DNA from: a virus
Lineage: Duplodnaviria; Caudoviricetes
Direction: 5' to 3' (one strand)
Length of the DNA: 38,736 bases
IMG/VR virus record: IMGVR_UViG_3300037424_002394
Span: 1 to 38,736 of that record
Under the pieces are notes generated by a model that saw nothing but the letters and a program-made list of their open reading frames with translations, had not been told where the DNA came from and did no database searches. A program made the translations under genes and the position numbers. Below are positions 1 to 38,736 of the stretch, piece after piece; the stretch's first letter is position 1, and each line of letters starts with the position of its first letter.

Positions 1-185
1 TTGGGTTTTTTTCAAGGGCGCTTTAAAGTTTCGGCGAGGCGGGTTTCCATTGCTTCGCACAATTACCCGTTTGTTTACAACGGATTTTTCTACACCTCCC
101 ATTGCTTGTAATATTTTTTGTTTAAGTCCCATTAATTTTCAAACCTGAATAAAAGTCTTTTGGATTCCACGAGACCGAGCTTCTT
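1..185. repeat. Terminal direct repeat, left copy (circular contig overlap)
   Basis: Matches 38552-38736 except C58 vs T38609, a synonymous Val GTG/GTA change in the portal gene. Unique length is about 38,551 bp. Confidence 0.97.
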
Positions 186-638
186 TTCGATCTCATTGAT
201 TTTTGCTTCAATCTCTTCAAGCGTTTTAAATTTTGCAGCTTTGCCGCCGATATTAATTTCTACATAGTCTCTCCCCGAAATTGTTAAGCGGGCGGCGTAT
301 AATTTTTCGAGAACCAATTCATCGTTGGAGCGGAGATCACCGGCAACCGAAAGCAAGGATTTAACTTCTACGAATCCTTCGTAAGGAACTTCTACCTTCC
401 CGGTTGTATTGTTTGTGAATACATATTGATAGGCGTACTTGCCTTGCGGTATAACAGTATCAACAGCATCTTTGTTTATAAAAAAAGCCGAACCCGATGC
501 GGTTGTTAAAATTTCAACCGCCGCGCTGCTGTTAAGTTTGAGATAAATTTTGAGAGTCCATTCCAGGGCGGAATAGCTTGCGAAGACTTCTAAGTAGTAC
601 CAGGTTGCACCGGCGTATATGATGGAATCGATAAACAT
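132..638 (-). CDS. Head-tail joining/adaptor protein, gpW-like C-terminus
   Basis: Stop overlaps the portal start across the circular junction. C-terminal 'YVEINIGGKAAKFKTLEEIEAKINEIEKKL' resembles lambda gpW-type adaptors. Confidence 0.55.
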   Translation of the reverse strand: MFIDSIIYAGATWYYLEVFASYSALEWTLKIYLKLNSSAAVEILTTASGSAFFINKDAVDTVIPQGKYAYQYVFTNNTTGKVEVPYEGFVEVKSLLSVAGDLRSNDELVLEKLYAARLTISGRDYVEINIGGKAAKFKTLEEIEAKINEIEKKLGLVESKRLLFRFEN

Positions 639-688
639 ATTGCCCTATTATGTTTAGGGCAAAGGTGAGCAAAAGATAAATTAATAAA

Positions 689-726
689 TACTTCACAGTA
701 CTTCAGCGTACTTCAAGGCGTGAAGT
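689..726. promoter_or_regulatory. Three TACTTCA direct repeats at 10-bp period plus an inverted TGAAGT; candidate late-promoter activator sites
   Basis: Copies at 689-695, 699-705 and 709-715, inverted copy at 721-726. Lies upstream of the head operon, with a hairpin TGCCCTA..TAGGGCA at 641-661. Confidence 0.45.
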
Positions 727-736
727 CGCGGTAAGT

Positions 737-1015
737 TTACGGATTGCTTTTGTTCTCTTCCTTTGGAATGTATTTAACATCAACATCCAATGCGGCGGCT
801 AAAGTTAATAATTGTTTTTCATTGATAAAAAATTTTCCAGCTTCCATACGCGCGATTGTTTCCTGATGCCAACCGCATTTCTCTGCAAGTTGTAGTTGAG
901 TTAGGTCTAACTCAATTCGTCTATCCTTAAAAAAAGCAGCCCGGCTATTCCGGGCGGCAAGCAAATTTTTTTCAGAAATCATCTTCATCTTCCTCCATTT
1001 CATCGAGATCTTCAT
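737..1015 (-). CDS. XRE-family HTH transcriptional regulator (probable start 982)
   Basis: 'RRIELDLTQLQLAEKCGWHQETIARMEAGK' is a typical HTH_3 signature. GGAGG lies upstream of ATG 982. Confidence 0.85.
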   Translation of the reverse strand: MKISMKWRKMKMISEKNLLAARNSRAAFFKDRRIELDLTQLQLAEKCGWHQETIARMEAGKFFINEKQLLTLAAALDVDVKYIPKEENKSNP

Positions 1016-1292
1016 CTAATTTTCTTTCTTCAAGCGCCATGAAGTTCCATGCGTCAATAAGTATTTTATCAACTTTTTCTTTTGATGGCCGTTCATTGCT
1101 GAAGAATTGAACATCCGCGATGCTATCGTAGAACTCTTCGAAAGTAGCAAACATACCTTGCGAATAATCAAATCGAATTGATACCGGGGGAGCATCAAGT
1201 TTGATTATATACGTTTGCTGTTCCGGGGAAGAAATATTATTCTCCCCCCAAACAAAATGTAAATAATTTTTTGGGTCAAATTCGTTTTTCAT
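972..1292 (-). CDS. Hypothetical protein with acidic C-terminal tail
   Basis: 106-aa ORF overlapping the HTH gene, ending DEDLDEMEEDEDDF. Confidence 0.65.
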   Translation of the reverse strand: MKNEFDPKNYLHFVWGENNISSPEQQTYIIKLDAPPVSIRFDYSQGMFATFEEFYDSIADVQFFSNERPSKEKVDKILIDAWNFMALEERKLDEDLDEMEEDEDDF

Positions 1293-1301
1293 TTTTCAAA
1301 C

Positions 1302-1931
1302 TTATTTTAGATTTATAAATTCGTTATATTTTTCTTCGCTTTCAAATTCCCACCCAGAAAAGTATTCAGGAAGGTTGTAAGATTTATATGTGCTATCGAA
1401 CCAGCCGTACTTTCCGTTCATCTCTCTATCTGTTCGATAGTTAATTGCCGGTTCGTCTGTAACTCTTTCATATCGTTTTGCATTTGCTTTTAAAAAATCA
1501 TGCTTTCTTTTTTCAAGATTTCTTTTTTCTTCAGCAGCATTTTTAGCATCGTTTTTTGAAAGATTTAATTTTTCAAAATAATCATTCCAATTTGTTGCAA
1601 CATCACAAATTTCTTCGGCGTTTAAGAAATAAGTCTTTTTCATTCCACCGCCGTAAGACTTAGGAAGCATACCGGCGTGATGCCATTCCATATTTGGAAT
1701 GGCATAAAAGAGAATTTCTTTCACTTCGTCAGTGCTTAATCCTGTCGCTTTTTTAAAGAGTTGAGTTGCTTTCCCGAGTGTCAACTTACCCTCGTCGTTG
1801 AGGGCGTCTTCGTGACGGTTGCTTGCAAATTTTGCCGCGCTTAATCCACCACCAACAAAATAATTTTCTTCATTGTATTGAATCTTACAAAATTTTTCTT
1901 GAATTGTTTGAAGTGTTAACTTGCGTCCCAT
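1302..1931 (-). CDS. Hypothetical protein, first gene of a moron operon
   Basis: Long ORF (track start 1991). ATG 1931 is preceded by AAAGGTG and lies downstream of its own promoter. Confidence 0.7.
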   Translation of the reverse strand: MGRKLTLQTIQEKFCKIQYNEENYFVGGGLSAAKFASNRHEDALNDEGKLTLGKATQLFKKATGLSTDEVKEILFYAIPNMEWHHAGMLPKSYGGGMKKTYFLNAEEICDVATNWNDYFEKLNLSKNDAKNAAEEKRNLEKRKHDFLKANAKRYERVTDEPAINYRTDREMNGKYGWFDSTYKSYNLPEYFSGWEFESEEKYNEFINLK

Positions 1932-2009
1932 CTTTTCACCTTTTCGCCGTGTTTTACTTGTTGCCGACAAGTGTTTGGTTGTGAAAAACAATCTTAAAAG
2001 AACTGCTTA

Positions 2010-2038
2010 AATATAACATCTTTGTTATACTTTGTCAA
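2010..2038 (-). promoter_or_regulatory. Sigma70-type promoter TTGACA-17-TATATT with overlapping palindromic operator
   Basis: Minus strand reads TTGACA AAGTATAACAAAGATGT TATATT. Palindrome TATAACA-N4-TGTTATA at 2012-2029. Confidence 0.75.
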
Positions 2039-2183
2039 GAGTTTTTTTCTACAAAAATAAGAAAAAAACGAAGGTTTTAATTAAGTGTGATTTAAAACAA
2101 AGCAAAAACGCAAGCACGAAAGAGGTATAAAGCATCATGTTGGGTTAAGATCACCCCGTGTGGAACGTTTATGAAGGAATTTT

Positions 2184-2399
2184 TTAAGTGCCCTCATCAA
2201 GTTTTATTTTTGAATCCCTCGTAAGCCCTATATCTTTTTGTAAAATTCTCAAGATGCGATCTTCTATTTCTTCATTAGTCATATCGCCAATTATGGAATT
2301 TACTAATTTTGTTGCAGACTTATCAAGGGTGTTGCCAATCCGCAGCAGCTTATCTTTATTCTCAACCGTTAAATATATATGTAGTTCGTTGCCCGCCAT
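2184..2399 (-). CDS. Small ribbon-helix-helix-like DNA-binding protein
   Basis: 'ELHIYLTVENKDKLLRIGNTLDKSATKLVNSII' fits a strand-helix-helix pattern. AGAGGTG RBS. Confidence 0.5.
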   Translation of the reverse strand: MAGNELHIYLTVENKDKLLRIGNTLDKSATKLVNSIIGDMTNEEIEDRILRILQKDIGLTRDSKIKLDEGT

Positions 2400-2467
2400 G
2401 TATCACCTCTTGAGATTTTAATTTAGTTCATCTATAAATTTTGTTATGTCATTTGATTTTTGATTTA

Positions 2468-2764
2468 TCACTTCATCCATTCTGCTTTCAAAGGCATGTC
2501 TTTAACGCTGCCGTGCCAGGCTGTATCAATTTTTTTTAAGGTGCCTTTTAGCAAGCCCTTTTTGATAAGCGCATAAATTAATAATTTATTTATAACTTCT
2601 GTTTCATCAATGCCGCTAATACGGGCGAGTTCTTTAAGTAATTCCGGCATTGCCTCATAAGTACGTTTATCTATTCTACCGGTCTTTTTTTGTCCGGTCA
2701 ATTCTTGTACGGACATTACTTTCGGATAGTTTGTTTTTACTCTATTTTTATAATAATTTTTCAT
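2468..2764 (-). CDS. Hypothetical protein, possibly RHH-like
   Basis: 98-aa ORF; 'LLKELARISGIDETEVINKLLIYAL' resembles an RHH helix pair. Confidence 0.45.
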   Translation of the reverse strand: MKNYYKNRVKTNYPKVMSVQELTGQKKTGRIDKRTYEAMPELLKELARISGIDETEVINKLLIYALIKKGLLKGTLKKIDTAWHGSVKDMPLKAEWMK

Positions 2765-2781
2765 GTTTTGCTTAAGTAGTA

Positions 2782-3197
2782 GTTAGCTCGCCGGAAAAGC
2801 TCGGCGAGCTAACGGCGGCGGCGGATAGCAAAAATTATGAGCTACCCTTATCTATCATTTCAATATATTTCCATTTGAAAGCTCTTATTAAATTATCTTC
2901 AATAGCTTTCGGAAAATGACCCCGCTTGATGTGAAGTATTATTTTATCTAATCCATAATGATTCTGAAACATTTCTTCCAAGTGACTCCATACAACGGGG
3001 TCATTTTCCTTGATTATTTCGCAAATCATACTCTCTGGAGCATCATACAAGGTTGGTTGCTTACTATTTTCGCTCATAATTTTTGCCGTGTAATATTTTT
3101 ATTAATTAAAGTTTTTCGAACAGTACCGCTTTTCCGCAAGCTAACAAACGGATGAAGGCGACAAAGGCGGTCGCCTTATCCGCCGCCGCCGTTATAA
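2782..3197. mobile_element. attC-like nested inverted-repeat gene cassette
   Basis: Perfect 18-bp IR at 2810-2827/3177-3194 and perfect 15-bp IR at 2828-2842/3072-3086 bounding ORF 2835-3077. Also a 12-bp hairpin at 2782-2813 and an attC-shaped hairpin at 3139-3197. Confidence 0.6.
2835..3077 (-). CDS. Hypothetical cassette-borne protein (80 aa)
   Basis: Start and stop codons both lie within the arms of the 15-bp inverted repeat. Confidence 0.6.
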   Translation of the reverse strand: MSENSKQPTLYDAPESMICEIIKENDPVVWSHLEEMFQNHYGLDKIILHIKRGHFPKAIEDNLIRAFKWKYIEMIDKGSS

Positions 3198-3243
3198 AGA
3201 ACCGGCTATCATCCTGGCTGTGCATCAATTATTTCCTTATGAT

Positions 3244-3411
3244 TTAATCTTGCCGATTGATTATAAAATTACAATCAAGTTTATTTTTCTCTAACTCATC
3301 TTGTATATATCTTGATGAGTTTTCTGGAGTAAATCGCATTAAAAACAATCTCTGCCTGAAAAACAAATATTCTCTTAGTAGCCTATTTTTTAATTTATTT
3401 ATTCTTTTCAT
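3244..3411 (-). CDS. Small basic hypothetical protein (55 aa, not in ORF track)
   Basis: ATG directly after the terL stop; translates MKRINKLKNRLLREYLFFRQRLFLMRFTPENSSRYIQDELEKNKLDCNFIINRQD. Confidence 0.4.
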   Translation of the reverse strand: MKRINKLKNRLLREYLFFRQRLFLMRFTPENSSRYIQDELEKNKLDCNFIINRQD

Positions 3412-3412
3412 A

Positions 3413-5341
3413 TTATTTATTCCACCCCGTAACCCAATTAGATGATCTGTTCAATTCTTTTTTCTCTACCGGTTTGGTTTTGCTTTCTTTGTGTTGATTA
3501 AGGTCCTCAGATACCAGCGCGAGATCACGCCCGTCAATCTTCAGCGCGGCGTATGCCATAACTTCGCAGTCTATTACTTCCTGCCGTGTATTAGGTATGT
3601 CCCGGTACGCTTTGCCGTCATTGGTTAATATTACTTTTTGCGACAGCAGTTGATCAAAATATTCATCATTGCAATGTTGATTAAAATGCATTAAGCCCGG
3701 AGTTGGTTTGTAAGGATCAGGATGTTCAACTTGCAGCCGCGCATATATACTATCTTTAGCGGCAACGGTGTTTATTAAATACAAAGGAATCTTTCCTTTA
3801 TTATTAAACGACGGTTCGCGCGGGGCAATAGGACCTTTGTTTGTGTTACTTCCTTTGAAAGCGTAGTAGTGTAGATGTTGTTTGTCGCGGATGTAATCAT
3901 AAGCATTATCTGTATGATGCCCGCCCGTATCAATACACCCGGAAGAAATTTTTAAATCTACACCGTAGGGATGTTTGAATATTAATGATTGTTTCCAGAT
4001 AAAATATTCGCTCCACAGATAGTCCAGCGCAGGATTACCGGCGTGTGTTTTCTTAATTAATCTCCAGCTCTCTTCGCCTATTCCCCAGCCCACAACTATT
4101 GTTTCGATGCGGTTATCTTGAACGTCTGTTCCAAAGGTAATATACACAACGCCCTCCGGCAGCATCGGCGGCGATTCGTGATAGTATAGTCCAATCCGAT
4201 CTAAGAGTGTTTGTTTTTTTGTGATGGTGTAATTAGGATCATATTTTAAAGCCAGCCCTGTATTAATAAATACTTTAGCGTCCTCCATGCTGCCCCGTTT
4301 CGCTTCTTTATCCGCCGATAATTTTTCGTCTACCATTTCTTCCCAGCTTACCCAGGGTGAATAAAGACGGTTCAAATGAAAACCAACTTTGCCGTATAAA
4401 CCTTTTTGAGTAGGTTTCCATTTGCCTAATCTAAGCATGAATCTTTTTACGTTGTTGGTTAAATGTTCTTTGCAATTTTCATTAGCACACTCATAATAAC
4501 TTAACTCAGCTTTCTTTTCCGGGTACCGCATTTGATTCCACTCTAACGTCTGCTCGTGACCGCAAGCAGGGCACGGTACAAAGTATTTTCTGAAATCTGT
4601 AAGTTCGAGAGCCGGCCAGATTAATGACGAACCTTCAAGTCCTGGCGAGGATGTTTTAATTATTTTTTTGTATTCAAAGTTCGTGGTTCTTTTTTCCGCG
4701 AGCTTAACAGGATTTCCTTTCTTGCCTGCGGATAAAGGATAGTCATCAATCTCATCTAACATAAGATAGGGAAGCGGTCGCGAAGCTAAACGGCTCGGTG
4801 AGTTCGCGCCGCCGATTGCAATATATCCGTGTGGGAAACTTTTATGAAATACGGAATCGCTCTTTGATTCTTTCTCTTTTTTTTCTCGAATAATATCAAA
4901 CAAAAAATTGTTATCGCGCACCATTGGGTTGAAGCGTTCGCGCATGTAGTTGCTGGCAAGATCTATACTTGGTTGAATGAACAACATTCCGTTTGGAGAA
5001 AACTTAATTAGCCCCGCTTGTAGAAGCATCATAATAAGAGTTTTCCCGAGCTGCGTTCCGAACACTAAAACTATTTCATGCACCCACTCTTCAAAAGCAA
5101 TATCAAGAATTTCCTTTTGATAGGGCGCTTCTTCATAGTCGTATAGTATCGGTGAATCAACATCCTGAAGCATGTACTCCGGAGACAGATAAAAATTTTT
5201 ACTTGCCCACTCGCTTAGTTTTGGTTTTACTTTTGGAGTGAACAGTTTTAGTATTCTTCTTTCCGCCTCTTCCGCTTTTAACAACGCTTCCGGAGTTGTT
5301 TTCCAGCCGTAATCGATATGTGTCGTAATCGCTAAGTTCAT
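3413..5341 (-). CDS. terL: Terminase large subunit, lambda gpA family
   Basis: APYQKEIL Q-motif, Walker A 'GTQLGKT', Walker B 'LMLDEID', 'FVPCPACGHEQ..C..C' Zn motif, 'GTDVQDNR', 'CIDTGGH' and 'EVIDCEVMAYAA'. Confidence 0.95.
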   Translation of the reverse strand: MNLAITTHIDYGWKTTPEALLKAEEAERRILKLFTPKVKPKLSEWASKNFYLSPEYMLQDVDSPILYDYEEAPYQKEILDIAFEEWVHEIVLVFGTQLGKTLIMMLLQAGLIKFSPNGMLFIQPSIDLASNYMRERFNPMVRDNNFLFDIIREKKEKESKSDSVFHKSFPHGYIAIGGANSPSRLASRPLPYLMLDEIDDYPLSAGKKGNPVKLAEKRTTNFEYKKIIKTSSPGLEGSSLIWPALELTDFRKYFVPCPACGHEQTLEWNQMRYPEKKAELSYYECANENCKEHLTNNVKRFMLRLGKWKPTQKGLYGKVGFHLNRLYSPWVSWEEMVDEKLSADKEAKRGSMEDAKVFINTGLALKYDPNYTITKKQTLLDRIGLYYHESPPMLPEGVVYITFGTDVQDNRIETIVVGWGIGEESWRLIKKTHAGNPALDYLWSEYFIWKQSLIFKHPYGVDLKISSGCIDTGGHHTDNAYDYIRDKQHLHYYAFKGSNTNKGPIAPREPSFNNKGKIPLYLINTVAAKDSIYARLQVEHPDPYKPTPGLMHFNQHCNDEYFDQLLSQKVILTNDGKAYRDIPNTRQEVIDCEVMAYAALKIDGRDLALVSEDLNQHKESKTKPVEKKELNRSSNWVTGWNK

Positions 5342-5807
5342 TCTTTATTTCATCAACTAATTCTTTTAAACCTTTTTTTACATGCTGTGGTAAATCAAAT
5401 TTTACCGCCGCCTTGCTTGGAATAATTTCCAGTTTAGTATTTATATGAACAACAATTTTTTCAAGCCGCGCTTGGTGATCGTCAACTGAAATCGCAGATC
5501 CTATTACGTCTCTTTTAAATTCAAACTGCTCTCGCAAAAATTTAATTTCGTCACGCTTTTCTGCGAATGTGTTTTTCCCGCCTGTCTGTTTTTTGTTGTT
5601 CTCTTCTTCAATTATTTTTAATAAAAAATTTACAACAGGATAATGATTTCTAACCTTCCCCTTTGGGTAACCGTCTTCAATAACTTTTTGCTGTATCCTA
5701 CGGCCACTCCAAGTTAGATGTGTATTCTTAATTATTCCGACTAATTCTTTTAAAGAAACTTCAATATCAAAAATTGATTCGGGTTCATTCCTTTTTTGTT
5801 TTGACAT
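5199..5807 (-). CDS. terS: Terminase small subunit (Nu1-like)
   Basis: Directly upstream of terL and downstream of the predicted cos. Winged-HTH-like 'SGRRIQQKVIEDGYPKG..YPV' followed by a helical region. Confidence 0.7.
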   Translation of the reverse strand: MSKQKRNEPESIFDIEVSLKELVGIIKNTHLTWSGRRIQQKVIEDGYPKGKVRNHYPVVNFLLKIIEEENNKKQTGGKNTFAEKRDEIKFLREQFEFKRDVIGSAISVDDHQARLEKIVVHINTKLEIIPSKAAVKFDLPQHVKKGLKELVDEIKNELSDYDTYRLRLENNSGSVVKSGRGGKKNTKTVHSKSKTKTKRVGK

Positions 5808-6014
5808 ATCATAGTTTTAGCGAAATAATTAATCCGCATTTTCGGTTTATAAAGAAATTCTATTTTTAAAGTTTTTAACAGTGATTTTACGCATGTTGAG
5901 TGTCGCCTTTATTTTTGTGTGTTTTATCATACCTGAGAAAATTATTTGTTTTTATTGTTCATCAATTATTTGCAATACGAAACGAAATCACCTTTTTTAT
6001 ACCAAAAAATTTAT

Positions 6015-6063
6015 GAATCCTGCGCTCGTCCCGCATCCGCATCCAATGTTTGAGAAAGGACCC
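6015..6063 (-). other. Predicted cos site (cosQ-like GGGTCCT followed by a GC-rich cosN candidate)
   Basis: Minus strand GGGTCCTTTC (6063-6054) matches the lambda cosQ context. GCGGATGCGGGACGAGCGCAG follows at similar spacing, then an AT-rich stretch to terS. Confidence 0.6.
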
Positions 6064-6065
6064 AT

Positions 6066-6641
6066 TCATCGTCGGCCCTGATAGTACTTAAAATTATTTT
6101 CGTACTTTTTAGCGTAGTTTTTACGTACATAACCGTCTATTGTTCTCATTGATTGCCGCGACCCGATAAGCTGTGCTTGGTTCGGTCCGAGCTTATCATC
6201 AATCTTTTGTGAATGTTTGGTAAAGTTGCCTGGTCTGCTTTTCATTTGCTCATCAGGGTTTCTAACAAATGCACCGGTGTGCCCGCTCTTCATTGTAGCG
6301 ATGAACCCGCCTTTAAGTGTTTTTCTTTTACCACGAACAACCATAAATGTAACTGCTTTCTTTCCGCGCGCGCCGTACTTAGCTAATGTAATTCCTTTAT
6401 AACGCGCTCTTGAATGAATGGTTGCTATGGGCTTCTTAAACGTTGCTTTCTCAACTCTGCTGCCTTCTTTCAAATCTTTATCTTTTATATTGATTCGTGC
6501 TCTAATCTCTTTACGTGTTGCGGTGAAGCCACCGCTTGCAACCTCATTCACGGTACGCACATGAGCTTTGTTTATATCATCACCCATGGCTTTAATTTCT
6601 TTCTTAACAAACTGTTTTATATTAGATTTAATATTAATCAT
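6066..6641 (-). CDS. Tail completion protein, lambda gpZ-like
   Basis: Basic 191-aa protein with 'ITLAKYGAR', 'GGFIATMKSGHTGAFVR' and 'LGP' motifs typical of gpZ-like proteins; located just before cos. Confidence 0.7.
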   Translation of the reverse strand: MINIKSNIKQFVKKEIKAMGDDINKAHVRTVNEVASGGFTATRKEIRARINIKDKDLKEGSRVEKATFKKPIATIHSRARYKGITLAKYGARGKKAVTFMVVRGKRKTLKGGFIATMKSGHTGAFVRNPDEQMKSRPGNFTKHSQKIDDKLGPNQAQLIGSRQSMRTIDGYVRKNYAKKYENNFKYYQGRR

Positions 6642-6871
6642 ACAATCACAGCCTTCTTATTCTTTCTCTTCTTCAAATCCTTGGTTGTAAAGTTGTTATC
6701 AACTATCTGTAACTTCACATCCTTGTTGACTACCCACACCCATTCTTTATTTAGGTTTAACGTGAACGTACCGAACGATGCATAGATAACATTGCCTTGC
6801 TTCTTACAATGAGGCGCAAGCAGTCTCTCGCCGTCCGGCATGGTTAATATGCATTTAACAAATTCACTCAT
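6638..6871 (-). CDS. Hypothetical protein
   Basis: 77 aa, with ATGA overlaps to both neighbours. Confidence 0.55.
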   Translation of the reverse strand: MSEFVKCILTMPDGERLLAPHCKKQGNVIYASFGTFTLNLNKEWVWVVNKDVKLQIVDNNFTTKDLKKRKNKKAVIV

Positions 6872-7212
6872 ACAAACAACTCAGTTTGTTCTTTTGATTT
6901 AGTAATAAAAATTTCATCAATAAAATCTATTTCTGGATTCTCAACCCTTTCCCAATCGAATGTATTTAGATTTACTTTCCAACATTGGAGAAGTCTGTCT
7001 CCGATATACTCATAACCGTTCAGGTAATCATACCTATCTCCACAAACAATTTCTTTTTGATTGTCTAAATCGATAAGAATAAATGAAAGTGATCCGTTTT
7101 CACATTCTCGTATTTCTTTTACTTCATAATTACCTTTGCAATGCCAGTTTGACTTATCTTCAATCTGATTGTAATAATCTGTTGTAATATGATCACCAGG
7201 ATAAACTTTCAT
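6868..7212 (-). CDS. Hypothetical protein
   Basis: 114 aa, translationally coupled in the operon. Confidence 0.6.
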   Translation of the reverse strand: MKVYPGDHITTDYYNQIEDKSNWHCKGNYEVKEIRECENGSLSFILIDLDNQKEIVCGDRYDYLNGYEYIGDRLLQCWKVNLNTFDWERVENPEIDFIDEIFITKSKEQTELFV

Positions 7213-7601
7213 AGCAGTATCACATTCTCTTTATGTATTTCTTTCAACAGTTCAACCTCTTGCGCTTCGAAGTATTCAAGGTTTGGTTTAAAGATTTTGT
7301 TCTTCAGTAAAACCAAATTAAAATGAGCGTCGGCGCCGATCTTCTTTATTACCCACTCTTGTTTCTTCTCAGGATGTGAATCCAAATAAGGGTGACAATA
7401 TTCTTTGCACAAATAGAAAGTATTATTTGGATGAAACTTTAATTGTATGAATGCACGGCTGAAGCAATGTGCCCACTCACAAAAGATTGGCCTGCCGCAA
7501 CATTCACACTTGCCGCCGCTTCTTAACCTTACAAATTGTTTCGAGAATAATTCGAGTTTTCTATAGAGTGCTTTTAATTTCTTTTTCTCTAGCTTCGTCA
7601 T
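7209..7601 (-). CDS. NinG/Rap-like HNH-fold nuclease
   Basis: 'FSKQFVRLR..GKCECCG...WAHCFSR...KFHPNNTFYLCKEYCH' follows the NinG pattern. Confidence 0.7.
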   Translation of the reverse strand: MTKLEKKKLKALYRKLELFSKQFVRLRSGGKCECCGRPIFCEWAHCFSRAFIQLKFHPNNTFYLCKEYCHPYLDSHPEKKQEWVIKKIGADAHFNLVLLKNKIFKPNLEYFEAQEVELLKEIHKENVILL

Positions 7602-8995
7602 ATCGGTAATTCCTCCTGTTCCTTTTCGCCTATGTTTGGTTCATATCTTTCCGGGTCTATTTCTTTATACTCACCATTCTTCATATAATATGTAATGAAC
7701 CGACCGCCGCTCTCGCCGTGACGGCTGTTTTTATAACTAATTACAAACAACCCGCCGTCTACTTTCAGTTCATGTCCGCCTATTTTTATTTTTTCTTTTT
7801 CTTCATTAATTGGTTTTGAAACCGAGAACCAAAAATCACAATCTTTTTCAAGAGCTTTGCTCTCGGCTGTTTTGCCTTCATCATTTTCTTGCGAAAGAAC
7901 AATTGTCCGCAGTTTCAATTCATTCGTTAAGCGTTTCAGCATGTGTGATATCTCAGCAACATCAAGGTCTTTACGTCCAACGTGAGTTTGAGTTACCTTA
8001 ACTAATTGAGCATAATCAACCATAATGTTTTTTACATCGTGCTTGCGATTTAAATATCTTATTTTTGATTCCAACTGCTGATCATTTAATATTTCGTCTG
8101 CAATAAAAAACTTTTTACCTTCAAACAATCCAACAGCTTTATCAAATGTTATTATCATTTTTCTTTTGTCATATAAAAGATCGCCGCTATTATTCTTCAT
8201 GCCCGGGTTTCTTAAGTAGTCATAACGTGTCCCGGTTGCAAGAGACAAATTCTTTTTAGCGTATTGATTGAACGGCATTTCGAAAGTAAATAATGCGGTT
8301 GGTTCGCCGTAGGTTTTAAAAAAATCCAACTCGATAGATAAACCCGTTGTTGTTTTTCCGCCCTTCGCCTTTCCTGATACTACAACCATCTCGCCCGGCA
8401 ATACGCCGCCGGTTGCAGCGTTGAATGAAGGAAAATTAGTTGACTTATAAACATGCCTGCTGCCGTCTGTTTGTTCGTGTTGCAAATCTTCATAAATCTT
8501 TTTCAGCTCATCACCGAGATTTTTTTCAGTTTCAAGAAAATTAATTTTATCCGTGATGTGATTTATTTTTGCTTTTGCCGCTTCAACCAATTCAACGGCA
8601 TCTTCTTCGGCATAACATTTTTCAATCGTCTGCACGGAAAAATTTATCAACTGTCGCAGTATCCATTTATCAATAATTATCATTGAGTGATATTCAATGT
8701 TCGCGGCGGTTGAAACATTCTTCGCGAGTTCGCTTATATAAACCGCTATTTCTTGCACATCATTTTTAGGTGACTTTTTTAATTCTTGGTAAACAGAAAC
8801 AGTATCTACCGGCAGATTAGCTCTGAACAACAAACACATCGCTTCAAATACATATCTGTTTTTATTGCTGTAAAAATGTTCCGGCTTTAATAACTCCATA
8901 CCTTTCGGTACCGCTTCGGGTTCAAGCATCATGGCTCCGAGCACAGAGGCTTCAACTTCAACAGCGTTTGGCGGTTGTTTACTAATTTCTTTCAT
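7598..8995 (-). CDS. dnaB: Replicative DnaB-like helicase
   Basis: N-terminal 'PPNAVEVEASVLGAMML', Walker A 'GKAKGGKTT', 'FTFEM', 'MVDYAQL', 'VLSQ' and 'KNSRHG'. Confidence 0.92.
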   Translation of the reverse strand: MKEISKQPPNAVEVEASVLGAMMLEPEAVPKGMELLKPEHFYSNKNRYVFEAMCLLFRANLPVDTVSVYQELKKSPKNDVQEIAVYISELAKNVSTAANIEYHSMIIIDKWILRQLINFSVQTIEKCYAEEDAVELVEAAKAKINHITDKINFLETEKNLGDELKKIYEDLQHEQTDGSRHVYKSTNFPSFNAATGGVLPGEMVVVSGKAKGGKTTTGLSIELDFFKTYGEPTALFTFEMPFNQYAKKNLSLATGTRYDYLRNPGMKNNSGDLLYDKRKMIITFDKAVGLFEGKKFFIADEILNDQQLESKIRYLNRKHDVKNIMVDYAQLVKVTQTHVGRKDLDVAEISHMLKRLTNELKLRTIVLSQENDEGKTAESKALEKDCDFWFSVSKPINEEKEKIKIGGHELKVDGGLFVISYKNSRHGESGGRFITYYMKNGEYKEIDPERYEPNIGEKEQEELPI

Positions 8996-9422
8996 ACATC
9001 CTTCTTAGTGCGCTATATATTAATCTATATTCTTTCTCGGCAGATTTTTGATTTAAATATTCCGGGGACAAACTCCAAATATTTCCCTTCGGCCCTTTAA
9101 TTTGTTTTACCTTTTTGCCATTCCAATAAATTAAACCCCATGCTTGTGGTAATTCATCTGGTTTAATTAAATCGTTTTCGCATAAATAAAATCTATAATC
9201 ACCTATTCCTTTATCTGGCATAAGCCTAAACATTTTCTTTTGATCAGCTAAGAAATCAGACCTTGAAATTTTACATTCAACCAATACGGTATAATCACAT
9301 CTTAACCCAAAAGCGTCCGGAGTTTCTTTTGCTGATGTAACTAATTCAGTAATTACAGCTCCGCATCCACAGCTTTTGTAAAGCCAATTTTCAGCAATCT
9401 TTATCAATTCATTGTGGGTCAT
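8982..9422 (-). CDS. PD-(D/E)XK nuclease-like protein, MmcB-like
   Basis: 'ETPDAFG..TVLVECKISRSDFLAD' and 'PDELPQAWGLI' motifs. Confidence 0.7.
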   Translation of the reverse strand: MTHNELIKIAENWLYKSCGCGAVITELVTSAKETPDAFGLRCDYTVLVECKISRSDFLADQKKMFRLMPDKGIGDYRFYLCENDLIKPDELPQAWGLIYWNGKKVKQIKGPKGNIWSLSPEYLNQKSAEKEYRLIYSALRRMYERN

Positions 9423-10363
9423 GCCTCTACCCCTATACGTTTTGTTTGATGTTCCTCAACTACGCTGCGCTGCTTATCTGCAGCCTCCGGAAACTCATTG
9501 TACCGCCGGTCCCTAAGCCAGTTATGCGCAAAGGGTATATATCTGCCGTTTTCTTTTCCCCACTCTTCACAAAGCTTAAACGCTTGCAGAGATTCATAAA
9601 TTTTAGCTAAAATGTACGGCTTAGCGTCAATCCCTTGGTTCAGCCACTCCAGCCATGCGGTGTATTCCTTTTCCTTTTTTGGATATTCCTCTAAAAAAAG
9701 TTTAAATGTTCCACTTCGAAATCCGTCATCCTCAGCAATTGCATTTCTTTGCGATTGTCCTGGAACTAATTCCAAATGTTTTCCGCGCGCGCCTGGTGTG
9801 TCTCTTCTGTGTCTATCCTGTGTCTTTAAAGCTTTATTTAAACGATTCTCAAAAGTAGCACTCCGACTCCCACTTTTGGGTAGTCCGACTCCCGTTTTTG
9901 GGTAGTCCGACTCCAATTTTTGAGAATCAGAATTCGGCTCATTATCAAAGCTTTCTTGTTTGGACTCCAATTTTTGAGAATCAATTTTTGAGTTGTTTTC
10001 GTGTTTTCCTTTTTCCAGACTCTCATTTTGATCGGCGGCTTTCTTAAGATATTCCAACATAGTGGGTCCGTAAGTGTACCACTTAGTGGTATCGTTCGCG
10101 TCCTCATTATAGTTGCCGGTTAAAATCCAACCGTCGGTTTCAAGCTGCTTCATCCATCTGTAAACAGACTTAACAGATTTGAAAAAAGGAAACTTTTCAA
10201 GAAAAGCTTTTGCGGTATCATAAAACCAATACTTGCCGTCGTGGAAATTTTGATTTGTATTTTTGTTATGTTCAACAAAATAAAATATTCTCTGCAGCAA
10301 AATCGCTTTTTCGATTCCCACTTTCCCGGCTAAATCATTATTAAAAATTGTGCTATCGTTCAA
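9419..10363 (-). CDS. Phage replication initiator
   Basis: N-terminal winged helix ('AGKVGIEKAILL..HDGKYWFY'), iteron-bearing linker and C-terminal 'YPKK..GRYIPFAHNWLRDRRY'; upstream of the helicase. Confidence 0.85.
   Translation of the reverse strand: MNDSTIFNNDLAGKVGIEKAILLQRIFYFVEHNKNTNQNFHDGKYWFYDTAKAFLEKFPFFKSVKSVYRWMKQLETDGWILTGNYNEDANDTTKWYTYGPTMLEYLKKAADQNESLEKGKHENNSKIDSQKLESKQESFDNEPNSDSQKLESDYPKTGVGLPKSGSRSATFENRLNKALKTQDRHRRDTPGARGKHLELVPGQSQRNAIAEDDGFRSGTFKLFLEEYPKKEKEYTAWLEWLNQGIDAKPYILAKIYESLQAFKLCEEWGKENGRYIPFAHNWLRDRRYNEFPEAADKQRSVVEEHQTKRIGVEA
9862..9983. repeat. Replication origin iterons (22-bp tandem repeats)
   Basis: TCCGACTCCCACTTTTGGGTAG (9862), TCCGACTCCCGTTTTTGGGTAG (9884), TCCGACTCCAATTTTTGAGAAT (9906) and GACTCCAATTTTTGAGAATCA (9963) inside the initiator gene, as in lambda O. 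Confidence 0.8.
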
Positions 10364-10368
10364 AATAA

Positions 10369-10767
10369 TTACCGTTTATAGTTATTTGAAAAATTGGTTA
10401 GTGTTGAAATACAACTGTCTTTTTTTTGGATGAGCTCCTGCAGCATAACATCACAAATTCTTATACCCATTTCTTTGTTAAGCTTCACAAAGTCAGTTAC
10501 ATTAATTTCTATCGATGGTTCAGTTTTTAATTCCGGATCGAGTGGACGTCCGGTCATCATCATATTTTGAAATAAAGTAAATGGGTTAAGCGTTCTTATA
10601 AGTTTTTCCTTCTCATCTTTCTCTAAGTCAATTCTCATCATTATTGAAGGGCATAATTCGGTTTCACTGTATAAGCGTTCTTTTATTCTTAAAAGAACTT
10701 CAATTTGTTTTTCTATCTGCGGAAGCGAATCGACAGCCTCTTTATATTTTTCTAATTTTGAGTTCAT
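10369..10767 (-). CDS. Hypothetical protein
   Basis: 132-aa ORF in the operon. Confidence 0.6.
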   Translation of the reverse strand: MNSKLEKYKEAVDSLPQIEKQIEVLLRIKERLYSETELCPSIMMRIDLEKDEKEKLIRTLNPFTLFQNMMMTGRPLDPELKTEPSIEINVTDFVKLNKEMGIRICDVMLQELIQKKDSCISTLTNFSNNYKR

Positions 10768-10772
10768 ATTTT

Positions 10773-12623
10773 TTAGCAGTATTGTTCTAAAATTTTGTCT
10801 GTTTCTTTTTTGATGTGATTAATTGCTGTTATTACTTCCGCCGGTATAAAAGCCTCGTTAAAATCTTCGGCGTCCAACTCATCGTTTAAGTTATCAAGAG
10901 CGTTTAGTACGGCAAGTTTAAGTGTACGGGCTTTAGGTAAGATGAATTCTCTGTTAATATTTTCTTCAGCGTCTTCATCTTCTTTGTAAGGAAGCTGCAG
11001 TTTTATTGTTGTGGAAAACGAATCAACAAAATCACGGGTAAATATCATAACCATGACTACATCTTCGCTTTTCTTTTGGTATGCAGCTCTAACCGTTTCA
11101 CCAACATTTATTCTGCCTAATTCAAGCGCGCCGGAGATGTATTTACTTTTTATTTTATTTACGTCAACGCCGAGTTTTGATACTATGAAATTGTACTCAT
11201 CATCTTCGGCTTGTGATAACAAAAGCACACGTACAATAACCTGTGTAAGTTGTACACGGTTTAGTTTAATTAATTCGGAATACCAGATGTTGAACCATTG
11301 ACTTGATTTTTTATTTACATCGTCAAGCGTTATGTTTAGTTCAAAGGCATCTATTATTTGTTCCCTCATTGTTTCTGTGTTGATGGTTACATAATTATTG
11401 AGAATGAAAACAGAGGCAACTATAGCAAGTTCATTGTTCTCAAATTCTTCAACCTCAGTAATTGCCGTGTTGTAAATTTCAGAAGCAGCCGCTTCATCAA
11501 TAGGGGTAAAGTATTCTTCTACTTTGTTTTTTTCTTCAGTAAGTTTTTCCCATGAATCCGGAAATAATTCGTTATTATCAACAGCTTTATCCTTAAGCTC
11601 AGGCAAATCTTTATCAAGTATTATATCAACAATTTGCCCGGCTTTTTGGTTGGCGTCAACATAGATCCCTTTTTTCTTCAGCTTTTTATATGGCTTATGT
11701 ATGCCGGTGTCGTAGACCTCAAAATCGGTGTGCTCACTAAGCGTGTCTTTCTCAAACTGGGGTAAAGCTTTATTAAAGGAATAACTTTTCAGCAGATAAA
11801 GTTCTTCGCCTTTCTCCCGGTGTTTTTCTATTTCAAAATAAATGAACGCCGTTAATTTATCGCTGAAACAAGCCTTATCGGTGCACCTGTCATCCTCAGC
11901 GTATTCCGGAAACAGATGTTCGTTATACCCGGTGCGTTTTGGGCAGTCAACGCAGCTGCCGGCTTTGGTTAGTTGTTTGTCCTTAAGGCTCCACGGAACA
12001 TTTTGCAGCGCAAGCATATAGTTGCTTTCTATATGTTCCTTCAGTTCGGTAATGGATTTTTGGCTTCCGTTGTAGGTGTTCATCAAAAATTTTAATAACG
12101 GTTTCTGCTGCACCGGTTCGTGCCGCGCAAGTATAAGCGCATGACCGAGAAATATTTTATTTTCAAGTAAAGCGGTTTTTGCTTCTTCAATAAGATCGTT
12201 TAGTTTAATACGTTGATAAACATAATTCAGATTCTTCCCAAGCTTTGCCGCTACGAGCCCAGCATCGTACTTGCCGGTATCCAACAGCTTCTTAAAACTT
12301 TCCGCCTCTTTAAGCGGGTGTATGCCTTTGCGCTGTAAGTTTTCAATCAACTGTATTTCTAATACCGCGTTATCATCAAGCTGGCGAATTATAGACGGAA
12401 TTTCTTCAAGGTTGGAATAAAGCGCCGCCCGGTATCTTCTTTCTCCGAATATTATTTTGTACTTGTCTTCAAACTTACGTACCGATATCGCCTGCAGTAT
12501 TCCGTGAATAGCAACCGAATCGGCAAGTTCAAAAAATTCCGGAGAGTTAACATCTACCTCACCGCGCGGGTTGTTTTCATCCGGGATTATTTGATCAATT
12601 GGTATTTGTTTTAATCTTTCCAC
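10773..12623 (-). CDS. ParB/Spo0J-domain protein with Cys-rich motif and long C-terminal extension
   Basis: 'PDENNPR', 'GILQAISVR..YKIIFGERRYRA', 'LIENLQRKGIHPLKEAESF', an HTH and 'CVDCPKRT..CTDKACF'. Confidence 0.88.
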   Translation of the reverse strand: MERLKQIPIDQIIPDENNPRGEVDVNSPEFFELADSVAIHGILQAISVRKFEDKYKIIFGERRYRAALYSNLEEIPSIIRQLDDNAVLEIQLIENLQRKGIHPLKEAESFKKLLDTGKYDAGLVAAKLGKNLNYVYQRIKLNDLIEEAKTALLENKIFLGHALILARHEPVQQKPLLKFLMNTYNGSQKSITELKEHIESNYMLALQNVPWSLKDKQLTKAGSCVDCPKRTGYNEHLFPEYAEDDRCTDKACFSDKLTAFIYFEIEKHREKGEELYLLKSYSFNKALPQFEKDTLSEHTDFEVYDTGIHKPYKKLKKKGIYVDANQKAGQIVDIILDKDLPELKDKAVDNNELFPDSWEKLTEEKNKVEEYFTPIDEAAASEIYNTAITEVEEFENNELAIVASVFILNNYVTINTETMREQIIDAFELNITLDDVNKKSSQWFNIWYSELIKLNRVQLTQVIVRVLLLSQAEDDEYNFIVSKLGVDVNKIKSKYISGALELGRINVGETVRAAYQKKSEDVVMVMIFTRDFVDSFSTTIKLQLPYKEDEDAEENINREFILPKARTLKLAVLNALDNLNDELDAEDFNEAFIPAEVITAINHIKKETDKILEQYC

Positions 12624-12643
12624 CAGTCACCTCTTTTTTTTTG

Positions 12644-12949
12644 TTATTTAATTTCCTCAAGCTTATCAACTGCAAGTTTTATTAATAATTCGATCATCTC
12701 TATGTTTTTTACGAAGCGATGAATTTCAAACTTTACAAACGATAACTGCCGCTCCGAATTGTATGTGTAGATAAATTTTATATTCCTGATAGATTCGCCT
12801 ACTAAGTGAGAGCTTTCAATCTCATGCTGCCTTCTTTGCTGTAAATCAATAACTTTATTATTGAACTGCGCCGGAAGCTGTGCAAGTATCTTACGAGCAT
12901 TGCCTATCGTTTCCGTGTAATAAATCAGTTGTATTTTTGTTTTATCCAT
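12644..12949 (-). CDS. Hypothetical protein
   Basis: 101-aa ORF in the operon. Confidence 0.55.
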   Translation of the reverse strand: MDKTKIQLIYYTETIGNARKILAQLPAQFNNKVIDLQQRRQHEIESSHLVGESIRNIKFIYTYNSERQLSFVKFEIHRFVKNIEMIELLIKLAVDKLEEIK

Positions 12950-12955
12950 TTTTAA

Positions 12956-13186
12956 TTATCCCGCCTGCCTGCCGGTAGGCAGGTTGCCGAAATTGAAAAC
13001 AAGTTCTTTGAATAATTCTTGAAATTTATCTTCTGTTAATCTGCCAATTACTAACGATGTGTTTTCACTTTCAATAATAAATTTCCGGAGAGAAATCTCG
13101 TCGGTGTTATCAACGCACCTGGTAACAACTTCAAAAAAACAATTCGGCATTGTTACTGTCGCAAAAGCTTTGTCTTTATGTATCAT
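12956..13186 (-). CDS. Hypothetical protein; C-terminus encoded by a palindromic repeat
   Basis: 76 aa; the terminal LPTGRQAG is read from the 12964-12983 palindrome. Confidence 0.55.
   Translation of the reverse strand: MIHKDKAFATVTMPNCFFEVVTRCVDNTDEISLRKFIIESENTSLVIGRLTEDKFQELFKELVFNFGNLPTGRQAG
12964..12983. repeat. REP-like palindrome CCTGCCTGCCGGTAGGCAGG
   Basis: 20-bp near-perfect palindrome with one mismatch, GC-rich within AT-rich sequence. Confidence 0.7.
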
Positions 13187-13189
13187 TAG

Positions 13190-14203
13190 TTACTCCATTG
13201 GGAATTCTTTATATTGAACGCCGTCTAATAACGCTCCGGCTTTCTTTTTGCCGACTCTCATAAAATGATATTCATCTTTAGTAATGAATAAAGACTTACC
13301 CGGCAATAGTATTGGTTTAAATTCTCCCCATTGCTTAAAGAAGAAAGGCACATCCGCAGCCTTACATTGATCCCTTAATGATCTTACCCAATCCGGATGC
13401 ATTGGCCGTATGTCTTTAGCTTTCCCGCTTTCCCCGCCGGCTATTACCCAGTCTATCCCGCCCCGGGATAATGACAGAGGTTCATTTCTTCCTTCAAAGG
13501 TCCACTCCCCAGCTAAAGGAAAAAGTAAGGCATGGCCATCTTCATCACTTATATCTATTTGCATTAGGTCAACCGGACCCAATAAAGGCTCACAGCTTAC
13601 AAATTTTGTTGCTGCCGGTATTTTGCAAAGCGTTGGTATTCTTTCATCTGCAGCTTTCTGATCCTCAACAGAAACACCCAGCCATACGTTTGATAACGGC
13701 CATTCCCTTTCATCATCAATTGCAAGACACAAAGGATAATCCCCCGGCCAGTTTTCGATTACTTTATAAATTTCTTCTGTTAAAAACTTTAAAGCCCGCT
13801 CAGGTCGTTTGGTAAGTATTTGATAGGTATGATTTTTCTCAGCATCATCCATATAACATTCGGGCTCATCATGGTAACAATCTTTCTTCCTGCACACAAG
13901 CGGTAACGCTGCCATTATGTTAAACACGTCTGCAATAAATTCCGCCGGTACATCCTCATGAAAAAGATCGCTCATTGAGTTAACAAAAAACATTGAAGGC
14001 GTTTTTACCTTAAGCGTATCCATCAAACTTTCATGGTGACAAACAACATTATTAAACGGTTCGCTATATTTGCTTACTCCCATTGCCGTCAATCTTTTGT
14101 GCATGGTTTCGGCATAGCAGTGCTTACATCCTTGCGATACCTTGCTGCACCCCGTAACCGGGTTCCATGTTCTTTCGGTCCATTCTATTTTTGAATTGCT
14201 CAT
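13190..14203 (-). CDS. Phage Gp37/Gp68 family (DUF5131) protein
   Basis: 'SKIEWTERTWNPVTGCSKVSQGCKHCYA' (CxxxxxxCxxC), 'FVNSMSDLFHE', 'QILTKRPER', 'SCEPLLGP', 'WVIAGGESG' and 'FFFKQWG'. Confidence 0.93.
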   Translation of the reverse strand: MSNSKIEWTERTWNPVTGCSKVSQGCKHCYAETMHKRLTAMGVSKYSEPFNNVVCHHESLMDTLKVKTPSMFFVNSMSDLFHEDVPAEFIADVFNIMAALPLVCRKKDCYHDEPECYMDDAEKNHTYQILTKRPERALKFLTEEIYKVIENWPGDYPLCLAIDDEREWPLSNVWLGVSVEDQKAADERIPTLCKIPAATKFVSCEPLLGPVDLMQIDISDEDGHALLFPLAGEWTFEGRNEPLSLSRGGIDWVIAGGESGKAKDIRPMHPDWVRSLRDQCKAADVPFFFKQWGEFKPILLPGKSLFITKDEYHFMRVGKKKAGALLDGVQYKEFPME

Positions 14204-14221
14204 GTTAAATCCAAAATTTTA

Positions 14222-14434
14222 TTAAGGGATAGGTGATTTGATCTTGAAAGCGACCCCATCGTATCCTTCAGTCACTTTATCAAAAAGATTTACAATAAAC
14301 TGTTCATATGTATAGCCAAATGCCTTTGCCTGTTCTGCATAAAGTTGATATTTCCCGTTAAATGTTGTTTTTGCAAATGAATCTATTTTCTCATTTTGAA
14401 GCTTTTGTTCGTCAGTCAATTTATCATCAGCCAT
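14222..14434 (-). CDS. Stand-alone paralogue of the capsid N-terminal (scaffold/delta-like) segment
   Basis: 27 of 53 aligned columns identical to residues 265-317 of ORF 34961-37015 (hand alignment). AGAGAGG RBS. Confidence 0.8.
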   Translation of the reverse strand: MADDKLTDEQKLQNEKIDSFAKTTFNGKYQLYAEQAKAFGYTYEQFIVNLFDKVTEGYDGVAFKIKSPIP

Positions 14435-14678
14435 ATATAACCTCTCTCTTTTCTATAAATTCTCGCAAGTGATAATGCCGGATTAACTTTACATCCTTCA
14501 ATTTTCCCATTACCTTTTTCTTCTCAACTACAAAAGGAATATCTTTGCCGAGTAATACTTCCTCAAAATCTGTACGGCTCATCCTCAGCAAGCGCGAAGC
14601 ATCTTCTATGCTGAACAGGTAACTATCACAGTTCATAAGCTCCACATGCCGCTTGGATATTTGCCGTTGCTTTGCCAT
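14427..14678 (-). CDS. Excisionase-like HTH protein
   Basis: 'LFSIEDASRLLRMSR...IPFV...LIRHYHLREFIE' fits the HTH_17/Xis pattern. Confidence 0.6.
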   Translation of the reverse strand: MAKQRQISKRHVELMNCDSYLFSIEDASRLLRMSRTDFEEVLLGKDIPFVVEKKKVMGKLKDVKLIRHYHLREFIEKREVIYG

Positions 14679-14680
14679 CT

Positions 14681-15385
14681 TTATAAAAATCTCACCGGTT
14701 TTTTTGAGTTTTTGTTATATATCTCTTGAAAAATGTTTATGTATTCCTCTTGCGAGAAACAACGGACTAATAGTTTTGGATTCTTTTCGATTTGATCGAA
14801 TAATTGTTTTTTATTAAAATCATTTATTCGTAAGATGTGTCGAAGGGCCTTTAAAAATTCACGCCGTCTCCAATGTTTAAAACTATACCGGTTGTTAAAT
14901 TCCAACGCGAATTCTAAAACATTTATAACACCGCCTAAATCCATAAATTTAAATTCACCTGTATTAATTGCTTTATGAATCTTATCCCTCCCTTCTATTG
15001 CGGCAATAACCCCGGCACTTATTGTATATTTAAGCGATAGGTGTAAGAGCTCTCTATAATTTTTTTTGTCTTCAGTTGAATAAAACAAAACATAGTCATC
15101 TAACTTCCAATGACTTTGAAAGTTGTTTGTTTCGGCAACCCGGTCAATTCCGTATTCATCATCAGCAATCACAAAACTTATTTCAGCATTTACATCTTTA
15201 GCCGCTTGAAACCGATGCTGGCCGTCGAGGATTACATAATCTTTATCAACCACAATTGGAAATAGATGCAGTAAATTATTTTTTTCAATCGCTCCGGATA
15301 ATCTTTGAACCTTTGCAAAGTCAAGCTTTCTGTTTTTCCGGTGCAGACTAAATTTTTTGTATTCTGTAGTTTTTTGTATTATCAT
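14681..15385 (-). CDS. ParB/sulfiredoxin N-terminal domain protein
   Basis: 'NR..KVQRL...PIVVDKDYVILDGQHRFQAAK' and 'W..DDYV' motifs. Confidence 0.8.
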   Translation of the reverse strand: MIIQKTTEYKKFSLHRKNRKLDFAKVQRLSGAIEKNNLLHLFPIVVDKDYVILDGQHRFQAAKDVNAEISFVIADDEYGIDRVAETNNFQSHWKLDDYVLFYSTEDKKNYRELLHLSLKYTISAGVIAAIEGRDKIHKAINTGEFKFMDLGGVINVLEFALEFNNRYSFKHWRRREFLKALRHILRINDFNKKQLFDQIEKNPKLLVRCFSQEEYINIFQEIYNKNSKKPVRFL

Positions 15386-15408
15386 TTTTTCCTCTTAAAA
15401 AAGTTTTA

Positions 15409-15603
15409 TCATAAACCCGAAAAAATAATTGCTATAAACGCCGCCGCGATGAGCAGCATAAAAAACATTGTTCTGAATAAACCAATAGCGCCCAACCTCT
15501 GCTGGCAATCTTCATAAAGTTTGCAGTTCACACAATCATCCGAGTGTGTAACTGTCTTATCCAACTCCCAGCAGTGGAACGGTTGTTTAGTTATTGATTT
15601 CAT
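15409..15603 (-). CDS. Small Cys-rich membrane protein
   Basis: C-x(12)-CxxC-x(5)-C followed by a C-terminal transmembrane helix. Confidence 0.5.
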   Translation of the reverse strand: MKSITKQPFHCWELDKTVTHSDDCVNCKLYEDCQQRLGAIGLFRTMFFMLLIAAAFIAIIFSGL

Positions 15604-16063
15604 TAAAGATCATTCCGTGGTTAAGTAGGTTAACTATGTTGTCCATACTTCTTTCAACCTTCGCCATTCTTTCTTCATTTTGTTTTTTACTTGCAAGCCG
15701 CAGACGTTCTACTACAGTTATTAGCTTACACTTTTCACGTTCGGTTAAAACGTTATCGGAGATCGCCTGTAATACTTCATCGTAAAATTGTTCAAGGTTC
15801 ATTTCGGAAGTTTTATTATTAAGCAGATGCCCGGCTGCTTTAAGCAAAGCTGCACACTCTTTACTGTCATCAAGTATTAATTCAATTCCTTGTATCATAA
15901 AAAATTTTTGCGCCCCTTCCTTGATGTCATCCCTAAGCTGCCTGGAGTTGTTTAATTGATAGCTCAAAGTTTTCTCCGAGATTGCTAAATAGTTCGCGAG
16001 ATGTTTTTGATTAACCCCGCTTACCATTAAATTTGTTTTTATTTTATCCGCCGCCGCGCACAT
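15587..16063 (-). CDS. CII-like HTH regulator
   Basis: 'NQKHLANYLAISEKTLSYQLN' HTH; C-terminal 'QAISDNVLTERE' resembles CII/YmfL-like proteins; downstream of the cro region. Confidence 0.55.
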   Translation of the reverse strand: MCAAADKIKTNLMVSGVNQKHLANYLAISEKTLSYQLNNSRQLRDDIKEGAQKFFMIQGIELILDDSKECAALLKAAGHLLNNKTSEMNLEQFYDEVLQAISDNVLTEREKCKLITVVERLRLASKKQNEERMAKVERSMDNIVNLLNHGMIFNEINN

Positions 16064-16075
16064 ATAAACCTCCTA

Positions 16076-16104
16076 CATCCCCGCATGTTTTTGGCGGGGA
16101 TCCA
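16076..16104. repeat. REP-like palindrome, family CATYCCCGC..GCGGGRATCCA, copy 1
   Basis: CATCCCCGCATGTTTTTGGCGGGGATCCA; related copies at 27886 and 33643. Confidence 0.75.
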
Positions 16105-16108
16105 TTGT

Positions 16109-16300
16109 TTATTTCCAGTAAAAAGTTTCGTTTGGTTCAAGGATATTTCTTGACCTCAAATAATCACTCACTGCATCAAGCAGTAAAATTTTTTCTATAT
16201 GGTCTTCCGGGTTAAGGCTGCCCTCATGAGCTAATTGAACAGCTTCTTTAAATTCGGCGGCTAAATACTCGCGTGTTTTTTCTTTTATATCTTCAGCCAT
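16109..16300 (-). CDS. Hypothetical protein
   Basis: 63 aa with a GAGGA RBS. Confidence 0.6.
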   Translation of the reverse strand: MAEDIKEKTREYLAAEFKEAVQLAHEGSLNPEDHIEKILLLDAVSDYLRSRNILEPNETFYWK

Positions 16301-16313
16301 TTTTATCCTCAGT

Positions 16314-16532
16314 TTAATTAGTTTCGGAAATCAATTTTTCCGTAGTTGCCTTCAAAATATTTATTCCGCTGTCCCGTGAAAGATTTGTTGAGTAATAAAC
16401 TTTTGTGTAATCCGGCGGCAGCGAATAAACAACAGCAACCCCCGCCCTTTGCCCGGGGCAAAACATGTTGGAAATTAATTTCTCAACTTCCTTCCTTACA
16501 TTTGCTGCTTGTTTTATTTCTTCGCTGTTCAT
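16314..16532 (-). CDS. Hypothetical protein
   Basis: 72 aa with an AAGG RBS. Confidence 0.55.
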   Translation of the reverse strand: MNSEEIKQAANVRKEVEKLISNMFCPGQRAGVAVVYSLPPDYTKVYYSTNLSRDSGINILKATTEKLISETN

Positions 16533-16543
16533 CGCCGCCTTAT

Positions 16544-16910
16544 TATTCTTAACTTTTTAGATTATCCCGCGTAGATTCCCCGCTTTCTCCAAGCGCTTCG
16601 GATTCGTTTGTGTTTATATTACTTCCGGGTTTTTTAAGAGATTCGGAGTTTAATACATCATGTATAACAGCAAGCCGCGCAGGCTTATTGCCGTTAAAGG
16701 CGTCGTAGATTACAGAGTTGCTGCAGTTAAATTTTTTCATCAGCTCTTTAACGTAATTTTTACGCCCGAAAGCGATAATTGCACGCAGTCTCTCTTCTTC
16801 CGCGTTAAGAAGTTTGCCGCGCTCTACATATTGCTTAATAAGTTCTGTGTTGTTAAATTGTACGTTCATATCATTCTTTGGTTTTTATAATTTTTTGCGA
16901 GGAATTGACG
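16544..16910. repeat. 367-bp direct repeat, copy 1
   Basis: About 24 substitutions and no indels versus 17421-17787 (hand count, ~93% identity). Confidence 0.95.
16549..16869 (-). CDS. Cro-like HTH protein, copy 1
   Basis: 'YVKELMKKFNCSNSVIYDAFNG' HTH-like segment; near-identical to 17426-17746. Confidence 0.6.
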   Translation of the reverse strand: MNVQFNNTELIKQYVERGKLLNAEEERLRAIIAFGRKNYVKELMKKFNCSNSVIYDAFNGNKPARLAVIHDVLNSESLKKPGSNINTNESEALGESGESTRDNLKS

Positions 16911-16912
16911 TA

Positions 16913-17275
16913 TCAATTCCCGTCGTTTTTTGATTTATCAATAAATGGCATTAGTTCTCTTGCAAGTTTTTCTATTGCTTCTTTTGTAGCCGGTTTAGTT
17001 TTGTTAATGACTAAAGTGAAACGATCATCAAATAAGGGTTTTAAAAATGGAAACAGCTTCTCCGCTAACTCGCGGTAAAATTTTTGATTCTGAGTTAATC
17101 TATCCCATCCGGCAACAAGTTTTTCTTGCTCGGATTCCCGGATTACTTGGAAGCAATCTTCTAAAGATTTTGGAGCGTAACCCTCGCAAGGAACTGTACT
17201 GTTGTCATCATAGCGCGTTACCGAATATGATATCTCATAACCGAGATCTTTTGTTTCAATAATAAATTTTGTCAT
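16913..17275 (-). CDS. Hypothetical protein between the repeats
   Basis: GGAG RBS before ATG 17275 (track start 17287). Confidence 0.6.
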   Translation of the reverse strand: MTKFIIETKDLGYEISYSVTRYDDNSTVPCEGYAPKSLEDCFQVIRESEQEKLVAGWDRLTQNQKFYRELAEKLFPFLKPLFDDRFTLVINKTKPATKEAIEKLARELMPFIDKSKNDGN

Positions 17276-17420
17276 AGGAGTCTCCATGAATAATGATTTA
17301 AGTTTACAAATGCATGCAAAGGAAGAAGCAAGCCGTTTAACAATTGGTGAGTTGAAAAAACGCCTTTCAAATTATCCTGATGATTGGCAGATAACTTTTT
17401 GCTATTCATTTACACCTAAC

Positions 17421-17787
17421 TATTCTTAACTTTTTAGATTATTTAGCGTAGATTCCGCGCTTTCTCCAAGCATCTTGGATTCGTTTGTGTTTATATTACT
17501 TCCGGGTTTTTTAAGAGATAATTCGTTTAATAGATCATTGATAACAGCAAGCCGCGCGGGCTTATTGCCGTTAAAGGCATCATAGATTACAGAGTTGCTG
17601 CAGTTAAATTTTTTCATCAGCTCTTTAACGTAATTTTTACGCCCGAAAACGACAATTGCACGCAGTCTCTCTTCTTCCGCGTTAAGAAGTTTGCCGCGCT
17701 CTACATATTGCTTAATAAGATCTGTGTTGTTAAATTGTATGTTCATATCATTCTTTGGGTTTTATAATTTTTTGCGAGGAATTGACG
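17421..17787. repeat. 367-bp direct repeat, copy 2
   Basis: Offset 877 bp from copy 1. Confidence 0.95.
17426..17746 (-). CDS. Cro-like HTH protein, copy 2
   Basis: Same HTH as copy 1; near the 5' end of the operon divergent from cI. Confidence 0.6.
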   Translation of the reverse strand: MNIQFNNTDLIKQYVERGKLLNAEEERLRAIVVFGRKNYVKELMKKFNCSNSVIYDAFNGNKPARLAVINDLLNELSLKKPGSNINTNESKMLGESAESTLNNLKS

Positions 17788-17788
17788 C

Positions 17789-18061
17789 ATGTTTGGTTTA
17801 AAAGACTTAAACGAACTGCTTGATAAAATGCCGCTCTGGAAAAGAGTTGCCCAATCTCCTGATAGAATTGATGAATTAACTAAAAGAATTGAATCACTTG
17901 AAAAAAGATTATCAGGCAGCGGAGATATTTGTAAAAAATGTAAACAGCCAACTTTTGAGTTGGTAGATGTTAAAGTTCTTGAAGAAATTCTCGGGCTTAA
18001 AAAATACATTTATAAATGCTCCAATTGTGGTTTTGAAGATTTCAAAACAAAAGAAGATTAA
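17789..18061 (+). CDS. Coiled-coil plus Zn-ribbon protein, opposite strand to the lytic operon
   Basis: GAGGA RBS; CKKC...CSNC motif; TATAAT at 17763-17768. Confidence 0.7.
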   Translation: MFGLKDLNELLDKMPLWKRVAQSPDRIDELTKRIESLEKRLSGSGDICKKCKQPTFELVDVKVLEEILGLKKYIYKCSNCGFEDFKTKED

Positions 18062-18249
18062 TATTCAATACGTTCCTGAATTATTGGTTCTAAAAATTTT
18101 TCAGAGCCGGTTTTCTGATCATAAATTTTGGGAAGCAATACTTCTAACTTGAGATCATGAGCAGATCGTATTAAGTCATTAAGATTAGCGATCGTTTCTC
18201 TAATCTTATCGGCAATTTCTTTTTTTGCGCTTGAAATATCTTTGTTCAT
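18058..18249 (-). CDS. Hypothetical protein, first gene of the lytic operon
   Basis: ATG 18249 after AGGGG and downstream of the 18284-18312 promoter; the track start 18312 lies in the -35 box. Confidence 0.55.
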   Translation of the reverse strand: MNKDISSAKKEIADKIRETIANLNDLIRSAHDLKLEVLLPKIYDQKTGSEKFLEPIIQERIEY

Positions 18250-18281
18250 TCTTTCAACCCCTAATATTATTCTTGCGGGTA

Positions 18282-18312
18282 GCAATATATAGGATTGCAT
18301 ACTTCTTGTCAA
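18282..18312 (-). promoter_or_regulatory. Lytic (PR-like) promoter TTGACA-17-TATATT with operator candidates
   Basis: -35 at 18312-18307 and -10 at 18289-18284. Palindrome GCAAT-N7-ATTGC at 18282-18298. TTGCATACTT occurs at 18295 and 18369. Confidence 0.75.
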
Positions 18313-18368
18313 GGAAAAATTCGCACTTGTCTATAAGTTATTGTTTTATAATAAAATAAAATTACGGG

Positions 18369-18842
18369 TTGCATACTTTGAAAACATTTGGAGTGAAATT
18401 AAAAGAGTTTGCTAAACAAAAGGGCGGCGTAAATCAGCTTGCTATGATTACTAATATTACCCAAACACAATTATCTCAATATATATCTGGGACCCGAGAG
18501 CCTGGTAAAGCCATTCTCGAAAAAATAAAAAAAGCCGGTTGCGATATGAACTGGCTTTTGAACAATGACGACGCCAGCCCGGCAGTTGTGCGCGAAAGCA
18601 ACGTTGATTATAAATTAATTACCGAAGTTGAAGCCCTAAGCAAAGAGCTTGCAAAATTAAAAGAAGAAGTAACGGCGTTAAAAGAAATGCACTCAGATCA
18701 AGCGCTGCTAATCCACAGCCTCAAAAAAGAAAATGAAAGTTTAACAGAAGAGAACAGGGTGTTACGGGTTCAATCGGAAAGCATCACAGCTGCTCATGTT
18801 AAAATTGATGTGGAAAAAAATAATAAGTTGAAAGCGAAATAA
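18369..18842 (+). CDS. CI-like repressor (XRE HTH plus coiled coil, no S24 peptidase domain)
   Basis: 'NQLAMITNITQTQLSQYISGTREPG..L..I...GCDMNWLL'; divergent from the lytic operon. Confidence 0.85.
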   Translation: MHTLKTFGVKLKEFAKQKGGVNQLAMITNITQTQLSQYISGTREPGKAILEKIKKAGCDMNWLLNNDDASPAVVRESNVDYKLITEVEALSKELAKLKEEVTALKEMHSDQALLIHSLKKENESLTEENRVLRVQSESITAAHVKIDVEKNNKLKAK

Positions 18843-18846
18843 TTAC

Positions 18847-18876
18847 TTGCCATTGTAAAGATAGTTTAAGTATATT
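18847..18876 (+). promoter_or_regulatory. Putative promoter TTGCCA-18-TATATT for the lipoprotein/integrase genes
   Basis: Same -10 hexamer as the two other promoters found. Confidence 0.45.
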
Positions 18877-18929
18877 TAAATCGAAGGGTAAAAAGTAATA
18901 ACCATATTAATTAAAAGAATGGTGATAAG

Positions 18930-19340
18930 ATGAGAAACACACGTCTTTTTATCGCTGCATTAGTTTTGTTTGCCGCATGTACAACCGAGCCTGAAGATAC
19001 TTTTGAAACAGAAACCCTTATCCACAATGCAGAACGAGTAATTAGTATAACCGTTGAGTATAAAAAAATAAACAACACCGCAACCTATGAGGCAGCCTTT
19101 AACCCCGGCACTTATTCAATGGGCGAAGATAAGTATGTAGACGGCGTTTTGGTCTCATCAAACAGCCCCTTCCCACAAATAACCGTAGACGTTCCTATTG
19201 GCTTTAGTACAATGCATTACCTCGAGGGGTTTAGTAAAAGTGTTGGTTTCAAAATTTATAACTACCAATATGATCCTAACGATTCAACTGTTGTAATTAA
19301 TAAAGAACTTTTAGCAGAGGCGAATATTTATAGAAGGTGA
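18930..19340 (+). CDS. Lipoprotein
   Basis: Signal peptide II 'MRNTRLFIAALVLFAA-C'. Confidence 0.75.
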   Translation: MRNTRLFIAALVLFAACTTEPEDTFETETLIHNAERVISITVEYKKINNTATYEAAFNPGTYSMGEDKYVDGVLVSSNSPFPQITVDVPIGFSTMHYLEGFSKSVGFKIYNYQYDPNDSTVVINKELLAEANIYRR

Positions 19341-19370
19341 ATTAACATTCCACATAAAAGGAGTATTAGA

Positions 19371-19817
19371 ATGAAAAATTTATTATTTGTTTTTTTAGTT
19401 TTGCTTTGGTCTTGTTCGGGCTTAGAGCTTATTACAGAAGAACAAAGAAATGTTGAGTTTATCGAGTCCCAAAATATAGGCAAAGATATTGCTTTCGATA
19501 AAGCGCTGGAATGGATTGCAATAAATTTCAACAGCGCAAACGATGTAATCCAATTGAAAGATAAAGAAACTGGAATTCTTGTTGTACAGGCAGTATTTAG
19601 TTACCCTTACGATATACTTGGATCAATTACGGAAACTGTAGGATACACAATGACGATAAGATTAAAAGAAGATAAAATCAAATTTGAATTTAAAACCAAG
19701 AATCTTCTTACGGGCTTTCCGCCTCAAAAAGGAGATTTGCAAAAAATAAATAATAATTATCTTACAATAAAAAACGAAATACTGACTGCCTTGAATAAAG
19801 AAGATACTGATTTTTAA
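19371..19817 (+). CDS. Lipoprotein, DUF4468-like
   Basis: 'LLWS-C' lipobox; 'EWIAINFNSANDVIQLKDKETGILV' matches the DUF4468-type pattern; AAGGAG RBS. Confidence 0.75.
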   Translation: MKNLLFVFLVLLWSCSGLELITEEQRNVEFIESQNIGKDIAFDKALEWIAINFNSANDVIQLKDKETGILVVQAVFSYPYDILGSITETVGYTMTIRLKEDKIKFEFKTKNLLTGFPPQKGDLQKINNNYLTIKNEILTALNKEDTDF

Positions 19818-19819
19818 TT

Positions 19820-20857
19820 ATGGCATTCCTCCGGAAGAAAGGTAAGTACTGGCAAATATGTTATTGGGATAATGATGCCAACAAGCAGCGCGAACGTACT
19901 ACCAAACAAACAAACGTACGCGCCGCCGAACTTAAGCTCAAAGAGTTTGTAGAAAAACATAATCCTAACCGGGTTTATATTCCGGCAAATAGTACTAAAA
20001 TAAATTTATCCGCAGCGTTAAAACTATATGTTGAGGATAGAAGAATTGAAGAAAATATTTCCCCCGCAACTGCGGTATCATATAAAAGAATAATCAATAG
20101 GTTTATTAATACACTGGGGGATAGAGAGGTAATAAAAATTACTCTGCCGGTTGTAAAAGAATATAATAAAATACTTCGCGAAGACGCCGTAAGCCAAACA
20201 ACATTTGCAACCTACAACAATCATTTTCATGCAGTATTTAATTGGTTAATAAAGAACGGATACTATCATTACGAGAACCCATTTACCCGGAGAAAACCCG
20301 AAGACAAAGAACCGCAAGCATTCCCCCCGGTTAAAAGAATTTTATTATTTGCCCGGCTTAAAAAAGATAAACGGTTTGAACAATACGCGGCTGTTGGACT
20401 TACATATTACTTTGCATTACGCATCGAAGAAACAGCTCAATTACTTTCTGAAAATTTTGATATGAAAAATATGATACTTGATCTAAGAAATAGAAAAGGC
20501 GTACGAGATGATACAATCCCTATTCTGGATGATGCATACAAATTTATTCAAACAATTAATCTTCCAAAAACCGGAAGATTGTTTCCTTCATATAAAAACA
20601 GCATAGCAATAGAAAGTTGGTGGAAACGATTACGGGTAACTTATGAAAAAAAATATAAAATGAATTTGGAATATAAGTTCCATAGTCTAAGAGCTGCCCG
20701 CGCAACGGACCTTCTTAACTCCGGCCATGATTTATATTTTGTGAAAGAATTCATGAGACATCGCGACATTAAAACAACACTTAAGCACTATACAAAGCGA
20801 AAAATAGATCTGCAAAGAATTGAAATGAATAAAAAAATAAAAACACGATTGAAGTAA
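19820..20857 (+). CDS. int: Tyrosine recombinase (phage integrase)
   Basis: N-terminal arm-binding strands, SAM-like domain, catalytic R ('ALRIEE'), K ('RKG'), 'HSLR' and 'RHRDIKTTLKHY'; adjacent to attP. Confidence 0.95.
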   Translation: MAFLRKKGKYWQICYWDNDANKQRERTTKQTNVRAAELKLKEFVEKHNPNRVYIPANSTKINLSAALKLYVEDRRIEENISPATAVSYKRIINRFINTLGDREVIKITLPVVKEYNKILREDAVSQTTFATYNNHFHAVFNWLIKNGYYHYENPFTRRKPEDKEPQAFPPVKRILLFARLKKDKRFEQYAAVGLTYYFALRIEETAQLLSENFDMKNMILDLRNRKGVRDDTIPILDDAYKFIQTINLPKTGRLFPSYKNSIAIESWWKRLRVTYEKKYKMNLEYKFHSLRAARATDLLNSGHDLYFVKEFMRHRDIKTTLKHYTKRKIDLQRIEMNKKIKTRLK

Positions 20858-20862
20858 TTACT

Positions 20863-20883
20863 CTGGAAGTATAACTGGAAATA
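20863..20883 (+). promoter_or_regulatory. Candidate integrase arm-type sites (left of core)
   Basis: CTGGAAGTA/CTGGAAATA in tandem; related to the TTATGGAAAAA pair on the other side. Confidence 0.5.
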
Positions 20884-20919
20884 ATTCGTTTATATTAAAT
20901 TAAGTAATTTTTTGAACCC

Positions 20920-20963
20920 ACTCTTAATCAATTGGTCGGGGGTTCGAGTCCCCCAGGGTGCAC
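20920..20963 (+). other. attP core: 3' half of tRNA-Lys(CUU)
   Basis: Anticodon loop CTCTTAA, T arm GGGGG-TTCGAGT-CCCCC and acceptor 3' strand AGGGTGCAC. No D arm or 5' half upstream. Confidence 0.9.
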
Positions 20964-20967
20964 TTTG

Positions 20968-21008
20968 AAAGCCCGATTATGTTTTATAATCGGGCTTTTT
21001 TGTTTTTT
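20968..21008 (+). terminator. Intrinsic terminator, possibly bidirectional
   Basis: 13-bp stem AAAGCCCGATTAT/ATAATCGGGCTTT, 5-nt loop and T tract, between convergent operons. Confidence 0.85.
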
Positions 21009-21033
21009 AATTGCTGTTCTTTTTTCTGCTTAT

Positions 21034-21085
21034 TGTCTATAGGCGTCTGTGGGCGTTCCGTGGTTATGGAAAAATTATGGAAAAA
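21034..21085 (+). promoter_or_regulatory. Candidate Xis sites and arm-type sites (right of core)
   Basis: 10-bp-period repeats TGTCTATAGG/CGTCTGTGGG/CGTTCCGTGG, then TTATGGAAAAA twice (21064, 21075). Confidence 0.45.
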
Positions 21086-21086
21086 T

Positions 21087-22244
21087 TTACCTTATTAACC
21101 CCCAGCGTTTGGGTAAGGTTACTGCCGGGGGTTCAGGCGGTTCCGGAATTATATAATTATCCAACAAATAAGGATAGCCGTCGTTTATCTCCGGATCAAT
21201 TGACCAGACCGTTGAAAAATCCCAACCTACGAAATTTTCTTCAATTTTCATTTCAGACGTTGTTTGTTTGTTTGCTTCAACACCAGTACCCGAAATTTTC
21301 ACCTCTGTAACTCCAAAATAAGATGTGTCTGCATAAGATGTTGAACCATTCGCAGCTTGATACCCCGAAAAAACATTATTGCCTGCGGGGTATTGATTAA
21401 ACGTAACCAACGATACTGAATAAATATTTGATATTGATCCTGAGCCAGAACCAAACGCGCCGCCTGATTCTATGAAAGATGCAGTTGTAGCCTTATCGAG
21501 AATATTACAATAAACAGTATAACAATTAAGAGCTGCCCCTGAATTAATAGCAGTGATACCACCTGCGTATGATGCGTTTCGGTTTGTTTCGATGTAACAA
21601 TTGTTAGAATATGACTTTTCTAAAGTTCCGGCATTCCATCCGATTATTCCCCCTATTGCCACTTGTGAGCTAGTACCTTTTGATATAAGAGTATCATTAA
21701 TAGCAGAACAATGAGCGACAACCCCTCCTGATATTCTTCCAATTATTGATCCGGCCGAATTTGCTTTATCTACAGCAAGTAAAGTAATTCGCGAATCACT
21801 TACAGATAAAGAATCATAAAAGCTTGTGAAAGCATATCCGATTACAATACCATTATATGATGTTGCTGTTGAAATGAATTCGATTTTTGAATTAGTAATT
21901 TTAAGATTCTTAACGGTGTCCGACGAGCCGTAACCAAATAAACCAGAATAAGTACGAAATGTTGTTATCACCAAAGAATCAATTGTATATCCATTTCCCC
22001 AAAATTGCCCCCCCCATGGAGCTCCTGAATTCAATCCTATTGGTACCCAATTATCTGTTACCTCTTTCATATTTACATTTGCTTGAAGCGAATATACTTT
22101 ACCCAAACCAATATATCTTATTGAATCAATGTCGGCAGCATTATATAACAAATAAGGATCAAGATGAGTTCCTGATCCCGAAATATCTTGAGCGGAAATT
22201 AATCCGCTCAAAATAAAAATAATTGCAAGTATTTTTTTTAACAT
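21087..22244 (-). CDS. Secreted GLUG-repeat/beta-helix adhesin-like protein, last gene of the tail module
   Basis: Signal peptide ..GLISA|Q, 'SGSGT..DPY', 'GNGYTI', repeated 'GG(I/L)(I/A)G' and 'WDFSTVW..NDGYPYL'. Confidence 0.75.
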   Translation of the reverse strand: MLKKILAIIFILSGLISAQDISGSGTHLDPYLLYNAADIDSIRYIGLGKVYSLQANVNMKEVTDNWVPIGLNSGAPWGGQFWGNGYTIDSLVITTFRTYSGLFGYGSSDTVKNLKITNSKIEFISTATSYNGIVIGYAFTSFYDSLSVSDSRITLLAVDKANSAGSIIGRISGGVVAHCSAINDTLISKGTSSQVAIGGIIGWNAGTLEKSYSNNCYIETNRNASYAGGITAINSGAALNCYTVYCNILDKATTASFIESGGAFGSGSGSISNIYSVSLVTFNQYPAGNNVFSGYQAANGSTSYADTSYFGVTEVKISGTGVEANKQTTSEMKIEENFVGWDFSTVWSIDPEINDGYPYLLDNYIIPEPPEPPAVTLPKRWGLIR

Positions 22245-22255
22245 TGTTCCCTCAT

Positions 22256-23287
22256 TTATGCTTGTAACACTTCGCCGTAATAGGTAACCGTACCTGTCTT
22301 AGAAACTGATCCTTGCTGCCCGTTTGGTGCAGTCCAGAAAATCTCTGCTTTTGTTTGATGCGTAACGGATGATGGACTCTTAGTCCCAGCATAGCTTCCT
22401 GTAAATGGATTATTTCCAAATACAGTTATCTGGTGACTATCAACTGACAGCTTTTTGTCTGTAATAGTACACCCACCTGTATTAATTATATTTGCAGATA
22501 ATAAAACACCATAAATAGGTTTGGTAGGCATTGGATCAATTGAAGATGATAAACTTAAGGTAGGTACACTATATTCTGGCGCATACGAAGCAGACGCATA
22601 AGCGTATCTAGTAAATCTTACAGTCACTCCAAATATAACTGTTTGGTATTCTAACTCTACTTTAACATTATAAGTAATTGGAGACGTTGAATCAGTATAA
22701 AGCTTACTAACTGCAAAATTAGCTCCATTCTGATACACTAGCTCCCAACCCGAACCTTTATCAACATAAATATACTTATTAAGTATACTAGCCCCATTAG
22801 CATTATAACTAGCAGAAATATTTAGGCTGTGGTTTGGATTACCAATCATTCTATCAACGCTAGCCGATACTGATAAATCTGGAATATTGACTGGTGATAA
22901 ATCAACACTCCATTGAGCATACCAACCTTTATGGCAAGTTATCCCCCCTTCGAGGAAATCTACATATATAGCTGCACTAAGCCTATAACCTGGGCCGAAC
23001 TCTAACCATCCTACGGGAGCTTGAGCGGCAAAATGTATCTTGTTATTTCCAAGATTGCTCAAGTAACACTCGATAGGATTTTGTTGCCCTGTGTTTTTTA
23101 CTGGATTATTATTTGCGTCTACTATATAAAAAACTACGTCGACTTTAATTATTTCCGTTAAATTGCCGATTTCTGGGTTTAAATAACCTTCTGTATGAGG
23201 AAAACATCCACCCCCATAATTTAGAACACTACCCTGTACTTCAGTTAAATAACTAGTTCCCATAAAATTACTCGTATTTACTTTCAT
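22256..23287 (-). CDS. Beta-rich putative receptor-binding/structural protein with two Ig/FN3-like repeats
   Basis: 'PDLSVSASVD..NGASILNK..VD' parallels 'PTLSLSSSID..GGCTITDK..VD'. Confidence 0.5.
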   Translation of the reverse strand: MKVNTSNFMGTSYLTEVQGSVLNYGGGCFPHTEGYLNPEIGNLTEIIKVDVVFYIVDANNNPVKNTGQQNPIECYLSNLGNNKIHFAAQAPVGWLEFGPGYRLSAAIYVDFLEGGITCHKGWYAQWSVDLSPVNIPDLSVSASVDRMIGNPNHSLNISASYNANGASILNKYIYVDKGSGWELVYQNGANFAVSKLYTDSTSPITYNVKVELEYQTVIFGVTVRFTRYAYASASYAPEYSVPTLSLSSSIDPMPTKPIYGVLLSANIINTGGCTITDKKLSVDSHQITVFGNNPFTGSYAGTKSPSSVTHQTKAEIFWTAPNGQQGSVSKTGTVTYYGEVLQA

Positions 23288-23307
23288 TTTTTACTCCTAT
23301 ATTTATG

Positions 23308-24411
23308 TTAGTTAGCACTTAATTTACTTTTCAAAACTACCATTGGCGATTTAAGAATAATGTCGTTGGGTTCGCTCACACCAGCTTTAACATGCACACG
23401 TGCGTACACAACCCATTTTATAGGAACGTTGTTAGTAAAGCTTGATATGGTTATTGTTTGCTCTCTAAAACCATTTACAGTAATTGCATCCTCAACATAA
23501 TTGCTCGCGTCACCAACCTGTGAACTATCCATTGATTGTATCTTTATTCCCAACGATCCGAAATCATAATCCAAGGCAGCAGCTTGAAGCTCAACATAAA
23601 CCCTTGTTTTAAGGGATACGTCTTGCGAATTTTTTATAAACGTTCCGGAGAACAATGAATCTATAAACACTGTTGAATCGGCTATCCCGGTTAATCTATA
23701 TTGAATTGAATCGGGCGTAGTGGATACTGTATCAACAGTGTCCTGTTGAGTACTGAAAGTCGGCGTAAATAAATAATGGTAATAATAAAGATTAGTTGGA
23801 GGTGTTGAAGCAAACGCGCCGCTAAAGGTCCAGTCACCGGCCGGGTTATAGTTGTCTGTTTCAATGGCCGCAATATCTGTTTCAATTGCTGCAATATCAT
23901 CAGCCGTTGCTACGCCTCCGCCGGTTGTATAATTAGCAATTGCCGTGAATACTGCAGATTGAAAGCCCGGAATATTTCCTGCGTATAAAATTTTTAAAGT
24001 ATCGCCGTCCATCCAAAAACCGGAGTTAACCGTATCAATAAAGAACGCGGTACTGTCTATCTTTTGAAAATTTAAAGACAATTGTTTCCGGTAAGCCTTT
24101 GTTGTATCGGTCCAAATCCATAACACTAAATTTGCAGTGGTACTATCAAGCTCCGGTATCGCAACGTCGGAAGTATCAAGATCTCCTGCGGTTAAATATT
24201 CTCCTGCCACAGGAAATAATACAAGCGCGGAATCAATAATTTCTCCTAAAATATTATTCCAGGTCATCTTTCGAGTACCGGCCGTAATTACAACTACAAA
24301 TAAATCGCTCTCTGTAATCGTAGTTGTTTCCGGAAGTTCTGAAATTTTCTGCGCGGTACACGAAATAACAAAACCAAAAAACAGCAAAATTATTATTAAT
24401 CCTTTTTTCAT
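23308..24411 (-). CDS. Tail-fibre-like protein with N-terminal signal peptide
   Basis: 'MKKGLIIILLFFGFVISCTA|QKISELPETTTITESDLFVVV..TRKMT' and coiled-coil 'DIAAIETDIAAIETD'; follows the tail-tip gene. Confidence 0.65.
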   Translation of the reverse strand: MKKGLIIILLFFGFVISCTAQKISELPETTTITESDLFVVVITAGTRKMTWNNILGEIIDSALVLFPVAGEYLTAGDLDTSDVAIPELDSTTANLVLWIWTDTTKAYRKQLSLNFQKIDSTAFFIDTVNSGFWMDGDTLKILYAGNIPGFQSAVFTAIANYTTGGGVATADDIAAIETDIAAIETDNYNPAGDWTFSGAFASTPPTNLYYYHYLFTPTFSTQQDTVDTVSTTPDSIQYRLTGIADSTVFIDSLFSGTFIKNSQDVSLKTRVYVELQAAALDYDFGSLGIKIQSMDSSQVGDASNYVEDAITVNGFREQTITISSFTNNVPIKWVVYARVHVKAGVSEPNDIILKSPMVVLKSKLSAN

Positions 24412-24439
24412 TTTTCCCCCTTACCCAAATTTTATGGGC

Positions 24440-26554
24440 TTAACTAAACAATTCACTTAACAATGGATTTGTATCTTCGTTTAACAAGTCCGCGCCGGTC
24501 TCTGCTTTAAGCGTATCGGTTGCAGAGTAGAGGCGTTTAAATACAATTGTTATTTTATTTTTCTTCGGTGTTTTTTTTATGATGCGGAACGCGGTGTCTT
24601 TTATATCGTTCCCGTGAATGTCTTGAATTTCATTTGTGCTTATAAAAACAATCTGCCCAACCTTAAGCGAGGAATCTTTTATCTCAACATCTTCGGTAAG
24701 TAAAGCTTGCGGGTCACGGTGTCGCTGGCGGCGTTTATCAAGCAATGAATTAACATAAGCGTCTATAGTGGCGGCAGCATCAAAAGCTAAGTTAAGCCAT
24801 ATACAGTATTGAAGATCATATCTTTCATCCCCGTATTCATTGGGTGATCTGGCGTCTGCATCATCAGAAATATTTATTCTATTGAAGCCGTCTTTTTCTT
24901 CAATCGCTTTATCCGGGTCAAAATTATTCCAATATAAAACGGCGTCCGTATATCTGCTGGCGTCGTTTTCATCCACGGATCCCGAGCCGTGTATAAAATT
25001 TGCGCGGTCGTTTAAGTACTCAAAAGATGCCGGTATTTCCGCGTGTGAAAGTATATCAACCTTGCCTTCTTCATTTTGGAAACACATACAATCAACAGCG
25101 TTCACAAGCTGAAAGAAAAGTTTATTTAGTTTTGTATCCTTGGTGTTTATCAACAGCCCAAAGTTTGGGCCGGACCATGCGGCTTCATAATCATCAAATT
25201 TAGTAGTGCGGTATGTTGAAGTAACACCGATGTTATCAAGCATGTCCATCATTATTGTGAAAGGATTATCTGCAGCATATAATAAATAAATGAATATATT
25301 CGTACCCTCATCATGCCTTGAAACCTCTGAATCATATTTCCCGCGAGTTAAACCTGTAAGTGTATTTGTTGATATTCCTGTGTATGAAATAATTTCTTTA
25401 TCCATTTTAATTGTTCCGGAAGAATTCATCTCGGAAGCGTCATCAACATCTATTGTTAAATCAGATGTATATAATATCCAATCTCCCAACGTTGTCGGAT
25501 CATCACTGCTTAATTGATAAATTCTTTGCGCATCTTGAGGTTCCAAAAAACCAACATTAAATGTTCCTAAGTCGGTAAATTCATCTGTGGGATCGTTCGC
25601 TATACCGATAATTCCTTTCTGATTTTCCGAGCGGCCAAAAATTCGATACTGTGTTGCCCCGGCAAAAAGATTCCATGCAATTCTTATTGAATTATATGAG
25701 ACTGTTAAAGTATGTACGTATGATTGTTTTCTCGCAAGTGCCCGTCCATTAGCGTCGTAAGCAATAATTGTATAATAATAATCCCCCGGAGTAAGTATTC
25801 CGCCAATATTATCTTCACTTTGAATTATTGCAAATGACATAGCCAACCAATCTCTTCTTTCACAAAAATCATTTTTGAAAGCGTTCAATTGTATCATCTC
25901 ATCATCAGTGTAGGCTTCAAACATCATCGGCATATTTTCTGCCAGACTGATATCTGTCTTAAGCGGGTATTCGGTTTCGCTTAACTTCTTCATCAAATCA
26001 ACAGCTTCAATAACTACATATCCTTTTTCTATTGTTATGTTTTCCAGCTTACCTATAAACCGCATCTGGAAATCAGCCGTATCAAGCCCCTCGTAACCTT
26101 CATAGTATCTGATAATTCTGTTTCTATAATTAGGATTACGCGCAAGAAATTTTTTCCAGAATGTTCCTTGTATTTTATTTCTTTGAGACCAATAAGGATC
26201 AACTCCAACATCATTATCGGGCTCGTCGTAAATTTCTATCTTTAACCGGCGGGTAACTGTATCGGCTTCTTTTATTTCTGTTGGAAGGTCATTAACATTT
26301 TTTATTGTTGGTTTCGCCGGAAAGTAATACGCGCGGGTTGAAGCCGGAATATCATGGTTGATGAATTTATATGTCTTAATAATCTTCGCAAAATTTGCCG
26401 GGTCTTTACATGTGAAAAAAGTATTGTAACATTTGATCGAATCCGCGGCGGTGCATGGTGAAACCCCGTAAACATTGTCGCAGAAATCCATATCGATTTC
26501 TACGTAATCAATTTTTCTCCGGAGTAATTTATTTTGTTCATCAACGAAACTCAT
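24440..26554 (-). CDS. Tail tip/hub protein
   Basis: 704 aa after the distal-tail gene; Cys-rich N-terminus 'CDNVYGVSPCTA..KCYNTFFTC'; C-terminal 'LKAETGADLLNED..LLSE'. Confidence 0.65.
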   Translation of the reverse strand: MSFVDEQNKLLRRKIDYVEIDMDFCDNVYGVSPCTAADSIKCYNTFFTCKDPANFAKIIKTYKFINHDIPASTRAYYFPAKPTIKNVNDLPTEIKEADTVTRRLKIEIYDEPDNDVGVDPYWSQRNKIQGTFWKKFLARNPNYRNRIIRYYEGYEGLDTADFQMRFIGKLENITIEKGYVVIEAVDLMKKLSETEYPLKTDISLAENMPMMFEAYTDDEMIQLNAFKNDFCERRDWLAMSFAIIQSEDNIGGILTPGDYYYTIIAYDANGRALARKQSYVHTLTVSYNSIRIAWNLFAGATQYRIFGRSENQKGIIGIANDPTDEFTDLGTFNVGFLEPQDAQRIYQLSSDDPTTLGDWILYTSDLTIDVDDASEMNSSGTIKMDKEIISYTGISTNTLTGLTRGKYDSEVSRHDEGTNIFIYLLYAADNPFTIMMDMLDNIGVTSTYRTTKFDDYEAAWSGPNFGLLINTKDTKLNKLFFQLVNAVDCMCFQNEEGKVDILSHAEIPASFEYLNDRANFIHGSGSVDENDASRYTDAVLYWNNFDPDKAIEEKDGFNRINISDDADARSPNEYGDERYDLQYCIWLNLAFDAAATIDAYVNSLLDKRRQRHRDPQALLTEDVEIKDSSLKVGQIVFISTNEIQDIHGNDIKDTAFRIIKKTPKKNKITIVFKRLYSATDTLKAETGADLLNEDTNPLLSELFS

Positions 26555-27312
26555 TCTTCGGATACTCCAATTAAGTCAATTGAAAATTCATCGTAATAAG
26601 TTTTTAAAGAGAAGGGATTACGGCGGACAAACGCCGGGTCAAACTGAAGGAAATAAATATCATCGGTATTTACATCCAGATCAACAGCGTAGAAAAAAGG
26701 CCTTAATAATTTTCCGTGAAGATTCCAGAACGGTTTGAAGTAAGTATCATACCACGCTCTGGTAATTAATGTAAACCTTTGCGATACACGTATTGGGTTA
26801 TAAGTAAGCAGCCCGCCTAAGAAGTCACCGGCGCGGCTGTATTCACCTTCTATCTGTATTGATTCCTGCACAGGGTCAACCGGTATAACCGGCGGCCATA
26901 AAAATTCAAGCCGCTCCGCTAAATACATTGTGCCTATGTAAGGTACCGCTCCGAGACTCGAGATCTCAATACGCCAATTTGTGTGCGATGAGGTATCGAA
27001 TATTTTTAAAATTGATTTGTCGTTTGCCGGTTCAAAAGTTAAAGCGGTCTGCCAGCCGCTGTTTTCGTATTGCACTTTAACCGTTGCGCCCGCAGTACCA
27101 AGGTTGTGGTTAAATATTCCGATAGTGTTTGCCGGAGCCGCGCCCGCAAGCTCTACAGCAATAGTAACCGTTTCCACACCGCCGCTTTTCCACAGCGGGT
27201 ATGAGCGCCAGTCAATTATATTAACCACGTCATAAGCGGCGTTGGAATTGGTTGAGGAAGCCGTAAGCGTTCCGTTCCTGAATAAATTATTATATAGTAT
27301 TATCGGGGTCAT
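26551..27312 (-). CDS. Distal tail-like protein
   Basis: Probable start ATG 27312 (MTPIILYNN; track start 27411); beta-rich; ATGA-coupled to the hub gene. Confidence 0.55.
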   Translation of the reverse strand: MTPIILYNNLFRNGTLTASSTNSNAAYDVVNIIDWRSYPLWKSGGVETVTIAVELAGAAPANTIGIFNHNLGTAGATVKVQYENSGWQTALTFEPANDKSILKIFDTSSHTNWRIEISSLGAVPYIGTMYLAERLEFLWPPVIPVDPVQESIQIEGEYSRAGDFLGGLLTYNPIRVSQRFTLITRAWYDTYFKPFWNLHGKLLRPFFYAVDLDVNTDDIYFLQFDPAFVRRNPFSLKTYYDEFSIDLIGVSEE

Positions 27313-27874
27313 TTCTATAAATGTTTTTTTCTTTAATTGATATTTGTTCAAGCCAATCTGAAACAACAAATGAGGGACATGCTTTAGCCGCGAAATTATT
27401 ATGCCCGGCAATCTTAATGTTTGGATGCCGTAATACGGTATATTCTACATAAGTTTTAAGAGTGTTTCTTTGTGCAAGTGTACGTGTATCTTTCGGATTC
27501 ATTTTTTTATCACACCCGCCGGCATAAACTATATGTCTGCTTACGCCGTTTAAACCCTGTACACCCCACGTCATTTCGTTGTAATCAACTTCATCGTTTT
27601 GATCGAAGGGAGTTAGATTAATTAACGTGCCGTCCAGCATAATAAGATCGCTGTAACCGACACGGGACCAGCCGCGTCCTCTTAAAGTCTTTACAGATAC
27701 GCCGCCGATTTCTTCATTCGGTAAATTATTTTTATAAATAATTTTCCCTTTATATCTCACCAACCCGCCGCCTCTATCTGAGGGGCCGAGATGCCATTGC
27801 CGGATTTCATCGGCAATTACATTTTTTCCTTCCGGGGTTGCGGTACAATGTATTATTAAATTTTCAAGCTGCAT
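27290..27874 (-). CDS. Endolysin, N-acetylmuramoyl-L-alanine amidase (Amidase_2/T7 lysozyme type)
   Basis: 'IIHCTAT', 'RGWSRVGY', 'HIVYAGG' and 'IAGHN..AAKACPSF' Zn-ligand motifs; GGAG RBS. Confidence 0.92.
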   Translation of the reverse strand: MQLENLIIHCTATPEGKNVIADEIRQWHLGPSDRGGGLVRYKGKIIYKNNLPNEEIGGVSVKTLRGRGWSRVGYSDLIMLDGTLINLTPFDQNDEVDYNEMTWGVQGLNGVSRHIVYAGGCDKKMNPKDTRTLAQRNTLKTYVEYTVLRHPNIKIAGHNNFAAKACPSFVVSDWLEQISIKEKNIYRNDPDNTI

Positions 27875-27885
27875 TTTTAGTTCTC

Positions 27886-27940
27886 CATTCCCCGCAAATA
27901 GAGCGGGATTATAACCCGCACGTTTTTAGCGGGAATCCAG
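27886..27940. repeat. REP-like palindrome copy 2, with a second hairpin nested in it
   Basis: CATTC[CCCGCAAATAGAGCGGGATTATAA]CCCGCACGTTTTTAGCGGGAATCCAG. Confidence 0.7.
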
Positions 27941-27957
27941 TTTGTTTTTGACGAGAA

Positions 27958-28086
27958 TCATTTTTTGTTTTCTTCCGCTTCATCAATAGCTTTGCCTATC
28001 TTACCCACAACGGTATGGTCTTTAACAAAGAGCCTAATTAATATCAGCGCAAACCTGACGCCGTTCCTTTTAAGCCATTCAAACAT
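27958..28086 (-). CDS. 42-aa amphipathic lysis-cassette peptide (not in ORF track)
   Basis: AAGGAG RBS 9 nt before ATG; MFEWLKRNGVRFALILIRLFVKDHTVVGKIGKAIDEAEENKK. Confidence 0.6.
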   Translation of the reverse strand: MFEWLKRNGVRFALILIRLFVKDHTVVGKIGKAIDEAEENKK

Positions 28087-28784
28087 TTTTCTATTCTCCT
28101 TTTATTTACAAGCTCATTCCAGCCGCCGTCTATAACTACTATTCTTCCGTTTGACATCACAAATCTTCCGTTATCATAAAGCATTGTAGTTTCTTCGCTC
28201 ACCGGCTTAAAGAGGTAGTAAGTTTGGGCTAAGAACAAAGCTACTTTAACAACTTGTTTAAACTTCGGCCCGAAATTTCCTAACTGATAATTATCTCCTA
28301 AGTTGGCAAGAGAAATTATTTGGTAATCTGTTAGTGATGTAATTTCTATAAGCACCAACTCGGATCCGTTAACTGCAGTTTTTAATTTTGTGAACAGTTC
28401 TAAAGCGAGCGCAAGCGCGTCAACTTTTTGCCCTTTATTAATTTCGTACTGTTCGTAACCGGCATACACTGCGTCTACAATCTCAGCTAATTGCTGCGGT
28501 TCATTTGTTAGATCAAGCCCTATCTCGCTTTCAAAAGTATACGCAGATGTTGAACAGCCCATAAACACAAGGGGCAGCAGCAGTATCAAAATTATATTCA
28601 CCCCGCTTTTCTTTACGCCTGCTCTTAAAGATCCAAGTCCAAACCCTCCAAGAACAATCATAATATCATCGCTTGTAATAAATTCAACAAGCGTGATGTC
28701 TCCAACTAACCATTTCACCAGCCCTATTAAAACCATTAGACCGGCAATTATGTAGGTTTTTTTACCGCTTAAAAATTGTTTCAT
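28044..28784 (-). CDS. Holin-like domain fused to an internal lipobox and soluble domain
   Basis: 'SGKKTYI' plus two hydrophobic segments ending 'LRAGV', then 'KK..IILILLLPLVFMG-C'. Confidence 0.65.
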   Translation of the reverse strand: MKQFLSGKKTYIIAGLMVLIGLVKWLVGDITLVEFITSDDIMIVLGGFGLGSLRAGVKKSGVNIILILLLPLVFMGCSTSAYTFESEIGLDLTNEPQQLAEIVDAVYAGYEQYEINKGQKVDALALALELFTKLKTAVNGSELVLIEITSLTDYQIISLANLGDNYQLGNFGPKFKQVVKVALFLAQTYYLFKPVSEETTMLYDNGRFVMSNGRIVVIDGGWNELVNKRRIEKCLNGLKGTASGLR

Positions 28785-29077
28785 TTTCCCCCCGAATTTT
28801 CATTAAGAAATTTTTTCATATCTTTTTCATTAAGAATTTTTTTTATGTCGCTTTTTATTTCTTGAATATCAGCTTGTAATCTTATCATATCGCGTTCTGT
28901 TAACTTGCCTTCAATCAATGGATAAGCTCGTTCGGCCAATCTCGTATCAACAATCTGAATAGCTGTTTCTTTATCAATTTTACTTTCAACAGCCAATACA
29001 ATAGTTGTAACATTCGCGCCGGTTAAAAACGCCAATGTTATAATCCACTTAAAATTTTGTCCGAAAAAATCTTTCAT
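28781..29077 (-). CDS. Membrane protein with coiled coil (holin/spanin-like)
   Basis: GAGGG RBS before ATG 29077; one hydrophobic segment; 'LQADIQEIKSDIKKIL'. Confidence 0.55.
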   Translation of the reverse strand: MKDFFGQNFKWIITLAFLTGANVTTIVLAVESKIDKETAIQIVDTRLAERAYPLIEGKLTERDMIRLQADIQEIKSDIKKILNEKDMKKFLNENSGGK

Positions 29078-29135
29078 AAAACCCTCATTATTTTTTTTCA
29101 ACATTAAACATCATCCATTACCCATCAACCATAAA

Positions 29136-31082
29136 TCACCCAAGCCCGTCCCCCTCTGCTTTTTTAAGATGCGGTATCAAGTCCCGCGCAAGCTGATCAG
29201 GATCCTGATAGTTGCTGTTAATTACTATTGTATAATTTTTAGTAACCGCGTTGTTATTGTTATTGGTAGTTTGTTGATTGTTGCTGATTGACGGCTGAGA
29301 TGATGACGCAGATAAACTGCCCGCGCGCGAGCCCGGCTGTGTACTGGCTATCTGCGCAATTTTAGCGAGAGAGAAAATGCCGGCAGCCGCCGCATAAGCT
29401 GCGCCGAGTATAGGCCCGCCGAGTGACGCCCCGGCTTTGTATGCACCGAGTACCGCGTTGTATGCGTTTATTGTTGCCTCCGCAATTGCAAAGGCTTTCC
29501 ACGCGTCAAACCAAACTCTGTTTTTTTCGCCGAGGGTTTGATACAAAGTACTCATTGCGTCAGCCATCATACCCGCGCCGTCAACAGCCATATCAATACG
29601 CGCCTGGTTAAGTTCTTCAGCCAATTCAAATTCGGCAATCATTAAGCCTTGTTTAAATAACCATGTCTCTTCCGCAGCGGTTTGTTCCGCTTCGTACTTC
29701 GCGAACATTTCGGCGTTCATATCCTCATCAATCGAGGATGCGTCTTCAACTCCCTTATTGGCGGCATCTGAAATTAACGCGGCTTGCTGTGCCTGAAGAT
29801 TCTGATTTATTAACGCTATGCTTCCGGGTATTCCGGCAAACTTTTGCTTAAGATCTTCGGCTTTCAAATTGATCTGTAAAAGTTTTGCATCGAAAGGATC
29901 GAGCCCGGCTAAAAGGATATCGTTCTTTAAAGTTGCGGCTGTTTCTTCCCATTGTTTATTCAGCGCTTCAGCTTCTTTTCTTATTTTTTCATGCTTAGCT
30001 CGTTCATCTTCAAGGGCTTGTTGGTCCAATTGAGCTTTGCGTAATTGCTCGAGGGTTTGCATGTAACCTTTTGTATCACCCCACAAAGCATTAAACGCCG
30101 CTCCTGCCGAAAGAGAAGTGTCTTTTATATTTTTAAAACCAAAAGCAATAACATCATCAACTTCGTCCCAATTGAGTGTTAATATTTTTGCCATAGCCGC
30201 GTAGTAAGTTCCAAGAGCTTGCCCGGCAACTATAGCTCCAACAGCAACCCCGCCAAATACCGTAGCTAATATTTTGATTGACATCCCTAAGCCTTGACTA
30301 ACTGTCATAACCGTACCGCCGTTTGCTGCGGCAGCAACAAAAGCGGATGATACAGCCAACAGAGTCGGCATCAACTCTTCAGCTATTTGTATTCCAACGC
30401 CGCTCATAGCGTAACCTAAGCGCGTAAAATTATCGTTAAATTCTTCAGCAGCTTTTGCGGTTCTTTCGCTTATCTCTAATCCCAAAGCCTTTGCTTCATC
30501 TTGAAGTTCACGGATACCTTTCGACCCGCCGTTTAACATTGGTATTAATTCGGCGCCGCTTCTTCCGAACAACTTCATCGCAAGCGCAGTTTTTACGCTG
30601 CCGTCTTCCATCATTTCAAAACGGTCGGCAACTTCGAGCATCACTTGATCGGCGGTTTTTATTTTCCCGGTGACGTCAACTGTAGTTATATCAAGTATCC
30701 TAAATGCATCCTTAGCTTCTCCGGCGCCTTGTGTAAAATCAAAAATATTTTTGCTTAATTTTCCAAGGCTTGTTTGTAAGCTCTCTAATGATACATCCGA
30801 TAAGTCGGCGGCATATTTTAACGTTGACAAACTCTCAACACTTATGCCTACTTTCTGGCTCATCATATACATTTCATCAGCCGTATTAATTGCGTTCTTA
30901 ATTAATGACACTAAGGCAGTTGCCGCCCCAGCGACCGATAAACTTACACCCAACATGCGTAAGTCTAAACTTCCAGTAAGCCCCCCGAGTTTTGCCATTG
31001 CGCTCTCAACACCATTAATAGCTTTAACAGCCCCGTTGTTTTTACCGTCTATTTCAACTTCAACTTTGTTTTTAGTTGCCAT
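29136..31082 (-). CDS. Tail tape measure protein
   Basis: 648 aa, Ala-rich and helical; 'ESLSTLKYAA' and 'AMKLFGRSGAELIPMLN'; follows the chaperone genes. Confidence 0.92.
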   Translation of the reverse strand: MATKNKVEVEIDGKNNGAVKAINGVESAMAKLGGLTGSLDLRMLGVSLSVAGAATALVSLIKNAINTADEMYMMSQKVGISVESLSTLKYAADLSDVSLESLQTSLGKLSKNIFDFTQGAGEAKDAFRILDITTVDVTGKIKTADQVMLEVADRFEMMEDGSVKTALAMKLFGRSGAELIPMLNGGSKGIRELQDEAKALGLEISERTAKAAEEFNDNFTRLGYAMSGVGIQIAEELMPTLLAVSSAFVAAAANGGTVMTVSQGLGMSIKILATVFGGVAVGAIVAGQALGTYYAAMAKILTLNWDEVDDVIAFGFKNIKDTSLSAGAAFNALWGDTKGYMQTLEQLRKAQLDQQALEDERAKHEKIRKEAEALNKQWEETAATLKNDILLAGLDPFDAKLLQINLKAEDLKQKFAGIPGSIALINQNLQAQQAALISDAANKGVEDASSIDEDMNAEMFAKYEAEQTAAEETWLFKQGLMIAEFELAEELNQARIDMAVDGAGMMADAMSTLYQTLGEKNRVWFDAWKAFAIAEATINAYNAVLGAYKAGASLGGPILGAAYAAAAGIFSLAKIAQIASTQPGSRAGSLSASSSQPSISNNQQTTNNNNNAVTKNYTIVINSNYQDPDQLARDLIPHLKKAEGDGLG

Positions 31083-31083
31083 T

Positions 31084-31386
31084 TTATTTGCGTCTTATTT
31101 TTTCCGTTTGGTAATTATTTAACGCGATCTTAAATTCAGAAAGTGTGTCCCATTCTTCCGGGCTTAAATCGTCCGGGTCAATCTTGTAACCGGTATCCTG
31201 TAGGTTGTGTAAGTGCATCATGTAATTGAACATCCATGTTGGTTCGTAATCTTTTCTGTCGCTCTGGTAATCCTGCCAAATTAAATCGGCGGCTTGTTTA
31301 TTGCCGCCTTGCTCTTTTAAAATTCTTTCGTACGTTACGCTTAAAGCAGCTCGGTCGTATTCTCTAAACTGATCTGCGAAGTCCTT
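31084..31386 (-). CDS. -1 frameshift extension of the tail assembly chaperone (gpGT-like, fusion about 246 aa)
   Basis: A9 run at 31393-31385. The -1 frame is open for 100 codons (KDFADQFREY...KIRRK*) and stops just before the TMP ATG at 31082. Confidence 0.85.
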   Translation of the reverse strand, partial: KDFADQFREYDRAALSVTYERILKEQGGNKQAADLIWQDYQSDRKDYEPTWMFNYMMHLHNLQDTGYKIDPDDLSPEEWDTLSEFKIALNNYQTEKIRRK

Positions 31387-31823
31387 TTTTTTTCCGTGCC
31401 CGGCAGATGCCTTACTTCGCTGAACACAAGGTTACAAAGAGCTCTTAATAATTCCGGGCGCTCTTCTTTTATTACCGCTCTCCAGCCCGGGTAATAATTC
31501 TCCGACTTGTCATCGGAGGACATTGTTTGTTCGCTTTCTTCATCGAGATAAAAATCGCCGTCCGCAATCCCGACTAAAACTTTATCGCCCCATTCTTCTT
31601 GCAGTTCGTTGTTATCATCAATAAATGTTTCGCGGTCTTTTGTTTCCTGATGTTTAAGAATTAGGTTCGCCATCGCGGAGTTGAATTTATTTTTTTCCTT
31701 TGTTGTGGCTCGGCGGTAAAACAGACCTACTTTTTCGCCGGAGATGTTATCAAAAAATTTTCCTTGGTATTCTTTTTGTCTAAGTACTAAAGCCATTGTC
31801 ACCTCGTTTAGTAGGGATTTCAT
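31341..31823 (-). CDS. Tail assembly chaperone (gpG-like)
   Basis: Between tube and TMP genes, with a slippery run near its 3' end. Confidence 0.8.
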   Translation of the reverse strand: MKSLLNEVTMALVLRQKEYQGKFFDNISGEKVGLFYRRATTKEKNKFNSAMANLILKHQETKDRETFIDDNNELQEEWGDKVLVGIADGDFYLDEESEQTMSSDDKSENYYPGWRAVIKEERPELLRALCNLVFSEVRHLPGTEKKRTSQISLENTTELL

Positions 31824-31846
31824 TAATGAAATCCCTACAAATTTAG

Positions 31847-31897
31847 AAGCGGACTACGCAGGGTGATGGTGGCGAAGCGTACCCGCGCAGCCCGCTT
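31847..31897 (-). terminator. GC-rich hairpin after the tail tube gene
   Basis: AAGCGG..GGGT / ACCC..CCGCTT imperfect stem, 8 nt downstream of the stop codon. Confidence 0.4.
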
Positions 31898-31905
31898 GTT
31901 ATAAA

Positions 31906-32850
31906 CTATTTGAATGTTATTATTATTTCGTTATCACCAGCCGCAAGAGTAGGGTTAAAGGTGAACGGTAGATTCCACATCATTATATTTTCACGATCGC
32001 CGTAAGCCGGTATCCCCAGCGTTGCGCCGGTCATTGCTATTTCAAAAATGTTGCCAGCCGTTAAGGTTGGTTTTGTCTCAAGATTAAATTGAGTAGAGCC
32101 GTCCCACAGCGTCCATGGATTAAGTGTTGCGAGAGGTTCTTTCTCAATCATTACGCTGCCGCTCGCGCTTCTGTTTGTTATAACATAACGAGCGACGCCG
32201 TTGTTATCTGAGTTTCCGTCATCGCGTTTAACAACATTGTTACCTATGTCAAGACTCATTTCAGTTACAACTAAATCTTCAACGGCATTTAAAATGAAAT
32301 TACCTTTCTGCCAGATTAGCGGCGCGATGGCTTCATGCGTAGGCGTTGGATAAGTAACTGTTGAAGCATGAGTGCCCGCATACAGCCCGGTGAATTCCCA
32401 ATCGATTGATACGATCTCACCGGCTTTAAGATTGAGTTTAAAAGTACCGACACAACCGACAAGCAAATGTTTAGTTCCGCCCGCGTGGAAATATAAAGTA
32501 ACCGAAGAGCCGTCCAGTACACTGTTGGGAGTGTATGATACGCTTACGCCCGCGCTCACAGCTTCGGTCATGTTGCAAGCTTTGAATAAACATCCGTAAC
32601 GAGAAGGCGTGCCCGCCTCGCCTGAGCCTTTAAGCTCGGTTGTGAATGTAGCTTTAAGAGCCTGACCAACATTAACTGGCGCGGATGAACCAAAATAATT
32701 CAAAGGTATTTCTCGCGCTTTTGCATCGCCGACAACTTCAAACGACGGCATACCTTTAGTAATAATAGCTTCGGTCGCCGCAGCCGGTGATGAGTCTACG
32801 CCGTACGAACCTTCAATCTTTGCGAGGATTAATCCTCTTACTCTTTCCAT
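31906..32850 (-). CDS. Tail tube (major tail) protein, Phage_tube_2-like
   Basis: 'ILAKIEGSYGVD', 'ELKGSG..GT', 'SVTLYF' and 'FTG' motifs; GGGGGG RBS. Confidence 0.88.
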   Translation of the reverse strand: MERVRGLILAKIEGSYGVDSSPAAATEAIITKGMPSFEVVGDAKAREIPLNYFGSSAPVNVGQALKATFTTELKGSGEAGTPSRYGCLFKACNMTEAVSAGVSVSYTPNSVLDGSSVTLYFHAGGTKHLLVGCVGTFKLNLKAGEIVSIDWEFTGLYAGTHASTVTYPTPTHEAIAPLIWQKGNFILNAVEDLVVTEMSLDIGNNVVKRDDGNSDNNGVARYVITNRSASGSVMIEKEPLATLNPWTLWDGSTQFNLETKPTLTAGNIFEIAMTGATLGIPAYGDRENIMMWNLPFTFNPTLAAGDNEIIITFK

Positions 32851-32860
32851 TTATTTTCCC

Positions 32861-32886
32861 CCCTACTTCGCTAAAGCTTCGTAGGG
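32861..32886. repeat. REP-like hairpin CCCTAC-TTCGCTAAAGCTTC-GTAGGG
   Basis: Imperfect palindrome abutting the tail tube RBS. Confidence 0.55.
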
Positions 32887-32911
32887 CTATGCCCTATTTA
32901 GCTTTTGGTTT

Positions 32912-33172
32912 TTATTTAATTCTAATTTCTTTTGCCGCCTTCTCACCAAATTCTTTTAAGTAATTTTCAACCTGTTGTTTAGCTGTGTCGTCACCGGCGA
33001 TCCATAGCTTTCTATCTTTACTTAAAGTAAAAGACCCCGCTAACGGCGGCGGTTTAATTGCTTCTATTTCTCGATCGGGGGCTGAGCTTGTCGAAGCCCC
33101 GGTTGCTTCGACAGGCTCAGCAACCTTAGATTCAGCAACTTTAGATTCAGCAACTTTATTCTTGTCATTCAT
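32912..33172 (-). CDS. Small hypothetical tail-region protein with in-frame repeats
   Basis: KVAES-KVAES-KVAEP from 15-bp tandem repeats, plus REP-encoded VAEPVEATGASTSSAP. Confidence 0.55.
   Translation of the reverse strand: MNDKNKVAESKVAESKVAEPVEATGASTSSAPDREIEAIKPPPLAGSFTLSKDRKLWIAGDDTAKQQVENYLKEFGEKAAKEIRIK
33078..33125. repeat. Inverted pair of REP-like elements (GCTGAGCYTGTCGAAGC), 48 bp, in frame
   Basis: GGGGCTGAGCTTGTCGAAGCCCC followed by GGTTGCTTCGACAGGCTCAGCAACC. Confidence 0.75.
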
Positions 33173-33631
33173 TTAATTACTCCATGCGTTTTTTCTAAAA
33201 TGGATCCCGATACTTATTCTCATATCGGAAACTTTTCTTCCTAACTGGTCAATCACGTTTCTTTCTGAGCTTATAAACGTTGTATGAAACGCCAACCCTC
33301 CCCAGGTAAGATCTGTGTTAATATTTTTTAAGATATCGGCTTTCATCTTGCGGATGTTTTCAACGTGATTTTTACCGTGACACATAATATCAACATGTAC
33401 AAGCATGTCTATGTCATGCAGAGTCTCGGAACTTTCCTGAACTTCTAATAAACTTTCTTCATCATCTTTAATATCAAGTGATGGTGAATCGGATGTTTTG
33501 TTATAAGCGCCTGTGTACCAATCCGTAACGTGTTTGTACGTGTAGTAATAATCCGCGCCGGCGGCAATTGCTTTAAAACGAGTTTTCATCGCTTCAATAA
33601 TTTCATGATCTTTTATGCTTGCCAGCGCCAT
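33173..33631 (-). CDS. Tail terminator/completion protein (gpU-like)
   Basis: Position before the tube gene; 'DLTWGGLA' motif and acidic beta-rich pattern. Confidence 0.65.
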   Translation of the reverse strand: MALASIKDHEIIEAMKTRFKAIAAGADYYYTYKHVTDWYTGAYNKTSDSPSLDIKDDEESLLEVQESSETLHDIDMLVHVDIMCHGKNHVENIRKMKADILKNINTDLTWGGLAFHTTFISSERNVIDQLGRKVSDMRISIGIHFRKNAWSN

Positions 33632-33642
33632 TTATTTTTCCA

Positions 33643-33673
33643 GTCATTCCCGCATGCTTTTGGCGGGAATCCA
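33643..33673. repeat. REP-like palindrome copy 3
   Basis: GTCATTCCCGCATGCTTTTGGCGGGAATCCA, intergenic. Confidence 0.75.
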
Positions 33674-33979
33674 TTAATATTGATCCAGCGATAAATTAAT
33701 TTTTGTAAACCCATGTCCGTCGGGTAATTGTTCACCGGTGTAATAAGTGATACTGTCTTTAACAACCGTGCTATTTGTGTCCGAACCCGCAACCTCTTCG
33801 GAAGCGAGTTCGATCATATAGTTCTGAAGTACAATATCAACTCCGCCTACGTTAACAACTTCGCCCGGACTCCAGAACAATCCGTTCAAAGTTTTAGCAG
33901 ACCCGCCGACCGGAGTAAATACAACCGCATCGGCGAAGTCTGCTGTGTTGAGAAATATGTCTCGTTCGGTGATTGACAT
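33674..33979 (-). CDS. Head-tail joining protein (gpFII-like)
   Basis: 101 aa; 'FLNTADFAD.VVFTP' and 'PDGHGFTKINL'; synteny. Confidence 0.7.
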   Translation of the reverse strand: MSITERDIFLNTADFADAVVFTPVGGSAKTLNGLFWSPGEVVNVGGVDIVLQNYMIELASEEVAGSDTNSTVVKDSITYYTGEQLPDGHGFTKINLSLDQY

Positions 33980-33982
33980 TGG

Positions 33983-34486
33983 TTACTCTTTTTTAGGATA
34001 ATAAATTCCAAAGTTTAATTTACCTGATTGACCTGTATCTAAATTATCAGCTTGCAGCTTATTGTAAGGAGCCTTGTAGTTGTTAAGGTCAACCTCCCCG
34101 TGACCTGCTGTCTCTGCTGTTATTACCGCAAGTGTGTCTGCTACTATCCAATCGCTTAATGAATCCGGGTGAACGTAATTAACATAATGATATACGTTTG
34201 TTTTAACGGTTGTATTCCCGGCATCTAAAGTAAAGCGGTAACCAACTTGCGGTTTAACATTCGCCGCGCTGGTTGTATCATCAACAGTGTTGTATCCGTC
34301 ATAATCAGATAACTTAAACCACTGACTCCAAACAGTTTCGGCTGAATCAATATCAACCCCGCGCCAGACGTAAGAGATGCTGTTCTGGAAATCAACAACA
34401 GTCAAATTATCCGTAGCGGTTTGCGCTGCTGTATTAATCATCAGCGCGGTAAGTAAAATTATAATTATACTTATGAATTTTTTCAT
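33983..34486 (-). CDS. Signal-peptide-bearing beta-rich protein in the head module (decoration-like)
   Basis: AAGGAGGT RBS before ATG 34486 (track start 34531); 'MKKFISIIIILLTALMINTAA|Q'. Confidence 0.7.
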   Translation of the reverse strand: MKKFISIIIILLTALMINTAAQTATDNLTVVDFQNSISYVWRGVDIDSAETVWSQWFKLSDYDGYNTVDDTTSAANVKPQVGYRFTLDAGNTTVKTNVYHYVNYVHPDSLSDWIVADTLAVITAETAGHGEVDLNNYKAPYNKLQADNLDTGQSGKLNFGIYYPKKE

Positions 34487-34487
34487 G

Positions 34488-34886
34488 TTAGTTTTTTTTA
34501 CCTCCTTTACCCGGAGCCGTATTTTGTTCAATCAATTCGGCAATGGTTTTATTCTGAGCTTCAACTACATTAGCCAGCTCAGCGACCTTGCCTTTTAAAA
34601 TATCAACATCGGTAGCTTTAGCAACCGAAGGCGGCGCGGCATAAGTAACGCCGCTTTGTTTCTGCGCTTCAAAGAATTTATCAAGCGCGTTAAAATCAGC
34701 AGGGTAACAAACCTTTAATTGATGATACAAATCTTTTTTAAGATCGCCCTTCAATTCAATAGGATCGCCATGCTTCATTTTAATTATCTGCCCGTCCTTG
34801 TTATTACGAAAGGGTTTTAACACTTTCATTTTTTCAACGACGTTTAGTTTGTTCTCATCCCATGCGGTTATTTGTGGAAATTCCAA
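34488..34886 (-). CDS. Hypothetical head-associated protein
   Basis: AAGGAG RBS with TTG start, directly after the capsid gene. Confidence 0.6.
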   Translation of the reverse strand: MEFPQITAWDENKLNVVEKMKVLKPFRNNKDGQIIKMKHGDPIELKGDLKKDLYHQLKVCYPADFNALDKFFEAQKQSGVTYAAPPSVAKATDVDILKGKVAELANVVEAQNKTIAELIEQNTAPGKGGKKN

Positions 34887-34960
34887 TTTGGTTCTCCTTT
34901 TAATTAATTAACAAAATTTATAATCCCCCGATTGCTCGAGGGCTAATCATCGTTTCAAGA

Positions 34961-37015
34961 TTATCCAACAAGCGCGTAATCATCAGCAATAACACCGGCT
35001 TGTGTTTGTCTGAATAAGAAATCAAACATCGAGAAAATTGTAAGCCTAACAAGACCGGCAGTTGAAAGGCTGTAAGGATCAATCAATAATTCCTCGGCGC
35101 CCCAGAACAACATATAGGCTTCCGCCCAGTTCGCGAGTGTAAGAACCTGATCGCCAACCTGGTTGGACCATTCATAAGGGAAACCATCCATTTGATTGTT
35201 CATCAAAAACGTTTGCCCTGTTGTCGCAAATTTCTCGGCGGCTTTAACCTCCTGTTCAACATCTGCGGACATTAACCACGCAAATCGGCTGCCGGAAAAT
35301 GCGTTTGCTTTCTTTATCGTTTTTGCGAACGAAAGAATTTTCCGCCATGTAGGCGCGGTCATTTCAACATCGGTAATTCCGGGTGTCTTTAAAAATCCAA
35401 GCGGCTCGGTAGTAACGCCGTCACCGTTAAGCGACAGGTAATCTACCTTAACGTTCTTCGTCGCTTCAAGTTCGTTCATCAGCATTGTATCAACCGATAA
35501 ATCAGATTGATAGAACCACTGGCGTCCGTACTGCGTGTTGCCGCTTACTGTATGAGGCTGAGCAGTAAGCTTGCCCGTAGTAATGTATGAGGCGCTCGCG
35601 GCGTTGTTTTCCGCAACTGCGGAAACGGAAAGCGATGAAACAATTTTAGGAATTTCAAGATTGCCCTGAAGTCCCGTGAGAATAGTCGCACCGAGTCTGC
35701 CCATAACAGTAGCGTTGCGTAAGAATTCAGGCATCAGATCGGTTCTGTGTTCGGTCGGTACGAACTCGCCGCCTTCCCCGGGTGTGGTAGAATGCGCGTT
35801 CATAAATTTGTTGCTCTTAACAGAGTGCTTAAGTTCGCGCTGGCGGATGTCGTAAGGCAAATAGATTGTTCCGTTCTGCGGAGCTTTGCCCAATTTCTTC
35901 TCAATTGCTTTTGAGCACTCGAATTCAAAAGAGATATTTTCAGATTCCGGCAGCTTGGTTTTTCCTTCGATAACCATTTGTGCGGCGCGTGTAAGCCGGA
36001 ATGTTTTTAATTGCTGCGGCGATAAATCAAGAAACGACGCCGGTGTTTCAAATGTGCTTCCTTCTTCCTGTATTTTGTCAAACACAAGAGATGCGAATTG
36101 ATCATAATTTAAACCGGTTGCTTTTGCTTTATCGGCAAATGCTTTGAACTTACCGTCAAAGCGGCTCTTCGCAAACGTGTCGATTTTTTCATCTTCAATT
36201 TTGCGAAGCTGCTCCGGTGTAAGATCTTTGTTTTTGTCTTTTTCGTCCAAGGTATTCCCCCCCGTGATTGTGATTGATTCAATTTTGTTTTCTAAACTTT
36301 TTTTATTTTCGTCCATTATTCTTTTTACTTCATCAAGAAAATCTAACCCATCCTCGTAGTGTGTGTGTGCAATTATATTTTTAATGGACTCGGGTACCTT
36401 TTTAAAATTTGTAAGCTGATTAAAAATTGCGAAGTTGTTAAACTGCGCTTTTGTTTCACCGATGATCCTATCAGCAAAGCCTTTCTCCACAGCCTCGGCG
36501 GCGGTAAGCCATGTTTCTTCATCCATCATTTTGGAAATTTCTTCGTCGGCAATTTTGGTTTTAGAATTGTAAGGCATTATTAAACTGCCTTTTAATTTAT
36601 CGAGTATGTCCGCCATCTTACGCATGTCTTTAGATTCGCCCACAACTCCGCCCCACGGATTGTGAATCATTAAGAAAGCATTCTCCGGCATCTCAACTTC
36701 TCCTGCCATGGCAATAACCGAAGCGATGGACGCGGCGAGTGAATCAATTTTTACTGTGACTTTTGCCGGGTGTTCTCTTAGCGCGTTATAAATAGCAAGC
36801 CCGGCAAACACTGACCCGCCGTCGCTATAAATGCTTACAATAATTTCTTTTGCTTTTATATTTTTTATAGACTGTACAATATCTTTCGCGTCAACTTCAT
36901 CCCAGTAATCGCCGATGATTCCGTATATCATCAAGTCTGCAGTATCTTCATTTTCATTTTTGATCTGGAATTCATTCTTAGAATATTTCTTGTAATTTTT
37001 AATTGGGTATTTCAT
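34961..37015 (-). CDS. ClpP-like prohead protease fused in frame to HK97-fold major capsid protein
   Basis: 'YSDGGSVF', 'LAASIASVIAMAG', 'LMIHNPW' and 'ETWLTAAEA' (ClpP); 'GGEFVPTE', 'LGATILTGLQG' and 'DPYS..TAGLVRL' (capsid). Probable internal TTG start at 36250. Confidence 0.93.
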   Translation of the reverse strand: MKYPIKNYKKYSKNEFQIKNENEDTADLMIYGIIGDYWDEVDAKDIVQSIKNIKAKEIIVSIYSDGGSVFAGLAIYNALREHPAKVTVKIDSLAASIASVIAMAGEVEMPENAFLMIHNPWGGVVGESKDMRKMADILDKLKGSLIMPYNSKTKIADEEISKMMDEETWLTAAEAVEKGFADRIIGETKAQFNNFAIFNQLTNFKKVPESIKNIIAHTHYEDGLDFLDEVKRIMDENKKSLENKIESITITGGNTLDEKDKNKDLTPEQLRKIEDEKIDTFAKSRFDGKFKAFADKAKATGLNYDQFASLVFDKIQEEGSTFETPASFLDLSPQQLKTFRLTRAAQMVIEGKTKLPESENISFEFECSKAIEKKLGKAPQNGTIYLPYDIRQRELKHSVKSNKFMNAHSTTPGEGGEFVPTEHRTDLMPEFLRNATVMGRLGATILTGLQGNLEIPKIVSSLSVSAVAENNAASASYITTGKLTAQPHTVSGNTQYGRQWFYQSDLSVDTMLMNELEATKNVKVDYLSLNGDGVTTEPLGFLKTPGITDVEMTAPTWRKILSFAKTIKKANAFSGSRFAWLMSADVEQEVKAAEKFATTGQTFLMNNQMDGFPYEWSNQVGDQVLTLANWAEAYMLFWGAEELLIDPYSLSTAGLVRLTIFSMFDFLFRQTQAGVIADDYALVG

Positions 37016-37027
37016 AACAGTCTCTTA

Positions 37028-38683
37028 TTAATTTTGAAATGCTGCATAATGTTTTGCTTTGCCGTTGCCGTTTTCTTTTTCATCATCTTCCGGAGACGGA
37101 ACATCGCCGACTACAACTACCTGCTGAACTTCTCTTCTTAATTTCCGCTTAACAAGAAATTCATTCTCCGCCGCCAACTGTTCCAACTCTTCTTCCCAAT
37201 CCAAACCTTTTTCATCAAAGATTTCTTGAAGAGTTTTCATGTTGTTTAAATTTTCTTTGATGTTAGCGTTGGCTGTTTTTTCCGGGTCAACCCATGGCCA
37301 CACTCTCCCTTTGAATTCTATCTTGTCATAATAATCCAGGTTAAGCAGCCACTCGCGCGGAAGCTCGCCGGAGATACAAGCCATCTCGAACCAGTGCGAA
37401 GAAATGTCATCGAGAAAATCTTCTTTGCACCATGCGTGCAAGTCTTCAAATGAATCTCTTTCCTCTAATAAATTTGTTCGTGAGCTTGTGTAGTTTACTT
37501 GGGAATAATTGTTTGCGAGATTTATAAACGATACATCGCCGCCGGTAGCAATACCGCGGAGATTATGTTCGGTGAAATTTGCTTGTTTGTCATTAGGAGA
37601 GGTGGGCGTATAGTTAATAACTTTATACCCGTCAGGAGCCAGCCATGCTTCACCTGGCGCGATTGGCTGAACTATATTCCCGCTGCTGTCTTCGGTTCCG
37701 CCTGCAATGTTGGCTTTGTTCGGTCCCGGACCGCCGTAGTTATCTTTTTTCTCGAGCGCGATTGTTTGAGACGCAGCAACGCGGGCGGCAATTAAAGACG
37801 CTTCTTCGTAAGCGTTAAGCATCTTCAGCCTTACGAGCATTGGGGCAAACCATGAAATGCCGCGTAACTGGAACGGCGATTCTTTTACGAATACATGAAT
37901 GACCTTACTTGCTTCAACGCGGGTGCGCTTGCCGCCGTATATTCCCCCCATGGCTTCTGTTTCAAGCCGCGGAGTTCTGAACCAGTAAGCCTGTACACGG
38001 CGTTGTTTATCAATCTCAACTCCCATTACCACAACGTTGCCGTTGCTTAACACTGAGTTAAATGTTTCATCGCAGTAATCGGATTCAACTAACTGTAATG
38101 AGTAACCAAATTTGTTTGTGTCTCTTCTTTCAATGATAAAAATTTCACCGTCGCGCGCGGTACACTTTACAATTAATTGACACGCGCGGCGGAATGAAAC
38201 ATTACCAAGAACGGTAGCGAATTTTTTATTTGACCATTTTTTAAATTTACTTTCGATAAGCCGGTTGATATCTCTTTCTTTTTCAAAACGTATTCTGCCG
38301 GTTTCTTTATCTCTAACTTCTTTCTGAACTTTGCCGCGCATGATAAACCCATCGGGACCAACAACGTTTCTTTCCAGCATTCGTAAAAATTTCTTTGCGT
38401 AAGGATCTTCCATCGCCGCTTGTCTCGCGCGCGCGCGAATGCGCACTAATCCCGCGCGTATGTCTGCATTGATTGATCGTGTAATGCCGAGCCAATCCGA
38501 TGTTAAACGGGTAACCGCGCCGGCTGCTATGGAACTTTCGTTGCGTAGGTTTTGGGTTTTTTTCAAGGGCGCTTTAAAGTTTCGGCGAGGCGGGTTTCCA
38601 TTGCTTCGTACAATTACCCGTTTGTTTACAACGGATTTTTCTACACCTCCCATTGCTTGTAATATTTTTTGTTTAAGTCCCAT
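37028..38683 (-). CDS. Portal protein, lambda family
   Basis: 'IRARARQ', 'RDGEIF', 'MGVEID', 'QLRGISW', 'NYTSSR' and 'WPWVDPEK'. Confidence 0.95.
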   Translation of the reverse strand: MGLKQKILQAMGGVEKSVVNKRVIVRSNGNPPRRNFKAPLKKTQNLRNESSIAAGAVTRLTSDWLGITRSINADIRAGLVRIRARARQAAMEDPYAKKFLRMLERNVVGPDGFIMRGKVQKEVRDKETGRIRFEKERDINRLIESKFKKWSNKKFATVLGNVSFRRACQLIVKCTARDGEIFIIERRDTNKFGYSLQLVESDYCDETFNSVLSNGNVVVMGVEIDKQRRVQAYWFRTPRLETEAMGGIYGGKRTRVEASKVIHVFVKESPFQLRGISWFAPMLVRLKMLNAYEEASLIAARVAASQTIALEKKDNYGGPGPNKANIAGGTEDSSGNIVQPIAPGEAWLAPDGYKVINYTPTSPNDKQANFTEHNLRGIATGGDVSFINLANNYSQVNYTSSRTNLLEERDSFEDLHAWCKEDFLDDISSHWFEMACISGELPREWLLNLDYYDKIEFKGRVWPWVDPEKTANANIKENLNNMKTLQEIFDEKGLDWEEELEQLAAENEFLVKRKLRREVQQVVVVGDVPSPEDDEKENGNGKAKHYAAFQN

Positions 38684-38736
38684 TAATTTTCAAACCTGAA
38701 TAAAAGTCTTTTGGATTCCACGAGACCGAGCTTCTT
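38552..38736. repeat. Terminal direct repeat, right copy
   Basis: Matches 1-185 with one mismatch. Confidence 0.97.

Follow-up and report, generated by a model that had tools for sequence, protein, structure and literature searches.

A small gene in the putative early operon of a temperate phage resembles an inferred scaffold segment of the phage's own capsid polyprotein and may act as a decoy

The window, by which we mean the whole 38,736-nt stretch of DNA that was analyzed, corresponds to an entire viral record and carries a 185-nt terminal repeat. Among its genes are those for integrase and repressor, for replication, for a gpA-type terminase and a lambda-type portal, for a fusion of a ClpP-like protease to the major capsid protein, and for the tail, and by that gene content the window is an autonomous temperate phage. 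Genome scans for a host gave no useful match. The gene of interest is a 70-aa open reading frame, here called the mini gene, with the repressor (18369-18842) on one side and the replication genes on the other. The features at this locus and at the capsid locus are as follows.

14222-14434, minus strand: mini gene, 70 aa (ORF list; gene calls in JGI/IMG and Logan).
14267-14419, minus strand: conserved copy of capsid residues 265 to 317 in mini codons 6 to 56, predicted to form three helices (BLASTP, shuffles, AlphaFold2).
14204-14266, minus strand: tail of the mini ORF plus spacer, with a decayed, out-of-frame DNA likeness to capsid codons 323 to 343 (score 42, post hoc test).
14195-14426: optional segment of 232 bp, absent from the sister phage G002.
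14441-14444, minus strand: GAGG, like a ribosome-binding site, within the end of the upstream HTH gene (sequence).
13190-14203, minus strand: DUF5131 gene, given for context (family match).
34961-37015, minus strand: ClpP-like protease/major capsid fusion, 684 aa (PF00574 at residues 52 to 186, PF05065 at residues 415 to 671).
36065-36223, minus strand: parent segment, residues 265 to 317 of the protease-capsid polyprotein (BLASTP; longest stretch near pLDDT 70 in the internal-capsid model).
35987-36049, minus strand: capsid codons 323 to 343, the likely parent of the decayed tail (DNA alignment tests).
36248-36263, minus strand: likely internal capsid start, consisting of a G-run, 6 nt, and TTG at codon 256 (sequence and matching starts in relatives).

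The mini gene has the appearance of a translated gene. Its reading frame is intact from an ATG, GAGG lies 6 nt 5' of that ATG, and the HTH gene upstream ends with a stop codon that overlaps this start, all of which bears out a preliminary description of this DNA that had called the ORF intact and equipped with a ribosome-binding site. Moreover, it is called as a gene in both assembly sources, where it forms a cluster of 1. The same description had assigned the gene to the early operon; its placement between the repressor and the replication genes is confirmed, and early expression is what that position suggests. Other features of the window are recorded here in their own right. A 234-aa ParB-like gene (14681-15385) is likewise optional, as sister contigs skip 14681-15410. 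A 393-bp duplication (16521-16913 and 17398-17790, 92% identical) doubles a 106-aa early gene that is present once in G002. Three iteron-like 22-bp direct repeats (9862-9927) lie within the replication initiator gene, and an intergenic, hairpin-like element of 31 nt occurs in three copies (16076-16106, 27911-27941, and 33645-33675). The DUF5131 protein also matches the PADLOC candidate defense models PDC-M30B and PDC-M41B.

What the mini gene resembles is clear. By BLASTP against the 684-aa polyprotein, mini residues 6 to 56 match polyprotein residues 265 to 317 with 27 of 53 positions identical, 41 of 53 positive, and an E value of 8e-15, in agreement with the identity and the many conservative changes first noticed. 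Pairwise alignment with shuffling statistics, which had been proposed as a check, gave a score of 137 (z = 22) that none of 5,000 shuffles reached, and when 300 shuffled mini sequences were compared with each of the 617 pieces from the six frames of the window, the top score was 62. At the DNA level the identity is 57%. In the protein, 13 of 14 large hydrophobic residues remain hydrophobic. The mini protein is identical to its own capsid at 27 of 51 positions and to the capsids of two relatives at 29 of 51 each, a difference that is not significant, and those capsids are themselves alike at 32 to 40 of 51.

The parent segment lies in front of the shell of the capsid. The polyprotein matches NF045542 above its cutoff and NF045540 below its cutoff, and the related solved chain 8gta_A matches it from the GG motif onward, near the start of the shell fold. 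Residues 265 to 317 thus fall N-terminal to the HK97-fold shell domain, where a delta domain is placed. Three relatives have KGG/KEE..M starts at the place of the TTG at codon 256, and in several relatives the same capsid is joined to another protease domain. Because of the TTG and G-run, the relatives' starts, and the swapped protease domains, we take the segment to belong to the capsid and likely to open an internally initiated precursor. An internal capsid start at codon 256 is therefore likely, in keeping with the earlier remark that the mini gene begins about where such a start would lie; the start itself is deduced from these signals. A profile of the helical unit (A6) matched 6 of 50 phage records, two of them members of the profile, and always in polyprotein frames of 646 to 735 aa. 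As a separate observation, a capsid up to 75% identical across these phages has ClpP as its fusion partner in the window but a protease domain unrelated to ClpP in P0004-P0006, L165, and L166, which amounts to a protease swap within the polyprotein.

How much of the scaffold was copied can be estimated. Since the shell fold starts near residue 415, the delta region probably extends from 256 to about 406, and a conserved AHS motif suggests cleavage by the prohead protease near 406. The copied part is a predicted three-helix unit, about one-third of that region, and includes no part of the shell fold. In a precursor model of low quality (mean pLDDT 35, from 5 sequences), residues 267 to 317 form three short helices near pLDDT 70, and in the AlphaFold2 model of the mini protein (mean pLDDT 70.7) helices span residues 8 to 27, 30 to 39, and 43 to 61. 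The copied piece coincides with the predicted unit 267 to 317, though the two models are not independent, because the alignment behind the mini model includes those capsid segments. The preliminary description had seen a mimic of the capsid scaffold domain; the copy does lie in the probable scaffold region, but it covers only about 53 of about 150 residues.

The copied codons appear to have been conserved as protein. Between the mini gene and its own capsid, identity by codon position is 33, 38, and 16 of 51, with a pN/pS of 0.30, so that third positions are saturated while the hydrophobic pattern is kept. Simulated neutral decay from its own capsid produced 0 such outcomes in 5,000 at each of six distances. 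A recent capture from an unsampled donor passes this test, because the mini protein matches the capsids of relatives as well as its own and those capsids are themselves alike at 32 to 40 of 51; related capsids sampled numbered eight or so. Such a donor matters to one alternative, namely that a fragment of the capsid gene of a related phage entered, by recombination, an early operon prone to duplication and is merely carried there, its frame open by chance or in order to pass ribosomes to DUF5131. The mini gene is a singleton, the same operon holds other duplications and optional genes, and the small sample of capsids leaves room for a donor, all of which would suit a passenger.

The DNA behind the copied codons speaks to the age of the capture. 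The 63 nt that follow mini codon 56 and run past the stop resemble capsid codons 323 to 343 at a level reached by 1 to 2 of 5,000 shuffles and by 2 of 851 other windows, in a test that was post hoc (p about 0.002) and with a gapped local alignment that inflates identity. In this tail 4 of 20 residues are kept and DNA identity is flat over the codon positions (13 of 21, 11 of 20, and 12 of 20), whereas true capsids retain residues 323 to 343 at 20 of 21 and 15 of 21 positions. Third-position identity is, oddly, higher in the tail (12 of 20) than in the kept part (16 of 51; p = 0.03). Because the tail is out of frame and decayed while the helical unit is kept, the capture looks old. Decay of the tail next to 51 codons that remained open and conserved argues against a passenger. 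Moreover, in an unresolved tree of 8 rows, where the mini protein groups with capsids at a support of 88/94 that is not firm, its branch measures 1.05 changes per column versus 0.05 to 0.51 for the three nearest capsids, which also speaks against a passenger. We consider the passenger account unlikely. The data point to selection on the protein after capture, as had been proposed, with the post hoc tail test as the sole argument against an unsampled donor.

The mini gene differs in presence between close relatives. The sister phage G002 encodes a polyprotein 91% identical to that of the window and lacks the mini gene; there the HTH gene runs into DUF5131 at the same coupled start that serves the mini gene here. 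The joint 14194-14427, in which the segment is missing, is found in contigs of 5 of 6 runs from 2 studies and in G002. The segment is called optional on the strength of a presence/absence difference seen in two genomes, and gain here or loss there would both fit. The sister bears on a second alternative, in which the mini protein interferes with assembly directly by joining scaffold oligomers as a chain stopper, so as to poison co-infecting relatives or to delay or tune nucleation of its own prohead. In HK97, scaffold residues 2 to 66 are reported to bind the portal and the first 65 to form trimeric towers (PMC10275583), and the mini protein copies the positionally equivalent front end. Its slightly closer match to relatives' capsids would suit a poison of relatives, but the difference is not significant and the tree does not decide it. 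The predicted mini fold, moreover, is three short helices rather than one long coiled coil, a gene of the lytic operon would presumably be off in a lysogen and would meet its own capsid first, and a sister with a nearly identical polyprotein does without the gene. On balance, direct interference seems doubtful to us.

Searches for relatives of the mini protein were negative. Among proteins of 38 to 123 aa it found only itself, and among 30 longer candidates it found none, in a weak search that missed its own capsid too. A search of 1.84 billion representatives returned the mini protein itself and one unrelated-looking repeat protein (E value of 8e-5). Viral contigs and GenBank phages yielded no relatives, and ESM Atlas matches were all under 0.9. 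In structure searches, the best E value in the Foldseek viral search was 0.32 and structure comparison gave generic helical bundles (best VIA Z 5.3); against solved chains by sequence there was no match (best E value of 0.085). No Pfam, PHROG, or NCBIfam match and no match across four family libraries was found for the protein, and an Rfam search gave nothing. The expectation of coevolving pairs of mini and capsid genes is not supported, as there is a single carrier whose mini protein resembles the capsids of relatives at least as well as its own. We conclude that the mini gene is real and probably selected and that it matches no family in the libraries searched.

Other phages carry short copies of their own virion genes. 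We surveyed 40 records, comprising the two sisters and 38 of 50 profile-search records that had been chosen by likeness in portal, ClpP, or DUF5131, with 9 of the surveyed records missing up to 2.5 kb. Nine of the 40 have a small ORF that matches a large one, and in four of them (the window, G002, G005, and G040) the large one is a virion protein. All four structural copies lie in stop-free ORFs with a start codon, which counts against passengers, although tblastn favors such copies. Five other matches were set aside: that in G025 was a cut artifact, that in G046 was an acyl-carrier duplication, and those in G010, G011, and G031 have parents that were not identified as structural, G031 without a family scan. 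Also left uncounted was an ORF in G002 (L161:8860-9111) with an N terminus weakly like its own tape-measure end (15 of 36, z = 8.4); it overlaps ORFs on the opposite strand, and its exact protein is absent from the records. We note that G046 has an acyl-carrier-like protein (L291:6752-7069) beside an acyl-carrier/DUF5131 fusion (8139-9293).

The structural copies differ in parent and constraint. In G002, a 68-aa ORF (L082:6984-7190) consists of the first 20 codons of the next gene, duplicated, and portal codons 329 to 369; it lies directly behind DUF5131, is absent from the window, and its protein is found on 11 contigs. Identity of the portal piece by codon position is 39, 37, and 28 of 41. 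This piece may correspond to the portal clip domain, where Avs4 may bind. Beyond the two sisters, 2 of 38 records carry copies of a tape-measure end. In G005, the first 36 residues of a 77-aa ORF behind the terminase (L221:3429-3662) copy the C terminus of its own tape measure, with 22 of 35 residues identical, 26, 28, and 13 of 36 by codon position, and a pN/pS of 0.26. The G005 protein matches phrog_27995 weakly and has no distant relatives; two variants each differ by one residue outside the copied part. In G040, an early-region ORF (L288:19521-19940) less than 1 kb before DUF5131 contains a recent copy of its own tape-measure C terminus that shows no protein-level constraint (36, 40, and 38 of 43; pN/pS of 0.94), as a passenger would. 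DUF5131 has the mini gene on its 5' side in the window and the portal copy on its 3' side in G002. A copy lies nearby in 3 of 16 DUF5131-bearing records, which were partly picked by DUF5131, and G005 has no DUF5131; the link is only a hint.

Perhaps the helical unit persisted simply because it makes a small, stable protein, now with a binding partner outside capsid biology. Its long branch would fit such recycling, as would changes in 8 of the 29 columns that are invariant in near capsids and a net charge of -2 versus 0 in the parent segment, which makes the mini protein more acidic. Of eight deeply conserved columns, however, seven are identical in the mini protein and the eighth is a change from F to Y. 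Repeated capture of assembly proteins specifically would also be unexpected if any fold would do. We regard recycling of the fold as distinctly improbable.

We favor a decoy, at a probability of roughly 0.4. Judging from the sequence, the mini protein may be made early and may soak up a blocker or a sensor of head assembly. About 85 codons of a capsid gene from this subfamily would have been captured behind an existing coupled start, after which the three-helix unit was presumably kept by selection while the remainder was frameshifted and decayed. Made ahead of the late genes, and without the rest of the scaffold or the shell fold, the protein would build no head and yet could present the same surface. 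The likeliest target would be a blocker, encoded by a prophage or a satellite, that acts stoichiometrically on assembly and is Tab/Tai-like but head-directed. A blocker is likelier than a sensor, because a blocker is neutralized simply by being bound, but a sensor might be triggered by a fragment. Indeed, target fragments are reported to suffice in some cases for activation of Avs7/8/10-type defense (10.64898/2026.01.04.697583), and the scaffold domain of a prohead protease triggers one CBASS in vivo (10.1101/2023.05.21.541620); a decoy for a sensor is disfavored accordingly. An outside, changing opponent fits better than a fixed role in the phage's own assembly, because the cargo differs and its presence varies between sisters. 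Against the decoy, the G040 copy is unconstrained, and no head-directed Tab-like blocker is documented for the host.

The copied pieces are surfaces of assembly proteins, the genes are optional, and the cargo differs, and therefore the set as a whole also fits an outside opponent. We tentatively suggest, as a possibility that we would not call probable, that temperate phages repeatedly mint counterdefense genes from their own virion assembly interfaces (the scaffold front, a portal segment, and the tape-measure end) in a swappable early-operon slot. The pieces would then map surfaces attacked by undiscovered blockers or sensors, here head-directed and recognizing the capsid scaffold. If the copies are decoys, then screening genomes for short copies of their own genes would reveal which virion surfaces are under attack by hosts, prophages, or satellites, and each copy would be ready bait for finding its attacker. 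The present case would then predict a defense aimed at the capsid scaffold and not at the shell fold. The sister phages, whose cargo beside DUF5131 differs, constitute a natural swap experiment. If instead the copies are passengers, they still show the birth of small genes from pieces of structural genes in phages.

Known systems resemble the mini gene in part. Like the HK97 delta domain, the parent segment stands at the front of a probable capsid precursor, before the shell fold; unlike that domain, the mini protein is free-standing, encoded in the presumed early operon, limited to about one-third of the region, and predicted to fold into three helices, not into a long coiled coil. In Tab/anti-Tab and Tai/Ati, blockers encoded by prophages bind proteins needed for assembly and are in turn neutralized by small phage proteins (PMC10884400, PMC11364771). 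Sensitivity to Tab maps to the tape-measure C terminus (PMC10884400), the piece that is copied in G005 and G040, and escape from Tai maps to the central tail fiber (PMC11364771). Those targets are in the tail, however, and the countergenes are late, are paired with a blocker, and are not described as copies of the target in the available text of either paper (PMC10884400, PMC11364771). DSAD1, also a small phage protein, protects by a proposed competition with the tail tube for DSR2; the accessible part of the report does not describe it as a tail-tube copy (PMC11263360), whereas the mini protein is a copy in sequence and a putative decoy. Avs7/8/10 are reported to bind the capsid A-domain and to leave variable extensions unbound (10.64898/2026.01.04.697583), so these best-known capsid sensors are not a plausible target. 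A decoy for Avs7/8/10 was set aside, as about 100 residues separate the copied segment from the shell fold that follows it, and the A-domain surface is absent. No family in four libraries and no GenBank phage gave a match to the mini protein, and its resemblance to anti-Tab, Ati, and DSAD1 is one of proposed role.

Satellites too make accessory proteins that act on capsids. SaPI CpmB, for example, redirects capsid assembly. The preliminary description had drawn an analogy to SaPI Ccm, also a capsid-derived accessory gene, but the analogy fails, as Ccm of SaPIbov5 is a 355-aa full HK97-fold capsid protein that the satellite builds into pentamers (PMC8569155). The mini protein has 70 aa and no shell fold, its homology ends at 317 to 343, and it is encoded by an autonomous phage. 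A Ccm-type redirector of a satellite was rejected, as the window has its own terminase, portal, capsid, tail, integrase, and repressor.

In a diversity-generating retroelement (DGR), too, a stretch of a structural gene occurs twice in one genome. The template repeat of a DGR is nearly identical to that stretch and differs from it at adenines. A template repeat was rejected for the mini gene: at 57% DNA identity, 25 of 66 mismatches have A in the copy, versus 11 of 12 in a control, G012. No reverse transcriptase was found among the 30 to 36 ORFs scanned in the window, where frames longer than 150 aa gave a single motif match, inside DUF5131. The control is itself an observation of a DGR-like template/variable pair (L238:10778-10921 and 11277-12533).

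In the main text of mostly open-access papers, we found no account of a phage that carries its own scaffold segment as a free-standing copy. In its available text, the EVADES preprint discusses DNA mimics and does not use the word capsid, and its tables could list a structural mimic (10.1101/2025.06.06.658234). The claim that the mini gene has no described equivalent thus stands for the literature searched, but its singularity does not, as similar copies of other assembly proteins occur in the sister phage and in 2 of 38 further records. Some animal viruses make nonassembling forms of their own structural proteins that may divert immunity. Those decoys come from the same gene as the virion protein, whereas the mini gene is a separate, diverged gene of a phage. 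As far as sequence comparison can tell, the mini gene is probably a previously undescribed variant of viral decoy or assembly-interference genes.
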